64,000 nucleotides of DNA from Pelagomonas calceolata (taxonomy: Eukaryota): assembly GCA_918797485.1 (NCBI GenBank), contig CAKKNE010000003.1, positions 2,666,001 through 2,730,000 on the forward strand, written 5' to 3'. Of this stretch, positions 1-64,000 are shown in pieces. How positions within the stretch are numbered: the stretch's first letter is position 1; the number at the start of each line of letters is the position of its first letter. The position numbers and the translations under genes were made by a program. Under the pieces are notes generated by a model. The model was not told the DNA's origin. It did no database searches and was given only the letters and a program-made list of their open reading frames with translations.

Positions 1-393
1 CGCGAGGCCGGGGAGGCGATGCCGCGGCGGTTTGTGCATTTGGCGCCCGTCGATGACTTGGTGAAGCGGACGGGCGCCTTCGCCGACAAGCGCATCGAGA
101 CGCTGCGCGACACCGAGCGGAGCTGGAAGCAGACGTTTGGGGGGTTGGGCCGGTGCCTCCGGGCCGGGACGGTCCTCGGCCTGCCGAAGTTCGCGGATTC
201 GCGGCTCTTCCCCGCGCCCAAGGACCTGCGGCGCGTCGGTACCTGGGTGCACCTCGACGACCTGACGGACGCCGTGCTCGGGGCCTGCTTCGACGCCGAG
301 GCGTCGTCGGACCCCGTGCTCGTGGAGCCGTCGTCCGTGAGGACGATCGAGGCGGCGAAGGCGCGGCCCGCTAGGAGTAACTACTATCTTTAA
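1..393 (+). CDS. 3' end of a hypothetical protein (probably 5'-partial)
   Basis: Open frame with GC3-rich codon usage from the window edge to TAA at 391-393; no recognisable motif. Confidence 0.5.
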   Translation, partial: REAGEAMPRRFVHLAPVDDLVKRTGAFADKRIETLRDTERSWKQTFGGLGRCLRAGTVLGLPKFADSRLFPAPKDLRRVGTWVHLDDLTDAVLGACFDAEASSDPVLVEPSSVRTIEAAKARPARSNYYL

Positions 394-449
394 CTAGCCT
401 CTCCGGCGCCACGTCGCGGAGTCGCGAAGCGAAGAAGATAACAAAACTA

Positions 450-2552
450 TTACTCGGCCTTCAGGTCCGGCGGCTTCCGGGACACGCGCCTCTCCGGTAG
501 CTGCGCGCGCAGCGCCGGCAGGAGCACGGCCGCCAGAATGCAAAGGAGCGGCCCGTCCACAAAAGTATCCCCGTAGGTGATCCCAATAAAGCGCCGCAGG
601 CGGTTCGCCGTACTTTCTGAAGGCGCTTCCGGAGCGACGGGCCACTGTTGGGGCTCGACGACCTGCATCCGCAACAACGTCGAGTCGACCTTGGGGACGT
701 ACTCCTTGATCCGCGTTCTCTTCCAGTACTTCGTACAGTCACTCCCACACAACTCGGTACCGGGGATACTTCGAGCCCAGCGCGACGGCGCCCTCGTAAA
801 GTCGTAGTGGTAGAGCCAGGCCCGGACGAAGGCCGGCGGCTTCTCGCGGAAGGGGTACGCGTCCACATCTAACAGTTGCAAGGCGGCGTCGTTTGATGGT
901 ATTCTTGTAGTAATACGGTACATGAGGTGCAATAACCAAGGGTTGTGCTGGTAGTGACCTAACGCGGCGAACCAGAGCTGCCAATCTAACCTAGGTTGGT
1001 GCGGCGCCGTCCGCCGAGGTGCTCGTTCTTCGACGAACGGCGCATATCTAAAAGGGATCTCTTCCCACACTGAACCGTTGGTGGAGCCCTCGAGGACGAC
1101 GGCGGGCACTTCGACCAGTGAGGGAGGCAGACCGCCGTAGCCTCGGCCTTCCGAAGCGCCGACGCCCGTCATCCGCCGAAACAGACCGTAGGAGTTCGAT
1201 ACGCGGAACGGATCGACGTGCTCCTTCCAGCCTTGCGTCAGGCGCTGGCCCGTCGGCGTCGGTATCAAAGGTAGGATCGACCTATTTGCGAGGGAGCCCA
1301 TCGGTATTATAATGATACCCATGTGGGCTAGACAGATCGCGGCGAGACCGAGGTGGAACGCGTACGCGACCGCGCCCCTCACCCAACCTTTTTTGTGAGC
1401 GGACCGCCGCGCGTAGTCCGAGCCCGCAAGAGCGGCGACGCCGTACAAGTACGCGACGGGCCGCCAGTCCAAAACGGCGGTGAGCATGCCCGCGACGAAG
1501 TAGCGGTCCGCTCGGTTTTCTATCGTGAAGCCGTCCGGTCTACTCAGAGCTGTTTTGTACGGCTTCGTTAGGGTGAGCGGGAAGAGATGTGTTGAGGCGT
1601 AGATCAACGATACTAATGAAGAGAAGCAGGCCGCCCTCTTACAGCCTTTCCGCCTCCACCAGCGCTCCCACGCGTTTTCAGATTCATCAAAGTCGCCGGC
1701 CCACGCCGGAAGTAATAATATACAGGTGTGCAGGTTGAACCAGTTGTAGTTGCCCGTGTACTGGATGAGGATCTGCAAAGGTAACTGGATCAAAACACCG
1801 ACGCGCCGCATCGCCGTGATCGGGGCCAGCAAAAACCAGGGCGCTACGAGCTCGACCAGGAACATTATTGCGGTACCGAGTCGCAATAATAGTGGTGGAA
1901 AGGAGTGGAAGGCCCAGGCCTGGCGCGTGGGCAGGCACGTCGACGCGAAGTGGTACTCCAATGCTGTCAAACTTTGCCAGGTCGGGCAGTCGGCCGTCAC
2001 CTTGACCACTCCACTCATGACCATGAACTTGACCCATAATGCTCTAAGGGGCCAGGCCATGGGGTGGCCGTTGCTGAGTTGGCCTCTTGCACTGATAGTG
2101 AAGAAGGGGGCGTAGAGTATGCTGGCCGCACCGGTCTCCAAGAGAAATATGTCCCACTGAAATCCCAGCCACGTCTGCGAAATTGTATATAATGTCAGGT
2201 AGTTCATGAACAGCACCGCGAACAGTAAAGCGTGGTGGACGCCCAAAATACACAGCATGCCTCCGGCTATCCCTACTATTGAGATGCCTTCTATGGCCTG
2301 ATCGATCGACGCGTCGTCGTCAGCCACAAACCACAGCCAGCAGGGCAACCGCTTGAAGCCGTCGACCGGCGTGGCCCCGGCGTACTCGTGCTTCAGCTTG
2401 CGCCAGAAGCTCGCGGCCGGCAGCAGTCCATTCGTGCTGAGTAGACCGGGGAACTGGAGCCAGAAGCTCACGAAGGCGCAGGTGTAGACCACGCCTAATC
2501 CTGTCAAGTAGAGGCTCCTTGTGGTGGTCTTGCCGCGGAGGGAGGAGGCCAT
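450..2552 (-). CDS. Lipase maturation factor family membrane protein (LMF2-like)
   Basis: FQWDIFLLETG, SGVVKV, TGNYNWFN, NSYGLFRRMTG and APHQPRLDWQLWFAAL motifs; multiple TM helices; start placed at MASSLRG (2552). Confidence 0.92.
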   Translation of the reverse strand: MASSLRGKTTTRSLYLTGLGVVYTCAFVSFWLQFPGLLSTNGLLPAASFWRKLKHEYAGATPVDGFKRLPCWLWFVADDDASIDQAIEGISIVGIAGGMLCILGVHHALLFAVLFMNYLTLYTISQTWLGFQWDIFLLETGAASILYAPFFTISARGQLSNGHPMAWPLRALWVKFMVMSGVVKVTADCPTWQSLTALEYHFASTCLPTRQAWAFHSFPPLLLRLGTAIMFLVELVAPWFLLAPITAMRRVGVLIQLPLQILIQYTGNYNWFNLHTCILLLPAWAGDFDESENAWERWWRRKGCKRAACFSSLVSLIYASTHLFPLTLTKPYKTALSRPDGFTIENRADRYFVAGMLTAVLDWRPVAYLYGVAALAGSDYARRSAHKKGWVRGAVAYAFHLGLAAICLAHMGIIIIPMGSLANRSILPLIPTPTGQRLTQGWKEHVDPFRVSNSYGLFRRMTGVGASEGRGYGGLPPSLVEVPAVVLEGSTNGSVWEEIPFRYAPFVEERAPRRTAPHQPRLDWQLWFAALGHYQHNPWLLHLMYRITTRIPSNDAALQLLDVDAYPFREKPPAFVRAWLYHYDFTRAPSRWARSIPGTELCGSDCTKYWKRTRIKEYVPKVDSTLLRMQVVEPQQWPVAPEAPSESTANRLRRFIGITYGDTFVDGPLLCILAAVLLPALRAQLPERRVSRKPPDLKAE

Positions 2553-3019
2553 CGCTGCGATGCGTTTTGGAGGCCAGCAGCTCTTGTGCTCCTGCTGCCT
2601 GAGAGGTTTTGTTGGTGTGATGAGTCCCGTTGCCGAATAAGAACTGGACAGCACAACCGTTGCAAGAGATGCGCTTGCAGACTATCGCTTCGAAGCTTCG
2701 CCGCGATGGCTGCCGGCCGCGTTCCTCCTGGACTTGGCCCTTGGACTTGCTAGTGTCTTAGGCCGCTAGCCCACGCGTGTTTCGATACTCATCCACCCGT
2801 CCACAGGAGCCCTCCGCCTGGCCAGCCATCGCTCGCGACCGCAGCCTCCAGGCCCCCGCGCGACGGGCAGCGCGGTTGGCCACAGCCGGCTGCCCGAGGG
2901 TGCGCGCCGCAGGGCTCGAGGCTGCGACCGCTGCGGCTGCCCCTGGCGGTGGTGTAGCAAGGCCCGACCGCGGGCGCACCGCTGCGGCGACGCGGGCTGC
3001 CTGCCCCGAGCCGGCAACG

Positions 3020-6000
3020 ATGCCCTCCCGCGCCAGTCGAGACGAGGCGCCGCCGCCCATCCCCGCTTCAGGTGATGCGGACCAAATCCATAAACTCATG
3101 CAGAAGAAAATTGCTCAATTAACAAAGGTTGTGTACCACGTCAATACTACCAATGAAGATCACCAGTCGGAGCTCGCCGCATTAAAAAAACAACATAGGG
3201 AAGAGCTCGCGCGGGTTTCGAGGGACGCCGCGAAGCGCGTGAAGGAGATCGGCGACGCTGCGTCGGCGACCGACGGCGGGCTGAAGAAGAAGCTTGAGAA
3301 TCTCATCAGTGCGCATGCGCGCGACAAAGCTTCAGCGCAGACGAAAGCTCGTGAATGTGTAAACCAGGCCCTTCAGAAGGCCCATTCCTCGCATGAGGCG
3401 GAGATGAATGACTTGAGGAAGGTCGTGAAGGATCTGGAGGAGAGGTTCCGTGCGGCTCAAAATGTTTTCGAGACTACGGTAGAAAAATTGGAAAACGGCT
3501 CGAACAAGAAGTCGGAACAGCTGGAGAAGGATCTGATGAAGCTGCAGAAACAATTGGACGAGAAGGACGCTCTGCTGAGGGAGGGCGGCGAGTGGCGGGG
3601 CAAGCATGACCAACTGATGGCCGCGAATGAAGCGTTGCGCCAGGAGCTCGAGGAGCGCTACAAAGATGGCTTTGCGAAGGGCAGGGCCGAGGCCGAAGGC
3701 GCGTTCGAAGCGAGGTTAGGGCGATTAAGAGCTGAACTCAAGGGCGAACACGAGGATGCGATGGCAAAACAAGCGAAGCAGCTCCGAACGGAGAAGGACG
3801 AGGTCCTAAAACTGCAGGAGCAGCGGCATACGGCTGAATTGGAGGAATTGTCGAAGAACGCTTTGTTAGATGCCGAGCACGCTTCGCGACTCGAGAAGGC
3901 CCTTAAGGAAGCCAACAGTGAACTGGAGACGTTGCGGACTGACCTCAAGGCCAAGGATGAGGAGATTGAGAGGTTGAGAGACGACGCTTTGCGCCAACGA
4001 GGCGACGCCTCCGAAGAGTTGCAACGAGCCTTGGACGCGCAGCGCGTCCTCGAGCAAGCGAACAGCGCCCTGGGCAAGGACAACGCCGCCAAGTCGAAAG
4101 CTCTGAGGGATAGTGCCGACGCGACCGACGCGTTACAAACTAGATATGATGCCTTAGCGAGGATGACGGATTCCGAGCTGTCCAAGCGCGACGGCCAGCT
4201 CGCCGAGAAGGACCAACAGATCGACGCGTTACGTAAGGAGCGCGACGCGTTGCGCGATTCGCATGCGTCGTCGGCGTCGGACGCGTCGGTCGCCGAGGCT
4301 ACTATTCAGAAGCTCCGTTCAGAACTCGCGGAGCTCAAGCGGTCGTCATCGAAGCAGATCGAGGCGCTCCAAAGTGATTTGAAGGCCTCGAAGCAGACTC
4401 TCAGAGATACGCAAGCACAAAGTGAAGCCCAGCTTTCATCCTTGAAAGACCAGATCGAAGCCACCAAGGCCAAGGGCAAAGAGGCTCTAGAGGCCCAACG
4501 GAAGAGGTCAGCAGAGCGCGAACACAAGGCCCAGAAGGAACATAAAGCGTCGATAGAGGATCTGCAAAAGCAACTACGCGAGGCCCTCGAGAAGAACGCG
4601 CAAGAAAACGCGTTAGTGCAGGGGTCGCGGCAGAAGCTCGAAAAAGATCTGAAGGATGCGCTCCAACGGTGTGGAGCTGCAGAGGCCGAGTCCGTGAGGC
4701 AGCAGCAGCTGACGCAGTCTCTGAAATCGCAAGTGGAGGAGTTGCGACGGCAACTCGCGTCGGAGGGTCGCGAGGCCCAAGAGCGGCTGAAGCGGGAGCT
4801 CCAGGCGGTGGAGGCGGCATCTTCGAAACGATTGCAGAAGGAATTGAGCGACCTTGAAAGTAGGTTGACGAAGGAATCTAGTGAGGCTGTGGCGCGGTTA
4901 GAAGCGGCACATGCGGAGGCGCTGGCCACGTTGGAGCAGCGGCGGCTCGACGACCTCGCTTCGACGCAAGCCGAGGCTGATAAACTCTTTGCGGAGGCCA
5001 CGGCTAAAGCCGACGCGGCTCTTGCAAAAGCGACGAAGCGCTACGAGGCCGCGGAGACTGCTCTTGCGAAGGCGACGGCCGACCTCGAGCGGGCGCGGGC
5101 CGCCATCGAAACGGCGTCGCAGGACGCGCATGCGCTCGTGAAGGTGCGCGACGCGACGATTCAGGAGCTTCGGGAGACGATACGGGACCTGGAGGCGACG
5201 CTCGCCGACGTCCGGTCAGATGCTCAGCGGACGCGCGACGACCTCTCGCAGCGTTTGGAGGAGGCGGAGGCCTCCGCGCGTCAATTCGCCGCCGATCTGG
5301 AGGAAGCAAAAAGCGAGATCGATGCGTTACGAAAGAATGCTGAAGCCGCGTCGAAGGCGCACGGCGAGGAGCTGGCCAAGGCCGAGGCCCACCGTCGTCA
5401 AAAGCTGCGCGAGGCCGTGAAACGGGCAGCCCGCGTGCAGGCCCTCGAGGGTTTCCTGCAGGCGGCGAAGGAGGCCGCGGTCCGGCGCGCCGAACAGGAC
5501 GCGCTCGACGCCGACCGCGCGTTGGCCAAGGCGGCCTGTGCGGCCGCGCAGTTCGCGCTGGAACTCAATAACACGTGGCAGGGCAATTCTGAGAACGACA
5601 AGCGCGAGTTTGCGGAACGGTTCGCGGCCATGGAGAAGGCTAGGGATGCGGCGCTCGAGGACGGCCGCGTCGCTCTTGTTGAGTTAAAACGGCAGCACGA
5701 CGACGCCATGACTACTTTGAGACGCGAAGCCGATGAGAGGGAAACGGCCGCCTCGGCTTATTTGGATTCTGAGAGAAGACGGCTCGAGGACGAACGCGAC
5801 GAGCTCCTCGCGAAGGCGGCAAGTGAGGCGGATAAACGCCACGCGACCATGGTCGAGGCCTTCGAGAGCGAACGACGGCGGACGGAAGGTTTGTTAAGAG
5901 ACGCGCAAGCGAAGTACGACGAATTAGATCGCAAGTATACCAATCGGCCGTCGCGCCCGGAAGACGTCGAGCGGATAGCCACGCTGGAACGGGAGAACGA

Positions 6001-6190
6001 GGAGGCCCTCCGAGACGTGGCACGGATGAAGGAGGAGCTCGTCTACTTCAAGCGGGAATTGATCAACCGGGAAGAGAACTTCAACTCGCGCTTTGCAGCC
6101 GGCGGAGCATTGGGCGCGACGGTGGGCGTCATGAACGTGCTCAACACGGGGAAAGCTAGAACAAAGAAGCCGAAGAACGGCTTCCGATAA
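3020..6190 (+). CDS. FAM184-like long coiled-coil protein
   Basis: N-terminal MQKKIAQLTKVVYHVNTTNEDH and C-terminal SRPED...ELINREENFNSRF resemble FAM184A/B termini; coiled coil between them. Confidence 0.8.
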   Translation: MPSRASRDEAPPPIPASGDADQIHKLMQKKIAQLTKVVYHVNTTNEDHQSELAALKKQHREELARVSRDAAKRVKEIGDAASATDGGLKKKLENLISAHARDKASAQTKARECVNQALQKAHSSHEAEMNDLRKVVKDLEERFRAAQNVFETTVEKLENGSNKKSEQLEKDLMKLQKQLDEKDALLREGGEWRGKHDQLMAANEALRQELEERYKDGFAKGRAEAEGAFEARLGRLRAELKGEHEDAMAKQAKQLRTEKDEVLKLQEQRHTAELEELSKNALLDAEHASRLEKALKEANSELETLRTDLKAKDEEIERLRDDALRQRGDASEELQRALDAQRVLEQANSALGKDNAAKSKALRDSADATDALQTRYDALARMTDSELSKRDGQLAEKDQQIDALRKERDALRDSHASSASDASVAEATIQKLRSELAELKRSSSKQIEALQSDLKASKQTLRDTQAQSEAQLSSLKDQIEATKAKGKEALEAQRKRSAEREHKAQKEHKASIEDLQKQLREALEKNAQENALVQGSRQKLEKDLKDALQRCGAAEAESVRQQQLTQSLKSQVEELRRQLASEGREAQERLKRELQAVEAASSKRLQKELSDLESRLTKESSEAVARLEAAHAEALATLEQRRLDDLASTQAEADKLFAEATAKADAALAKATKRYEAAETALAKATADLERARAAIETASQDAHALVKVRDATIQELRETIRDLEATLADVRSDAQRTRDDLSQRLEEAEASARQFAADLEEAKSEIDALRKNAEAASKAHGEELAKAEAHRRQKLREAVKRAARVQALEGFLQAAKEAAVRRAEQDALDADRALAKAACAAAQFALELNNTWQGNSENDKREFAERFAAMEKARDAALEDGRVALVELKRQHDDAMTTLRREADERETAASAYLDSERRRLEDERDELLAKAASEADKRHATMVEAFESERRRTEGLLRDAQAKYDELDRKYTNRPSRPEDVERIATLERENEEALRDVARMKEELVYFKRELINREENFNSRFAAGGALGATVGVMNVLNTGKARTKKPKNGFR

Positions 6191-6206
6191 GTAGACAGTT
6201 GTGTTA

Positions 6207-7475
6207 TTACCAGAGAGACGATGGGGGCCCCGCCGGCGGCCGGACCAGCAGTCTCAGGTCCCGGCCCGGCGTCAGGCGCTTGAGGAAAATCCTACGACCA
6301 TATCTCTGCTTCATGGCCTCGGGGAACGTCTCCTCCACCACATCATCGACCAGCCCCAGCTTCAGCGCCGTGAGCGCGCCGTGCACGCTCCCGTCGAACA
6401 ACCCCGCGCCCCGTTGTGCGCGCCGGTGCCGCGTCAGAATACGGTTCGGCCAGCACGCCGCCAGCGCCGCTGGACTCAGAGAAGGCCAGGACGTGCACTG
6501 CGCCTGAGCTGCTAAATCTGCGGCCGCGTAGTACTGCAATCGGTCTCCTCGGCCCTCCTTCACGGCCGTGACGAACCTATCATGCAGCTCTTTCAATATA
6601 GCCTTTTCTCTCGCTACTCCTGGTCGAGTTTTGGGTAAATACGGATCAAGCCCGGCCTTCGCGTCCCCGGCGGCCAATATACGTCTCTCGACGCCGTCCT
6701 TCCTCAATGCCCTGTGAAATCCAAAGCCCCTTTGTATGACACCAATCGATCCCACCAAAGCACAAGGAGAGGCAATAATAGAATCGGCGGCCGACGCGGC
6801 GAAGTAGCCGCCCGAGGTACAGAGTTCGTCGACATAAGCTAGTACTTCTGGCGGTGACGAGGGTTTCATGCGTGTCACGAAGCGCAGGAACCGCCGATGA
6901 AACCGGTTGATCCTCTTCTCGTGGTTTCGAGCGGCTCTATTTTTAAGGGACTTGAGTCGCGCGTGGAGCAACGCGCTTTCCGACGCCGTGCCGCCCGGCG
7001 ACGCTATTCTCAATACGACGGCTTTCGCCTTGCGGATGGAAAAGGCCCTATCTAGAGCTCTTTCGACTCTTCGGACACTCACCAACCCATCATCTTGTAT
7101 ATCTGTGTTGTCCGCGTTGTACAGACACCACATACCACTGTTGACGAAGCCGCGGTCGTCCGCAATAACACCTCGTAACTCTATGACGACCACAGTTCTG
7201 TAAAAACTGCGCATCATCGCTTCGCCCAACAGCATTGATCCAGCCCTCACCAAACCGATGCCTAACACGAGAGACCACTTGACGATCTGGATTAAGAGCT
7301 GCGCGTCTCCTAATAAGTTGCGCAACGACAGAGCGCGCGGCGGCTCCTTCGGTGACGGTGCGAGCGGCTTGTCCTTTTTCGGGGGCTTTTCGGTCATCGT
7401 CGGCAGCGCGTATTTAGCGCGGCGCAGGCCCGACGCCGCCGCGACGCACACGAGGAAAACGAGGCAGCGCCTCAT
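6207..7475 (-). CDS. Signal peptide peptidase SppA / peptidase S49 family
   Basis: AVVLRIASPGG, CTSGGYFAASAAD, VGSIGVI and ALKLGLVD motifs; N-terminal signal peptide. Confidence 0.9.
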   Translation of the reverse strand: MRRCLVFLVCVAAASGLRRAKYALPTMTEKPPKKDKPLAPSPKEPPRALSLRNLLGDAQLLIQIVKWSLVLGIGLVRAGSMLLGEAMMRSFYRTVVVIELRGVIADDRGFVNSGMWCLYNADNTDIQDDGLVSVRRVERALDRAFSIRKAKAVVLRIASPGGTASESALLHARLKSLKNRAARNHEKRINRFHRRFLRFVTRMKPSSPPEVLAYVDELCTSGGYFAASAADSIIASPCALVGSIGVIQRGFGFHRALRKDGVERRILAAGDAKAGLDPYLPKTRPGVAREKAILKELHDRFVTAVKEGRGDRLQYYAAADLAAQAQCTSWPSLSPAALAACWPNRILTRHRRAQRGAGLFDGSVHGALTALKLGLVDDVVEETFPEAMKQRYGRRIFLKRLTPGRDLRLLVRPPAGPPSSLW

Positions 7476-7808
7476 TTTGGCAGGTGTCTGGCAGGGCTGG
7501 TGGCGCACTGCGGCGCGAATCGCTGGTGACTCGGCGGCGGCTGCGAACTAGTGAACTGCTCGAGCAAATTTCCGTAAGAGCTCGCCTCGCGTCGCGGCCG
7601 CCTTTTCACAGTTGGCTTGCCTGAGCTTGCTAGTGTCTTACAACGGTAGCTCACGGGTCGCAAAAGCCCACTAGTCCTAGCACCGTAGCATCGACCGACG
7701 CAAAAGCCGCGCTCCGGGAACGGTTGGCTCGAAAATCCCATATACTTCGTTCTTGGGATGCGGACGCGGACGTCGCCAACACAGTTTTTGATCACACACG
7801 AAACAAAA

Positions 7809-8561
7809 TTAATCCGCGACGACAACCGCCGCGAGGTGCGCCCGGAGCGCGTCGACGCCGGCGCCCGTCTTCGCGGCGACGACGTGGACGACCGGAACTA
7901 GCGAGGAGAGCTTGCGCGAGAAGCGCTCTTCAACTGCCTCGAGCGCCTCCACAATATCGCGAGCCGAGGCGCGGTCGCCCTTTGTGAGCACGACGGAGTG
8001 CGCGACGCGGAGCGAGTCGAAGGCGTCCAACAACTGCTCGTCGGGCCCGCGCCGCGCGTCGCATAATACCAAAGCGTGCCTCAAAATGCTCCGCGGCCGC
8101 GCCGCGAGGTACTCCGCCGAACTCTCCATAAATGCCGCCCGCTCGGCTTTGGATCGCCTAGCGTAGCCGACGCCGGGCAGATCCACCAAGAAGCACGCCG
8201 CGTGTTTTGCAGCTCTCGCGGCGTCCTCCTTTCTCGAAGTGACGGCGAAGAATCTTGGGGTAGTCGTCCTGCCAGGCTTCCTCGACGTCCTTACGAGCTT
8301 CGCATCACCTAACAACGCCCCCACCAACGTGCTCTTGCCCACGTTGCTCCGGCCGGCGACGGCGACCTCCGGGATTTGACCAGAGGGCAGCTCGTAGCCC
8401 AGAACTTTGGGCGGCACGTAGCAGGCGTGGCGGCCGAAGACCGTCTGGCGAGGTGTGTTTTCTAGCTCGACGCCGTAGGTCCAGACGCTGGGCGCGGCGC
8501 GCTGCCAGCTGGCCCAGCGCACGCCTCGCAGCGCTCGCGTTACGGGCCGAGCGCATCGCAT
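7809..8561 (-). CDS. EngB/YihA-type ribosome-biogenesis GTPase (organelle-targeted)
   Basis: G1 GRSNVGKS, G2 KPGRT, G3 DLPGVGY, G4 TKGD; Arg-rich transit-like N-terminus. Confidence 0.92.
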   Translation of the reverse strand: MRCARPVTRALRGVRWASWQRAAPSVWTYGVELENTPRQTVFGRHACYVPPKVLGYELPSGQIPEVAVAGRSNVGKSTLVGALLGDAKLVRTSRKPGRTTTPRFFAVTSRKEDAARAAKHAACFLVDLPGVGYARRSKAERAAFMESSAEYLAARPRSILRHALVLCDARRGPDEQLLDAFDSLRVAHSVVLTKGDRASARDIVEALEAVEERFSRKLSSLVPVVHVVAAKTGAGVDALRAHLAAVVVAD

Positions 8562-8729
8562 GGCTGCGCAGCGCTCCTGAAAACGTGCGTCACGAGCTAT
8601 TGGGCATCCATGCGGCTCGTCTCAGCTTGGACGCTCGCTAGCTAGCGCATGTAACACACTAGCAAACAGGCCTGAGGGGCTGCTTTTTTCACTCTCGTCT
8701 AACTCCGCGCATAGGGAATCGAAAAGGAT

Positions 8730-10927
8730 ATGGAGCAGCCAAGTTCTTCGTCCGATGGCCCACCGGCAGCCACAGCCCCAGAAAATTCAGCAACCGCCGT
8801 GGCGCCGCGTGCCAGTGAAAACTCTTCAGCAGCTCCTCCCACGCAAAGCGAGACAACAGCGGCACCACAGGCTGCCACCGAGGCCTTTGACGCGGCACCG
8901 CTCGCTGGCGGCGATGCCCAAGCACTCCCCCCGGGTGCCACGGTAGCCCCGCCCCGCTTCGACCTCCACGCCGCGCCGGACGCGAACCTGAACCTGCGGC
9001 TGAGTCCGTCAGAAGACGGCTGGGGCGGCGCCCTCGCCTTCGGCGGCGCCGACGACCCGCTGCCGCTCGCCGACGTGCCCGGCAACCCCGAGACCGCGGC
9101 GCTCCGGCGCAAGGCGGCGCTCTACCGTATCCCCTCAGCGGCGGAGCTCGAGGCCGTGGTGCCGGCCGCGGCCGCTCCGGCCGCGGCGCCAGCCGCTGCG
9201 ACGCCAGCCGCTGCGCCGCCAGCCGCAGCGCCAGCCGTGGCAGCGCCGGCCGCCGCGCCCCTGGTGCCGCACCCGGAGCCCGCCGCGACGCCAGCCGCCG
9301 AGACAGCCGCGCCACCAGCCGAAGCCACGGAAACGCGCGCCGCGCCCGCGCCGTCCTGCGACGCCATGCCGCCGCCGGCGCCCGTCCAGAAACCGCAAAA
9401 AACGCTCATCGTCACGCACTTGGAATGCGCGAACCATGTCACGCCGGCGCTCATGGGCACCGATTATGTGGCCGGCGCGGCGGCGCCCTTCGCGTCCCCG
9501 GAGCAGCCCGAGCGCGTCAAGGCCGTCTGGGCCGCGCTGAAGCAGTGCGCCTGGACCTGCGGCGGCACCAAGATCGTCGATACTGTTGAATTGGCGACGT
9601 CGCCCACCTTGAATCGGGGCCTGAACGACACGCTCGAGCGCTTCGCGTCGCCGGAGACTGGGCCGTTTGAAGGCCCTCCAGGCGCGCCGAAGCGGCAGTC
9701 ACCGACGCGGACGGCGTCCGTCGAATTTTTGTTCGACGACTTGGAGCCCGTCGTTTTGCGCGTGCACGTGCGATCTCGGCGTCCCGCGATGCTGCGGTGC
9801 CTTCACGCCATCGACGCGACTCGTTTCCATCAGACGAGGTCGTGGGTGGTTTCTTTTTCGATTTTGAGGCCATTCGGACCGCGATGCCCGCGCAGGACTT
9901 CGACTACCTGTCGAGAGTAGCGACGCACGTCGAGGCCTTGCAGCGCGCCGAAGCCGGTGTTTCCGAAGCGACGGAGACAAAAAGGACACTGCTGCGATGC
10001 GTCTCAACAACACTAACCGGAGATACGTTCGCCTGCGCTAGAAGTTTACACGCTGCTTTATGTGCCTCCTACACGGTCTGCAAGGCCATTGACACTGTAG
10101 TCAGAGGAGAGTACCGCAACGCGTTCTGCGTCGTGCGGCCTCCCGGTCATCATGCCGGCCAAAGTGGATCAACAAGAAAGGACCAGAAGGCGCCCGACGA
10201 AGACGAGCCCGGGTTGGTCGGCCAAGGCTTCTGCCTGATTAATCACGTGGCCGTCGGTGCGCGGCACGCGTTGGCGCGGCACGGTAGTACCATCAAGAAG
10301 GTTGTGGTAATTGACTGGGACCTCCACCACGGCAACGGGACGGAACAAATTCTCAGTGATCCGGACGGGCCTTTAGCTAGGGAAGGGTTGCGGGATAGGG
10401 TCTTGTTTTGCTCCATCCACGGCGCCGGGCCCGACGACGCGCCCCTGTATCCGGGAACCAGGCGAGAGCCTTCGACGACACCTGCTCTGAATGTACCGCT
10501 GAAGCGGGGCTCGGGGCCCGCGGAGTTTCTGCGAGGGTTTCAGCAGATTTTGGACGCCGCCGAAGCCTTCAATCCCGACTTGATCCTCATCTCGGCGGGT
10601 TTCGACGCCCATAAAGACGACATGTTCCGGTTTTTGCGACTGAACGACCAGTGCTACCGCGACATGACGAAGCGCGTCATGGATTTGGCGTATCGGGTGT
10701 GTGGTGGTCGAATTGTATCCTTGCTGGAAGGTGGGTATACGATCTCAACATTAGTACGCTGCAGCGTCGTCCACGCTAGGGCACTAGCGACGTACGGCCA
10801 GCCCGGCGCCGTCGCCGGCGTGACGCCGGCGTCGCGCCAACCACCGCCACGACGACCAGCACCTCCACGAGAAGAAGAGCCGTCGCGGAAGCGCGCGCGG
10901 CGCGCGCCGAAGAAGATGGATGTCTAA
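8730..10927 (+). CDS. Class II-type histone deacetylase family protein, 2 exons (8730-9767, 9896-10927)
   Basis: PEQPERV, RPPGHHA, GFCLIN, DWDLHHGNGT, SAGFDAH and LEGGY motifs. Removing GT..AG intron 9768-9895 joins the two ORFs in frame as LRVH|DFDYL. Ala/Pro-rich N-terminus. Confidence 0.88.
9768..9895 (+). other. Spliceosomal intron (128 nt), repeated-intron family B
   Basis: GTGCGATCTCGGCGTCC...CCCGCGCAG; restores the HDAC frame; contains CACGCCATCGACGCGAC (9804-9820), shared with the BCAT intron. Confidence 0.85.
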
Positions 10928-10940
10928 TAACCTTAGCAAG

Positions 10941-11974
10941 TTACTCGTCCCCTCTCGCATTAACTTGCTGGTAGAACGTGCCTTTCGCGGTCATGAGTTC
11001 CTCGAAGGACCCGTGCTCGACGATGTGCCCTTGATCCAAGTAGATGACGTCGTCGGACGTCTTCAGGTCGCCGAGGTGGTGCGTGATGCAGATCGTCGTC
11101 GCGTTCTCGGCGAGTTTGTCTAGCGTTTTCTGGAGCGATCGCGCGACGGCATTGTCCAAACCCGTGGTCGGCTCGTCGAGGAGGTAAATCGTGCCGCGCT
11201 TGAGCATGGCGCGCGCGAGGTTGACGCGCTGCTGCTGGCCTCCCGAGAGGCGGCCGCCCCCTTCGCCCACCGTCTTGTCTAGCTGTAAATCTGGGTGGGA
11301 AATGTCGAGCTCTGCGAGCCCGGCGGCCTCGCGAATATCTTCATCAGTTGCGTCCCGCCGACCGTAGGCGATCTCGTCACGGATGGTACCATTTGTTAAT
11401 TGGGCGGACTGCGAGACGACGCTGAACAGTTTCCGCAGTGAGGCGCCCGTCACCGTACTTTCTTCGTAACAAACGGCTCGAGGCGGCCGAAGATGTTGAT
11501 GAGGCCGATGATGAGGAGGACGATCCACTGCCAGGGCTTGATCCCCTTGGCGTCGAGCGACGGATGGAGCGTCGGCGACAGAAAATACAACCCGACGAGG
11601 AAGGACAGCTGCGTCACGACGCGCACGACCTGGAGCAGTCCATATCGAACCTTGAAAGCGTCGTAGCCCGGCAAAGCCGCGAACAGGGCATAGATCTGCT
11701 TCAGGAGCTCCATGAAGCGGAACGGCGAGTCGTCCTCCTTCGCATCGCTGGCTGCGCTCGACACCGACCTCAAGGGCGCCGGCTTACCGAGCCGGCCGCG
11801 GCGGGAGCTCGTCGTGCTCGCGCTCGCGTCCGACAAGAGCCCCACGGAGGCGTCGAACGAGAGCGCGGCGGACATCTTCGACGTCCGCGACCCCGACGCG
11901 TCGCCGGCGCCGGCCTCGAGGTCGCGGAATTTGACGGAGCGGCCGCTGCTGTGGTTGCTCGAGGAGTAGCTCAT
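10941..11974 (-). pseudogene. Internally deleted ABC transporter (N-terminus and first TM helices joined out of frame to the C-terminal part of the NBD)
   Basis: 11450-11974 encodes a soluble N-terminus plus 2 TM helices. 10941-~11460 encodes Q-loop VVSQ, signature LSGGQQQR, Walker B LLDEPT and H-loop ITHHL. Walker A and most of the TMD are absent. Confidence 0.7.
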
Positions 11975-12337
11975 CGTGTAGATTGAGCCGCCTCGCAGTT
12001 GTAGTCGCCGCGCGCGCCACCGCCACCAACCAGTGGTTTTTTCCTGTTTTTACTCGGCTCCGAGTCGCGACGGCATCTGTACCGGACGTATGTTGATTTT
12101 GAGTCGAGGCGCTTCAAGCGGGATTCGCCAAGCCTCTGAAACCCCGCGCTCGCGGCTTACACGCCCCTTACATAAGACCTAGCGTCGTGTAAGGCACTAG
12201 AGCCAAAAATATCGGCGTGACTGAACGCATTCGGCCGCACGAGTGCTCGTGTGTACAGGCTGGCACACACAGGAAGCAAATTTCTCGTGTGTACGCGCTG
12301 GGGCACGTATACAGGCCCTGGGAGTATTGGGGGCACA

Positions 12338-13513
12338 ATGACGGCAGGGAGCACAATGCTCCTGCTGCACGCCGCCGCGGCAGCGTTCCAGTTCCACGAA
12401 AATAAATGTGAACCGACGACGTCGCTGCCGACGGCCGAGGACAGCAAGAGAATCGCGTTCATTCTGCGGGGCGACGCCTACCGCGGCCTCAGCTACGGCT
12501 CGACGGCCCGCGGGAGCAAGAGGGGCTTCATGTGCACGCCCTTCGCGGTGCGCATCCAGCGCGCCATCAGCGCGAGCCACGTCGATTACATCATCGCGCC
12601 GCTGGAGGCTGCGGGCTTCCGCGTCGACGTCTTCTTCGCGACTTACCCCTGCGCGACGGACGGAGAAGCGCAGCTCGAAAGACTCAAAGGCTTCTACAAC
12701 CGCAACCGCACGCGAGTGGTCCACGTCGATAGGGTGCCTAGACCAGGAGCAACACAAGCCACGCCCGCGAATATCGCCATGAAGTCGTTGAGAAGGATGT
12801 GGCCCAAAGAAGGCTACCGCTCCGTCCTCGTCTGGCGTTTTGATCTCGTGGCGACAACACCGATGGGTTCGAAGATGATCAAGCTTAGACCCGCGGGCAA
12901 CACGGCGCGCTGCGACCCGCAGCTCGACAAGGACGGCCTCGCGCGGCCGGCGCGCGATTTCAGGTGCTGGTGCATGCCGCTCACGGTCAGCTGCGACAGC
13001 CCCGCCGGCTACGACGCCTACGTGAGCCACGGCGACATCGCCTATCTCAAGTACGAGGACGACTGGGCCTTCGGCTTCCCCGGAAAGCTCGCGCGCTGCG
13101 CCGTGCCAGTTTTTGAGTCCGATGCCTTGGCGATGCGGACTTTTATTGCCTCGCACGAGACGAACTATCGACTGGCGAAGACGGGGCCGGTCCTCACCGT
13201 GGCCCCCAAGCGCTGGGGCATCTACCGCACGGACTACTCGCCGCAAGGACCTGATAAACTGTGCCGCTTGCTGCGCGATAAATTTGACGGCCCGCCGTGC
13301 CCCGCGACGGCCGAGCTCGGGGCGAAGATGGCGTGCCTGCGCCACGCGCGCGCCGCGAACGCGTCAACCGTCAAAGAAGCAAGAAAGGCCACGCCGAGCT
13401 GGTTCTGGGAGCGCGCTCACTGCGACAACGCGACGGAGTTCATCGACCGGCGGCTCCGCGGCGGCGTGCACGGCATTCACCGCCGGCGGCCGCACCACCA
13501 CTCCCCTCCCTGA
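12338..13513 (+). CDS. Hypothetical secreted protein
   Basis: Long ORF with hydrophobic signal-like MLLLHAAAAAF; no family recognised; start uncertain. Confidence 0.6.
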   Translation: MTAGSTMLLLHAAAAAFQFHENKCEPTTSLPTAEDSKRIAFILRGDAYRGLSYGSTARGSKRGFMCTPFAVRIQRAISASHVDYIIAPLEAAGFRVDVFFATYPCATDGEAQLERLKGFYNRNRTRVVHVDRVPRPGATQATPANIAMKSLRRMWPKEGYRSVLVWRFDLVATTPMGSKMIKLRPAGNTARCDPQLDKDGLARPARDFRCWCMPLTVSCDSPAGYDAYVSHGDIAYLKYEDDWAFGFPGKLARCAVPVFESDALAMRTFIASHETNYRLAKTGPVLTVAPKRWGIYRTDYSPQGPDKLCRLLRDKFDGPPCPATAELGAKMACLRHARAANASTVKEARKATPSWFWERAHCDNATEFIDRRLRGGVHGIHRRRPHHHSPP

Positions 13514-13568
13514 CTTTTGCCTCCTCCTCCCGATTTTTCCTCAGTTTATAATTTATATTTCAAGTTAG

Positions 13569-14249
13569 TCACAACAACAAAGACGCCTTCTCCCGCAGCG
13601 CCTCGCGGAGCGCCGCGCCGGCGCGGGCGCAGGCACCGACGCAATCAACCGAACCATCGTCGAAGATCGCGCACGAGCATGCGTTCTGCGCGCCGACGGC
13701 TTGGGGCGTGCGAGACTTGCTCGCCGAGAGCGCGGCGAGCCTCCGCGGCGGCCCGACGAAGGCCTTGTCTCCGAGCTGCCCGTCGTTGCCGCGGCCCCAG
13801 GCGTAGACTTGCCCGTCGCGGGCCAGCGCGAGCGAGTGGTCGGCGCCGGCGGCCACGTCGACGATGCCGCGCAGCGCCTCGACGCGCCGCGGCGCCGTCT
13901 GCCACAGCTTGCCGCCCTCCCAAGTGTAGCCCACGGCGCCGGCCTCGGCGCTGCCTAGGCCTAGCTGTTGCCACCGGTCGCAGCCCCATGCATACGTGTC
14001 GCCGTGGCACGTGACCGCGAGCGAGTGTCCCGCATCGATGCCGCCGCCCGCCGCGACCGCGACGACGCCCGTCAGGCCAACCACGCGGCGTGTCCGCATC
14101 TCGCAGCGCCGCTCCGCACTGCCGTCGCCGCACTGTCCGAATCGATTACCGCTTGCGGTCAGTGGTGTGGCCTCGACGCCGCCATCTGCAGTTATGGCCA
14201 GGGTGTGTGTGGCTGATGCAGCGGTTTTTGACATGGGTCCGCACGGCAT
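13569..14249 (-). CDS. RCC1-repeat protein
   Basis: Repeated VAAGxxHSLA...YAWG...GQLG units. Confidence 0.88.
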   Translation of the reverse strand: MPCGPMSKTAASATHTLAITADGGVEATPLTASGNRFGQCGDGSAERRCEMRTRRVVGLTGVVAVAAGGGIDAGHSLAVTCHGDTYAWGCDRWQQLGLGSAEAGAVGYTWEGGKLWQTAPRRVEALRGIVDVAAGADHSLALARDGQVYAWGRGNDGQLGDKAFVGPPRRLAALSASKSRTPQAVGAQNACSCAIFDDGSVDCVGACARAGAALREALREKASLLL

Positions 14250-14576
14250 GGGATGCTTGCTGGCTGCAGCCGCGCAGCTGTGCAGGCAGCAGGCTGTGAT
14301 ATATAGTGTCTGTGTTTTCTAGTGACTTACATGATGCTAGGTCCAGCTTTGGCAGCTTCCGCGAGGCAGAGGGCAGGCGCGGCGAACAACAATCTCCGCA
14401 TTATATTCGCGCATTCGCACCGCGCTCCGACAAGCTTGGTCAGACGAAGCGAACACTAGACTCTTAGCGCTTATTAAGCTCTCCGCGAGGTTGAGGCAAA
14501 ACAGAAGCGCGGCGCGAGGCGGCGAGGCGAGAGGCAAAACAGAAGCGAGACGCTAAAACACAGAAGCGAGACGCAT

Positions 14577-16445
14577 ATGCGCTGCACAAGAAGCACCATG
14601 CTGCTCCTCGCCTGCAGAGTCGCTAGGGTCCGGGCGCTGCAGGCGCCGCGCAAGTTCGGCAGGCTGCGCGCGCTCGCGTCGACCGTCGCCGAGCCCGGGG
14701 CCAAGGTCCCCGTCACACTCTTGTCGGGATTCCTCGGCACGGGCAAGACTACTTTGTTGAGAAATCTGCTGGAGGAGGCCTCGCAAGACAAGGACTCGAA
14801 GGTAGGCGTGGTAGTCAATGACATGGCGGCGGTTAACATCGACGCCAAAATCACCGCGCGCCGATTGGACTTAGATGAAAGCGATTCCCCAAAAATGCAG
14901 GGCGCGGCGGAATTCGTGGAGATCGGCGACGGGTGCGTCTGCTGCTCCATGGCCGACGAGTTGTTTACGACGCTCGCGGAACTGGCGGCCGTGTCGTCCA
15001 TGAAAGGGTATCGGTACAATCATATTGTGATTGAGGCGACGGGCATCGCCGAACCTAGGTCCATCCGAGACCAGTTCCAGGACGCCGAGGCGGCCGGCAT
15101 GCCGCTCATGGAGGAAGTGGAACTGTCTACGTTAGTTACGGTCGTCGACAGTGCGGCCTTCCTGGACGCCTACGCGGAGACGGCGTCGATCGCGCAGCGG
15201 CCGGATTTGGCCGCGCCCGTCGACGACGATCCCAGTCCCTTCCTGATGGCGCGCTTCGACCACTCCCTCCAAAGGTCGGTCGTGGACTTGTTGGTGGAGC
15301 AGGTCGAGTGCGCCGACGTGCTGTTGCTCAACAAGAAAGACCTCGTCACCCAACAACAGATGGACCGCCTCGCCGAGATCATGAAAGCGTTGAACCCGAC
15401 CGCGATAGTAAAACAGTGCGAGTTCGGGGACGCGGCGTTAAATGAAGTGTTAGGTGTGGCCGGCGACGAAGGCGCCGCGCGCATCGGTCCGGTGGATGAG
15501 CACAAGGTCGCCGTCGCGGCGTCGAAGGGGGCCGCGTGTGATGATCCGGACTGCTCGGATCCCTCCCATCTGCACGCGCACGACTCGCACGCGCACGCCG
15601 CGAAGGAGGAGCACTCGCACGCGAGCCACGACCACGCGCATAAGGAGGAGGAGGCCTGCGCGGACCCGACCTGCACGGATCCCACGCACGACCACAGCCA
15701 CAAGCAGTGCATAAATCAAATTGTCGCGGCACGGCGCGTGTTGTGGTCGATTACCGCTCGTTTTAGCCAACATACACCCGACTCACTGGTTGATTTGCGC
15801 ACAGGCCACAAGGCGCACGACCACGCTCATGCGAAGGAGGAGGCCTGCGCGGACCCGACGTGCACGGACCCGACGCACGACCACAGCCACAAGGCGCACG
15901 ACCATTCGCACGGCCACACGCACGACGCCATCGGCATCGACTCCTTCGTCTACGCCGCGCGGCGGCCCTTCGCGCCGGCGCGGCTCCAGGAGTTGTTGCG
16001 GGCCCTGCCGGCCGACGTCACGGCGGCCATTAGTGATGGGAAGACGGACCACTCGGCCCTGAACCCCACCGCTAGAGCGCTCGCCACCATCGTGCGCTCG
16101 AAGGGCTTCCTCTGGCTCGCGTCGAGCCACGACGCGGCCTACTACTGGAGCCACGCGGGCAACCACTTCGCCGCCGAATTGATGGGCCGGTGGTGGGCGA
16201 CGCTGCCCGAGGACCGCTACCCCGAGGACATGCGGGCCTCGATTCTTTCGGACTTTGACGGCGAGGACGGCGACCGCCGCCAGGAGATCGTGTTCATCGG
16301 CGTGGGGGCCGTGGCGCAGCAGGCGGCCATCACGGAAGCCCTCGACGCGTGCCTCCTCACGGACGACGAGATGGCCGCCTACCGCGCGGCCGACGACGAC
16401 GCGCGGCCCGAGCTCTTCCCGAGCGACCTGCGCGTCCGCGCCTAG
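14577..16445 (+). CDS. COG0523/CobW-family metallochaperone GTPase with His/Cys-rich insert; contains a probable in-frame intron at 15697-15804
   Basis: GFLGTGKTT, GCVCC, IEATG and NKKD motifs; His-rich region; C-terminal RSKGFLW...RRQEIVFIG CobW_C domain. Confidence 0.93.
   Translation: MRCTRSTMLLLACRVARVRALQAPRKFGRLRALASTVAEPGAKVPVTLLSGFLGTGKTTLLRNLLEEASQDKDSKVGVVVNDMAAVNIDAKITARRLDLDESDSPKMQGAAEFVEIGDGCVCCSMADELFTTLAELAAVSSMKGYRYNHIVIEATGIAEPRSIRDQFQDAEAAGMPLMEEVELSTLVTVVDSAAFLDAYAETASIAQRPDLAAPVDDDPSPFLMARFDHSLQRSVVDLLVEQVECADVLLLNKKDLVTQQQMDRLAEIMKALNPTAIVKQCEFGDAALNEVLGVAGDEGAARIGPVDEHKVAVAASKGAACDDPDCSDPSHLHAHDSHAHAAKEEHSHASHDHAHKEEEACADPTCTDPTHDHSHKQCINQIVAARRVLWSITARFSQHTPDSLVDLRTGHKAHDHAHAKEEACADPTCTDPTHDHSHKAHDHSHGHTHDAIGIDSFVYAARRPFAPARLQELLRALPADVTAAISDGKTDHSALNPTARALATIVRSKGFLWLASSHDAAYYWSHAGNHFAAELMGRWWATLPEDRYPEDMRASILSDFDGEDGDRRQEIVFIGVGAVAQQAAITEALDACLLTDDEMAAYRAADDDARPELFPSDLRVRA
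15705..15804 (+). mobile_element. Introner-like non-autonomous DNA transposon (family A), 100 bp
   Basis: 8-bp TSD GCCACAAG (15697-15704 and 15805-15812); imperfect TIRs CAGTGCATAAATCAA / TTGATTTGCGCACAG. The adjacent protein repeat at 15875-15904 shows the empty site. Confidence 0.85.
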
Positions 16446-16584
16446 CTTTCCCTCCCTAACCGGTTCCTGATTTGTGTTACTTTGAGGCTTGCGGGAGTCG
16501 CGGCGATGGCGTCTGCACCTGGTGCTAGGACGGACTCGGACCCGCAGGACCAAACTCTGCAAATTGTGTTAGACGGCGTAGCGA

Positions 16585-19161
16585 TTAGACCCGTCCGACG
16601 GGTCTCTCCCAGCTCGTCGCCCCCGTCGCGTGGTTGACGTAGTACGTCTTCCCGGACATGCCGTCGACCTGGCGCGACCAGTTCCGGGGCAGCGGCGACT
16701 GCAAGGCCTGGGGGGCGCGCGGCGCCCGGGGAGGGGCGCGGGCGGCGGGTTTGGCGGGCTTCTGATGCCGGTGCTTCGGGCGGCAGAGCTTCGCGACGCA
16801 CGTGCACAGCCACACGAGCGCGACGAGGACGACCATGATGGCGACGAGGACGGCGATGAACCACTTGAGCGCCAGGCCGAGGACGCGCGCGGCGGTCTCG
16901 TCGAAGTCGTCGTCTTTCAGGGCCGTGGGCGCGAACGTCGACGTCGGCGCCGGCGTGGGCGGCACGGACGGCTCGCCCGTCGGCTTGGGCGACACCGACG
17001 GCGGCGGCGAGACCGTCGGCGCCGCGGTGCACCAGCCTGGTATTTGGGGCGCGGTGCCGCACTCGTCCACGCACAATTGGCAGGTCGGGTCATCGCACTG
17101 GTCCACGCACTTTTCGCCTTCCTCGTCGAGGCAGACCGGCTCCTCGCAGCCGTCGTCGCCCAAGGACCAATGGTAGTCTTTCAAGGTGTCTGAGTCGACG
17201 CACGACGAGCCGGCCGGCTCGCCCGAGGAGATGTCGACGGTGGACGTGCGGCACTGCTTGCCCGAGTCCTGCCCGTCGCACTCCGTGCCGTCGCGGGACG
17301 GTTCATTATACCCTAAGCAGCTGCCAAAAAATTGGCTTTCGGAGCAATACACTACGCTGCAGTCCGAGGCGCTGCAGTAGTAGGTGTGGGCCGTCGAGCC
17401 GTCGTAAATGGCGCCCCCCGTGTTCGGGTTGATACAACTGCCCGCCTTCGAAATACACTGGCCCCGGTAGCACTTGCCGTCTTCGTTGGACTTCGCATCG
17501 CTGTCGTCCGGGAAGATTTTCTCGGTGCAGTCCGTCCCGGGCGACGCGTACCGATCGACGGGGCAGTCACTCATCTTTCCGGTGCAGACCTCCTCCTCGT
17601 CGCACTCGTCGTGCTGCGCCGGACGACACACCACTCCCTGCGCAGTCAATGCGCCGTCCGTGCAGCAGGCGTCCGAGTTCGCACATCCGCACCCCGCTTC
17701 CAGCAGGCAATCGCTGGTGCAGCACGCGTCGTCGACGAAGATGCCCGGGTCGCACTGCTCGCCGATATCCACGATGCCGTCGCCGCACACGGGCGTGTCC
17801 CAGGACGTCTCGACGTTCTCGTTCAGGCACTCGGGCCAAAAGTTACTGGACCCGTATTTGCTCGTGAAGTAGCCGTCCGCCTCCTCCCGCGCTAGGTCCC
17901 GGAACTGCATGCCCGTGTCATGAGGTTCACCAGAAGTCATCACCGCGTTCATGATGTTCGGCCCGCCCTCGTCGTGGCCCATGCCGAGGAGGTGGCCCAG
18001 CTCGTGCGCCATGACCGCCGCCGTGACTGCGATGCTGCCCGAGTCCTCAACCACGGAACCCGACCAGGTGTCCACGCAGAGGCCATCCATCCACGCGAGG
18101 CCGGCCGTCGACGAGGAGAAGTCCTCGCCCGAGAGGAGGATGCTCGAGTCGATGGACACGCCCAGGGCGCTCTCCAGCGCCGCCCGCTCCCTGGCGACGT
18201 AGACGGTGAGCGAGTCCAGGAGGCAGGTCGCCGAGACCTCGTCGCTCGTGCACGTGTCGCCGCACTCGGCGCAATCATCAGTGCCCCGCGCGTAGTACAT
18301 CCCGTGGCTGCCGTCGCTCCGCGTGTAGGTGCCGCCGGTATTCGCGAACGTGCACGAGTCGCAGTCGGGATTGCCGTCGCGCCACGTCACCTGCCCGATC
18401 AAGACGGGCACGACGCGGCAGTTCAGCTTGTCGCCGTCGTACAGGCCGTAGGGCGCGCCCTCGGTGTAAATGTCGTGCATCACGTCGAAGAGGGCGGCCG
18501 TGTGCGCCTCGACGTCGGCGCCGTGCCGCGCGTAGCGCTTCTCGTCGTTGAAGACGACGATGCCGACGTACTTCGTCGGGCCGGCCGCGCACTCGTTCGC
18601 GCCGAGCGCGCGCTGGAAGAGGTCGTGGTGGTCGTGGCCGTGGCCGTGGTCGTCGTGGCCGCGCAGGTGGCGCCGGAGCGCGTCGGGCGGGTGCGGCGCG
18701 TGGCGCTCCGGGTCCACGCCGCACGTGCGCGGCCGGGCGTCGTCGCTCGGGTCGAAGACGGCGTGCTCGCCGTCGCGCCACGCGAGCTCGAGCACGCGGC
18801 CCCCATCCATGCGGACGACGGCCTCCGGGTAGCCGGCGCACGTGCGCGCCGTGACGCGGCCGCCCTCTCCAGTTTTGGTGTCCGTCGCGGACCCCTTGTA
18901 GTGGCAGCCGCGCGCGCCGGCGCGCGTGGTGGAGGTGCCGTCCGGGCCCATCGAGAGCTCCGTGTAGCTCCGGTGGAAGGCGCCGAAGTCGGCCTCCAAG
19001 TTTAATTTCAAGTGCAGGTCGTCGGTTATTACCGAAAGCTCGGCCGTGCGGCCGAGGCGCCGCGCGGGCTGGCCCGTGGCCGTGTGGTGCACCTTTGCTA
19101 CTTTGTGCTCGTGCGCCGCGGCAGCGAGGGCGAACCAGACGAGGCAGCCTATCGTTTTCAT
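16585..19161 (-). CDS. ADAM-like (M12B/reprolysin) metalloprotease with disintegrin domain, TM helix and C-terminal WW domain
   Basis: Signal peptide; prodomain with RTCG cysteine switch; HELGHLLGMGHD zinc site and Met-turn; CGDGIVDIGEQCDPG disintegrin; TM helix; LPRNW...YYVN...SWERP WW domain. Confidence 0.9.
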   Translation of the reverse strand: MKTIGCLVWFALAAAAHEHKVAKVHHTATGQPARRLGRTAELSVITDDLHLKLNLEADFGAFHRSYTELSMGPDGTSTTRAGARGCHYKGSATDTKTGEGGRVTARTCAGYPEAVVRMDGGRVLELAWRDGEHAVFDPSDDARPRTCGVDPERHAPHPPDALRRHLRGHDDHGHGHDHHDLFQRALGANECAAGPTKYVGIVVFNDEKRYARHGADVEAHTAALFDVMHDIYTEGAPYGLYDGDKLNCRVVPVLIGQVTWRDGNPDCDSCTFANTGGTYTRSDGSHGMYYARGTDDCAECGDTCTSDEVSATCLLDSLTVYVARERAALESALGVSIDSSILLSGEDFSSSTAGLAWMDGLCVDTWSGSVVEDSGSIAVTAAVMAHELGHLLGMGHDEGGPNIMNAVMTSGEPHDTGMQFRDLAREEADGYFTSKYGSSNFWPECLNENVETSWDTPVCGDGIVDIGEQCDPGIFVDDACCTSDCLLEAGCGCANSDACCTDGALTAQGVVCRPAQHDECDEEEVCTGKMSDCPVDRYASPGTDCTEKIFPDDSDAKSNEDGKCYRGQCISKAGSCINPNTGGAIYDGSTAHTYYCSASDCSVVYCSESQFFGSCLGYNEPSRDGTECDGQDSGKQCRTSTVDISSGEPAGSSCVDSDTLKDYHWSLGDDGCEEPVCLDEEGEKCVDQCDDPTCQLCVDECGTAPQIPGWCTAAPTVSPPPSVSPKPTGEPSVPPTPAPTSTFAPTALKDDDFDETAARVLGLALKWFIAVLVAIMVVLVALVWLCTCVAKLCRPKHRHQKPAKPAARAPPRAPRAPQALQSPLPRNWSRQVDGMSGKTYYVNHATGATSWERPVGRV

Positions 19162-19350
19162 AAGGCCCGTCGGGCCTGCGCGGCAGCCCATCTGATTGTT
19201 TGGGGGCCCTGCTCCACTTATTTTGGGCAGTCTGGCAAATTCGCGGCGGCGGAGCGCAACCCGCGAGCTGAGGCGCCTCGACAAAAGATGAATCGGTATC
19301 GGACGAAAAGTTACACAGACGATGGGGGGAGAGGTCGCGGGGCGCCCTTT

Positions 19351-19692
19351 CTAGCCGGCGTGGCCCCACGGCGAGCGGAGCTGCGACACGTCGGCCGCGC
19401 GGTGTTCTCTTGAGAGACCCTCGTGGAAGCTGCTCACCAAATCAAGCGGCGTCCGCGCCTGGTCCGCGAACTCCTCCCACATGTACGCGTGGTGGTCGCG
19501 GACGAGGTCGAGCGGCTCGGCGACGACATCGTCGAGGTACTGGCCGATCATCTCCGCTTGGTATGAGCGGACGAGGTCGAGTGGCGCATCAACGAGCATG
19601 TCGGCTTTTACTGTCGTCGTGCGCGGTGCATTGGCAGGGAGGACAAAGGCCCTCCCTGTCGCAAGGAGAGCTAGGGCTGCAATTTGTCGCAT
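19351..19692 (-). CDS. Small putative plastid-targeted protein with three PLDLV repeats
   Basis: Bipartite leader MRQIAALALLATGRA-FV; three ~23-aa units each containing PLDLV. Confidence 0.65.
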   Translation of the reverse strand: MRQIAALALLATGRAFVLPANAPRTTTVKADMLVDAPLDLVRSYQAEMIGQYLDDVVAEPLDLVRDHHAYMWEEFADQARTPLDLVSSFHEGLSREHRAADVSQLRSPWGHAG

Positions 19693-20233
19693 CGCTGCCT
19701 CCGCTTTGTCAACTGGTGTCGGCACAGCTCGCGAGTGCTTTAGATTTGTCTGCTGCTTCGCTTGGGGCTGGATCAAAGCCGCACCCAAGCTTGGGCACTA
19801 CAATTGCAATGCTTTGCTAGTGTCATACAGGCCGCTAGGTCGAGTTATTCTTCGCGAGATATGTGCGGCTTCAAATTGATGCCTGAACGAGGGTGGCAGG
19901 TGGTCTCACTCACAGGCCGAGTTCAGTCGCACTCACGACCACCAGTCCCCGGCAATAACGCGCAGTCGTTGGGAGTTCACTCGTATTGTCGTGTTTTGAC
20001 TCACGTGATTGCCCTTCGACGCGTGGTGCACCGCGCGAGCAAGCTAGTGCGCAGGACAGCATAGTTCAGCAAAGAATTTAGGACTGCAGGCCTCAGTTGT
20101 CAAGCGCCTTTGAGCGTTTCTCCGCGTACTCAGCTTCGCCGACGCAAGAGTTAGTCTAGCGTTCGTGACCGCTTAAGTATTCTCCCTTCAAACGCACACG
20201 GCGCACGCGACGACGCGCGACGACGAGACAACA

Positions 20234-20494
20234 ATGGTCCAGTGTGACAAAACCAATAGACGCAAGACGCTCGACGAATTCGCGCTCGAGGCGGAAGGGA
20301 ACGAGGAGGAGGCGAGCCTCTCGCTTTTTGATTTACTCTGCATCGGCATCGGCGGCACGGTCGGCAGCGGCGTCTTCGTGCTCACGGGCGAAGTCTACCC
20401 CGTCGCGGGCCCGTCGTCGGCGCTCTGCTGGATGATAGCGGGCGGCGTCTGCCTCCTCTCCGCGTTCTCGTACATGGAGCTGTCGGCGGCGATA
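20234..20494 (+). pseudogene. 5' fragment of a cationic amino-acid transporter (APC/CAT family)
   Basis: LSLFDLLCIGIGGTVGSGVFVLTG...AGPS...SAFSYMELSAAI covers TM1-2 only; similarity ends abruptly at about 20494. Confidence 0.7.
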
Positions 20495-20505
20495 CAGTAC
20501 GTGCA

Positions 20506-21042
20506 GTGGATATCGACGCATCTTTTGTTTTTGCGAGACAGATGCGGCGCGTATTGATCGATGCAGGTGCCGACATCAACGCGCGAAATCGCAGGAATGA
20601 AACCCCACTCATAAGTGCGATTCAATTTGTTTGTGCGGGACAAGACAGGCCAAACCGACATCGCGTGGCTCTGGTCTCCGAGCTACTCAGAGCAGGCGCG
20701 TCTCTGGATATTCGAATTGATACAGGCCCTTACGGCATTTTTGACTCGGTCGACGACCTAGTACGAGCTATCGAACGCGAAATCGATGGGTTGCGCGATA
20801 ACAGGGACTGGGTCGCGATCCGCTCTCTCATCGAGGGCGTCCGCGCGGCGGGAGGGACGTGGGCCGCCTACGCACGTCTTCCTCGCCGGCGTGTTTTAAG
20901 ACTTCGGAGCTTGGTAGCCCGCGGTCGCGCGAGGACGGCCGACCCGATCCTCGAGCCCGTCTTCCGCCTCCCGAACGAAATGTGCTGGCACGTGCTCAAG
21001 TTCTGGCGCGCGACGTGTGCCACCACCGGCGAAGTCCTATAA
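20506..21042 (+). CDS. Ankyrin-repeat protein, apparently 5'-truncated
   Basis: LIDAGADINARNRRNETPLISA and ELLRAGASLD ankyrin motifs; no separate promoter space upstream. Confidence 0.6.
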   Translation: MDIDASFVFARQMRRVLIDAGADINARNRRNETPLISAIQFVCAGQDRPNRHRVALVSELLRAGASLDIRIDTGPYGIFDSVDDLVRAIEREIDGLRDNRDWVAIRSLIEGVRAAGGTWAAYARLPRRRVLRLRSLVARGRARTADPILEPVFRLPNEMCWHVLKFWRATCATTGEVL

Positions 21043-21066
21043 GACACAATCACATTTAACAAACAA

Positions 21067-22410
21067 CTATTCCGTCGCCATCGCCGCGAACCGGTTCGCA
21101 AGCCCGCCCGGCGAGTCCTCCGACGAGTCCGACGACGACGAGGCGTCGTCGGGCGCCACCGGCGCGGCCACGACGGGAGCCTTGCGCCGCTTCTTCAGCG
21201 CCGCGCGGTGCGGCTTCGACTGGCAGTGCCGCGCGAGCGCCGCCGCGGAGCCGAACGCCTTGTCGCAGACCTCGCAGCGGACCTCCTCGTCCGCAACGGC
21301 ATCCTCCTCCTCGGACTCCACGACGACCTCGTCGTCGGGGTCGAAGCGCGCCCCTTCCGGCTCGTCCTTCACTTCCGCCGCCCTTTCTCGCAACCACGCC
21401 GCGCGCTTCTCCTGAAAGAGGCGCCGCGCCTCCTCGGCGCGCCGCTCTGCCTCCTCGGCCTCCCGCGCTTCGGCCTCGGCGACCTGGCGCCGCCTCAACG
21501 CGACGCGCGGGTCGCGCCGCCGGCAGAAGTCCGCGAGCTTCCTCACTTGTCCTTCGTACGCGCGCCGCGCCTCCGTTCTACACGCGGCCAGCTGCTTCTC
21601 GACGCGTCTTCTTTCTTTCCGGTCGAAGGCCGCGTCGAACGCCTCCCTTAGTGAATCGGGCTCGGCCTCCCTAAACCCCCGGCAGCTCCGGAAGCTTCGA
21701 GCAGACGCGTAGAACCTATGGACTTGAGGCCACGCCGTGCCCGACCCCCCAAAGGCCGGCAGCGCCTCAAAAACAGCACCGTTCGCCTGGGCCGCGAGGC
21801 GCTCGGCCGCGTTGACGCACTCGAAGGCGTCGCGGAAGCAGGGGAAGAAGCCCGGCGGCGTCGTCGTCGTCGTCGTCGCAGCTCTCACGCAGAAGCGCTC
21901 GAGGGGCGTCCAGAGGAAGTTTAGGAACGGCGCGAGGCGTTGGGCCGCCTGGACGCCCACCAGCAGTATACGCGCTATCGTTTTTGTCAGCGAGTCCTCC
22001 GTGATGAGGACCTGTTCGCTTTCGCTATCGTCGAACTCCGCAAACGCTTCGCGCGAAAAGAAGGGCCAGAGCTCGGCCTCGAAGGCGTCCCAGACGTCCT
22101 CGGGGTCGCGTTTCGCTCGTCCTCTCCTCTTCTTCTGCTGCGGCGGCTCCTCGACCTCGTAGTCGTCCGGGTCCTCTCCCCTCAAGATCGCGTCCCTATG
22201 AGCATCATAGTAGGCCCGCTCCTGCTCGTCATACAAGCACTCGTAGGCGGCCTGCACCTCGCGGAAGGCCTCGGTCGCCTTTTGTGGGTCCTCGCCGCGC
22301 TGCTGCGCCTTGTCCGGGTGGAGCGCAATCACGAGCCGGCGGTAGGCCTTGCGGATGTCGTCTTCCGTGGCGCCTCTTGCCACTCCGAGGACGGCGTAGT
22401 GGCAGCGCAT
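21067..22410 (-). CDS. DnaJ protein, DNAJC21/Jjj1-like, with C2H2 zinc finger
   Basis: MRCHYAVLGV, HPDK J-domain, RRRDPRV, and CEVCDKAF...HCQSKPH zinc finger. Confidence 0.9.
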   Translation of the reverse strand: MRCHYAVLGVARGATEDDIRKAYRRLVIALHPDKAQQRGEDPQKATEAFREVQAAYECLYDEQERAYYDAHRDAILRGEDPDDYEVEEPPQQKKRRGRAKRDPEDVWDAFEAELWPFFSREAFAEFDDSESEQVLITEDSLTKTIARILLVGVQAAQRLAPFLNFLWTPLERFCVRAATTTTTTPPGFFPCFRDAFECVNAAERLAAQANGAVFEALPAFGGSGTAWPQVHRFYASARSFRSCRGFREAEPDSLREAFDAAFDRKERRRVEKQLAACRTEARRAYEGQVRKLADFCRRRDPRVALRRRQVAEAEAREAEEAERRAEEARRLFQEKRAAWLRERAAEVKDEPEGARFDPDDEVVVESEEEDAVADEEVRCEVCDKAFGSAAALARHCQSKPHRAALKKRRKAPVVAAPVAPDDASSSSDSSEDSPGGLANRFAAMATE

Positions 22411-22878
22411 CGCTGCTGTTCTCCCACGTGTCGCAGCGCTGGCGGTGTGTCGCCAGCGATGCTCAAAGGTCACGTAGGAGCGCTGTGAGCGTGGCACGGT
22501 GCTGGCACAGCCGCACCGCCGCCCAGTCCCACGGCAAGCGGCACCGGGTTTTTTTCAAAAACCCGTTTTGGACTGTATTCTACAGACAGTCAGCCTAGGG
22601 AGGACTCCGTAGAGGAGTCCTAACTAGGCCTCCTCCCATGGGACTGACCGCCGCCACCGCGCAGCTTGTTTGCTAGTGTGTTACAGGACGCTAGCTAGCG
22701 AATTTGCGCCTGTGCTCGCTTTTTGCGCGCAGTACGCTCAATTTGTCGATACGTGGCCTCGTGCGCGACTCCTGACACAGCCACAAACGCCCCAGCTAGC
22801 TCCCGCCGCCCGCCCCGGCCTTGCACACTGGTGTGCCCTGCCAGGCGAACTCGACGCCGCAGCGCGCCGCCAGAAGCC

Positions 22879-23280
22879 ATGGGCCGCCGCCGCGCCAAGG
22901 CCACCAAGGTCGTCAAAAAAAAGCAGCCGACGATGCAGACGGAGTTCAAGTGCCCCTTTTGTAATTATGAGAAATGCGTCGCCGCGAAGATGGATTATGA
23001 TAAGGAGACGGGGACGCTGGAGTGCCGCGTCTGCGCCGCGACGTACACGGCGACGATCAACTACCTGAGCGAGCCCGTCGACGTTTTTTCCGAGTGGATC
23101 GACCAGTGCGAGGCCGAGGACGAGGAGCGGGCGAAGCGCGACGCTGCTCGCGATAGGGGCGAGGACGTCGAGGAGGACGCGCCCGCGCCGAAGCGGACGC
23201 GGATTGATTTCGCCGATCCCGCGGAGGACGAGGCCGAGGTGGATCCCAACGATGACCCGGCGCTGCACGCGGGGCTGTGA
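22879..23280 (+). CDS. ELF1: Transcription elongation factor Elf1/ELOF1
   Basis: MGRRR...FKCPFCN...CRVC...INYLSEPVDVFSEWIDQCE zinc ribbon. Confidence 0.93.
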   Translation: MGRRRAKATKVVKKKQPTMQTEFKCPFCNYEKCVAAKMDYDKETGTLECRVCAATYTATINYLSEPVDVFSEWIDQCEAEDEERAKRDAARDRGEDVEEDAPAPKRTRIDFADPAEDEAEVDPNDDPALHAGL

Positions 23281-23440
23281 GGTCGTAACTAGGAATGGAT
23301 TATTTAACTAGTGCTCGAGGAAGTTTGTCGGATTGTGCCGCAGATCGCCGGCAAAGTCGATGAAGTGGCATGACTGACGAACCAGTCATTCGGTTGTAAA
23401 AGCGTCGTTGACCCCACTTCCTGCTCGCGCACTCGCGCGC

Positions 23441-24241
23441 TCACACGCCTGACGCCACCGACGAGTGGATCACGGTCCCGTCGGCGAGCGTCATGGTGCC
23501 GCCGGGCGACCGCGGGATAGGTGGCAGTTCCCTTTTCACATTTTCTAACTGCTCCAGTTCAATGTCCTGTGCGACTATCTGCTCGTGCAATTCTTCTATC
23601 GTCTTCTTGAGCAGCGCGGCGTCCTTGATACCGAGCGCCAACATCAGCTGGTTTTGCTGCGGGGTCCCCAGTGTCAGCGCCTCCACGACCTCCTCCTCCA
23701 CCAGCTGCCCGTTCCCATTCTTGTCGAGAACCCCGAAGGCGGCCTCGTCCCGCCTCTTTCCGTCGAAGCCCTCTGGCCGATGGCCCGGGGCGGTTCTCTG
23801 GTGCAGCAGCTGGAGCTGCTGACGCATCATGGGCTTCAACGCCTCGAGGGCCGGGCCCCCGTCCGTTGCCAGCATGTGGTGCGTGACGGCCATGTTGATG
23901 AAGACTGCGATTCTCACGTAGTCGTCGAAGAAGGTCTGGCTCTCCTCCCGGCTGAGCGTGCCGGTCCTGCTGGTGTCGTGCACCTCGAACGAGGCCCGCG
24001 CCAGAGCTCGCAGCTTCGGGTTGTGCGCTTCCAGCAAGCGGGCCAGCAGGAATGGTGCGGCGCACCCAGCGCCCATCAGCTCGCCAGTGACCTGCATGGT
24101 CTGCTTGTGGTAGGCCACGAGATTGGGCGCGGCCCGTTCCATTTCTTTCAGCTGCTCTCGCTGCCAAGCATCCAATCGGATCACTCCGAAGGGCGGCGCG
24201 ACCAGCGTCGATGAATTTTGCTTCGACGAATGGCAGCCCAT
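23441..24241 (-). CDS. EF-hand protein with MGC N-terminal acylation motif
   Basis: DTSRTGTLSREE and DKNGNGQLVEEE EF-hand loops; MGCHSSK N-terminus. Confidence 0.75.
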   Translation of the reverse strand: MGCHSSKQNSSTLVAPPFGVIRLDAWQREQLKEMERAAPNLVAYHKQTMQVTGELMGAGCAAPFLLARLLEAHNPKLRALARASFEVHDTSRTGTLSREESQTFFDDYVRIAVFINMAVTHHMLATDGGPALEALKPMMRQQLQLLHQRTAPGHRPEGFDGKRRDEAAFGVLDKNGNGQLVEEEVVEALTLGTPQQNQLMLALGIKDAALLKKTIEELHEQIVAQDIELEQLENVKRELPPIPRSPGGTMTLADGTVIHSSVASGV

Positions 24242-24665
24242 GGTCTGCGGACGGGGCCCGCTGGCCAATGCCCAGATCCGCCCTGAAATCAATTCCTAGT
24301 GTGTCCATACGCTAGCTCACTGAGTCTTGCGGCTCGCCAAATTACACCAGCGTTTGACGCCGCCATCTACCGTCCATATAGTACATCATATACACTCCAG
24401 CCCAGTTTTCATACAAGTTCGACGGAACCGGAGCCGACGGCCCGCGCTCGGAGAGCAGAAAAAGAATTCTACTAGACAACTCCCGAGTTTATGTTCGTTT
24501 CCTTCCGTTTGTTAGTGGTAGATTCCATCTTAATCGCCTCGGCGTGACTGAGCTACATTAGATGTCCCGTTAGAGCCTCACGGCGAAGCGACTTCGAGCC
24601 CCCGCGTTTATACAAAGGGGGGTGCAGAACCAATACCTGCGAGTATCAGCGACGCCACTACCCAG

Positions 24666-24997
24666 ATGGACCATAACGCCGTTGTTCTATTCACGATCGA
24701 CCGACTTGCCCGTTCTCCGCGGACGACGGTACGTTGACGGAGCACCGGAAAGGCCCCAGACCGGTGAGTTATAAAATAAATTTGCGTTTCAGGCGGTTCG
24801 GTTACCAGATGAGCCATCCAACCGGGTTGAACGTCTACTACATTTAATTACTTGTCCATAAATCACCGGGCGGCTCGGCCAACTCGCGAGCGCACGATCT
24901 CACTCATATGGGGTGCAACACCGGACCTGCGACCATCAGCCCGTGTACCATCACCATGGACCATAACTCGATCATTTGTTTCATGATCGACCGACTT
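24666..24997. repeat. Diverged 42-nt direct repeat in a non-coding island
   Basis: ATGGACCATAAC-N12-TTCA(C/T)GATCGACCGACTT at 24666-24707 and 24956-24997. Confidence 0.7.
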
Positions 24998-25876
24998 ACG
25001 CGAGGTCCAGATCAAGATGTTCACGTCCCGAGCGTGGTCGGCCCAAAGTACCCTTCTCGTGGTGTAGATGTCATATACTCGTAGTTGACTATCGCTGGGG
25101 TAGTATGGGACCCAGCGAGACCGCTACGGCGACTACTGGGGGCCCTCGGGTAATTGACGTTTTGACGGGGGACGGGGCGCCATCGGGTCCAAATTGTTTA
25201 CTTTTTTCGGATGTAGATCGGCTCTCGGACGCCCTCTGGGATAGGTCTGAGATCGGGTAGTCGCCTATAGCGCCTGCGCCGGTTCTTGGTGCTCCCCGAG
25301 AGCTCTGGATCGAGAAGTTGTCCGACTTGTGCTCAAGCCCGATGTCTGGCTGGGGACCTGTACTGATATGTATCCACCGATCGAAGCGCCCGCGCTTGCG
25401 GCGTAGGCGATTGCACATGTCTAGTATCGACCCTAGGCGACCCCCGGGAGGCCTCTGGACCGCGAATTGACTGGATTCCATCGGCGCGGTCGTCATGGCG
25501 GCGTCGTCAATATCGCGACGTCAAGAAATTAATTTTTTCACCCCCCAGGAGTCGTCCTATTTGTCTCTGTGGACCAGTATCGAACTGAAGGATACTCGAA
25601 TGAGTTCTTGGCAATACTCAAGCTAGCGGCTCTTAGGCTCTAGCGAGCCTAAAAGAAATTTTTGTGAAGCCAAACACAAACGTCACAAGCTGACTAGAGA
25701 GCTCGCGGACAGCAGATTCGCATCGTGCTGGCCGACATCAAACACCTGTCGGACGAGCACATCGTTAGACAGCCCGCAGCAAAAGTTGCCAGCTACCCGC
25801 AAAGTTGCCAGCAACAATAACCCCGCGGCGGGTCGCGGCTAGGCGGCCTAGCTCTAAGCAAAGCAAATTAAAAAAA

Positions 25877-26689
25877 ATGGCCTCCTACACGCAAGTCACA
25901 CCGGAGGAGGAAGTAGCAGGCTTGATGTCCGCCTCCGAGCGCCGCCGGCGCTTCATCGCGGCCGAGGCCGAGAAGGAGAACGCAATAAAAGCAAGAGCCG
26001 TCAACGCCCTCGCGGAGGACGAAGCGCTCGCGGCGCGCCTGCAGGACGCCGAGAACTCCGCAGCGAGCGAGCCGGTGGCCTTCAACGCGCACAGCGACAC
26101 TCTGACAGAGGAGGCGCTCGCGCGCCTCGCGGCCGAGGACAAGTCGGCGCAGGACGCGGCGCTGGCGCGGCGGCTCTCGGGCGCCGACGACCCGGACGCG
26201 GCGCTCGCGCGGCGGCTGCAGGCCGCGGAGGTCGTGCCCACGGCGGCGGCCGTCGAGGTCGACCCGGCGCTTGTCCGACAGGTCGCGGGCCGCATCGAGC
26301 GGCTGACCGTGAGCCACCAGGAGCGCGAACGCGCGGACGCGGCGCTGGCCCTGCGGCTCCAGAACGCCGAGCTCACGCAGGGGTCCGCCGTGCCCGAGGA
26401 GAAGGACGACGACGCCGCGATGGCCGCGCGCCTGCAGCGGGACGAAGCTATAGCGTACCGCGACGCGCGGCGCCGCCTGGACGCCTGGACGCCTGGCGAG
26501 ACCCGGACGCCCGTCGCGAGACCGGCCCGGTCGCGGGCCGCGGTGCGCGCGGACATCGCGAGCATCTACGCCGTGCACAACCCCGAGAAGCTCGACAACA
26601 TCGACGCGTTCCTGGACGAGGCGGGCCCCGGCAACGAGGAGGTCCTCCTCGAGGCGATCCAGGACAAGTACGGCGTGCCGCGGTCGTAG
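25877..26689 (+). CDS. Hypothetical protein with repeated DAALARRLQ (MIU-like) helices
   Basis: Five or more DxxLAxRL(Q) units; C-terminal YAVHNPEKLDNID...IQDKYG module. Confidence 0.7.
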   Translation: MASYTQVTPEEEVAGLMSASERRRRFIAAEAEKENAIKARAVNALAEDEALAARLQDAENSAASEPVAFNAHSDTLTEEALARLAAEDKSAQDAALARRLSGADDPDAALARRLQAAEVVPTAAAVEVDPALVRQVAGRIERLTVSHQERERADAALALRLQNAELTQGSAVPEEKDDDAAMAARLQRDEAIAYRDARRRLDAWTPGETRTPVARPARSRAAVRADIASIYAVHNPEKLDNIDAFLDEAGPGNEEVLLEAIQDKYGVPRS

Positions 26690-26717
26690 TAGTGTGTGCT
26701 AAGAGACTTCGTGTTAT

Positions 26718-27638
26718 TCACGCGTCGATCGCCGCGGCCGCCTTCGCCTCGGCCTCCGCGAGCTTCGCCTTGAGGGCCTCGTTCTCTCTCTTCAACTCGT
26801 CCACGTCGACGACCTCGTCCTCGACCGGCTTCTTGACCGGCGTGCCCGCGGCCGCGGCGACTTGTTCCAAGTCGCGCCGCGTCTCGCGCAGCTCCTTCGC
26901 GAGGGCCTCCTGGCGCTCCTCGGCGCGCTTCGCGCGCTCGTCGGCCTGGACGCAGAGCTTCTCCAGCCGCTCGACGGCCTCGTCCTGCCTTTGACGGGTA
27001 CTTTTCACGCGCGGCGGTTCCACGCGTGGAGGTAATGGAGGCGCCGCGCGCACCACCCTTCCGCACCACTCCCACTGCGCGGTGTCGCTCCGGTCCTCGC
27101 GGGGCGCGCGCCAGCCCTCCTGCGAGTAGCGCTGGCGCCGCGAGCCCGGGTACCGTCTCGACTCCCGCGAGTAGCCGTCGTGGAACCAGTCCCGCCGCGG
27201 CAGCGGCGCTAACCTTGAATCGTCGCGCTCGTCCTCGTCGTCATACCGCCGCGGCGCCTGCCACACGACCACCGGGTCGTCGCGCGGCCGCCGCTCCGCA
27301 AAGACGTCGTCGTCGCGCCGGCGCCGCTCGACGACGACAAATTCCTCATCATCATAGTCATCTCGACGCTCGGCAAAGCCCTGGACGGCGTCGCCGCGTC
27401 TCTTCGGCGACATCGCCACGAAGCGCGGCCGCTCGGCGACGTCGACGGCCGCCCGCTCCTGGCGCATCTCGAGCAGCGCGCGGCGCGTTCTTCTCAACTC
27501 GTCCTGGAGCTCGCGCTCTCTTTCACTCTCGCGCGGCGCGCGCCGGTCATCGTCATAGTCGTAGCTACGGCGCCGGGGCTCGACGTAGACGACGTCGGGC
27601 TCGTAGTCGCGCCGCGCACGGCCGTAGTAGGCGGGCAT
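26718..27638 (-). CDS. Hypothetical Arg/Asp-rich coiled-coil protein
   Basis: ATG-started ORF with typical codon usage; no family recognised. Confidence 0.6.
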   Translation of the reverse strand: MPAYYGRARRDYEPDVVYVEPRRRSYDYDDDRRAPRESERERELQDELRRTRRALLEMRQERAAVDVAERPRFVAMSPKRRGDAVQGFAERRDDYDDEEFVVVERRRRDDDVFAERRPRDDPVVVWQAPRRYDDEDERDDSRLAPLPRRDWFHDGYSRESRRYPGSRRQRYSQEGWRAPREDRSDTAQWEWCGRVVRAAPPLPPRVEPPRVKSTRQRQDEAVERLEKLCVQADERAKRAEERQEALAKELRETRRDLEQVAAAAGTPVKKPVEDEVVDVDELKRENEALKAKLAEAEAKAAAAIDA

Positions 27639-28040
27639 CGTTTCGTTGCCTGTTTTTGGCTGCCCGGGATGGGGGCGTTGCGACTACGAGCTTGTGGCGC
27701 TGCTGCCCGCGCTGTGTAACAGCCGCCGCGCGCACGCGGGTTGGTGGATTGCTACTCGTCGGGGAAGCATTCCTGCGGGAGCGATGTCTGGCTGGATAGC
27801 TACGGTGTGGGCGGGCTAGTGGGGCTAGCTAGGTACGAGCTTTGGACAATCGGGGTCGCTGCGCGTGAAGTGTGCCGCGGGAGATTGCAGCTAAGAGGTA
27901 GCGCTCCTGTTGATACGTAATTCATCCGCGCCGATCGCTTGGCATCGCTGCGACTAGCTAGCACACGCTGCAAGGCTCCCATCCCAACACAGCAGTGCTC
28001 TCCCGACGCCGCCGCGCAAGGCGCAACGCAACGAGAGAGG

Positions 28041-29381
28041 ATGATGATGGACGACAGCGACGACGAGTTCGTCCCCGACGACGACGTGCCCATGCGCCAG
28101 GCGAAGCCGCGGCCCGCCCCCAAAAAGAAGCCCGCGGCCGCCCCAAAAGGAAGGAAGAAGAAGGACCTCCCGAAGCTGACGCTCGGCCGCATCACGAAGA
28201 TCGGCGGCAGCGCCCCGCCGCCCGTCCCGCCCCCAAAGCCGAAGGCGAAGGCGCGCGCCGCCAAAGCGGAACCGCCGCGAGCCCCCGCGACCCTCAAGGA
28301 GATCTACCCCCACTGCGTCACCACCGAAAACACGAACAAGCGCTTCTTCAAAGAATGTACACATTTCGAGGGCCACCACCGTTTGACTGTGTCCTGCGTC
28401 GCGACGTTCGACAACCCCGCGACGCACACCCCATTGGTCGTCACGGGATCCGATGATGGCTTGGTGCTGGTCTGGGAGCCGCGCAACGGCCAGTGCATCG
28501 TCGTGCTGGCTGGGCACCGGGGCTGGGTGCGGTGCTTGTGTACGTACCTCGACCCGCACCACGGCGCGGCGTACGGCGGATTTCCCAGGATCGCGTCCGG
28601 CTCCTTCGACAAGAGCGTGAAGATCTGGGATCCCCTCGTGGGCGGCGCCCCGATCTACACGATTGACTTGCCGGCGATGGCTACTGGACTACTTGTATAT
28701 GTCTACGACAAGCAGGCCTATTTATGTCTGGCGACGGGCGGCCGCAACGAGGGCGAGACGACGCTGCGGATACGGACCATGTCCAAGGAGGCGGTCATCG
28801 GCCCGCCGAAGCCCAATGCACCACCTCCTCCGAAAAACACGACGACGATGCTCACCGGACACACGGACATGGTCTACGGCATGGCGACGTTCCACGACCG
28901 CGGCAGGCCCCGGTTGGTGACGGGGTCGCACGACAACCTCGTCAAGGTCTGGGACTTCCTGACGGGGAAAGAACTCTTGACGTTGCGGGGCCACGTCGAG
29001 GGCGTCAACTGCGTCGCCGCGGCCCAGAACGGCAATAAGCCGCTCGTGGCGTCGGGCGCCTACGACTGCAGCGTCGGGGTGTGGGACCCCATCAAAGGCG
29101 GCGGGCCCCTGCTCGTGCTGATGAACCCGGGGGCCGTCGTGACGGCCGTGGCCTTTTTCGCGTGCCCGAAGACGGGCAAGTGCCTGCTGGCCTCGGGCCA
29201 GTCGGACCGGACGCTGCGCGTCTGGGACGCGTTGAAAGGAGGCGACTACCTGCAGCAGGACGTCCTGCCCGACAAGATCCGGGCCATCGCGCCGTCGTTC
29301 GACGGCGTCCACCTGGCCGTGTCGCTCGGGATGATGTACGAGCCTGAAAGAGCTGCGGTAGGCTGTTGGCTAAGCGCGTGA
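28041..29381 (+). CDS. WD40-repeat protein
   Basis: Multiple GH...(S/T)GSxD..VKxWD repeats after a Lys/Pro-rich N-terminus. Confidence 0.9.
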   Translation: MMMDDSDDEFVPDDDVPMRQAKPRPAPKKKPAAAPKGRKKKDLPKLTLGRITKIGGSAPPPVPPPKPKAKARAAKAEPPRAPATLKEIYPHCVTTENTNKRFFKECTHFEGHHRLTVSCVATFDNPATHTPLVVTGSDDGLVLVWEPRNGQCIVVLAGHRGWVRCLCTYLDPHHGAAYGGFPRIASGSFDKSVKIWDPLVGGAPIYTIDLPAMATGLLVYVYDKQAYLCLATGGRNEGETTLRIRTMSKEAVIGPPKPNAPPPPKNTTTMLTGHTDMVYGMATFHDRGRPRLVTGSHDNLVKVWDFLTGKELLTLRGHVEGVNCVAAAQNGNKPLVASGAYDCSVGVWDPIKGGGPLLVLMNPGAVVTAVAFFACPKTGKCLLASGQSDRTLRVWDALKGGDYLQQDVLPDKIRAIAPSFDGVHLAVSLGMMYEPERAAVGCWLSA

Positions 29382-29927
29382 GTAGTATTTTGGGCAGCGA
29401 CGATGGCGGATCCCTCGGACGATAGTTTGCGAATCCAGAAAGCTTACGCGGGCCCGGGGGTGGTATCACGATGGATCTCGGCGGTTCGTTTTTTGGCGGC
29501 GGCGGCGGCGGGCGTCGGACGGGCGGCAGCACGGCGGGAGGGGAGGGGAAACGACGGGGGTTCGACACGGACTGGATCGTCATCAGGTCCTCATCGCTCT
29601 GCGTGGACGGCCCGCCTAAGAGCATCAGGTGGGCCGAACTCGTTTGCGGCGCTTCTCCGCCGCGCCGACGAATGGTCGGCGCGGCGGCGACACGGCTCCC
29701 CCGTACGATTCATCGGTGTGGCGGAGGAAAAACCGCCGCGGAACTCGTACTGTGGTCGAGGGGAGGGCATCGATTGTGTGGTAATGCCACACGTCAGCGT
29801 GTGGTTTGCGTCCAGGTCATCTGAGCGCGTCCAGCGTCGCGTCTGCTCGGCTCGGCGACGTCGGATAGCCCGCCGACTATGATGTCGGCGGGCGGTGGAG
29901 GCTTGATGGTCGCGCGCGGCAAATCGC

Positions 29928-30581
29928 CTACCTTGTATTTTGCCGTTTTGCGCCTTGATGCGCGCTTAGCGCGCGTGGCAGCATCCCTCCTGCTGGATGC
30001 TGCCGAAGCGGAGCCCGCGGCGCGCGCTGGGGAACTCGCAGATCTCCGACCCGTCGCAATCTGCTTGCGTCAGGCAGACCCTGCATGCGTGAACGGTTCG
30101 TCGCCGTATCGTACTGGAGGCCCGTCGTGCAGCGCGTGACCGTAAGGTTCGTGGCGGCCGTCGTGTTCGTGCAGGGCTTGCTGGAGCAGAACTTCGTCTC
30201 GACGCAGTAGCTGTGCTTGGAGATGGGGAGGACCTCGTCTTGGCCTAGGTCCAGGTCGGCAAAGCGAGCGTCGGAGATGATGGCTTGGGCCGGCAGGTAG
30301 GGTGGGACAAATCCTGCATCCCACCCCACTATCAGTCTACCGACACCTTCGGGCGGCATGTACGTCGCGGTTCCTTGCACGGAGCTGTCGAGCTCGCCGT
30401 CCACGTAAAGAGTGAGCTTCGAGTTAACGTTCGTGACCCTGATGTCGTAGGTCTTCTGGCCCGCCGCGAAGGCTGTTGCGCTAAATAATACAGTGTGCCT
30501 AGAGTTTGGTTTCCCATGATCTGGCTTGTCGTTTGATTGAACGACGGCCAATTTCCCGTCTGGGCCGAAGAAGAACATCAC
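29928..30581 (-). CDS. Possible gene fragment with a beta-sandwich (LamG/ConA-like) segment
   Basis: YDIRVT...LTLYVDGELD...RLIVG resembles ConA-like domains; starts 38 nt after the NSUN2 stop; 3' half looks degenerate. Confidence 0.35.
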   Translation of the reverse strand: MMFFFGPDGKLAVVQSNDKPDHGKPNSRHTVLFSATAFAAGQKTYDIRVTNVNSKLTLYVDGELDSSVQGTATYMPPEGVGRLIVGWDAGFVPPYLPAQAIISDARFADLDLGQDEVLPISKHSYCVETKFCSSKPCTNTTAATNLTVTRCTTGLQYDTATNRSRMQGLPDASRLRRVGDLRVPQRAPRAPLRQHPAGGMLPRALSAHQGAKRQNTR

Positions 30582-30618
30582 CGTCGCGCGCCGGGACCGG
30601 GTTTACCTCTAGGAACTC

Positions 30619-32598
30619 TTACCCCAGCCGCGATCGCAGCACGACCAGGTCCTCCTTCCCCGCGAACACCGAGACGTAGCCCTGGAGGCCGCGCCACGCG
30701 ACGCACGCCGGCGGCCGCGCCGACCCGTCCTCCAGCACAAACACGACGGACCCCGCGCCCAGGGCCGCGACCTCCGCCCGGACCTTCTCGGAGAAGGCCT
30801 CGGGCCCGTGCGAGCCGCCCGCCAGCAGCTTCTCGAAGTCCCCTCTCCCACACGCGACGCGTCTTTTAGTGAGGAACGGCAGCACGAGGTCGACGCCGTC
30901 CTGGGACAGGCGGTAGTCGACCGCGCAGCCCGCCGACTCCGAGGTCCGCGCGAAGGTGATCACGCCCGCGTGGACGACGCGCAGCCGGAGTTGCTTCGCG
31001 CGCTCGCATAACGCGGCGCACGCGGGCGTCCCCAGCACGACCTTCTTCGCCGACTGCTGCGTCGCCATGGCGTTGTCGGCGCCCGACCGGCAGACCAGCA
31101 GCTCCCAGGGGAAGTTTTCGAGGCCGAAGAAGGCGGCCAACTTCGCCGTGTCGGCGGCGTCCCGGAAGCGTACGTACTTCACGTCCTCGGAGAGCTGGCG
31201 GCCGTCGGGCTTGTCTTTTTTCGGCGGCACCTCGGTCGTCGCCGTTTCCGCGACTGTAGAACCTTCCTTGCGCAGGACGCAGACGAAGAAGCCGCCGGCG
31301 TCGGCGTCGTGCGGCAGGAAGCGCATGCAGCGCGTGAGCTGCGTTTGGATGCGTGAGTCCGTCGGCGGGAAGACCGAGGGCCGGAAACGGCGCATTTTAC
31401 CCTCGGGGACGTCGCCGGGCGACGCGTACTCCACTAACCCATCGTCGCCTTCGTCCAAGACCTTCCAGGTCGTCAGGCCCGGCCGTCTTACTAATTGCGG
31501 CGCGCGCGGGTCCTCGATTACCGTCAGCGACGGGTCCGCCCGCAGCAACTCCGCGACCACGGCCTCGTCCTCGACGGGGTTCAGGGAACACGTGGAATAA
31601 ACAAGTGTACCGCCGGGCTTGACGAGCTGCGCCGCCCGCACGGCTATCGACGCCTGCAGCGCGTGGAGCGACGCGCCTGTCGCCGTCGACCATCGATCTA
31701 GGACACCCGGCGTCTTCCGGAGAGTGCCATCACTGGAACAAGGCACGTCCGCCAGGACCTTATCATACAATAACTTGCGTCCATCAGGATCGCGCGGCGT
31801 CGGGATGAGCCGCGCGTCGCCGTGCGTCGCCGCCCAGCACGGCGCGCCCAACCGCTTCAGCTGGTGCACTAACGTATGCGTCCGCTTGAGGTCCTCGTCG
31901 TTCGCGACCACTAAACCTGAAGCATCCTTCAAATCACCGGACCCGGGCGGGAACACCGCCTCGATGAGCTGCGACGTCTTCGAGCCCGGCGCGGCGCAGG
32001 TGTCGAGGACGCGGTCGCCCGGTCGACAAGCCAGGAAGAGAGGAGGCACCATGCTCACGGCCTCCTGGCGGGTTATCGTACCTGCCCGCTCGTGCGCCAC
32101 GAGCAAAGTGTGTAATTCTTTGTGCGCCGGCGACTTGCGCAGGGCCGCGCGCTCGGCGTCGACGCGCCAGGCCCGCCGGTTCGGGATCCAGTCCAAACTC
32201 GTGAGGTTCAGGGGCGCCGTCGCGAAGGCGTGGTAGGCCGCCGCGGAGGCCGCCGGTTCCGCGTCGCGCGAGAAGCGTTCCAGATCCGCCGCGGTCGGGC
32301 CCTCGCTCCGCATGCGCGCCGCGGCGGCGTCGCACCGCCCACACACCTCCCTCAACTCATGTTCGATCTTGCGCGCGAGGCCGTCCGGCGCGGTCACGCG
32401 GAACGTCGCCGGCAGCGGTTTTCTGAAGGTCGCCATCATGCGCCGCCATTCCTCGTCGTCGAGGCCGAGCTGCTGCCTATAATAATCCTCGAAGCGCCGC
32501 GCGCATTTGAGACGGCGCGCGGCGTCCGCCGGCTTTTCCGGGCCCTTGGTCCAGGTGTCGTCGCGCTGGTTGCTCGTGCGGCGGCGTTTCTTGCCCAT
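30619..32598 (-). CDS. NSUN2: tRNA (cytosine-5)-methyltransferase NSUN2/Trm4-like
   Basis: RQEAVSMVPP, DTCAAPGSKT, DVPCSSDGTLRK, YSTCSLNPVEDEAVV and GGFF motifs. Confidence 0.93.
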   Translation of the reverse strand: MGKKRRRTSNQRDDTWTKGPEKPADAARRLKCARRFEDYYRQQLGLDDEEWRRMMATFRKPLPATFRVTAPDGLARKIEHELREVCGRCDAAAARMRSEGPTAADLERFSRDAEPAASAAAYHAFATAPLNLTSLDWIPNRRAWRVDAERAALRKSPAHKELHTLLVAHERAGTITRQEAVSMVPPLFLACRPGDRVLDTCAAPGSKTSQLIEAVFPPGSGDLKDASGLVVANDEDLKRTHTLVHQLKRLGAPCWAATHGDARLIPTPRDPDGRKLLYDKVLADVPCSSDGTLRKTPGVLDRWSTATGASLHALQASIAVRAAQLVKPGGTLVYSTCSLNPVEDEAVVAELLRADPSLTVIEDPRAPQLVRRPGLTTWKVLDEGDDGLVEYASPGDVPEGKMRRFRPSVFPPTDSRIQTQLTRCMRFLPHDADAGGFFVCVLRKEGSTVAETATTEVPPKKDKPDGRQLSEDVKYVRFRDAADTAKLAAFFGLENFPWELLVCRSGADNAMATQQSAKKVVLGTPACAALCERAKQLRLRVVHAGVITFARTSESAGCAVDYRLSQDGVDLVLPFLTKRRVACGRGDFEKLLAGGSHGPEAFSEKVRAEVAALGAGSVVFVLEDGSARPPACVAWRGLQGYVSVFAGKEDLVVLRSRLG

Positions 32599-32968
32599 GT
32601 TCAGCACTGTTCTTTAGTCGCGTTGCGCAGGGCACGGATGCTGTCCGACACTGCAGGCTCGCCCAGGTGATTGGGATGGTGGGCTAGGCTTTGCTCGTGC
32701 TCGTTGCTGCAGCTGCACAGCACAGCTATTGAAGTCGCGCTGCGCGGCTGGCGTTGCACAGCGGGTACGTATGCGCTTGTTTGGCCAACTTCACACGCAA
32801 GACTCGTCCAGGCTAGTGTCTTTAAGCCGCTAGCTAGCAAATTTTTGCTTGCGCCGTCGTCCTACCGGCTCAATCGCACGCATTCGTCATTTCACAAGGT
32901 TTTAGAGCTGTGCCGCCAGCGCTGCATTCGCGCACCACGCCTTACTGGTCTTTAGCACTTGTAACGCG

Positions 32969-34384
32969 ATGCGCATCCCTGCGCTTTTGCTTTGTATACG
33001 TATCACAGCTGCCGTCTGGCCGAGCTATGACACCGCAGCACAGCTCCCAAAAGATGCCCGCGCACGCCTTGACCGCAATCTCGTCGTGACCGGTGCCGGC
33101 TGCGAGCGCACCCAATTGAGGCTGGACCAGCTACGCGAGCCACGCGAAGCCGCCGTCGCGGGCGGAGAACTAGCGAGACTGCTCAAGGTCGAGGATTGTG
33201 GAGTCGTGTGTCTACTGAGAGGCGCGCCCATTGCCCTTGTCGCCGCGACGGCCGATCTACGACGCTACGCTGGCGACACCATCGACGCGGCCCTCGAGGC
33301 TGGCGACCATTCAAGGGCCCACGCCGCCGAGAAAGAACTAGATGAGTGGTACGACCGCGACTGTTCCGCCGTCGAGCTGGGCTTCATCACCTATGGAAAC
33401 GCAGCAAACGTCTACTGGGTGCACCCGCGGTCCGGTGAGAGGCATATGCAGCGGCGTTTGATCCCGGGAGACGAGGGCACGGTCTGGCTCACCGCCGGCC
33501 TGGGGCATAGGTTTGTGGTCGTCGAAGAAGCTTCCGGCGAAACGCTGGGCGAATACGAGGCGACGCACGACGCCATTCACACAATCGTCGCAGCTCCTCG
33601 GCCTATATCAAAGCGCAGCGCCGAGCAGTGGAAGCGCACGGAGGACGACCTCCGAAAGTTCGAACAGAACCGCGCGAACCGCGTCAAAAGGACGTGGACC
33701 AAACGCGGTTATGATAGGGCGCCCTTACCACCTGCTCTTTTTGCGGATATTGCCACATACTGGTACAATAACGCCGCGACCTGTCTCGTGTATGAGGAGT
33801 GGGGTGCCGACAGCGCTCACGTGAATTGGTGGTCTGCGCCTCCTGAGATGTGCTACCTTCCGTTCGGGCTCAAAAGAAGGTGGCACGACGCGTTGCGGCC
33901 GCTCGTGGAGGCGTGGATCGGTGATGTAGAATTGGAGGACACGGACCTCTACGGCCTCCGGCGGTACACGCGCGGGAGCACGCTGATGCCTCATGTCGAC
34001 CGGGAGGAGACGCACGCCGCCTCAGTAATAGTGAACATCGGCCAGTACGGCATGGACGAGGCGTGGCCTTTGCAAATCTATGACCTGCATTCAGGAGAGA
34101 TGACGAACGTGACGATGGAACCGGGCGAGCTACTCTTCTACGAGTCAGCGAAATGCCTGCACGGGCGCGAGGTACCTTTACAAGGAGACGCGTTCGTGTC
34201 ATTGTTTGCCCACTATCGCCCGCGCGACGCGCCGCGCTGGTTCCTCGAGGACAAGACTGAGGCTTTAGAGTGGGCCTACGACGGGTTGCCGTACTCGCTG
34301 GGCGACGCGGAGGAGCAGGTCGGCTCGAGGACGCGGACGTTCGTCGTCGAGGACGCGTCGTCGCCGGCGTTGGGCGAGCTTTGA
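32969..34384 (+). CDS. Secretory-pathway 2OG-Fe(II) oxygenase-like protein
   Basis: Signal peptide; YGLRRY...PHVDR...YESAKCLHGR...FAHYRP facial-triad pattern; ends in GEL. Confidence 0.75.
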   Translation: MRIPALLLCIRITAAVWPSYDTAAQLPKDARARLDRNLVVTGAGCERTQLRLDQLREPREAAVAGGELARLLKVEDCGVVCLLRGAPIALVAATADLRRYAGDTIDAALEAGDHSRAHAAEKELDEWYDRDCSAVELGFITYGNAANVYWVHPRSGERHMQRRLIPGDEGTVWLTAGLGHRFVVVEEASGETLGEYEATHDAIHTIVAAPRPISKRSAEQWKRTEDDLRKFEQNRANRVKRTWTKRGYDRAPLPPALFADIATYWYNNAATCLVYEEWGADSAHVNWWSAPPEMCYLPFGLKRRWHDALRPLVEAWIGDVELEDTDLYGLRRYTRGSTLMPHVDREETHAASVIVNIGQYGMDEAWPLQIYDLHSGEMTNVTMEPGELLFYESAKCLHGREVPLQGDAFVSLFAHYRPRDAPRWFLEDKTEALEWAYDGLPYSLGDAEEQVGSRTRTFVVEDASSPALGEL

Positions 34385-34444
34385 TTGTTTGTTGTAACTT
34401 CTAGTAGTAAATAAATTTCACACGGTTACACAACAAACAACACC

Positions 34445-36799
34445 TCAACCAAGGAACCCGCGCCGGAACCCCGACGACGACGAATTCGACCGCGAGCGCG
34501 ACCGCCGCGGCGCCGGCGCCGGCGCACTGGAGGAGGACGACGACCGCGAGCGAGCCGGTGCGTTCAGAAACCCGCGCCCGAAGCCGCCCGCGGGCTGGCG
34601 CAGCTTTCGACCCGTCCCCAAGCGCGCCTCCAAGCCGCCCAGGCAGCTCTTGTAGTCCGGGATATACGAACTCAGCGCACCGACGGACTCACGAGGCACC
34701 TTCGTCGGCGGCGCGACCTTCCGCCGCGCGCGGTCGAAGTCCTTGTCCTGGCCGCGCTTGATCAGCGTGATTGCGCGGCCGGTCGCGCCGGCGCGCGCCG
34801 CCCTGCCGACGCGATGGACGTAGTTCGACGCGTCCCGGGGCGCGTCGTAGTTGATCACTAACGACACGGAAGGCAGGTCGACGCCGCGCGCCAGGGCGTC
34901 GGACGCGACGAGCACCGTACACGGCATGTCATCCTCATCTAAGCGCCTCCGACACTCCTTGATGATCGCGTCCCGCCGCGCCGCGCCCGCCGCCGACGAC
35001 AGGGCCAGGACGCACTCCTCGCCCCCGAGCCACTGCCTCCGCAAACACCAGAGCTGCGCCAGGTGCGCCAGCCGCGTCACCGTGTCGACCGAGTTGCAAA
35101 AGACGATGATCAGCCGGCACTGCGCGCGCTCCCGCTCCAACAACGCAAATAAAGCCACGGGCTTCGACGCCGCGTCGCAGGAGACCGCGGACTCCGTGAG
35201 GCCGGCCGGGAGGCTCCGCGCGTGGTCGTCGGCCTTTTCATCCTTGAAGAAGCGCTCGGCACTCAGGCCGTCCAAGTGTTTTACGATCTCTTGGCCGTCG
35301 ACGACGGCACTGTACAAAAACAACGGCCGCGAGAGCTTCATCGCGTTCAGCTGCTGGGGGTCGTCTCCGAGTGTAGCAGAGAATAGGAACTTGGACAATC
35401 GGGTTCTATACCAAGGATGGGGCGCACCGGGAGCATTCAGGTTGTAGGGTCGTCGCGTCGTCGCGTCAAACGGCCGGAAGTCGGGCGTCACTTTGGCCGA
35501 GCCCTCCAGGTTCTGGTGCATGTCATCCAAGACAATCTGCGCCCAGTCCTGGTACGACTGGTCCAGCAGCCGGTCGGCCTCGTCCACTATCAAGTAACGG
35601 GCGTGTTGTAGCGTAAAACCGCGTAAATTCTCCACGAGGTCCACCAACCTACCTGGAGTAGCTACAATCACATCACACTGCCCGTCCACAATACCACCTT
35701 GCGGCACGGGCTCGCGGTCCTCCTCGGGCACGAGGTCGGGGAAGGGGAACTTGTGGAGCTGCCAGAAGCCCCACTTGCCCTCGGCCGGCCGCGGCCGCCG
35801 CGACGGCGGGATCAGGTCCCAATTCGGTTCTATGAGGACCTGCTCGTCGGGCTGGCCCGCCGCCAGGCAGATCCGCATCGGTATGTCCTCCATCTCCGGC
35901 TTCAGGGCTTCGAACACGGCGTGCACTTGCCTTGCTAACTCTCGCGACGGTACGACGACGACGCCGCGCACCCGAGGCACCCTTCGGTCGTGCAACCCGC
36001 TCAGGACGCTCAAAGCGTAGATGAGCGTCTTGCCCGACCCGGTAGGCGCACTCACCGCAATGTCCCGGCCAAGGCCGTGCATTTCCCGAGCCTCCGCGAT
36101 CGTCAGAGGTAAAGCTGCTCTCTGTATAGGGAAGAACTTCTCAATCCCAAACTTCCTAGTCTTCTGGCGCACTGACTCGGGGAGTAATTCAAAAACTTCC
36201 TCATCTTTCACGTCATACCTAGGCTCAGGGTCCACATACCTATCAGACTTATTCCCGAGCTTCTCGATCTCCGCGACACAAACTCTGAGTTTTTCGTTGT
36301 AGTCCTCTAACATACGTTTCTGCTCGTCCTTCGGTCGATCCGAGAACTTCGCCGGGAGTTGGTCCTTACTGACCCAATTGAGATGCTGTTCAGGTAACCC
36401 GAGGTCGGTCCAGGTCACTTCCTTCTCCTCGGCGAAATCTCGCTTCGACTCCTCCATCAACGGCTCGATCTTCTCCTTGACGAATTGCTTCGCGAACCGT
36501 ATGTCTTCTTCGTCGAACTGGTAGTTGAGCAAAGCGTCGCGCGCGGTCGCGCCGCCTTCATTAATAGCCTGCTCGAGCTGCCACTCCCTCAAGGCCTTCT
36601 GGTCCCAGGTCTCGTTGGACGGTGGGGGCGGCGGCACTGGTGGTACTGGTTTAGGAGGCGGCGGTGGCGGTGCTGGTGGAGGCGTCTTCTTCCGCGCGGG
36701 CGGCACCCTCCTCCGGCCGCCTCTACCGAAGACGGGCGGTGCCACTCCTAATGACTTGCCGGCTAATACACGCTTCTTCTTCTTCTTGAGGGGGTGCAT
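34445..36799 (-). CDS. DEAD-box RNA helicase DDX51/Dbp6-like
   Basis: FFPIQ, APTGSGKT, PSRELA, TPGRL, DEADRLL, SAT, ARGVD and HRVGRAAR motifs. Confidence 0.92.
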   Translation of the reverse strand: MHPLKKKKKRVLAGKSLGVAPPVFGRGGRRRVPPARKKTPPPAPPPPPPKPVPPVPPPPPSNETWDQKALREWQLEQAINEGGATARDALLNYQFDEEDIRFAKQFVKEKIEPLMEESKRDFAEEKEVTWTDLGLPEQHLNWVSKDQLPAKFSDRPKDEQKRMLEDYNEKLRVCVAEIEKLGNKSDRYVDPEPRYDVKDEEVFELLPESVRQKTRKFGIEKFFPIQRAALPLTIAEAREMHGLGRDIAVSAPTGSGKTLIYALSVLSGLHDRRVPRVRGVVVVPSRELARQVHAVFEALKPEMEDIPMRICLAAGQPDEQVLIEPNWDLIPPSRRPRPAEGKWGFWQLHKFPFPDLVPEEDREPVPQGGIVDGQCDVIVATPGRLVDLVENLRGFTLQHARYLIVDEADRLLDQSYQDWAQIVLDDMHQNLEGSAKVTPDFRPFDATTRRPYNLNAPGAPHPWYRTRLSKFLFSATLGDDPQQLNAMKLSRPLFLYSAVVDGQEIVKHLDGLSAERFFKDEKADDHARSLPAGLTESAVSCDAASKPVALFALLERERAQCRLIIVFCNSVDTVTRLAHLAQLWCLRRQWLGGEECVLALSSAAGAARRDAIIKECRRRLDEDDMPCTVLVASDALARGVDLPSVSLVINYDAPRDASNYVHRVGRAARAGATGRAITLIKRGQDKDFDRARRKVAPPTKVPRESVGALSSYIPDYKSCLGGLEARLGTGRKLRQPAGGFGRGFLNAPARSRSSSSSSAPAPAPRRSRSRSNSSSSGFRRGFLG

Positions 36800-37101
36800 G
36801 GCTGCTACTGTAGGTGCTGCCTGGTGCTGCACTTGGCTGCTGATGGTTTGCGCGATACGAAGCGGTCTGCAGTCGTTCGCGGCTGGTTGCAGAGGTCAAA
36901 CGAGCTGCGCGCGCAATCGCTCTGGTGCGCCGCGTGTGTTTATACGCCCTGCAGAGGCAGCAGAGCCTAGAATCGCGGCCGCCGAGTCCTGCAGTAAGGT
37001 ATCGGTATGGTACCTTATACCTCGGTATTAGGGGGTCAGGATCACGTTTTATAATTCACTGGCTTGTCAAACTTAGGCTGCCCCACGAACGAACGATAAA
37101 A

Positions 37102-37704
37102 ATGGCGCTAGGCCCAAGGAACCCCCACTTCGGCCAGGCGCCGTCCTTGGACGAAGAAGAAATAAGGGCGAGACTCTGGCGCCAGCGCCAGCAACAGCAG
37201 CAGCAGCAAAAAGCGCCCCCAACCACGAGCGCGGCGCCGCAAGAGGGCGAAAACCGCGCCTTCGACGCGAAAGTAGCCGCGCTAGCGCGACGGAAGGAAA
37301 TCATCCGCGAGGAGTGCTGGGCGGCCTTCGGCGGCCAGGGCGCGCCGGCCGAAGTGGGCGCGATTCCGGACTTTGACGCGAGCGTCGACGCGGCCTTCGC
37401 GGCCGTGCGTCGGGCGGACAAAAGGAAGCAGGAGGAGGATTTCGAGCGGGCCGTGCAGAAGGAGATGGCTTCTCTGATGTCCGACGTGAAGGCTGAAGTT
37501 CGACAACAACAAAGGGAGAGCAAGGCCTCGCCCGTGCGACGGGAGGCCAAGGAGAGCGTGGCCGACATCTTCGGCGGGGCGGAACCGCGCTTCCCGCCGA
37601 ACCGGCGCCGCGAGGCGAAGGACGACGCGGCCGAGGCCAAGCTTCAGTCGTCCCAGCGCTTCCGCCACCAGCAGCGCGGCGCGTCGTCGATCGTCTTCGG
37701 GTAA
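37102..37704 (+). CDS. Hypothetical protein with poly-Q tract and C-terminal GASSIVFG motif
   Basis: ATG in A-rich context; C-terminus resembles the SSIxFG motif of SPIRAL1/Jupiter-like proteins (weak). Confidence 0.6.
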   Translation: MALGPRNPHFGQAPSLDEEEIRARLWRQRQQQQQQQKAPPTTSAAPQEGENRAFDAKVAALARRKEIIREECWAAFGGQGAPAEVGAIPDFDASVDAAFAAVRRADKRKQEEDFERAVQKEMASLMSDVKAEVRQQQRESKASPVRREAKESVADIFGGAEPRFPPNRRREAKDDAAEAKLQSSQRFRHQQRGASSIVFG

Positions 37705-37910
37705 GGGTCCATTCGTTTGATGTCGCGGCGGCGGCGGCGGGGGGACCAGCGACTCTCGCACGTGGTCTCTCTCGAGAGCCTAGAGGGCACGAACCCTATG
37801 GACTCGGATCCGAGTCCCCCGGGCCCTCTAACACCCCCCCCTTCGCTAGACCATCCACCGATAACAAAGTCTAACACACACAATAGCTTATGATGTTCGT
37901 CTTCGGCTGG

Positions 37911-38573
37911 CTACGTCCCGATGAGGTAGCCCAGCCCCCCGATGCCCAGCGCCGCGGCGCCCGCGCCGAACGCCGTCAGCAGCGGCCGGATCAACAACCC
38001 GACGACGCGCCACGGCGCCTCGGCGATGTCGACGACTCTTTCCAACTTGCCCTCGGCGTTGGTGGTCGCTAGAGATAAACCGCGAGACAACGGGAAGGGC
38101 TTCCCATCAACCTCGACGTGCCATTCGACACCCACCGACTTCTGCCCGTCGCAGGCCACTTTGTCGACGATGAGCTGCAGGTCGAAGGGCAGGTTCAATT
38201 TCTTCGACACGAACGCAGGATGCCACTCCAGCGCGCCGGAGAACGCGGCCTTGCCCCGGCAAATTGTGGACTCTCCTAACAGCAAGTCCTCATAGACCAC
38301 GTCGTCAGCTAGTAAGTCAGCAACAGCGCGGCCATCGCGCGCATTAAAGGCGTCGTACAATGCCCTGATCTGTTGTTTCGGGGTCGCGGTGGCGTGCCGG
38401 TGGCCCACCTCGAGTGTTGCCAGCTCCGCGTCGATCTCCGCGCGCTGCCTCCGGAGCTCGGCGACGCGGTCGGTTTTCACGGGTGCCACGCCGTTGAGCG
38501 GTGCGAGCGCGAGCGCGGGTCGGCAGAGGACGGCGGCGCAGAGCGCTACGCGTCGTCGTCGTCCTCGTCCCAT
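37911..38573 (-). CDS. SnoaL/NTF2-like domain protein, probably plastid-targeted
   Basis: IRALYDAFNARD...LLADDVVYED...GVEWHVE; signal peptide; C-terminal hydrophobic helix. Confidence 0.82.
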   Translation of the reverse strand: MGRGRRRRVALCAAVLCRPALALAPLNGVAPVKTDRVAELRRQRAEIDAELATLEVGHRHATATPKQQIRALYDAFNARDGRAVADLLADDVVYEDLLLGESTICRGKAAFSGALEWHPAFVSKKLNLPFDLQLIVDKVACDGQKSVGVEWHVEVDGKPFPLSRGLSLATTNAEGKLERVVDIAEAPWRVVGLLIRPLLTAFGAGAAALGIGGLGYLIGT

Positions 38574-39043
38574 GGCAGAGCTGCAGCAACTAGGGGGGCT
38601 CTCCACGCAAGGAGAGCAGAGTTCCTTCGAGCGCGCTGTCGTGCACAACGAAAAAGGCTTCCAGCACGTGTTCAATACCACCAGGGACGCGTATCAGCGG
38701 CAATTGAGCTCCAGCTCTTTGCTCCAGCTCCTTGTCATCGAGCTGGCTGCTGGCTTGGTGGGGTGGTCGAAGCGCCGCAAAGGAGGCGGTGTAATCATTA
38801 TCCGGGACTGCTCTTTCCGCAAAACAAGGGCTGGGCGCGAGCGCGCGAAACCCGCTCAGTCCAAAACTCGAGCATGCCAAGCTGGCAGCCATTGTGGCAT
38901 CTGTGCCTGCAATTGGAGCGTCAGAGCACGCACGCATACAGCGCTTACCACCTGCAGCAAGTACGCCAAGCGCATCGTGCTACAACGAGAGCAGTACACA
39001 CGGAGAGCACAATCCAAAAAGCCTCTCCGGTGAGAAAACAACG

Positions 39044-40352
39044 ATGCTGCGCCAAGCGCTGAACCGCACGAGTCGCGCATTCAGCAGTCTCGACGCCTCG
39101 AAGCTTAAAATAGAGCGCTGCGCCACACCCGCGCAACCGCCAGCGAACGAAGCACTCGTCGGCCAGTGGGGCCGCATCTTCTCGCCCCACATGCTTCGCG
39201 TGGACTGGACCGCCAGCGACGGCTGGAGCGCACCGAGAATCCAGCCCCACGGACCCCTCCAATTGTCCCCGGCGGCGATGACGCTCCACTACGCGCTGCA
39301 ATGCTTCGAAGGGATGAAGGCCTACCGCGGCGACGACGACGCGATACGACTATTCAGACCAGATTTAAATGCGAGGCGCATGACCTCGTCCCTCCAACGG
39401 CTGGCGATGCCGACGTTTGACGAGACGGCATTTGTTGAATTACTCAAGCGCTATGTAGAGGTGGAGCAAGAGTGGGTCCCTAGGGGCGAAGGTCATTCGA
39501 TGTACTTGAGGCCGACCTGTGTGGCCACGGACCCGTTTTTGGGGGTGGGCGTGCCGCAGGAGGCGACGCTGTATGTGATTGCGTCTCCGGTGGGGCCCTA
39601 CTTTCCCGTGCGCGGTCGGCGTCCGTCCTCGAAGCGTCTGCTCGAAGGCGTGGAGGGTCATCGGTTCTCTTCGACGACGGCGTCGCGTCGATGGCGTGCT
39701 GGCGCCATAACCACGCCATCGCCGCGACAATATTGTAAGACACTCGACGCGACGCCCCGCGCAGGACGGCTTCAAGCCGATAACGGTCGTCGCCGATACG
39801 GTGAATGTGCGGGCGTGGCCCGGCGGCGCCGGCGATACTAAAATAGGGGGCAACTACGCCCCCACCATAAAACCGGTGCTGGACGCCGCGGCCCAGACGG
39901 ACGGGCGGGCCCAGCAGGTCCTGTTCCTGTTCGGCGACGACCACCGCGTGACGGAGGTCGGGAGCATGAACGTCTTTGTGGTCCTGCGGACTGCATCAGG
40001 TGTTGAGCTCGTGACGGCGCCGTTAAGTGGCGACATCCTGCCGGGCGTGACGCGGCGGTCTATATTAGATTTGGCGCGGGCCGATCCCGCGTCGGTAGGT
40101 GTGGACGTCGTGTCGGAGCGTGTTTTTACGATGCCCGAGGTGGTCGCGGCGTCTCGCGAAGGCAGGCTGCTCGAGGTCTTCGGCGCCGGCACCGCGGCCG
40201 TCGTCTGCCCCGTGCGCGAGGTCGTCTACCAGGGTTCGTCCATCGACGTGCCCACCGGCGGCGGCGCGGGCCCCGTCGCGAGCGAGCTCTGGCGGCGCCT
40301 CTCGGACGCGCACTACGGCCGGGACGCGTCCGGCTGGGCCGTAGCTATTTAA
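39044..40352 (+). CDS. BCAT: Branched-chain amino-acid aminotransferase (mitochondrial-type), 2 exons (39044-39607, 39765-40352)
   Basis: LHYALQCFEGMKAY, YLRP, RAWPGGAGDTKIGGNY, EVGSMN, ILPGVTR and GTAA motifs; intron removal gives VGPYFP|DGFKPI. Confidence 0.93.
39608..39764 (+). other. Spliceosomal intron (157 nt), repeated-intron family B
   Basis: GTGCGCGGTCGGCGTCC...CCCCGCGCAG; internal inverted pair 39682-39698 / 39712-39728 of CACGCCATCG(A/C)CGCGAC. Confidence 0.88.
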
Positions 40353-40363
40353 GTTGTTAATAA

Positions 40364-41023
40364 TTATGCGAAGAGGAGGTAGTAGAGCGCCGCGGCGGCC
40401 GCGACGACCGACCCGTAGAAATAGAGCGACGACCCCGACTGTACCGCGACCTCCTCCTCGTCATCATCATACTCGAGGGACTTGTCGTAGGTCGACGTGT
40501 TCTCGTCCCAGATGCACGCGGGTTTCGACGAGGGGTCCGGCAGGTTTTTCAGGGCGGCGTCCACGGCTGCTGCCCAGGTCGCCATGTCCTTGACGCCTCG
40601 CTCCTTCTCCCGGACATCGATCTCCGCCCGTTTCACCATGCGCCGGCTCCCGCACTTCTCCAGCAGCGAATCCGTCAAGCGCGGGCAGTTCATGTAGGTA
40701 TCAAAATGCGAGTCGCCGAAGCCCAACACGGCGTGCTGGCACCCCTGGAACGGCGACTCGGCTTTGAAGGTCGCCCGATACAGCGCCCCGAGAAAATCGT
40801 CGTAGTTGTACGGCGCGTCGCCCTGGCGAAACGACGACGTCGCGATGATGATCGCGTCGTGGCTCGTCGCGAGCGTTTCCAGGCCCTGCTTCGCGGCGGC
40901 GTTGCCGTCGATGACATCCACGACGGTCCAGGCGCCCGCGGCCTTCCACTGCGCCGCGAGTTCCTTAATAGCTTTCTCGGCCGTGCCGGACTCGCTGCCA
41001 AAAACGACGAGGGCTTTGGGCAT
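40364..41023 (-). CDS. Flavodoxin-like (MioC/CPR FMN-domain type) protein with C-terminal membrane anchor
   Basis: FGSESGTAE, ATSSF..GDAP, AVLGFGDSHF; terminal hydrophobic helix. Confidence 0.85.
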   Translation of the reverse strand: MPKALVVFGSESGTAEKAIKELAAQWKAAGAWTVVDVIDGNAAAKQGLETLATSHDAIIIATSSFRQGDAPYNYDDFLGALYRATFKAESPFQGCQHAVLGFGDSHFDTYMNCPRLTDSLLEKCGSRRMVKRAEIDVREKERGVKDMATWAAAVDAALKNLPDPSSKPACIWDENTSTYDKSLEYDDDEEEVAVQSGSSLYFYGSVVAAAAALYYLLFA

Positions 41024-41427
41024 GGTTGCTTGTTATTGATTGCAGCGATGCGTTTCTTTTCTCGTTTGCAAAGCGGATCAGACTTGCGTACAGCAATGCT
41101 CTCCTCTCTGTAGTGGTGCAAAACCGGCAGCGTACCACGTGGGCTGCGTTTGATCGCGTAGCTCCCTAGCGGCCAGTAAGACACTAGCACCCATCGGTAT
41201 TTCCGCCAGAAGGATGAACTCCGCCCAACAACAACTCCAGGCAGTCCGCGAGCGGCTAGACAACTCCCGAGAGGAACGCCGGGCGCGGAGAGGCTGCCCT
41301 AACGCGGGACAGAGGCACACACCACAAGCGCCCGCAGCGCATCCCCTGGGCAGCCCCCGGCCCGTTCAACAGGCCACACGAGTCACCGCAGCGAGACGCC
41401 GCCGCCGCGCTCCTCACAGCAACTAAC

Positions 41428-42216
41428 ATGAGGAGGGGGCCAGCATGGGCGCCCATCAACGCGCCCGAGGACGCCGTCTCGAGAGCGCGGGAAGAAAAAC
41501 AAATAAGAACCTTTTTTAGGAGAGTCAAGAAAGTAGGCCCGGTCACGGACACGTCCGCGCCGCGCGGCTACGGGCTGCCGCACTTCCAGCAAAACACGAA
41601 GGCGATTGAAGACAAGCTCAAGTGGCAGAACAAGATCAGCCACGAGAATCAAATTTTGATGAAGTCGATCGTGCACATCATGGAGAACGGGACTCCTCTG
41701 TCTCAGAAACCAGATATGGCTCGCGTAAGATTAAGAAGGAACATGGCCTACAACAAGGCTATCACGGACAAGATCAAGAAGGATGAATTAAGGAAGCACA
41801 ATAGATATTTCGCCGGTCGATTGCGGAAGACGCAAGCCACGCCATCTACGAGTCACGCGTCGCACGCGAAGTTCTACGAGGACCAGGCCTATTATCGGAG
41901 GAACATGGGTCGAGCGGTGCGCATGAAGCCCCTCGGCAAACGCGGAAGCACGGGCACCGTCGTTACTGGAGAGTCTTCTGTTCAGGATCAAGAGTACGCG
42001 GAGCTCCGAAAGATCGCGGATTCAGTAGACTTAACGAGGGAGACGCTGAAGACGCCCGGCCTCAAATTACTCACGGCGAAGCAAATTAGGGATGATACGG
42101 CGAAGGCGCACGGCTACGAGTTACTACCGGAGCACTCGCGGATGTTCCTGCCGATCGCGATGGCCTCGGCCCTCAAGGCGCCGAAGGGTGACTACGGCGA
42201 CCGCCTAAGAGAATAG
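41428..42216 (+). CDS. CFAP97/KIAA1430-like (hemingway domain) protein
   Basis: DTSAP...PH...KWQNKISHENQILMKSIVHIM...N..FAGRL pattern. Confidence 0.55.
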   Translation: MRRGPAWAPINAPEDAVSRAREEKQIRTFFRRVKKVGPVTDTSAPRGYGLPHFQQNTKAIEDKLKWQNKISHENQILMKSIVHIMENGTPLSQKPDMARVRLRRNMAYNKAITDKIKKDELRKHNRYFAGRLRKTQATPSTSHASHAKFYEDQAYYRRNMGRAVRMKPLGKRGSTGTVVTGESSVQDQEYAELRKIADSVDLTRETLKTPGLKLLTAKQIRDDTAKAHGYELLPEHSRMFLPIAMASALKAPKGDYGDRLRE

Positions 42217-42225
42217 TAAACACAC

Positions 42226-43269
42226 TTAGTAGTTATCCAAATCGTCGATGACCCGCTCCGTCAAGTCAATGACCTCGAACACGTCGTTCGACGGCAGTTT
42301 GTCTGTGGTGGTTGGGATGGAGTTCGTCACGTAGAACGTGTCAAACACGTCGCGGTCGCCGCCCCGGGCGAAGCGCTTCCAGGCCTCGCGCGGAAAGACG
42401 CCGTGCGCCACGAACGCACTGACAGACGCCGCGCCCAGATCTAAGAGTTTCGCGCCGCACTCGTACAACGTGCCGCCCGTCTGCACGAGGTCGTCGACGA
42501 TCACGACCTTCTTGTCGTTGACGTCGCCGTCCTGCACCGTTACTACGCGGTTGTCCCCATCTCGCACCTTCCCGCACACAATGATCTCGTACACATCCGA
42601 GTCGAACATGTGCTTGAAGCGCTTCGCGGCGCCGTCGTCGGGGAAGGCGACGGCGTCTATACCCGCGGCTTCCAGGCGAGGGATGAGACACGGTACGGTA
42701 GTATGTAATGAGGCAACCGTGTTGCCGTGCAGATAAAACCTGTTTTGTAAGGTGTGCAAGTCGTAGACGATTAACCGAGTCGGCCGGCCGCACGACGGTA
42801 GTGACGAGAATAGATGGGCGTAGGTCGCGGCCGTCGCGACCTCGCCCTCGGTCACGACGCGCTCCATCGTGCCCGTGGGGTAGAACGGTAACACGATCGT
42901 CAACGACTCGACAAAAGACATCAGTAACATGACCATGACCTGGAACTGGGAGAGCGTGACATCATTATCGTGGAACGAGGCAAGCATGAGAACGTGCTCG
43001 CCCGCAATTTCATTCTTCGGTTGGAACCCACCCACGACGATGCGGTCGGTCCCGTCGGGGAACTTGTCCCAGGACGTCTCGTGGTAGGTGAAGCGGGCCG
43101 GTTCGGACGCTTGTATTCTTTGGGCCATCGCTTCGCACGCGGGGCCGGCGATGATCTGGTACTGCTTGGGCTCGTGGGCTTGTCGCGTTACGAGTGTTGC
43201 GCGTCTTGGTGCGGGCCGCCGCAGCGCATCTGCCGTTCCCGCGAGCAGCAATAGCAGTCGTCGCACCAT
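42226..43269 (-). CDS. Ribose-phosphate pyrophosphokinase, class II (plant PRS3/4-like), with targeting peptide
   Basis: FPDG, LPFYPTGTMERV, YDLHTLQNRFY, FPDDGAAKRF and IVDDLVQTGGTL motifs. Confidence 0.92.
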   Translation of the reverse strand: MVRRLLLLLAGTADALRRPAPRRATLVTRQAHEPKQYQIIAGPACEAMAQRIQASEPARFTYHETSWDKFPDGTDRIVVGGFQPKNEIAGEHVLMLASFHDNDVTLSQFQVMVMLLMSFVESLTIVLPFYPTGTMERVVTEGEVATAATYAHLFSSLPSCGRPTRLIVYDLHTLQNRFYLHGNTVASLHTTVPCLIPRLEAAGIDAVAFPDDGAAKRFKHMFDSDVYEIIVCGKVRDGDNRVVTVQDGDVNDKKVVIVDDLVQTGGTLYECGAKLLDLGAASVSAFVAHGVFPREAWKRFARGGDRDVFDTFYVTNSIPTTTDKLPSNDVFEVIDLTERVIDDLDNY

Positions 43270-43664
43270 GGTGAGCAGCTGCAGGTGAGTGTGGCGATAT
43301 GCAAACCGGCTCTGCAGCGCTGCTATTTGTTAAAATGGCTGCGGGTGGTGTTTCGCACTGCTATTTATTGCTCTTGCCTGCTTGCGCTGCGACAGATGCT
43401 CCTGCAAGCACTTCCTTTTGCAGAGCAGCAGCTTGCTGCAGGCGAAACTAGTGTGTCTATGCTACTCGATGACCGCAAAAAACAACCGACCACGTCCCTC
43501 GCGAGCCCTAGCCGTGCGCACCGACGCGTCCTCGCGGAACCGACCGTGCCCGGCACCAGCCCGATGCCGAGGCTGCCCTGCCAACGCCGGCTCCTTTGGG
43601 GCCGTAAAAACCGCCCATTCCTGCGAGATAGTAAAATGCACCATACATAACGACACGAAGAACC

Positions 43665-45935
43665 ATGGACGCCTCCACGGCCACGCCGGGCAGCCCGCCG
43701 GACGATGCCAGCCTGTCCACCCTCTCGTCGAGACCGCGGCCGCGGCGCTACCGACGGAAGAAACACAGCATGGGCCGCGGCTTCGACGCCTTCCTCGCCT
43801 CCAAAGCCTCGAAGCTTGCAAGAAGGCGCCGCGACTCGTCCGTCCAGGATTGCGAAAAGTACACCGCCGAGGCCGCGCAACGAGGCTACGCGGCCGTGCG
43901 CGAAAGAAAGCGCCAGGACTTCATCATGGCCTGCGGCGACAAGGCGCCGCCCGAGCCCCTGACGGAGCTGGTGGCGATGCAGAATCCGGAAAAACCAGGG
44001 ACGTGGGTCTGGAGTCCTCAGTTGGCAGCTCTCCTGGAGCAGCAAGAAGATCATGCGCCGGTGCCGAAGCACCCCATCAACTTGCCGGAGTACATTGTCG
44101 ACTGCGAGGACTGGGAGTGGATCACGGCGATCGTGAGGTCGGTACTCTTACACAACATCGACCACTTCGCGCACACGTATTCGGCCATCGAGAAGGGCGA
44201 CAAGTACTTCATGGGCGGTCGCGCCGAAACTATTTTCAAGACCGCCGTGACCGTGCGGCCGCCGAAGTTGTACGGTCCCGAAACTCTACCTACCTTACCG
44301 GAATCTGATAGTGAATCAAGTGAAGGGGAAAATATTTTCAGAGGGGACTTCGAGGACTTCATGATGGAGAAGAACCGCCCGACGCCCGGGCAACTCCTCA
44401 GGATGGCCGCAGCTAGGCGCAAGAAGCGCGAGCTGCCTTCTGCTGAAGATGCTGCTCGATTGCTCGAGTACGCCTTTGATCAAGGAGATAGAGAGAAGCT
44501 TCAGCTCGTGGAAGCGGAGTTCGAACACTTGACGAGAAGGGCGAAGACCAAGGCGAAGGCGCGTGATGATGTCGTCAAGGGTCCCTCACGAAGGGGCGAA
44601 CGCGACCTGCGGAATTTGTGGCACGGGAGCTGGGGCAAGGCCCTGGGGCGCGAGGCCGAGTTGAGGCGCCTCGAGAAGGTGCGCGAGAAGCGTAGGTTGG
44701 CGCTGAAGCCGGCCTGGCGGAGTTTGATCGAGCCCGAGCCCGAGAAGGTTCCTGAGAAGGTCTCATACAAACCGACGCGCGTCGAGAACCGCGTGGACCG
44801 TGCGCAACTACGGAGGAAGATGCGGGGCGCGGGGCAGCTCTTCTTCTTCCAGCGGCGCGTCGAGCGAGACGCCAAGGCCAAGATCTCGGATGAAGTATTG
44901 GCGCGTAGGGCGGCCCGCGAGGCCGCGCAGCAATTACGGGAGGGTGCAGTCGTTCGCGCATTAATGGCCTTCGACGCGGAGCGCCTCAAGGTCTTCGAGC
45001 AGCTGAAGGTGGTAAGGGCGGTCTGCGCCGATCCGGAATCGCTGAACAGCCAAAAGCGCGACGCGATGCAAGACTTAATTGAAGCGCTCGGCCCGCCCGA
45101 ACCGTTGCGAAGACCGCCCATCAAGGGCATGCAGCGGGCCACTATCGATGCGGTGGAAGCCATCGCGACGTGGCACGCGGGCGAGGTCGCCGCGCCCGTC
45201 GTGATCGAGGAAGAACCCGTGGAAGCCTCGGAGGCGCCGGCCCCCGCCGACAAACCCCAGACCATGGCCGAGAAACTCGCGGAAATCAAGAAAAGAGCCG
45301 CTGAAGCCGAGTACGCGGTCCGGAATCGCACGCCGCCGCCCACACCGCCGCCCGACCCGCCGCCCTTCCTCTGGAACGGCGTCGATTTCTTGCTATGTGT
45401 CCGGACGTCGATGGACTTCTTAGATCATTCACCCGAGTTCCGCGCTCATGTGGGAGACGACTTCCCCCTGCGCGACAACCCCTTCATGCTGCCCACGGGC
45501 ATAGATGGAGACGCCGACGACGAGGGCGCCTCCGACGGTGGCGAGGACCTGGCCTCCGACTCGGACGACGACGAGGCGGAGAAGAAGCGCAAGGAGAAGA
45601 AGCGGGAGCTGCGGGCGCGGGCGTCGTCGTGGCCGCGGTTAGGTGATTCGGAGCACCGCGATCGGGTGCACAAGTGCCGCGAGTACGTGTTGGCGCACGA
45701 GCGGCGCTACCGGGCGCGCGAGGAAGCCGAGAGGGTGGCGCTCGCGAACGCTCGAAAAGTGAGAAACGAGGACGTCGCGCGGCGCAAGTTGTTTGCGCGG
45801 GCGAAGACGCACCCGTGGGAATTTCTCGACGCGAACGACCCCGACGGTACTAAGGCTGAGAGAAAGAGGCGGAACCGGCGCGTCGTGCGGAAGCCGGGCT
45901 CGGAGTCGCTGCCGGCGATCCGCGTGCGCTTGTGA
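43665..45935 (+). CDS. Hypothetical protein (756 aa)
   Basis: Long ORF with coding-like composition; no family recognised. Confidence 0.7.
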   Translation: MDASTATPGSPPDDASLSTLSSRPRPRRYRRKKHSMGRGFDAFLASKASKLARRRRDSSVQDCEKYTAEAAQRGYAAVRERKRQDFIMACGDKAPPEPLTELVAMQNPEKPGTWVWSPQLAALLEQQEDHAPVPKHPINLPEYIVDCEDWEWITAIVRSVLLHNIDHFAHTYSAIEKGDKYFMGGRAETIFKTAVTVRPPKLYGPETLPTLPESDSESSEGENIFRGDFEDFMMEKNRPTPGQLLRMAAARRKKRELPSAEDAARLLEYAFDQGDREKLQLVEAEFEHLTRRAKTKAKARDDVVKGPSRRGERDLRNLWHGSWGKALGREAELRRLEKVREKRRLALKPAWRSLIEPEPEKVPEKVSYKPTRVENRVDRAQLRRKMRGAGQLFFFQRRVERDAKAKISDEVLARRAAREAAQQLREGAVVRALMAFDAERLKVFEQLKVVRAVCADPESLNSQKRDAMQDLIEALGPPEPLRRPPIKGMQRATIDAVEAIATWHAGEVAAPVVIEEEPVEASEAPAPADKPQTMAEKLAEIKKRAAEAEYAVRNRTPPPTPPPDPPPFLWNGVDFLLCVRTSMDFLDHSPEFRAHVGDDFPLRDNPFMLPTGIDGDADDEGASDGGEDLASDSDDDEAEKKRKEKKRELRARASSWPRLGDSEHRDRVHKCREYVLAHERRYRAREEAERVALANARKVRNEDVARRKLFARAKTHPWEFLDANDPDGTKAERKRRNRRVVRKPGSESLPAIRVRL

Positions 45936-46004
45936 CCCTTGCCAGTCGACGGGATATGTTATAAGTTTAGCTTGTTTAACACACACTACGAAACCGAATC
46001 GCGG

Positions 46005-47216
46005 TCAGGTGGAGATCTCCGCGTATGGCCGCCGCCGCGTCTTGCCGCAGCAGCACTGCGGGCACAGCTGCCGGGCGACCCGATGCAGCGCCGGCGCCGC
46101 CATGGACAGCACCAACGCAGCCACGAACATGCCGACGACCGCGAGGCCGACGGCCGTCGTGTGCGCATCTAATGCCTCCGAGAGCGCCACGAGCGGCCCG
46201 GCGACGCGCGGCGGCAGGAACGGGGCCACGAGCCCCAAGCCAACGATGCTCCCAATCGCGAGCGACGCCGCGGCCGACGCCGCCGTGAGTAAGGCACCAA
46301 ACAGTAAAGCGCCCGCGGCGTCGCCGTCGTTGCCCTTCGCGAAGGTGAAGAGCACCAGCAACCCGTCGCACGTGTCGACCAAGGCCATGCCCGACGTGAA
46401 TAAGGCGGGCAGGAGCATGACCAGGGGCGCGGGGACATCTTTCGGCCCCACCGCCGCTAAGGCAAGTAAACCAACTTCAGAGGCCGTCTCGAAGCCCAAC
46501 CCAAACAGCACGCCCACGAAGTACATCTTCCAGGCCGCGTCGACCGATGCCAAAAGCCGCTTGCAGCAGCCGCACCGCGCGAACAGCCCGCCCGTCACCT
46601 CAACCCTTACTTGCTCGCCCTCATCAATCAACTCGGCGTTGTGGTTGTGGTGGTGCTCGCGCTGTTGTTTGTTCGCGGCGCGGCGCCACGCTCGAAATTG
46701 CGGGCCCACGGTCGCGAGGTTGAACGCCCCGATCAGCGTCAAAGTAACGGACGAAAACACGGCGCTCACGACGGCGCCCGTGCTCGCGACGGCGTCGACG
46801 CGCGACCTGATGAGGGACGAGCCGGTGGCCACGATGCCGCACAGCAGCAAAACCATTGTGCTGTGGCCGAGGCTGAACCAGAGGCCGACCAGAGCAGCCG
46901 GTTTTCCGGAGTAGGCCAGCTTCCGCGCCACGTTGTCGATGGCGGCGATGTGGTCACAGTCGACGCCGTGTCTCAACCCAAAACCGAGCGCGAGGAGGCC
47001 CGGGGAGACTAGAGCTGGATAACGCCCCCCGATCGCGAGCAGCGACGCGACCAGGACGACGTTCGCCAGCACAATCACCACAAGAGTCCCGCGCACGGCG
47101 AGCGTCGCGCAGGGCGACGTGTTCATCGCGTGGGGCGTCGCGGGCGCGTCCGGCGTGCTGCCGTAGCCGCCGGTCTCGACGAGCTCCAGCGCGCGGGGCT
47201 TTGGGTCGGGCGCCAT
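46005..47216 (-). CDS. High-affinity nickel/cobalt transporter (NiCoT, HoxN/NixA family)
   Basis: GLRHGVDCDHIAAIDN, FSLGHST, LFGLGFETASE and GMALVDTCDG signatures. Confidence 0.93.
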   Translation of the reverse strand: MAPDPKPRALELVETGGYGSTPDAPATPHAMNTSPCATLAVRGTLVVIVLANVVLVASLLAIGGRYPALVSPGLLALGFGLRHGVDCDHIAAIDNVARKLAYSGKPAALVGLWFSLGHSTMVLLLCGIVATGSSLIRSRVDAVASTGAVVSAVFSSVTLTLIGAFNLATVGPQFRAWRRAANKQQREHHHNHNAELIDEGEQVRVEVTGGLFARCGCCKRLLASVDAAWKMYFVGVLFGLGFETASEVGLLALAAVGPKDVPAPLVMLLPALFTSGMALVDTCDGLLVLFTFAKGNDGDAAGALLFGALLTAASAAASLAIGSIVGLGLVAPFLPPRVAGPLVALSEALDAHTTAVGLAVVGMFVAALVLSMAAPALHRVARQLCPQCCCGKTRRRPYAEIST

Positions 47217-47654
47217 TCTCGGCGCGGGCCCGGGGCAGGAGGTGCTGCTAGGCCAGCCTGTGCGTTTGGCTACGGGGCGCCTTCTAACACAGCCGCGATA
47301 TTAGCAGGGGTTCTTGCACAGCAAAAGACGACGAATTCCGTTCCCGAGCTTTTGGCTCCCCGCAACCCAGTCTTTTTGTCCTGTGCGCGGTACTTGTCTC
47401 GATCGCCCGATGTCTCAGCCCTTCGATGCTTCCGCTGGCTTCGTCGGAGAGCTCGAAACGACACGAATCAAGAGCGGAGACGTACAGGTCACCTGTCGAT
47501 CAAAACGGGTTTCTCCCATTGCCAGCCTGGCGTCCTTTTGCTTTCAGCCGCTGCGTTCGGGCGTCTCATCGCTTGCAAAAAAGCGCTCGAACTCGCATTA
47601 CTCGTGCGCTGCTACTTGCGGAGCCATCAATCGCCGGCACAGGACACAGTCAGG

Positions 47655-48290
47655 ATGATGATGCCAGCAGCCCTACGCGTCGCAGCCCTCTGCGCGAGCG
47701 CGCATGCGTTGCAAATGACGGGCCGGCGGCGCTGCCTCCACGGCCTCGGCGGCGCAGCATTGATGAAGACGCTGGCGCCGCGCCGCGCGGGCGCCGAGGC
47801 GGCGCCGACGCCCGACGAACTTAAAAAACTCACGCTCGGCTACCAGCGCATGCAGACCCTTTTAAAAGATTGGCAGAAGATCACGGGCGGCTCCTGCGGC
47901 AACGCCCAGCTCTCGAAGGAGAAGGCCCAGGTCGTGGCCACGAACGGCGGCGCCTTGTGCGACGCGTCTCCTTTAGTGATTCAGGAGTACATTGGATACA
48001 AGTCGATCAACGACCCGCTCTACCGGAGCGAGAAGCTCATGGTCCGCGCCGCGCCCCTCCTCAAGAACCCCGACGACCTCGACCAGTACCTCGAGGCCGT
48101 GAATTTGTGGGGCCAGAAGATCCAGATGTCGTCGCTGAACGCCTACACATCGGCCTGGGGCGAGGCGAACCCGAACGGGTCGAAAGCGCAAGTCGCGGCC
48201 TACATGCAAGAAGCAAAATTCGACGTCGAGGAGTCCGCGGACCTGCTGAAGCGGATTTTGGTGATGCTTGGCTTGCCGCTTACTGCCTAA
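47655..48290 (+). CDS. Putative thylakoid-lumen protein
   Basis: Signal peptide (ASAHA-LQ), twin-Arg RRR, hydrophobic stretch and AGA cleavage site; mature part IQEYIGYKSINDPL...AYTSAWGEANP. Confidence 0.75.
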   Translation: MMMPAALRVAALCASAHALQMTGRRRCLHGLGGAALMKTLAPRRAGAEAAPTPDELKKLTLGYQRMQTLLKDWQKITGGSCGNAQLSKEKAQVVATNGGALCDASPLVIQEYIGYKSINDPLYRSEKLMVRAAPLLKNPDDLDQYLEAVNLWGQKIQMSSLNAYTSAWGEANPNGSKAQVAAYMQEAKFDVEESADLLKRILVMLGLPLTA

Positions 48291-48350
48291 ATCTAGTCTT
48301 GTGTATTTAGTTCTTTAACTTTCTACACAGTGAGTCACACAACCCGACGC

Positions 48351-48415
48351 GTGTTCGTGGGATCAGGTCCGCGCGCCAAGTAAGCGCGCGCACCGTCATA
48401 TATTCACGACGACAC
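48351..48415 (-). promoter_or_regulatory. SECIS-like element (eukaryotic type I geometry, non-canonical apical loop)
   Basis: Minus-strand RNA: GUGUCGUCGUG AAUAU AUGAC GGUGCGCGCGC UUACUUG GCGCGCGGACC UGAU CC CACGAACAC. It has the AUGA/GA quartet, an ~11-bp helix II and a helix I. Confidence 0.75.
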
Positions 48416-49048
48416 GAGTCGCACCCGGTACGGCCCGCGGACCTTTTTCACATCAACAACCGAACCCTTCTGAGTGACGACGACGCGGCCGCGCCCCACC
48501 AGGTCGCGCACCGCGGCGTGCGAGGCCGGCATCCACGACCGCCAATCACACGCCGCAGTAGCAAGCCGCCGCGGCGCCTCCGACGGTCAGCACGTCTTGC
48601 CCGCGCCGCGCGCCGCGAGGATCCGGAGCGTCTCCGTCGCGAGCTCGGTCTGAGTCGGCGCCTGGCGGGAGCGCTTCGCCGGCGGCGCCGCCTTGTCGTC
48701 AGCGCGCGAACGCTTGCCCGGCGCGGGCAGTTCGCGAAGCACACAATCGGCCGAGACCCGGCCGTCCGCGTCGAAGACGACTCCTTCGGATTCCAACAGC
48801 GCCCGCTTCCGCCGCACCGCAGGAGCGGCCGCGCCCCACTCGCCGCTGAAGCCGCCGAGGCGCCGGTCCGACGCGATCACTCGCTGTCAGGGCACTCTCG
48901 TCTCGGCGGGACAGTTCTTGCGCATCACAGCGCCGACGGACCGCGCACAGCCGCCCGCTACTGCAGCCACGGCTCCATACGTCGTCACCTTGCCCGCGGG
49001 CACGGCGCGCACGACAGCGTGCACCTTGGACTCGAAGGCTGTCGGCAT
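48404..49048 (-). CDS. Candidate selenoprotein: MGMT/ATL alkyltransferase domain plus DUF3253-like domain, 214 aa, Sec at residues 54 and 154
   Basis: Reading from ATG 49048 through TGA 48887-48889 and TGA 48587-48589 gives VPAGKVTTYG..ARSVG..RKN..VP*QRVI..LGGF..KRALLESEG, then RGAGKTC*PSE..DWR..M..VTQKG..VD..RGPYRVRL, ending at TGA 48404-48406. A SECIS-like hairpin follows. Confidence 0.85.
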
Positions 49049-49583
49049 CCTCTCACGTTGCTACGCGTCGACGACGCAAATGCGTCGCGGCTTTGAGAGA
49101 TGCCGACACTGCTGCTGCTCTGCAGCCTCTGCAGCCTGTGCAGGACTGTGCAATCGCGCCGCAAGGACACAGATGTCAAATGCACGCGCAGCGCAGCGAT
49201 GCAGTCGCCAACTGGCGGTACCGTGCCTTTTGGAACGGCAGTCAGAGGTTTGCCAGCTTTTTGCTGCCAGAGATGGCCTCCTTGTGACTCCAGGCACTGC
49301 GGTAGAGTGGCCCAAATGGATGCACGGCGCGAAACACAGCCGGTCCGAACGCCGGAAAGACTCCTCGCGCCGGAAAGCCGTTTTAAGTGTGTTTGCTACG
49401 CTAGGTGAGTTATTTTTTGGTAAACAGCCGGGCCCGAACCAGCCAAAAGCGCTGCAAGCAGTAGCCGGGCTTGCTGTGCTAACGCGTCGAAGCTACGGGC
49501 GGCCACAGGCCACACGGCTGCCGGAGCAACGCTTCGGACCAGGGGGACGCGAAACCTAAGGCCACAGCGCACCGCGCGGCGCG

Positions 49584-50948
49584 ATGGCCAGCATGGCGAA
49601 CTCGACGCTCATCGGCACCATGAACATGCTGGGCGACGCCTACAACCCCTTCGAGTTCCTGGCGGTCGACGACTCCAAGTTCATGGCCGTCTGCGAGTCC
49701 TTCGAGGCGCGCGCGCGGGCGGTCACGTGGGCGGACCTCGACGCCCAGGGCCTCAATGAACTTGTAGAGGCCTGCGGCGGCGCCGTCGCCGACCGCCTGA
49801 CGGCCATGCGGAGCAAGGAGGCCTGGGCGGCGATGGACGACAGCGCGTTGGAGGACGACAACAAATTCTTCGACCACCGCATGAATCTGATTGTCTTCGC
49901 GATGCGGCGCTTCGACCGCGACGCGGCGACGTGCGCGGACAAGGGCCCCCTAGTCTGGGAGCTCACGTCGAACAAAGAGTGGTGGCAGCTGTTGAAACGA
50001 TGCTGCGAGAAGGGCGACACGTACCGGAAGTCTCCCTCACTCCTCGCCTGGGATTTATTGTGCTGCGTCGTGGCGTCGGAAGACGCGTCGACCTTCGCCG
50101 AGACCTGCAAGGCGTCCTACCTCAACCCGGACAACACGGAGCGGCACGCGCAGATTTTTGTTGATGCCGCGCTCAACGTCGCGCGGGACGCGCGCATGGG
50201 CCGCTGCGTGCTGGGGTTGCAGGAGTTCCCCCAGGCCGGCACGCCGCGGGCCGCCGTCTTCGAGGCGGCGTTCAAGACGGCGGGCTTCGAGGTCGTGCGA
50301 GCCGTGCGGAGCTGCGCGCTCGTGCACAAGGGCTTTGGGAGTGGTGGCGCGGTCCTGGCCGACGGCGGCGATGCTTCCATAGGCGTCGACGCCGACGCGG
50401 TCATGAAGACCCTCACCCGTGATGCGAACGGCGAGCCGAAGTATGATAAGAAGACGATGGCGGCGTTCGAGGGCACTACCGCGGCCAAGGTCCTATCTGT
50501 GAGACTAGACGGCGTGGCCTACCACGCGCTGCATGCGAAGGAGCCGAAGACGCCCGAGGCCGCCGAGTTATTGGCCAAGTTCCTCGCGGCGCACGCCGCG
50601 GCCTGCGGCGCGGGACCCTTCGCGTGGCTCGTGGATACGAACCTCGCGAAGGAGTCGACGGACTCGGCCTTCCGGCGGGAAGTGGAAGCGAGCGGCCTCC
50701 AGGTGTCGGCGAGCGTGCCGACAACGTCCAAGCGGCGGTCGCGCCTCCACGGCCAGTGCTACGACGACAACAAGTGCCACAAGACCGTGGTCGCCGCGAA
50801 GGACAAGTTCGTGGTCACGGACGGCTCTTTGGAATTGCTGCCGACGGTGCCCGATTTAGCAGATGAGGCGCACCCCGTGACATTACCCCGCGAGACGTGG
50901 CCCGCGGACCACGCGCTCGTCGCGGCGGTGTTCGCGCCCTCGGCGTAG
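49584..50948 (+). CDS. Endonuclease/exonuclease/phosphatase (EEP) superfamily protein
   Basis: GTMN, LGLQE, ALHA, VDTN, KDK and PADH motifs in EEP order. Confidence 0.7.
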   Translation: MASMANSTLIGTMNMLGDAYNPFEFLAVDDSKFMAVCESFEARARAVTWADLDAQGLNELVEACGGAVADRLTAMRSKEAWAAMDDSALEDDNKFFDHRMNLIVFAMRRFDRDAATCADKGPLVWELTSNKEWWQLLKRCCEKGDTYRKSPSLLAWDLLCCVVASEDASTFAETCKASYLNPDNTERHAQIFVDAALNVARDARMGRCVLGLQEFPQAGTPRAAVFEAAFKTAGFEVVRAVRSCALVHKGFGSGGAVLADGGDASIGVDADAVMKTLTRDANGEPKYDKKTMAAFEGTTAAKVLSVRLDGVAYHALHAKEPKTPEAAELLAKFLAAHAAACGAGPFAWLVDTNLAKESTDSAFRREVEASGLQVSASVPTTSKRRSRLHGQCYDDNKCHKTVVAAKDKFVVTDGSLELLPTVPDLADEAHPVTLPRETWPADHALVAAVFAPSA

Positions 50949-50995
50949 ATTTTGACCCCACTCCTCCCGCTCGGTTGTAAAAGTTCGTGCTTCAC

Positions 50996-52362
50996 TTATG
51001 ACACCCCCTCCGCGATGTCCGCCGCGCTCGTTCCGGCCGCGAAGCCGCTGCACCAGCAGTGCATGAAGTTGAAGCCGCCCGTCACGCCGTCGACGTCGAC
51101 CAGCTCGCCGCAGAAGTGGAGGCCCGGCACGCTCTTGGACTCGTAGGTCTTGAAATTGATCTCCTTGAGGCGCACGCCGCCCGCGGTTACGAATTCCTCC
51201 TTGTTCGTATCTTTCCCGTCGAAGGGTAATTCCAGAGCGGAGCAGGCCGCCGCGACGGCGTCGAGCTCCCGCGCGGACCTGTGTGGGAATCAAATTCATC
51301 TGCTCGCTGGCGTGGAGGTCGACGAAGGTCGCTGGTTGATTTCCACACAGGCGCGGACGCGTCGCCCCACCGGCAGCCGTCGCGGACGTTCGCGTGGGCC
51401 ACGAGGCGCGCCCAGAGCCGCTTCGGGAGCTGCGAAAAGGGCCGCGTCGCACCGGCGACCGTCGCGCCGGCGTGCTTTTTTTTATGGGAATCGAGCGTCG
51501 AGCGCACGGCGCCCGGCGACGCGTCCGGCAACAGATCCGCGACGAGCGTGCCCTTGTAGCCGCAGTCCTGCAGCTCCCGCGCCTTGAACGCCGAGAGCCG
51601 CAGCGCCGCAGGCCCCGAGAGGCCGCGGTGCGTCACGAGCAGCGGGCCCCGCGTCGGCGGCGGCGGTTTCTTCTTCGCGCCTTTCAATTCGACGCGCGCG
51701 TCCGGCACGGACAGGCCCGCGAGGCCCTCGAGGACCGGCGACTTGACGCGGAACGAAAACAGCGACGGGCAGGGCTTCACGGGCTCGTGGCCGAGCGCCT
51801 TGGCCAGCGCGTAGCCCCCTGGTGCGGAACCGGTGGCTAAGACCACCGCGGCCGCATCGTAGGCGTCGTCGCCCGTTTTGACGGCGAAACCGTCGCCCGC
51901 CACATCAATGGTCGTCGCCGCGGCGCCGCCCTTGAATAAAACGCCGGCTTTGTGAGCAGCGTTCCGCAGCGCGTCGGCCACGGTCTGCGAGTCGTCCGTC
52001 ACGGGGAAGACTCGACCGTCCGCCTCCGTCTTGAGCTCCACTCCCTCGGCCTCGAACCAGCGCCTCATATCATCGGGACCGAACAGCGACGTGAACGGCC
52101 CGCGGATCTCGCGGCGCCCGCGCGGGTAGCGCTCGACGATGTCCGTGACGGCCATCGTCGGGTCGTGAATGACATTACATCGGCCGCCGCCGCTCGCGAG
52201 CACCTTTTTGAGCGGTTTCTGCGTCGCCTCGACGAGGATCGTCTCCGCGCCGCGCCGCGCTGCGGTAATAGCGGCGAAGAAGCCGCTGGCACCACCACCA
52301 ACGACGACGACGCGGCCGGCGCGGACGGACGCCGCCATCGCGATGAGCAATACGCGGCGCAT
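50996..52362 (-). CDS. HI0933/BaiN-family flavoprotein, 2 exons (52362-51359, 51278-50996)
   Basis: VVGGGASG, KVLASGGGRCN, GRVFP and THRGLSGPA motifs. After removing 51279-51358 the frame continues EFVTAGGV...GELVDVDGVTGGFNF...SG to TAA at 50996-50998. Confidence 0.93.
51279..51350 (-). mobile_element. Introner-like non-autonomous DNA transposon (family A), 72 bp
   Basis: 8-bp TSD GCGCGGAC (51271-51278 and 51351-51358); 15-bp TIR CTGTGTGG(G/A)AATCAA with 1 mismatch. On the minus strand the TSD supplies GT and the TIR supplies CAG. Confidence 0.92.
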
Positions 52363-52591
52363 CGACGGCGCAACGTTGCAATGCCGAAGCACGGCTGTCC
52401 GCAGCGCTAGCCCACAGTGCTGCTTGAGTGCTGCTGCACAGTGCAGTGCCCCAGCAGGACTACAGCTCGTTCACAAATTGCACGGCTCGCTCCAGCACAT
52501 GTGCACTCACGTCGGAACTAATCTCGCTGGTCACCGATGCATCAAGCGACGAATGCGGCAAGACTGCCGCGCGATGTCCTGGGGCTGCTTG

Positions 52592-52613
52592 CTAGTGTCT
52601 TACAGGCCGCTAG
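52592..52613 (+). promoter_or_regulatory. Consensus copy of the upstream CTAG-box motif CTAGTGTCTTACAGGCCGCTAG
   Basis: Identical copy at 59201-59222; variants at 2750, 7630, 8642(-), 12179(-), 14319, 19817, 22673, 24296, 25623(-), 32813, 41166(-) and 43448; all lie upstream of gene starts. Confidence 0.75.
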
Positions 52614-52636
52614 CAAATCGCACTAAAAACTAAAGA

Positions 52637-54067
52637 CTAGGTTACAGGAGGACCGCTCGGTTCCGGCTCGGGCGAGCACGACGGCAGCGACCCGTTCCGC
52701 GCCGCGGCGAGGAGCTCCGCGACGCCGGGCCCCGCGTGCCGTTTGGCAGAGAGGAGCTGCATCTGGAACGCCGCGCGGATCGTGTCGTACAGCTCGAGAT
52801 CCAGGGCGTTCAGCTCCCGAATAACGTCGACGTCGCCCGGCTCGAGCCGCAGCCGCGCGGGCGCCTGCGGCGCGAGCCGCGGCACGCAGGCCGGCGCGGG
52901 CCAGTTCTGGGCGTCGTGGTGCCTCGCGGCCGCCCGCCAGAGCACCATGGACTCCGCCAACCGCTCGTGGAGCCCGACGGCGAAATACAGGCTGTGCACG
53001 TTTCGCTTCACGTAGGCCAAGTGCTCCCTCAAAATATTCTCGGGCGTCGCCAACGCGCAGGAGAACACGCGCGCGTCCTCGGCGCCGTAGTCCAGGTGGC
53101 AGGGCTGCGTCGCGACCGCCGACGAGAGGGGCGACCGCGGCGCGTTCGCGCGTTTCAGCGATTGATCAAACGACGTCAGCGACGCGCAGGCCGACCGCCG
53201 CGGCGCGCAGCGCGTGTCGTTGCCCAGGAACCGTAAATGATAGTTCGCGGTGGCCTCGGCGAACTCGCGGATCCCCTTTTTGGCTTTTATGGCGAGCGGG
53301 TGCCGCGCTCGTAAGGAAGTCGGCGGCTCGTCGCGCCACGCGACAAAGTCGCTCAACAAGCGAGATATCGGATCTCGGAGCAGCAAAAAGTAGGACGTCG
53401 GCCTATTTTGTAGTTCCGGCTCCGCGTGAATGCCCCAGGCGAGCTCAGCTTGGGTCAACAGTGTCACGTGCTCCGCCGCGGCCAAGGCGAGCTCCCTTCT
53501 AGTATTTGGCTCGCCCATGGCCACGTAGACCGTCCTATCTTTACTAAGTGTACCTCGTTTGAACGCGTCCAGGGCGTTCGATTTCAGGATACTGCTCCCA
53601 GCAATCGATGGACCGCCCTTGGACTGGACGGGCGGCGCGTCATTCAATGAACAGGCCGCCGCCGGCACGGACCGCTGCAACGCCGGCGCGAGCACATCCC
53701 TCTGAAACGCGCCGACCGTCGCCGCGCCGCCCCGACAGAAGCCGAGCACGACCTGCACGCCCAGGCACGGCGCGACCGGCCGCGGCGGCGCGATGCGCAC
53801 GGTCTCGTTCACATAATCAAGATAGAAGTTGGGCAGCGCCTCTCTACTACTGTCGATCCGCCGTCGGCCCTCGACCTCGTCGCGACTCCACAGCGCCGCC
53901 GCGGCCGTCCTCACCGCAACATGTGCGTCCTCCAGATCAAGCCCGGGGCTGCAGGTCTTGGCGTCGCCGGGCAGGCACTGCGGCGGGGCGCCCTCCTGGG
54001 GCTGCCCAGCCCCCAGCAGGCTTGTGACGGCCACAGCCCAGAGGGCTGCGGCCCGGCGCCGCCTCAT
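52637..54067 (-). CDS. Sulfotransferase-like protein (Golgi carbohydrate sulfotransferase type)
   Basis: Signal/anchor; LLRDPISRLLSDF (3'-PB motif), AVGLHERLAESM and IRELNALDLELY; 5'-PSB motif not clearly seen. Confidence 0.72.
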   Translation of the reverse strand: MRRRRAAALWAVAVTSLLGAGQPQEGAPPQCLPGDAKTCSPGLDLEDAHVAVRTAAAALWSRDEVEGRRRIDSSREALPNFYLDYVNETVRIAPPRPVAPCLGVQVVLGFCRGGAATVGAFQRDVLAPALQRSVPAAACSLNDAPPVQSKGGPSIAGSSILKSNALDAFKRGTLSKDRTVYVAMGEPNTRRELALAAAEHVTLLTQAELAWGIHAEPELQNRPTSYFLLLRDPISRLLSDFVAWRDEPPTSLRARHPLAIKAKKGIREFAEATANYHLRFLGNDTRCAPRRSACASLTSFDQSLKRANAPRSPLSSAVATQPCHLDYGAEDARVFSCALATPENILREHLAYVKRNVHSLYFAVGLHERLAESMVLWRAAARHHDAQNWPAPACVPRLAPQAPARLRLEPGDVDVIRELNALDLELYDTIRAAFQMQLLSAKRHAGPGVAELLAAARNGSLPSCSPEPEPSGPPVT

Positions 54068-54482
54068 CGCAGGCGTCTATCTATTTGTGCGTTTGGTCGA
54101 TTCATGGTGTTGTTGGTGGCCGAGGGCTGGCCTCTGGCGGGCGAGGAGGTCCGCTGCTGAGATGTCTGCGAGACAGAGGCCCGCACGATTAGTGGGTTTA
54201 AAGTAGCGCACCCTGTACGTGGCGCAACGCGTGCGACTACGGGGGAGGCGATGCGCCGCATTTTGAGAAAAAAAGTGGAGCCCAGCGGAGAGGCCGACGC
54301 CGTGGCCAAGCGCATCGTGCGACGCCGAATCCGCGCCGCGGTGACGCGCGCTGACGCGGCACTGACTCATACATACGCATCCGGGCTGCCCCGCGCGGCG
54401 GCACCATAGTTGCGGCGCCGAAGCCGCGCCTCAGGCCGCACCTGCGCTCATACGCCGCGCAGGGCTGCCGCGATAATAGATC

Positions 54483-57400
54483 ATGGACCGCGTGCGCGTG
54501 CTGTGCCGCGTAAGACCCACGACGGCCGAGGAGCAGACGCGGGGCGAGCGCGTCGTCGCGATCCAGGGCGCGCAGCGCCTAAGGCTGCAGAATGCGGCGG
54601 AGTATGTCGGCGAGCACGAGGCGTCCTGGGCCTTCGACGCGGCCTACGACACCGACGCGTCCCAGGCCCAGGTCTACGAGTCCATACAACCGATCACGCA
54701 GGACGTGCTGCGCGGCTTCCACGCGACCGTGTTTGCCTACGGCCAGACGGGCGCGGGAAAGACGCACTCCATGTTCGGGCCGCCGGACTGTTCCTTGGAT
54801 GGGCCGGACGCGGGTGTGGTGCCGCGCCTGTTGAAGGATCTCTTCGCGGGATTGACGGCCGGCGACGAGGTGCGCGTGTCGTGTCTGGAACTGTATGATG
54901 ACTTGCGAGATTTATTGAACGAGGAGCACCGGCCGCTGAAGCTGCGAGAGAACCGCAAGGACGGGTCGGTCGTCGTTGACGGCGCCGTCGACGCCGTCGT
55001 CAAGGACGTGCCCGCCACGTTGGCGTTGCTGGAGCGCGCTCTCGTGAGGAGAGTGGTAGCGTCGCACGAGATGAACGCCGATAGCTCGCGGTCGCACTTC
55101 GTCGCTTCCTTTAGAGTTACAAGGCCATCAATAAACGCGAGCGCGATCATGCGCCTCGTCGATTTGGCCGGCTCCGAGCGCGTCGCCAAGACCAAGGCGA
55201 CGGGCGGCACGCTGAATGAAGCCAAACGGATCAACTCGTCTTTGTCTGCTCTTGGCAACGTGATCGCGGCATTGACGTCCTCAACGGCGACGCACGTGCC
55301 GTACCGCGATTCCAAACTGACAAGATTATTGCAGTCCTCATTGGGCGGCAACGCCAAGACCGCTTTACTCGTGTGTGTCTCGGCGTCGTCGTTACACGCC
55401 GAAGAGACCGTCTCTACCCTACGTTTTGGCGTGCGCGCGAAACGGGTCCGGAACGCAGCCAAGGTGAACGTGGATGTCGATGATGATTTATTAGCTGCTC
55501 GTTTGGAGCTGGCGGCATTACGAGCGGAACGGGACGACGCCGTGCGGGAACGCGACGCGGCGCAGCTGCAAGCCGCGGACAAGGAGGCTCTACTGCTGAC
55601 GGAGCGGAGCGAAACGACGCAATTACGAGACAAGATCGGCGCCCTGGAGCGGGCCGAAGCGGCGCGCAAAGCCGCGGAAGCTTTGAGGGCCATGGAGGAC
55701 TCCGTGAGAGCCGCGGCCGCGCCGCCGCCGCCGGACCTCGACGCTATTTATGACGCGCACGCCGCGGACCTGGCGTCCTCCCTGGCGTCGTTAAGGCTTA
55801 GTCTACAAGCTGAGTCTAGAAAAGAGGCCGAGCGCGCGGCGCTGAGTGCGCGGAACGAGCTCACGTCGGTGAAAGACCAGCACGCCGTCGCCCAGAAGCG
55901 GCACGACGCGTCCGTAGCATCCCTGAAAGCTGATATTGCGCGGCATGCGTCGGACCTCGACGCGTTGACTTCGGATCGGGACCGCCTCACGGACCAACTG
56001 AGTCAGCGCGACGCGAAGATCGCGTCGCTCCGGTCCGCGCGGGCTCGAGAGGTCGAGGCCACGAAGGGCGAGGCCGCGGCCGAGCGCGCGGCGCTCGCGC
56101 AGGAGCACGAGGCCGCGGTAGCGGAGCTCCGGCGGACCCAGGCGCAAGCGCTCGAGGCCGCGCGCAAGGACACAGCCCAGGAGCTCGAGGCCGCGCGCAC
56201 GGAGGCGGCCGGCGCGCTCGTGGCGCTCAACACGGAAGCCGAGGCCCAGCGCGCGGCAGCTTCGAAGCTGGAGGCGGAGCTGCGGGATCTACGCGAGGCG
56301 CACGCGAGCGAAGCCTCCGACGCGGCCGCGGCCTGGGAGAAGGACCTCGCGGCGCTGCGCGAGAAGCACGCGCGGGAGCTTGAAAGCTTGCGCTCGTCGG
56401 CGGCCGACGCTGATGCACAGCGCGACGCCCACAAATCCGAGCTCGCGGCCGCGGCGACGGCCCATGACACGGAACTCGGGGCGCTGCGCGAGGCGCACGA
56501 AGCAGAACTCGCCAAGGCCGGCCAGGCCGCGGCGGAGGACGTCGCCGCCGCGACCGAGGCGGGCCGGACCGCGGCGGCGCAGGAACACGCTCAGGAGCTC
56601 GCGGCAGCCACTAAAGCTGCGGCAGCTACGGCGCGCCAGGACGCGAAGGCGGCCGAGGAGGCTTTGATGGAAGGGCACGCGCGCGAGCTGGAAGCTCTAA
56701 AAAAGGAGCACGCCAAGGCGACGGAAGCGAAGCAACGGGAACACGACGCCGCGATGGACGACAAGCAGAAGCGCTACGACGAAGCGACGGACGAGATGAG
56801 GAAGGAGCACGCCGCCGAGGTCGACGCACTGGGGAATAACGAGGACGCCATTGAGAAGGCCGTCGCGGAGGCGCTGGAGGCCAAGGCCCGGGAGCGCGCG
56901 ACGAAGGAGAAGGAGCTGGACCAGTCCCTGCAGTGGGCGCGCGAGACGCACGCGCGAGAACTAGCAAATGCGAGGAAGGAGATGGCCGAAGCTGTGGCCG
57001 CCAAGGACGCCGAGGTCCGGGCGGCGCAGGACGCCCACACCCGGTTGCTCGATGCGGAGGCGAAGCGTAGAGCTGATGTACAAAAAGCCGTCGAGGAGAA
57101 GGAGATGAAATTGGCTCGCGACCACGCCAAAAAATTGTCAAGGCTGGCCGACGACCACGCCAAGGCTCTTGAGAGAAGGGACCAGGAGCACCGCGCCGAG
57201 CGGAAGCAGGACCTGGTGAAGGCCGACGAGTCGGCTTCGAAATATGCCGAGGCCTTGCAAGCGAAGGAGCGCGAGCACGCGTCCCTGATAGAATCGCTGG
57301 AAGAGAAACAGCTTCGGGCTCTGGAAGAGAAGGACGAGAGATGTAAGGAGGAGACGGACGCGGCCATGGAGGCCGTCGAGGCCGCACAGCTGCGGGCGAA

Positions 57401-57773
57401 CGAGGCCGAGGCGGCGGCGCGGGCGCACGAGGTCGCGGCGGCCGGGTTGGCTAGACAGTTGGCCGCCGCAGAAGGTAGAGCTGATGACTTGAACAAGGGC
57501 CTAGATGCACTGTCGACGGAACACGACACGGTGACCAAGGCAGTCGTTGGGAGTCGGTTAGAAGGGGCGGAGGCGGCCTACGAAAAATTGCGGCTGCAGG
57601 TCGAACTGAAGCGCCTGAAGAAGGAGCTCGTGACGGTGAAGAACGATGCCGAAACTGCGCGGCACGAGCTGCGCGAGGAGCGCGCGCGGCCCGGTTTACT
57701 GGCGAGGCTGAAGAACGTCGTCTCGCGGGAGCGGCCCGCGGACATCGCGCTGTATCCGACGAATACGGCGTAA
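54483..57773 (+). CDS. Kinesin with N-terminal motor and long coiled-coil tail
   Basis: VRVLCRVRP, FAYGQTGAGKT, NADSSRSH, LVDLAGSE, HVPYRDSKLTRLLQ. Confidence 0.95.
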   Translation: MDRVRVLCRVRPTTAEEQTRGERVVAIQGAQRLRLQNAAEYVGEHEASWAFDAAYDTDASQAQVYESIQPITQDVLRGFHATVFAYGQTGAGKTHSMFGPPDCSLDGPDAGVVPRLLKDLFAGLTAGDEVRVSCLELYDDLRDLLNEEHRPLKLRENRKDGSVVVDGAVDAVVKDVPATLALLERALVRRVVASHEMNADSSRSHFVASFRVTRPSINASAIMRLVDLAGSERVAKTKATGGTLNEAKRINSSLSALGNVIAALTSSTATHVPYRDSKLTRLLQSSLGGNAKTALLVCVSASSLHAEETVSTLRFGVRAKRVRNAAKVNVDVDDDLLAARLELAALRAERDDAVRERDAAQLQAADKEALLLTERSETTQLRDKIGALERAEAARKAAEALRAMEDSVRAAAAPPPPDLDAIYDAHAADLASSLASLRLSLQAESRKEAERAALSARNELTSVKDQHAVAQKRHDASVASLKADIARHASDLDALTSDRDRLTDQLSQRDAKIASLRSARAREVEATKGEAAAERAALAQEHEAAVAELRRTQAQALEAARKDTAQELEAARTEAAGALVALNTEAEAQRAAASKLEAELRDLREAHASEASDAAAAWEKDLAALREKHARELESLRSSAADADAQRDAHKSELAAAATAHDTELGALREAHEAELAKAGQAAAEDVAAATEAGRTAAAQEHAQELAAATKAAAATARQDAKAAEEALMEGHARELEALKKEHAKATEAKQREHDAAMDDKQKRYDEATDEMRKEHAAEVDALGNNEDAIEKAVAEALEAKARERATKEKELDQSLQWARETHARELANARKEMAEAVAAKDAEVRAAQDAHTRLLDAEAKRRADVQKAVEEKEMKLARDHAKKLSRLADDHAKALERRDQEHRAERKQDLVKADESASKYAEALQAKEREHASLIESLEEKQLRALEEKDERCKEETDAAMEAVEAAQLRANEAEAAARAHEVAAAGLARQLAAAEGRADDLNKGLDALSTEHDTVTKAVVGSRLEGAEAAYEKLRLQVELKRLKKELVTVKNDAETARHELREERARPGLLARLKNVVSRERPADIALYPTNTA

Positions 57774-57942
57774 GTTTGTGCTTGTGTTTATTTTCTGTTG
57801 CTTTGCTTTTAGAGCTATGGTCCGCGGTCCAAACCTAGCCGCCGAGCCGACGCGAGGCCGTGACCGTACGCCCGACCCGCCCTCATACGTCGTCGCCCCG
57901 ACTGTATGCCGGACACCGCAACACATTGAACACCACATTTAG

Positions 57943-59040
57943 TCACCCCGACGCCTCCGCCGCGGCGAGGTCGTCGAGCGCCACCCGAATAACAGCCGCC
58001 GCCGCGTCGACGTGAAGGGAATTCCCTCCCGCGGCCCAGGCGCTCTTCAGCGAGACATCCGCGGGAAAGTGAAACGACTGGGGAAAACCCAACAAATTGG
58101 CAACTTCTTTCGGAGCGAAGTAGCGCAGCTGCAGCGCCGCGCGCCACGTGTCCCCAAACGGCCGCGCGTCCGGCGTGGTGCGCGAGAAGCCGAGCGAAGC
58201 GAGATCCGGATCATTCAGCATTTGACGGACGCGCAGGACAGACCCCGTGCCCCGGTTGAAGCGGCCGTAGGACCGCGTGAAGCAGGCCGTCGGTATTGCG
58301 TCCGTCGCGTCGACGACGTCGAAGCACCAGGCCGCGTCGCTTTTGATCGTCTTGGCGGGCACGCGGTACGGTTCTATCAGAGCAGATGCGTCGGCGCACT
58401 GGTCCAGGGCGTAGGGCGCCTCCAGGAATTCTTTGACAAGGCGCATCGGCGGCGTTCGGTCCAGCCCGGGCCACGCGTCCTCCGTCGGCGCCGGCGACGC
58501 CCAGTCCTCATCAGAATTTGTACGGACGGCGCACTCGAAGTAGCGCGGCCGCTCGTGGGGCACGCCCGTCTGCGTCGGCGTGAGGTGCCAGCATTTTGGT
58601 CGAGCGAAGCCCGCGCGTCGTAACGCGCCGTGCCACCTCTCTCGACTTTCGGATGACGCGAAGCCCACGACGTTCTCGAGGCAGACGAACCGCGGCGGCG
58701 CTTGCTCCACCAGATCCGCCAGGTGCAAGAGGCTCGCGGCGCGTGGATCACTCACGTCCGTCATCGCGTGCTGCCGCGTGTACGGCTGGCACGGCGGGCT
58801 CAGGAGCCAACCGTCGGCGCCGGCGACGTCGCTCGTGGTGATATTTTCGACGCGGCGCTGCGTCGGTCGCTGGCCGAAGTTGTGTTCGTAGATCGAGTTG
58901 CACGTCGTCGACGCGTCGACCGCCAGGGCGACGTCGTGATCTTCACGGGACGTGGCCTTCTCCAGGGCGTAGCGCCAACCACCAATACCGCTGTAGAACT
59001 CGCAGATTTTGAGCGGTGGCTGCTCGTTGAGGGCTGCCAT
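57943..59040 (-). CDS. DNMT2: DNMT2/TRDMT1 tRNA(Asp) C38 methyltransferase
   Basis: EFYSGIGG, SPPCQPY, ENV, the DNMT2-specific CFTRSYG, LRYF and GNSL. Confidence 0.92.
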   Translation of the reverse strand: MAALNEQPPLKICEFYSGIGGWRYALEKATSREDHDVALAVDASTTCNSIYEHNFGQRPTQRRVENITTSDVAGADGWLLSPPCQPYTRQHAMTDVSDPRAASLLHLADLVEQAPPRFVCLENVVGFASSESRERWHGALRRAGFARPKCWHLTPTQTGVPHERPRYFECAVRTNSDEDWASPAPTEDAWPGLDRTPPMRLVKEFLEAPYALDQCADASALIEPYRVPAKTIKSDAAWCFDVVDATDAIPTACFTRSYGRFNRGTGSVLRVRQMLNDPDLASLGFSRTTPDARPFGDTWRAALQLRYFAPKEVANLLGFPQSFHFPADVSLKSAWAAGGNSLHVDAAAAVIRVALDDLAAAEASG

Positions 59041-59200
59041 GGCTTGCACCCAGCGTGCAGCGTGCAGCGCACGGCAGTTAGCGATCGGGAGAAGTGGTGC
59101 AGCTACAAGCTCGTAGTGATGGATGTCTTTTGACCAGGTATACACAACACCTGCTAGCATGTCGGCTTGTACAATGTCAGTCCCAGCTGTCCAGGCATTC

Positions 59201-59222
59201 CTAGTGTCTTACAGGCCGCTAG
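59201..59222 (+). promoter_or_regulatory. Consensus copy of the upstream CTAG-box motif
   Basis: 22/22 identical to 52592-52613; about 160 nt upstream of the DNMT2 ATG. Confidence 0.75.
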
Positions 59223-59312
59223 CGCTCGGTTGCCCAAACAAGGTTCGACGTACGTACGAGAGCCGAGCTTATCTCGGGGAAGGATGGGTCTTCTTCGTTC
59301 TTGGGTCTTGGT

Positions 59313-60332
59313 TCACTCCTGCCGGGAGCGGCGCGCCGACCGGCGTGTCGGCGCGGCGGCGGGAACTTCCGCGCGAGAGCGCTTGCGCGGCGGCTTCGGG
59401 ACTAATTGCCCGTCGACGACCGGGTTGATCTGGCGCCGAGCTTGGACGTCTGGAGGAAGCGCGCGGACCGCCGCGTTGTAGGCGCGCGCGGCCTCCTCCT
59501 GGGTGTCGAAGTAGCCGATGGTGCGCGACTTGCCGTCCGCGTCGTTGTAGCCAGCCTTCCACCGTCGCCGTCTCGTGGCCCAGCTCACGCCCCAGAACTT
59601 GGACGTCGTCGCCGAAGGCGCGCGCGCCGCGTCCGGCGCGACGACGGTGGATCGGTCGCGCGGCTTGCTCGTGTGCGTCTTGCGCGGCACCAGTGCGCCC
59701 GTCGCGTCGACCACGTTCATCGGGCGCTGGTCTTCCAGGCCCGCGTCGCGAATCGCTTTGTTGACCGCGCGGGCGGCCTCCTCTTCGTCGTCGTAGTAGC
59801 CGATGTGGCGCTCCTTGCCGTTCGCGCCTCTGTAGCACGCCCGCCACTTCTTTTTTCCCCGATGCCAACACACGCCCCAGAACCGCGACGATGCCGTCCG
59901 CTCGGCGCAGTCTTCGTCCGCGACGGTCGTAGGTCTATCGCTGCGGCGGCCTTCTGGAGCCGGTCGCGCGCCGTCGGCCGACGGCGCTGAGACGAGCGTG
60001 AGGTGCCGCGCCTCCGTCGCGTAGACCTCGCCGTCCTCATCGTACTTGACGTTCCAGTGATCGTCCATCACCGCAGCGGCGACAATTGTTCCGCGGAACT
60101 TCTTGGGCCCGCCGTTGCGCGCTTGCTCGGCGTAGGTTTCGCCGAACGCGACGGCCGCCGCGTCGACGACGGCGCCGGGGCGCCACTGCTCCTGGCTCAT
60201 GGCGTCGGCGCGGCCGTCGTCAGACAGCTCCGGCGTCTCGCCGCCGAGGGCCTCGCCGTCGGACTCCTCTCCGACCGAGTGGAGGTCGCCCTCGTCGTCA
60301 AGAACTAACAGGACGTGCCGCGGCGCCTCCAT
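59313..60332 (-). CDS. AP2-domain DNA-binding protein (two AP2 domains) with an N-terminal Tudor-like segment
   Basis: Two SxFWGVxW...W.A.Y...IGY(Y/F)D.EEAARA(V/Y)N units; FRGTIV...WNVKYDEDGE upstream. Confidence 0.82.
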   Translation of the reverse strand: MEAPRHVLLVLDDEGDLHSVGEESDGEALGGETPELSDDGRADAMSQEQWRPGAVVDAAAVAFGETYAEQARNGGPKKFRGTIVAAAVMDDHWNVKYDEDGEVYATEARHLTLVSAPSADGARPAPEGRRSDRPTTVADEDCAERTASSRFWGVCWHRGKKKWRACYRGANGKERHIGYYDDEEEAARAVNKAIRDAGLEDQRPMNVVDATGALVPRKTHTSKPRDRSTVVAPDAARAPSATTSKFWGVSWATRRRRWKAGYNDADGKSRTIGYFDTQEEAARAYNAAVRALPPDVQARRQINPVVDGQLVPKPPRKRSRAEVPAAAPTRRSARRSRQE

Positions 60333-60537
60333 CGCAGGATGAAATTTAAAAGCCAAATGGCCAAACTGCTCAGAGTTCGCTAGCTAGCTCGACGTTATCC
60401 CTCCCAGGATGGACGCTACGGGCCAGAGCCCCCCCCCCCCTGCTTGCGCGAGAGCCGCGCAAACGACGGAGAGACAGGCCGCGCGCGCAAAACGCGACGC
60501 AAAACGGGTTTTACAAGACTAGATCCAAAAAGACCAC

Positions 60538-63426
60538 TTACCCGCTGCGCCGCGCGTGCGCCTCCTGCCACTCTCTAATCCTACAAGCCGTCGCCCGCGA
60601 CCCCGCCAGGTCGTCCAGCGGCGCGTTTGAATCGCCCGCCAATAATTCATCGGCCGCGACGTGCTCCGCCGTCGCTCGTTTCAGCGACTTGTTCACGTCG
60701 GCGAACTTCTTCTCGACCCGGTCAAAGTCCACGTGGTTCGCCAAACAGAACTGCGCCACCGCGACCCGCACGTTCTCGAGCTGCGAGGCGACGTCGTCGT
60801 CGTCCTCTTCAGCGACCCACCTCGCCATCCTCAGGCGCACGGAGAAGCGTCTGAATAGTTTCTGGATCGTCACGGCGGCGTTGTATGTTTTTCTTTCCTT
60901 CTCGTCGATGACGTCGTGGCGCGTCTGCCAGAAGGTGGTCATCGTGCTCTTGAGGTCATCTAACGAACCGGTCATCTTCGCCAGTTCCGCGCTCAGAGAA
61001 TGCAGGCCGTCGACCTCGGCGGCACATTCTTCATCCACTTCTTTCAAGCGGCCATCTAACCCATCTTGCCTAAAACCGGCAAAGCCCGCGGGCGTTGATT
61101 CCGCGACGCCGGGCGACTTTTCTGTCGAGGGCGGTGCCGCTTCCCTGGCGGGGGCCGGGCCCGGTGTAAACGCCCCCTCCATGGGTCGTTCCGCCTCTCT
61201 GGGCGTTTCGACCGCCGGCATCTGCACGCCGCCCGGGCTGAGACACGGCGCCATTGGTAGGCCCGTGCGCGTCGACCGGAAGGTCTGGGAGAAATCCGTC
61301 GGTTCAGAAGTACTAAAGCGTCCAGTGAGCTTCTGCCGAGGCACCTTGCGCTTGGTAGGTGATGGTGGTTGAGGCGCAACTCCCAATTTCTCGCGGCACT
61401 TCCGCGCCGTCTCCGGCGCGATCATGATGCAAAAACCGTCAAAGTCCATGCGATCACTTGACAAGAATATTTCCGCCAACTCGGAGGCGGAGCTAATGCC
61501 CATGGACAGCAGGACCTTCTCGACCTCCTCGCGGTCGAGGTCGTTGGAGCTGTTCACGTCGGCGGCCTCGAAGGCGTCCTTGGCCTGCTTCAGGGCGTCC
61601 TCGCCCAATTCCTGCTTGGCTTCGGCGGCTAGCGTGGACTTGGTGGAAGCATCCAGCGGCTGGGACGGTACGATCGACTTGCGCTTCTCTCGTCGCAGCG
61701 CTTCTCGCTTGGCCACTGCCGCTTTGAGGTCATCGTCCATGACCAACTCCCGCGGCGGTTTTAGGGGCTGGACCGGCTTCCTTCTTTTGACAATCGGCGA
61801 CAGAGGATCCTCATCACCATCCGGGATGCCCGCTAGATCAGGCGCCGCGGCCCACTCATTTATAGCGGCATCCCACTCCTGCTTCGTGATGACGCCTTTC
61901 GTCGATAGCGGTCTTCTCATTAACCGCGCTTCGAGGTCGTCGGCGCCCAGCAGCTCCTGCAGCAAAGGGTTGCCCGTACCTTTGAGATAATATTGGCACT
62001 CGGGCCGTTCATCGAGTTGTTTCACAATGTCTGAAACAGCCAGCATGCCCTTTTCTCTCCGGTCGAGCATCTCGAAGAGCTTGCGCGCTTGGCCGACCGT
62101 AGGTCCTACTTTCCGCGCATTTTTACCGCGAATCGAGGCTTGTAATTTAGTAGCAGCGACCTTCTGGTCGGCGACCTCCTTCCGCGCGTTCCTGCCTTTG
62201 ATTTGCGCTTGTAGTGCTGTAGCAGCGTGCTGCTGCTCCTTGACCTCCTTTCTGGCACTTCGCCCGCGTTCCGCCGCAGCGAGTGCCGTCGCGGCCTTCT
62301 TCTGCTCCGTGAGCTCTTGGCGCGCGTTCCGGCCCTTAATTTGCGCTTGTAATGCTGTTGCGGCATTTGACTGGTCCTGGATGTCTTTTCTCGCGGATCT
62401 TCCTCGTTCGCAGGCCGCGAGTCTCGTTGCGGCCCGTTGTTGAGCATTGAGCTCTCTCCGCGAGTTCCGACCGCGCACACAAGCTGCTAGTCGCGTAGCC
62501 GAGGCGTCCTGCGCCTTCGCTTCGGCCTCGGCAGCTAAGCGTTGCGCCTCCGCTTCCGCCTCAGCCGCTCGTTTCTCGGCCTCGATCCGCGCTTCTTCGG
62601 AAGCTGCAGCCTCAGCTAGCTCCCGGGCCTTCTTTGCCGTCTCGCTTTGGGTCGCCTGGTCCTTGGCACCCCTGACGGCTCCCGTGACCAATCCCCATAC
62701 TAGATCTGTTCTAACTTCGATCTCGGCCATCAGCATCTCCGGCGAACGTTCCGAATGGCTCTTCTTGACGTCGGGGCCTCGTTTTGAGGTCGGTCTTTTA
62801 GCTTTTACGGTAGTTGTCCCTTCCAACGACTCCCGGTCGAACAAAGAAAGAAAGGTCTGCACCTCGTCGCCGCCGCGCACCCACCTCAACAGATCCGCCA
62901 GCGACGCCCGGCCACTTCTACGGCCGCTCCCGTTCTTCTTATCGCCGAAAATCTTTTTGACCGCGTCCCGCAGCACGTAATCCGCGACCGGCTTGCTTCT
63001 GTATAGTGATGTTAATGCTTGGCACGACGTCCGCAGCAAAATCTCCATCTCTACACGACTGAGGGATCCTTTCGAGGAGCGGTCGAAGACCTGGAAGAGG
63101 GCCGTCACGAGCAGTTTCTCCGAGGACTCGTCCCAGTTCCGTGACGTGAGATAACAGCCCGCGAGAGCTTCGAAGGACGACACGCGGCCCCGCTCCTTCT
63201 CGTCGAGATGGCGGAAGTGGAGTCTCGCATCGACAAACGAGGGAGAAAACACCTCGACGAACTCGTCCTCCGTAAGGACCAACTTCGCGGGATCAAAATG
63301 CTTGTAGAAGCGCTGGTGGCTCGCCAGGGCCAGTCGGAAGCGCAAATCTCTATCGTCGCTCCTCCTATAGTTATTTACTACCTCTTCAGGTAAGTAAGCT
63401 GTGTCCTGGCTCAGGGACGCTCCCAT
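60538..63426 (-). CDS. N-myristoylated EF-hand / multi-IQ-motif protein
   Basis: MGASLS start; EF-like loops (DRSSKGSLSRVE, DVNSSNDLDREE); six tandem AATxL(Q/A)AxxRGxxAR IQ units plus a C-terminal IQKLFR. Confidence 0.8.
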   Translation of the reverse strand: MGASLSQDTAYLPEEVVNNYRRSDDRDLRFRLALASHQRFYKHFDPAKLVLTEDEFVEVFSPSFVDARLHFRHLDEKERGRVSSFEALAGCYLTSRNWDESSEKLLVTALFQVFDRSSKGSLSRVEMEILLRTSCQALTSLYRSKPVADYVLRDAVKKIFGDKKNGSGRRSGRASLADLLRWVRGGDEVQTFLSLFDRESLEGTTTVKAKRPTSKRGPDVKKSHSERSPEMLMAEIEVRTDLVWGLVTGAVRGAKDQATQSETAKKARELAEAAASEEARIEAEKRAAEAEAEAQRLAAEAEAKAQDASATRLAACVRGRNSRRELNAQQRAATRLAACERGRSARKDIQDQSNAATALQAQIKGRNARQELTEQKKAATALAAAERGRSARKEVKEQQHAATALQAQIKGRNARKEVADQKVAATKLQASIRGKNARKVGPTVGQARKLFEMLDRREKGMLAVSDIVKQLDERPECQYYLKGTGNPLLQELLGADDLEARLMRRPLSTKGVITKQEWDAAINEWAAAPDLAGIPDGDEDPLSPIVKRRKPVQPLKPPRELVMDDDLKAAVAKREALRREKRKSIVPSQPLDASTKSTLAAEAKQELGEDALKQAKDAFEAADVNSSNDLDREEVEKVLLSMGISSASELAEIFLSSDRMDFDGFCIMIAPETARKCREKLGVAPQPPSPTKRKVPRQKLTGRFSTSEPTDFSQTFRSTRTGLPMAPCLSPGGVQMPAVETPREAERPMEGAFTPGPAPAREAAPPSTEKSPGVAESTPAGFAGFRQDGLDGRLKEVDEECAAEVDGLHSLSAELAKMTGSLDDLKSTMTTFWQTRHDVIDEKERKTYNAAVTIQKLFRRFSVRLRMARWVAEEDDDDVASQLENVRVAVAQFCLANHVDFDRVEKKFADVNKSLKRATAEHVAADELLAGDSNAPLDDLAGSRATACRIREWQEAHARRSG

Positions 63427-63745
63427 GGTTTTGTTGCGGGCCGCGCCGCTTTCTGCGACGGCTGCCGCTGCTGTCGGCTCTCCCAACGATCCTGCGCCCA
63501 AGGAAGGGCAGCAATTGGGGCTGCTCCCGGACAGCTTCCTGCGGCGCGAGAGGCTGGCGCTGGGTCCTAGTAACTTGTAAGCTACTAGAGACCACAAAAT
63601 CACGGGGGCCAAAAGCCGTCCTCGCGCCCCGCCCACTCGCGCATGGAGTCGTCCTGGGACCGCTCGACCCCAGGGATTGGTCGTCGTAAGCCCAACGCCT
63701 AGGGAAGATCTCGCCGGCGGCGGCGGACACATGACTAGCGGTGAC

Positions 63746-64000
63746 TTATCCACGCGCGTCGGGCGGCCTGAAGAGAAGCCGCCGGACGCCCGCCCAGGCC
63801 AGCGAGCCGAGGACCGCGGTGAGGCCCTGCTTGCCGCCTGGGGGGTGCACCTGGATCGGGAGCAGGAGCAGGACGAAGCCCGCGGCGAGCGCGGCCGCGG
63901 CGGCGACGTCCGACGTCTCCGGGAGCAACGACGTCGAGCCCATGGACACGAAGGACCCGACGCCGAGGCCCAGCTCGACCGCCGCCGCGTGCTTGTATCC
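63746..64000 (-). CDS. 3' end of a membrane protein (partial)
   Basis: Hydrophobic open frame entering from the window edge and ending at TAA 63746-63748. Confidence 0.5.
   Translation of the reverse strand, partial: GYKHAAAVELGLGVGSFVSMGSTSLLPETSDVAAAAALAAGFVLLLLPIQVHPPGGKQGLTAVLGSLAWAGVRRLLFRPPDARG

What the first reader, a model, noticed from the sequence alone, without database searches (positions are those of the whole stretch)
48404..49048. Hidden two-selenocysteine DNA-alkyltransferase/DUF3253 fusion protein
Seen in sequence: one minus-strand frame from ATG 49048 reads MPTAFESKVHAVVRAVPAGKVTTYGAVAAVAGGCARSVGAVMRKNCPAETRVP*QRVIASDRRLGGFSGEWG...KRALLESEGVVFD...(linker)...LRILAARGAGKTC*PSEAPRRLA...DWRSWMP...VVVTQKGSVVDVKKVRGPYRVRLVSS-stop. 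The two internal stops are both TGA (48887-48889, codon 54; 48587-48589, codon 154), and there are no frameshifts. Established knowledge: the first half has the MGMT/Ogt/ATL DNA-binding fold (TYG tyrosine, arginine finger, asparagine hinge, KxxLLxxEG), whose alkyl-acceptor motif is PCHRV (PWHRV in ATLs). The second half matches the DUF3253 winged-helix pattern RGxGKTICPSE...WR..M...TQKG...RGPIRLR. Pelagophytes such as Aureococcus have very large selenoproteomes. Inference: each TGA lies at the conserved Cys of its domain, which is very unlikely for random nonsense decay, so both are probably Sec. That would make a nuclear (KRSR...PPAKRSR NLS-like linker) DNA-repair selenoenzyme with two Sec sites. 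I do not know of this architecture being described, and standard gene callers would break or miss it.
Basis: partly seen in the sequence, partly recalled or inferred. Interest (0 to 1): 0.95.

Follow-up and report, generated by a model that had tools for sequence, protein, structure and literature searches.

The report
Two-selenocysteine DNA-repair fusion, unusual SECIS
An expressed gene of a marine single-celled eukaryote has two in-frame TGA "stop" codons exactly where relatives have the key cysteine of each of its two domains, so it most likely makes a DNA-alkylation repair protein with two selenocysteines, one of them in an unstudied domain (DUF3253) that I could not find reported to use selenium.

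Summary
Confirmed. The ORF 49048-48404(-) encodes an alkyltransferase (MGMT/Ogt) C-terminal domain, a basic linker and a DUF3253 winged helix. TGA54 and TGA154 align with each domain's conserved Cys.

In orthologous metagenome loci, TGA54 is kept in 15 of 15 aligned rows and TGA154 in 17 of 17, while synonymous sites vary. dN/dS stays at 0.07 and 0.20 downstream of them. RNA contigs from two studies span the gene unspliced and unchanged.

Its AUGAC/UGAU core is conserved, but it has no apical AA, and two orthologues shrink helix II to 5 bp.

A distant eukaryotic locus has a stand-alone DUF3253 with the same TGA and a canonical SECIS. Other eukaryotes have Cys-MGMT/DUF3253 fusions whose predicted proteins end exactly at that site.

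Sec-MGMT is already catalogued in bacteria and algae. I found no Sec-DUF3253 or two-Sec fusion in print, but key algal supplements were unreadable. This scan has noted the same family before on other genomes. Sec insertion, alkyl transfer and the role of Sec154 are untested.

The parts
48330..49272 (-). Unspliced transcript span (approximate ends); about 220 nt 5' leader without ATG, short 3' region holding the SECIS
   Evidence: Contig X5 48330-49272 and X8 48326-49263, 0 differences, 0 gaps; stranded poly(A) reads on the minus-strand transcript; zero depth at 49304-49374; no ATG in 49049-49272. Contigs do not fix exact ends.
48404..49048 (-). CDS, 214 aa when both internal TGAs are read as Sec
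   Evidence: orthologous full-length CDS lengths all multiples of 3 in 14 unique rows
48779..49036 (-). AGT/MGMT C-terminal domain (res 5-90): Tyr24, Arg36 finger, Asn45 hinge with inserted Cys46, PUQR motif, Glu88; no AGT N-terminal domain
   Evidence: Pfam PF01035, TIGR00589, PDB alignments; residues invariant in 15 of 15 rows; model matches 1eh6 at Z 10.7 and 2kim at Z 13.6
48887..48889 (-). TGA codon 54, predicted Sec at the alkyl-acceptor Cys position
   Evidence: TGA in 15 of 15 aligned rows; Cys in 165 and Trp in 5 of 175 homologues aligned at this column
48650..48727 (-). Flexible linker (res 108-133) with two basic clusters (KRSR x2), NLS-like (inferred)
   Evidence: dN/dS 0.56 with in-frame indels; pLDDT below 50 at 117-126; L011 and L013 each lose one cluster and keep the other
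48416..48646 (-). DUF3253 winged-helix domain (res 135-211) with vicinal Cys153-Sec154
   Evidence: Pfam PF11625; model vs 2ns0 Z 14.8, rmsd 1.7, 85 aligned
48587..48589 (-). TGA codon 154, predicted Sec at the conserved DUF3253 Cys
   Evidence: TGA in 17 of 17 aligned rows; Cys in 20 of 21 other DUF3253 metagenome loci, TGA in the 21st, L018
48404..48406 (-). Terminal TGA, read as a true stop (inferred)
   Evidence: Only 4 nt from the SECIS core, below the 51-111 nt minimum quoted in PMC3753652; TAG in L014
48345..48421 (-). SECIS-like element: helix I (starts in the last codons), core AUGAC (48399-48395) / UGAU (48365-48362), helix II of 11 pairs with one mismatch, U-rich loop without AA
   Evidence: Fold z -2.4 to -3.6; only strict core-plus-helix hit on both strands of the 64-kb window (5 hits under a relaxed rule); same position in 16 of 16 orthologues with downstream DNA; helix II cells 100% paired

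Best explanation
This transcribed, unspliced gene likely makes a 214-residue selenoprotein in which both internal UGA codons are predicted to be read as selenocysteine under a single AA-less SECIS hairpin right after the stop, and the protein likely repairs alkylated DNA.

The N-terminal domain is predicted to act as a single-turnover O6-alkylguanine alkyltransferase. The helix-turn-helix, Arg36 and Tyr24 would flip the base, and the Sec54 selenolate would take the alkyl group. It would need no His general base (here Gln).

The DUF3253 winged helix would replace the missing N-terminal AGT domain as a second DNA-binding module on a flexible, NLS-like linker. Its Cys153-Sec154 pair would be a second reactive centre, most likely either a further alkyl/electrophile acceptor or a redox switch.

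The terminal UGA would stay a stop because it lies only 4 nt from the SECIS core, whereas U54 and U154 lie 487 and 187 nt upstream.

Shown: sequence, domains, TGA conservation, selection, transcript and hairpin conservation. Inferred: Sec insertion, SECIS function, activity, localisation and the role of Sec154.
For: TGA at both conserved Cys columns, invariant in 15 of 15 and 17 of 17 aligned rows at 79-99.8% nucleotide identity. dN/dS is 0.07 after U54 and 0.20 after U154, against 0.56 in the linker.

Unspliced, unedited RNA contigs in two studies.

SECIS core matches the UGAN/KGAW consensus of PMC3753652. It is the only strict hit in 64 kb and is present in 16 of 16 orthologues.

Independent lineage: L018 (GC 50%, 49% identity) has a stand-alone DUF3253 with TGA at the same column and a canonical type II SECIS with AAAA 10 nt after the core. 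It was found by a search that did not ask for TGA.

Predicted proteins that end exactly before U154: 22 of 206 fetched. They include Cys-type AGT fusions at 42-44% identity (P0048, P0052, with MMETSP and JGI members).

P0164 starts just after U54 and ends just before U154. The Chrysophaeum taylorii model KAJ8598090.1 lacks both segments around the two sites.

A Cys/Cys fusion in the reverse domain order exists (P0042).

The Sec rows sit with Cys AGTs, separated from Trp ATLs at 100/100.

Engineered human AGT with Sec repairs MNNG damage, H146N keeps activity, and Sec rescues N137A (PMC4150793). The N-terminal domain is not strictly required (PMC10779285).
Against: No protein-level or 75Se evidence. 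No genome is held, so tRNA-Sec, SBP2 and eEFSec were not checked in this organism.

The hairpin lacks the apical AA/CC required by the SECISearch patterns (PMC2375036). Rfam found no SECIS here, but it also missed the canonical-looking one in L018. There are no two-sided compensatory changes, and the shuffle control is uninformative. L008 and L014 have only a 5-bp helix II and do not fold significantly (z -1.05 and -0.56).

L001-L017 are close relatives: neighbouring genes are 81-100% identical in DNA.

L016 keeps both TGAs but has a 2-nt deletion between them; it was left out of the counts. P0041 (83-84% identical, a singleton) shows Cys-Cys at 153-154.

Gln at the His position is typical of ATLs: 3 of 5 Trp-type against 1 of 165 Cys-type homologues.

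Raw-read depth over U154 is only about 1-2 per run. The function of DUF3253 is unknown, and DNA-repair neighbours were rare (photolyase domain in 1 of 13 bacterial loci).
Confidence: 0.78

Rival explanations
1. Both residues are Sec, but the AGT-like domain does not transfer alkyl groups. It works like an ATL damage sensor, or as a redox or metal module, with the selenols doing redox chemistry.
For: No N-terminal domain, as in ATLs. His-to-Gln is common in ATLs (3 of 5 Trp-type). Best AGT-family structural match is the small Vibrio protein 2kim, Z 13.6. Extra invariant Cys at 34, 46, 102 and 153.
Against: The tree places the domain with Cys AGTs, not ATLs. Asn45 and Glu88 are kept. H146N and the Sec form of human AGT are active. 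N-domain-less active AGT fusions are known.
Confidence: 0.12
2. The TGAs are read as Trp or Cys by a changed code or by leaky read-through, giving an ATL-like PWQR protein.
For: TGA is one step from TGG, and PWQR is a real ATL motif. The SECIS is atypical.
Against: TGA ends 5 of 23 long ORFs in the window, and Trp is TGG 150 times in them. Of the DUF3253 loci read, none has Trp at the 154 column (Cys 36, TGA 1; Cys 20, TGA 1). A conserved SECIS core follows the gene, and L018 has a canonical SECIS.
Confidence: 0.04
3. Read-through is inefficient or conditional, and the main products are truncated (53 aa, or the 153-aa AGT plus linker), so that selenium supply gates the DUF3253 module.
For: The non-canonical SECIS could be weak. 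Raw-read depth falls from 5' to 3' in all four raw runs.
Against: Purifying selection after U154 (dN/dS 0.20) and invariant DUF3253 core residues require a functional full-length product. The depth dip coincides with 76-79% GC, and the neighbouring gene dips at its 82% GC bin too. This rival is compatible with the best explanation as a regulatory layer.
Confidence: 0.04
4. The gene is a decaying pseudogene with two nonsense mutations, or the TGAs are sequencing errors or are spliced out.
For: One orthologue (L016) is frameshifted. In-frame GT..AG pairs could in principle remove TGA54 (8 candidates), though none exist for TGA154.
Against: Invariant TGAs, frame-preserving indels and low dN/dS. 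RNA contigs identical to the DNA and no joints. The same TGA column appears in a distant eukaryote.
Confidence: 0.02

Closest known systems
[quoted passage not shown] 2020, PMC7539508)
   Same: Same domain with Sec at the alkyl-acceptor position; presumed DNA repair role.
   Different: The bacterial family is listed with 1 Sec. The main text of PMC7539508 names no DUF3253 domain and does not list this among its fusions. Its figures, supplement and database could not be seen, so an Aureococcus orthologue may hide under 'MDP'.
O6-alkylguanine-DNA alkyltransferases (human AGT, E. coli Ogt and Ada-C) and N-domain-less AGT fusions (C. elegans AGT-2, Ferroplasma AGTendoV; PMC10779285)
   Same: HTH, Tyr, Arg finger, Asn hinge, Glu of the triad and nucleophile position; C-terminal domain fused to another module.
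   Different: Sec for Cys, Gln for His, one Cys inserted in the hinge; the fusion partner is DUF3253, which carries its own predicted Sec.
Alkyltransferase-like proteins (ATL; S. pombe Atl1 3gva, Vibrio 2kim)
   Same: Single AGT-type domain without the N-terminal domain; Gln after the active-site residue occurs in some ATLs.
   Different: ATLs have Trp rather than a nucleophile and form a separate clade.
DUF3253 / PF11625 (PDB 2ns0, Rhodococcus RHA04536)
   Same: Same winged-helix fold (Z 14.8, rmsd 1.7) and the same conserved xCPSE motif position.
   Different: Bacterial members have Ile-Cys and are mostly fused to DUF2256 (9 of 10 DUF3253 ORFs scanned). Here the motif is Cys-Sec and the partner is an AGT. 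No paper in the library mentions DUF3253.
Eukaryotic type I SECIS element
   Same: AUGAN/KGAW kink-turn core, helix I, helix II of about 11-12 bp, 3'-UTR location, more than 111 nt from both Sec codons.
   Different: No apical AA or CC. Helix I overlaps the last codons and the core lies 4 nt after the stop. Two orthologues have a 5-bp helix II with a GCGA loop.
E. coli Ada (two alkyl-acceptor cysteines in two domains; PMC10779285)
   Same: Functional analogy only: two domains, each with one predicted reactive chalcogen, one being an AGT domain.
   Different: Ada's second site is a Zn-bound Cys that repairs methylphosphotriesters. DUF3253 has a different fold and no activity is shown.

Membership tests
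AGT/MGMT (PF01035) | Profile match above curated cut-off | tested here: met
   PF01035 75.1 vs 27 bits; TIGR00589 51.2 vs 46.4
AGT/MGMT (PF01035) | HTH with Tyr and Arg finger, Asn hinge, triad Glu | tested here: met
   Y24, R36, N45 and E88 align with AGT residues and are invariant in 15 of 15 rows; one residue is inserted in the hinge
AGT/MGMT (PF01035) | PCHR(V/I) motif with nucleophile and His | tested here: inconclusive
   The motif is P-TGA-Q-R-V. The nucleophile depends on Sec insertion, and His is replaced by Gln. H146N is tolerated in human AGT (PMC4150793), and one Cys homologue has PCQR (P0121).
AGT/MGMT (PF01035) | Stoichiometric alkyl transfer from O6-alkylguanine | not testable with these tools
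   Needs a biochemical assay or ada ogt complementation
ATL | Trp (non-nucleophile) at the active site, and ATL clade | tested here: not met
   The codon is TGA, not TGG, in 15 of 15 rows; the rows group with Cys AGTs, apart from Trp ATLs at 100/100
DUF3253 (PF11625) | Profile match and winged-helix fold like 2ns0 | tested here: met
   77.5 vs 22.1 bits; Z 14.8, rmsd 1.7, 85 aligned; Foldseek E 1.9e-6
Eukaryotic selenoprotein | In-frame UGA aligned to a conserved Cys, with conserved sequence on both sides | tested here: met
Eukaryotic selenoprotein | UGA present in the unspliced mature mRNA | tested here: met
   Contigs X5 and X8 span both codons with 0 differences; no joints listed in raw reads; raw depth at U154 is low
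Eukaryotic selenoprotein | 3'-UTR SECIS core (UGAN/KGAW) with helices I and II | tested here: met
Eukaryotic SECIS (canonical) | Unpaired apical AA (or CC) 10-13 nt from the core | tested here: not met
   No AA between the core halves in the window or in 16 of 16 orthologues. The script's CC flags fall in paired stem positions, or at the helix-loop edge in L005 only. L018 does have AAAA.
Eukaryotic selenoprotein | Sec machinery (tRNA-Sec, SBP2, eEFSec, SecS) in the genome | not testable with these tools
   No genome held for this window
Eukaryotic selenoprotein | Selenium in the protein | not testable with these tools
   Needs 75Se labelling or MS

The most novel reading that the evidence does not exclude
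DUF3253 is an unrecognised selenoprotein family and a second alkyl-acceptor domain. This protein would then be a convergent, all-selenium counterpart of Ada, with one Sec for O6-alkylguanine and one on a winged helix for another DNA adduct such as methylphosphotriesters. It would be decoded by a minimal SECIS that needs only the kink-turn core and as little as a 5-bp cap, with no apical AA, so current SECIS searches would miss such genes.
Probability: 0.2. Interest if true: 0.9.

Novelty: new variant of a known kind. Interest (0 to 1): 0.72.

Why it matters
Most described selenoproteins are thiol oxidoreductases. Here selenium would be spent on a one-shot DNA repair protein, and twice per molecule.

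Sec marks the conserved Cys of DUF3253 as reactive. Fusion to an alkyltransferase in both domain orders gives this unstudied bacterial and eukaryotic domain its first testable function.

The AA-less and 5-bp-helix hairpins are natural tests of what a eukaryotic SECIS minimally needs, and they suggest that algal selenoproteomes are under-counted.

Gene callers break this gene. Database entries stop at the TGA, start after it, or skip both sites.

Tried and rejected
Unavailable:
- No whole genome is held, so Sec machinery and other SECIS elements of this organism were not checked.
- Gobler 2011 and 2013 were not held.
- The PMC7539508 supplement was too large to read.
- The BSepDB supplement search found 0 hits even for the control term 'methylated', so it is uninformative.

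Uninformative or negative:
- Rfam found no SECIS at the locus and none in L018, L008 or L014, so a miss there carries no information.
- Covariation gave no two-sided changes, and 368 of 500 shuffles reached the observed score. I do not count it as support beyond 100% pairing of helix II.
- 'Longer' homologue searches with the DUF3253 domain returned 1 and 0 proteins; this is weak evidence.
- A TGA-anchored DUF3253 pattern found 0 matches in viral contigs and 19 in prokaryotic genomes, 18 of them not DUF3253.
- Z-alpha likeness of the winged helix (Z 7.4-8.6) is within the generic range and is not claimed.
- A DNA-repair gene neighbourhood for bacterial DUF3253 was not established (1 of 13 loci).

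Considered and rejected or held weak:
- The one real bacterial hit (L062/G001) has SelA, SelB and tRNA-Sec over cut-off and a hairpin fitting the bSECIS model. But 12 of 36 Cys controls also fit (3 of 36 with a stem of 6 bp or more), and it is the only TGA case among 17 matches in 61 genomes. I treat it as a weak lead.
- The idea that this gene is unusually diverse was rejected, since neighbours diverge similarly in DNA.
- A third Sec at the terminal TGA was rejected (4 nt from the core; TAG in L014).
- No complex prediction was run.

Full report
OBSERVATION. The minus-strand frame from ATG 49048 to 48404 has internal TGA at codons 54 and 154 and a terminal TGA. Read through, it scores above cut-off for PF01035 (res 5-90) and PF11625 (res 135-211) and for TIGR00589 ogt. 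Codon 54 aligns with the PCHR Cys of solved AGTs, and codon 154 with the Cys of ICPS in 2ns0. The window is eukaryotic (kinesin, WD40, AP2, EF-hand genes), GC is 56-70% per 2-kb bin, and TGA ends 5 of 23 long ORFs, so it is a normal stop here. A pelagophyte origin is my inference. It rests on recall of pelagophyte GC content and on the named Chrysophaeum taylorii homologue with the same architecture; no genome was held.

CONSERVATION. A metagenome scan gave 54 loci, 17 of them orthologues at 81-93% amino-acid identity. I aligned the window with 16 of the 17; L016 was left out because of a 2-nt deletion between the two TGAs, both of which it keeps. TGA54 is present in 15 of 15 rows that cover it and TGA154 in 17 of 17. 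Only 39 of 141 amino-acid-invariant columns are codon-invariant, and the terminal stop is TAG in L014. Over 14 unique full-length rows, dN/dS is 0.10 before U54, 0.07 after it, 0.56 in the linker, 0.24 before U154 and 0.20 after it. These are close relatives (neighbour genes 81-100% identical in DNA), so deeper evidence matters.

DEEPER LINEAGES. Among the 21 other DUF3253 loci from that scan, 20 have Ile-Cys. One, L018 (GC 50%, 49% identity), has Cys-TGA at the same column. L018 is a stand-alone DUF3253 gene of an unidentified eukaryote with a probable intron and a basic N-terminus. About 100 nt after its stop it has a canonical type II SECIS with AUGAC, AAAA and UGAA; its free fold is not significant, as is common for such elements (own knowledge). 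The representative search returned P0048 and P0052, Cys-type AGTs whose predicted proteins run through a linker and stop exactly before the U154 position. It also returned P0164, which starts after U54 and stops before U154; P0084 (C. taylorii KAJ8598090.1), which lacks both segments around the two sites; and P0042, a Cys/Cys fusion in the reverse order. For these proteins I saw no DNA, so TGA is inferred from where they end. In all, 22 of 206 fetched proteins end at that point. One singleton, P0041, reads Cys-Cys there. One verrucomicrobial genome with SelA, SelB and tRNA-Sec also has TGA at this column, but it is a singleton among relatives, was found by a TGA-anchored search, and its hairpin test is weak. 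The pattern suggests that Sec in DUF3253 is the wider trait and Sec54 was added in this lineage, where a SECIS already existed. That order is inference and was not tested with a rooted tree.

EXPRESSION. Twenty of 24 listed runs hold the stretch or part of it. Contigs of X5 and X8 (two studies; RNA by guess, but broken at gene borders with zero depth at 49304-49374) cover 48330-49272 and 48326-49263 with no differences. Stranded poly(A) raw reads place the RNA on the minus strand, with no joints and neither of the 2 listed differences at a TGA. Two more raw runs and two poly(A) metatranscriptomes again show no joints. There, 99 difference rows were not shown, so absence of change at the TGAs is not fully checked in those runs. 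Raw depth is 1-2 over U154 and higher at the 5' end; high GC is the likely cause.

SECIS. Directly after the stop lies a hairpin (z -2.4 to -3.6 for stretches ending at 48320-48350). Its core is AUGAC/UGAU, matching the UGAN/KGAW consensus (PMC3753652, passages). Helix II has 11 pairs plus a mismatch, the loop is U-rich, and helix I begins in the last codons. It was the only strict hit on both strands of the window (5 under a relaxed rule) and the only hit downstream of all 16 orthologues with flanking DNA. Helix II cells are 100% paired, with five one-sided changes and no two-sided ones. No copy has the apical AA that SECISearch patterns require (PMC2375036, passages). L008 and L014 keep the core and both TGAs, but cap it with only 5 bp and a GCGA loop, and have no other candidate downstream (L008 has only 125 nt of flank). 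The distances of 487, 187 and 4 nt from the three TGAs to the core, against a 51-111 nt minimum, explain why two would be recoded and the last would stop.

MECHANISM. The model has two well-predicted domains and a loose linker (mean pLDDT 90.6, pTM 0.53). It matches AGT/ATL structures (Z 7.6-13.6) and 2ns0 (Z 14.8). Y24, R36, N45 and E88 are invariant. His is Gln, against His in 169 of 175 homologues. A tree of 72 rows (56 of 182 eligible proteins plus 16 locus and window rows; 20 short hits dropped; bootstrap not fully settled; some ATL rows mislabelled by my regex) separates the Trp ATLs from the Cys and Sec rows at 100/100. Human AGT works with Sec, tolerates H146N, and with Sec also tolerates N137A (PMC4150793, passages and section 21). 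The AGT N-terminal domain is not strictly needed (PMC10779285, passages). I therefore commit to a Sec-based single-turnover alkyltransferase with a tethered winged helix. Sec154 lies between the first strand and the second helix. I judge a second acceptor or a redox switch about equally open. In bacteria the domain is mostly fused to DUF2256 (9 of 10 ORFs with a DUF3253 hit).

PRIOR KNOWLEDGE. Sec-MGMT is listed among known bacterial selenoproteins (PMC1976440, passages; PMC13188914, table passages) and as algal 'MDP' (PMC7539508: abstract, passages, sections 5 and 11; figures and supplement unseen). The 2026 prokaryotic catalogue text holds no PF11625 or DUF3253. DUF3253 occurs in 0 papers of the library. 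Searches (listings only) showed no paper on this fusion or on an AA-less algal SECIS. PMC13326102 (passages; supplement uninformative) and PMC6627142 (passages) added nothing. The Aureococcus papers were not held, so prior recording of an orthologue cannot be excluded. After I had formed my reading, this scan's notes showed the same family on other genomes; none matched this DNA by sequence, and none described an AA-less SECIS.

VERDICT. The feature is real and very likely a two-Sec protein (about 0.9 for Sec at both sites, 0.78 with alkyl-transfer activity). It is a new variant of a known kind: a known Sec-MGMT joined to an apparently unreported Sec-bearing domain family, under a non-canonical SECIS. 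Interest 0.72.

Noticed in passing
L018:466-972 and 1074-1122 (+): Stand-alone DUF3253 gene of an unidentified eukaryote (GC 50%) with Cys-TGA at the conserved site, a probable intron, a basic N-terminus and a canonical type II SECIS; a tandem repeat lies between the stop and the SECIS.
   Followed up: partly
L062 / L081 (G001:C103:9716-9952, -): Verrucomicrobial DUF3253 with TGA at the Cys column, in a genome with SelA, SelB and tRNA-Sec; possible bacterial Sec-DUF3253, but a singleton.
   Followed up: yes
L008:1049-1071 and L014:2151-2173: Mini-SECIS: conserved core capped by a 5-bp stem and a GCGA tetraloop, in genes that keep both TGAs.
   Followed up: partly
P0042: DUF3253-MGMT fusion in the reverse order with Cys at both sites, pointing to a separate fusion event.
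   Followed up: partly
P0068, P0163/P0204, P0049, P0178: Other eukaryotic single-domain AGTs fused to unrelated long domains (P0204 is named from Diacronema lutheri); N-domain-less PCHR AGTs seem common in protists.
   Followed up: no
window 49061-49075 (-): Self-complementary GCGTCGTCGACGC stretch just upstream of the ATG; the GTCG(T/C)CGACG core recurs in most orthologous 5' leaders.
   Followed up: no
window 48310-48735: Raw poly(A) read depth is much lower over the 3' two-thirds of the gene than over the 5' end in all four raw runs; GC bias is likely but not shown.
   Followed up: partly
window 47655-48290 (+) and 49584-50948 (+): Flanking expressed genes without a Pfam match, syntenic in orthologous loci and 94-100% identical in protein; the first converges on this gene with transcript ends only tens of bases apart.
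   Followed up: partly
window 46005-47216 (-) and 14577-16445 (+): NicO-family nickel transporter and CobW-family metal chaperone genes.
   Followed up: no
L045:122-1767: Photolyase FAD-domain gene directly upstream of a DUF2256-DUF3253 gene (1 of 13 bacterial loci scanned).
   Followed up: no

Follow-up and report, generated by a model that had tools for sequence, protein, structure and literature searches.

A candidate non-canonical SECIS hairpin without apical adenines at the end of a predicted two-selenocysteine MGMT-DUF3253 fusion gene in Pelagomonas calceolata

The apical AA/G motif (or CC) of the eukaryotic SECIS has been described as essential (PMC2761289, PMC13059024, PMC2375036, PMC8659212), and a helix II of 10–12 bp is said to be needed for high SECIS activity (PMC8659212). 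The apical AA/G motif is also described as having no known partner (PMC2761289, PMC8659212), and mutation of the apical AA is reported to leave the recruitment of eEFSec unaffected (PMC8659212). The minimum distance between a UGA and the SECIS is given as 51–111 nt (PMC3753652), and in Lokiarchaeota one SECIS may, according to the available part of the report, serve two genes (PMC4989117). Selenoproteins of the MGMT type have already been predicted in algae (PMC7539508) and are also reported in prokaryotes (PMC7435645). Among the titles and abstract openings of the literature searched, we found none on a eukaryotic SECIS without the apical motif; the Aureococcus papers and the supplement of PMC7539508 lie outside that set and may already contain the fusion or the element described below. 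The same search returned nothing on CUPSE selenoproteins (by title), Pelagomonas selenoproteins, a SECIS with a GNRA loop or atypical protist SECIS, and no paper on DUF3253.

The locus described here lies in a 64,000-nt stretch of the P. calceolata genome (hereafter the window) and comprises a gene with in-frame TGA codons at positions 54 and 154, a third TGA at codon 215 and a hairpin that begins within its last codons (Table 1). The gene very probably encodes a two-selenocysteine (Sec) fusion protein, and the hairpin is probably a functional non-canonical SECIS that serves it. The ATG is at 49048. A profile search of the protein, run with Cys written at both TGA sites, identified the MGMT DNA-binding domain (E 3.9e-21, 75.1 bits against a cut-off of 27), for which TIGR00589 also scored above its cut-off, and DUF3253 (E 8.7e-22, 77.6 bits against a cut-off of 22.1).

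Table 1. Features of the fusion gene, its hairpin and the convergent neighbour (window coordinates).
Feature	Position	Strand	Remarks
CDS, MGMT-DUF3253 fusion, 214 codons and TGA stop	48404..49048	-	predicted Sec54 and Sec154; no intron seen
MGMT DNA-binding domain PF01035, aa 5-90	48779..49036	-	PUQRV replacing PCHRV
In-frame TGA 1 (U54), alkyl-acceptor Cys position	48887..48889	-	TGA in 15/15 covering orthologous loci
DUF3253 winged-helix domain PF11625, aa 135-211, motif CUPSE	48416..48646	-	
In-frame TGA 2 (U154), invariant Cys of DUF3253	48587..48589	-	TGA in 17/17 orthologous loci, in frame in 16
Third TGA, true stop, within the 5' strand of helix I	48404..48406	-	TAG in L014; divergent read-through frames
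Whole SECIS-like hairpin	48345..48421	-	overlaps last five codons and stop
Helix I, 5' strand (coding)	48405..48421	-	
Core 5' side, AUGAC	48395..48399	-	invariant in 16/16 complete loci
Helix II, 12 pairs including a G.G mismatch; 5-nt loop at 48382-48378	48366..48394	-	no AA
Core 3' side, UGAU	48362..48365	-	UGA invariant in 16/16; last base U in 15, C in L014
Helix I, 3' strand (non-coding, conserved)	48345..48359	-	
Approximate transcript	48320..49250	-	5' ends 49247-49252; 3' end about 48320-48340
Convergent neighbour gene, no Pfam match	47655..48290	+	reads end about 48296-48313

A metagenome scan yielded 54 loci, 17 of which are close orthologues with 81–93% amino-acid identity and mostly conserved synteny. 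Both TGAs are kept in every orthologous locus that covers them (Table 1). The one locus out of frame at U154, L016, is frameshifted between the linker and U154 and retains the TGA letters and the hairpin; the shift reflects an assembly error or a broken allele, probably the former. The codon alignment of the orthologue DNA showed no drift to TGG or TGY at either site, unlike the Cys codons 34, 46 and 102, which alternate between TGC and TGT, and the three Trp codons of the gene are TGG in 13/13 sequences. Codon statistics were calculated for the window and 12 loci (13 sequences), with the near-duplicates L002 and L007 and the partial loci L015–L017 excluded. The resulting pN/pS ratios (0.12 and 0.10 before and after U54, 0.51 in the linker, and 0.29 and 0.24 before and after U154, respectively) indicate that the codons past each TGA are under purifying selection. 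At the third TGA, by contrast with these two, the reading frame of L014 stops at a TAG immediately ahead of it, and the read-through frames of other loci diverge a few codons past it; hence the third TGA is a true stop, and a C-terminal Sec at this codon is ruled out. An earlier reading made from the letters of the window alone (the sequence-only reading) had proposed two recoded TGAs upstream of a terminating third, and the selection past both sites together with the TAG of L014 supports this. Genome-wide reassignment of UGA was rejected, since TGA is an ordinary stop that terminates 11 of the 30 long ORFs of the window; these ORFs contain 197 TGG and 262 TGY codons among 14,605 codons.

U54 aligns with the cysteine of the PCHR motif of solved alkyltransferases, and residues Y25, R37, N45 and E88 of the fusion protein align with the archaeal Ogt 4zyg at positions that we take to be those of the DNA-binding Tyr, the Arg finger, the Asn and the Glu of MGMT/Ogt. 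The active-site motif itself reads PUQR instead of PCHR in each of the 15 loci that cover it, the Cys codon being TGA and His being replaced by Gln; among 165 homologous proteins, PCHR[VI] occurs in 138, PCQRV in one and PW in none. Alkyltransferase-like proteins (ATLs) carry Trp at the acceptor position instead of Cys and lack the N-terminal MGMT domain, and it could be argued from them that leaky or reassigned decoding inserts Trp or Cys at the UGAs, that the first domain is an ATL damage sensor (PWQR) and that the hairpin is no SECIS. The fusion protein is also without an N-terminal MGMT domain, and distant metagenomic loci of the alkyltransferase type carry Trp (PWQR or PWHR) in 14 of 16 cases; because six of the 16 read PWQR with the same Gln, Trp at U54 alone is conceivable. 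However, codon 54 is TGA and never TGG, near homologues carry Cys at this position, and Trp154 would displace the invariant Cys of the second domain. Moreover, no orthologue has drifted to a Trp or Cys codon, TGG and TGY are in normal use in a genome that employs TGA as a stop, and the same TGA in L018, a locus of an unrelated eukaryote described below, comes with a canonical SECIS. Decoding as Trp or Cys is thus very improbable. In MGMT chemistry the usual His acts as a general base. With Sec at position 54, the MGMT domain would move alkyl groups from O6-alkylguanine onto Sec54, and we infer that a selenol, if ionised at neutral pH, could dispense with the general base that Gln replaces; this idea is weakened by the single PCQRV protein and by the Gln found in ATLs.

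Four stranded polyA runs from one sample delimit a minus-strand transcript that starts at about 49250 and has a 5' UTR of about 200 nt. Neither joints (introns) nor edited letters at the TGAs were observed in four RNA runs, in which the depth over U154 is low: the fusion gene is covered 7–45x at its 5' end and 0–4x around U154. The depth at 48460–48830 is 5–10 times lower than at 49050–49250, and transcripts may decay or end early past the first UGA; the 72–76% GC of the low-depth stretch can explain the dip. At the other end, one stranded polyA run gives 6–7x over 48342–48456 and 2x over 48319–48341, and a 943-nt contig from a different run, whose RNA origin is presumed in its record, ends at 48330. 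The reads include the hairpin and end 5–25 nt past it, which argues against polyadenylation upstream of the hairpin, one of the observations that the sequence-only reading had named as refuting its proposal. The read ends of the convergent neighbour limit the space for the 3' UTR of the fusion gene, and from the read and contig ends and the stop of the neighbour at 48290 the 3' UTR is estimated at about 65–85 nt, filled by the hairpin.

The surroundings of the gene offered some further observations. About 185 nt without reads (49250–49435) separate the divergent starts at 49247–49252 (minus strand) and 49435–49442 (plus strand), and this gap is likely a bidirectional promoter. Genes for a NicO high-affinity nickel transporter and a HI0933-like flavoprotein lie at 46005–47216 and 51187–52362, both on the minus strand. 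A tRNA-Cys predicted by ARAGORN at 29011–29103 (minus strand) is antisense within a WD40 gene (28041–29381, plus strand) and was set aside as likely false. A second selenoprotein gene was sought in the window and none was convincing, with a filter that is insensitive since it also missed U54.

The AUGAC (48399–48395) and UGAU (48365–48362) segments of the hairpin lie exactly where they had been placed from the sequence, and the G·G mismatch is present. The 29 nt that separate the two segments fold into 3 bp, the G·G mismatch and 8 bp; the top pair of helix II is a U·G, which leaves a pyrimidine-rich 5-nt loop, UACUU, and the 11 bp with a 7-nt loop given previously are the same structure. The lower helix proposed to close the hairpin is present and runs outward by about five more pairs, to 48421/48345. 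The 77-nt hairpin has a folding energy of -38.3 kcal/mol (z -3.57), which one of 200 shuffles equalled; a version of 85 nt has z -2.58. The AUGA is located 488 and 188 nt downstream of the TGAs at 48889–48887 and 48589–48587, distances that exceed the published minimum of 51–111 nt, whereas the third TGA (48406–48404), 4 nt ahead of the AUGA and within the lower helix, is closer than that minimum. A pattern devised post hoc (RUGAN, 11–14 bp with at most one mismatch, NGAN) and applied to both strands of the window matched once, at the hairpin, versus 0.37 matches per shuffled window (59 of 200 shuffled windows held at least one); the motif alone is thus not rare in 64 kb. Scaled to a 3' UTR of about 90 nt on the right strand, the chance of the motif is about 3e-4. 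Conservation among orthologues is stronger evidence for the hairpin than the rarity of its motif.

The sequence-only reading held that default SECIS scans could overlook the element, and two scans did miss it: a pattern scan across 48301–49260 found no canonical SECIS of the AA or CC type, and Rfam gave no SECIS match at E up to 10 for the window region and five loci, a search in which the canonical element of L018 itself reached only E 3.8. Model R1 matched nothing beyond the hairpins of the orthologues, on both strands, and three weak hits in the window (E 0.44–3.2). The locus might be a pseudogene or several short independent reading frames, and the hairpin a chance GC repeat, as the fall in read depth and the frequency of the relaxed motif in shuffled windows could suggest, but the purifying selection flanking both TGAs largely refutes this explanation; in addition, the same TGAs occur in all orthologues, one contig runs through the gene, and its GC content can account for the low depth. 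We consider it scarcely credible.

The complete hairpin was recovered from 16 of the 17 orthologous loci, the sequence of L004 being cut off, and the alignment comprises 13 distinct hairpins, with L001, L002, L013 and L007 left out as identical to others. The core and the bases next to it, twelve in all (AUGACGG and CCUGA), do not vary in the 13 distinct sequences; of 102 fourfold sites compared in 10 of them, by contrast, just 26 are unchanged. The conservation of the core quartet, which the sequence-only reading had made a test of its proposal, extends to every complete locus. In nine loci the identity to the window is 0.68–0.91 over the hairpin versus 0.45–0.65 in the next 40 nt. The long helix II, of 11–13 pairs, is kept in 14 of 16 loci. 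Every alignment cell of helix II pairs, with U-A, U-G and C-G at one position, and 98.2% of the cells of helix I are paired over 14 pairs, although the conservation of its 5' half is not independent because it is coding sequence; slid controls pair only 23–54%. By contrast, covariation in the orthologous 3' UTRs, suggested as a further check, is not significant: 302 of 500 shuffles scored as high, and no pair changed on both sides relative to the commonest pair. RNAalifold, in which kink-turns are unscored, favours an alternative 6-bp hairpin that pairs the AUGA with the stop codon. This alternative is the minimum-energy fold in three of the 13 sequences and is broken in three, whereas the core is broken in none. 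At the apex, the loops of the orthologues are 3–8 nt long and pyrimidine-rich. The AA that was noted as missing from the window is absent from 16/16 complete loci, four of which are devoid of A between the core halves, and a single CC occurs in L005, where it is paired. In L005, L006, L012, L015, L016 and L017, 300–1000 nt unmatched in the window separate the hairpin from the convergent gene (window 48305–48326), with syntenic flanks.

The length of 11–12 bp initially given for helix II holds for the window but is not universal. In L008 (1030–1087) and L014 (3634–3690), the core encloses a perfect 5-bp stem capped by GCGA, an identical 14-nt stem-loop in both, and both loci have intact frames with the two TGAs kept. 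The DNA of L014 is 81% identical to the window, and the two loci are non-sisters in the coding tree, which groups them with different partners (supports of 0.92 and 0.97). Scans for a canonical SECIS came up empty both within 700 nt of L014 and in L008, where 134 nt of sequence were available. One may suppose that only the long hairpin is a SECIS, that the missing AA is the sole functional variation and that the 5-bp forms represent dead or nearly dead alleles, as only two of 16 loci have them, each on a single metagenomic contig, and as the hairpin of L014 is no more stable than its shuffles (z -1.2). However, the intact frames, the recurrence of the same GNRA-type stem-loop in non-sister loci and the lack of a canonical replacement in the flanking sequence argue against this supposition, which is unlikely, and we lean towards the 5-bp form being functional.

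It is also conceivable that the protein does contain two Sec residues and that the hairpin is instead a kink-turn or 3'-end stability element, recoding being directed by another signal in the coding sequence or specific to the lineage. The apex does not follow the canonical consensus and withstands a reduction to 5 bp, covariation is not significant, and fourfold sites are less diverged after U154 (pS 0.23 vs 0.40), a possible sign of an RNA-level constraint on the coding region. On the other hand, the invariant bases are exactly those of the SECIS core, in the place where a SECIS is expected, the canonical helix length is kept in all but the two short forms, the transcript has no other SECIS candidate, and most loci have diverged more in the 5' UTR. 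A stability element is therefore an improbable explanation of the hairpin, and the invariant core, the variable apex and the position of the hairpin, which fills the 3' UTR, make it likely a working SECIS. The features that a SECIS would be expected to show are nevertheless incomplete: the apical AA/G, called essential in the available part of PMC2761289, is absent from every complete locus, and the 5-bp helix II of L008 and L014 is far shorter than the 10–12 bp given for high activity (PMC8659212).

The second TGA falls in a domain for which Sec looks like a new assignment. A structure model of the DUF3253 domain (pLDDT 93.9) is a winged helix that matches the structure 2NS0 with Z 13.9 (rmsd 1.6 over 79 residues, 39% identity), the next matches being Z-alpha and MarR-type domains at Z 9.0 and below. 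In the model U154 sits in the turn just ahead of the second helix; it aligns with a Cys of 2NS0, and the same position is Cys in 20/20 bacterial-type DUF3253 loci. A stand-alone DUF3253 gene of an unrelated eukaryote with 49% identity and unrelated flanks, L018 (465–972 and 1074–1122, plus strand), has a TGA in the motif CUPSEAPR, a likely intron and, at the N terminus, a patch of basic residues similar to a nuclear signal. About 290 nt downstream it is followed by a canonical type II SECIS (AUGAC, a 10–12-nt arm, AAAA, a mini-stem and UGAA), which received just 15.9 bits from Rfam and whose fold energy minimisation fails to recover. DUF3253 looks like an unreported selenoprotein family, and its invariant Cys is probably reactive, as marked by the Sec at this position.

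Database proteins point in the same direction. Six predicted proteins from three distant clusters (P0053/P0192/P0193, P0057/P0194 and P0168) end exactly one residue before U154, and five of the six have Cys at the MGMT site. The only named homologue of the fusion, a Chrysophaeum taylorii model (P0089), contains both domains but is missing 25 aa at U54 and 14 aa at U154; judged from the predicted protein, these gaps fit false introns that skip the TGA codons. The Chrysophaeum model and the many truncated proteins suggest that such genes are mis-modelled. P0042 has Cys at 154, probably an error because its three other odd substitutions are all explicable by A-to-C changes. In P0047, an all-Cys fusion, the domains occur in reverse order (DUF3253 then MGMT), an arrangement that suggests independent fusion events. 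Fusions in both orders tie the uncharacterised DUF3253 to DNA alkylation repair.

Bacterial DUF3253 genes were also surveyed. They are fused to the Cys-rich DUF2256 in L019, L024, L026, L027, L036, L038, L039, L042, L050 and L053, and in L045 the gene preceding DUF3253 encodes a photolyase FAD-binding domain. This was the single photolyase-type neighbour in a scan of 66 of the 67 ORFs from 19 loci, so that the neighbourhoods lend little functional support. One bacterial DUF3253 (L068, 241–488, minus strand; G001:C103) has a TGA at the same Cys, immediately followed by a hairpin (z -1.4), and its genome contains selA and selB matches that exceed the cut-off. It was the one DUF3253 among 30 pattern hits in that search, and no other DUF3253 with a TGA was found among 400 genomes of the phylum and 40 relatives, 17 and 12 others of which had a match; as a singleton it may be an error and is not counted as support. 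Viral contigs yielded no relative, and four pattern hits were not homologous.

In the most probable model, the conserved AUGA/GA core is predicted to form a kink-turn that binds SBP2, and this one hairpin would recode both upstream UGAs without an apical AA, the inserted residue being presumably Sec. The third UGA would terminate translation because a ribosome at that codon has unwound helix I and reaches the core 4 nt on. The product would be a DNA-repair protein in which Sec154, in the DUF3253 winged helix, is a second reactive residue. As a preferred guess, offered by analogy, Sec154 might serve as a second alkyl acceptor. E. coli Ada has two alkyl-acceptor cysteines, and its O6-alkylguanine acceptor domain is linked to another DNA-binding domain with a reactive residue of its own; the likeness goes no further, as the DUF3253 winged helix has no detected similarity to the N-terminal domain of Ada. 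It is tempting to speculate that the Sec machinery of the alga uses a bare kink-turn core for which a 5-bp GNRA stem suffices, that the element serves a two-Sec repair protein and that DUF3253 is both a new Sec family and a second alkyl acceptor; taken as a whole, this combination is a tentative proposal that we would put at somewhat less than even. If it is true, standard SECIS searches overlook elements of this kind and algal selenoproteomes are undercounted: SECISearch-type patterns are described as requiring AA or CC (PMC2375036), and genes like the present one would therefore be missed or mis-modelled. The orthologues also constitute a natural series under selection, with A-free stems of 12 pairs and stems of 5 bp, that offers ready test cases for the role of the apex and the minimal size of a SECIS.

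Among known systems, the hairpin is closest to the eukaryotic type I SECIS (SECIS_1, RF00031), with which it shares a site in the 3' UTR, the RUGAN/NGAN core, a helix I under an internal loop, a helix II of 12 pairs, the lack of a mini-stem and recoded UGAs more than 111 nt away. It differs from type I in its pyrimidine-rich loops of 3–8 nt without AA/G or CC, in the lack of an Rfam match, in the variants with a 5-bp helix II and in a helix I that overlaps the last codons and the stop, and it is filed as a non-canonical variant rather than a canonical member because the apical AA/G or CC is absent. The CC-type SECIS of SelM, SelO and TrxR3 is, like the present hairpin, an exception to the apical AA; however, as described in the available part of PMC2761289, it has a conserved CC instead, whereas nothing is conserved at the apex here. 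The Lokiarchaeota elements share the AUGA..GA core, a possible overlap with the coding sequence or stop and a shorter stem (9 bp), and thus offer a precedent both for one element serving several UGAs and for the overlap with a stop codon; as far as the available text of PMC4989117 shows, they are archaeal and keep their apical adenines, which are gone in this eukaryotic host. Within its second domain, the protein has the winged-helix fold and the invariant Cys-Pro-Ser motif of 2NS0 (Rhodococcus RHA04536), but TGA replaces the Cys codon and MGMT is the partner, whereas bacterial DUF3253 has Cys and is often fused to DUF2256. As for the first domain, a Sec is likewise predicted in the algal MGMT selenoprotein of PMC7539508, the available part of which mentions no DUF3253 fusion, second Sec or odd SECIS.
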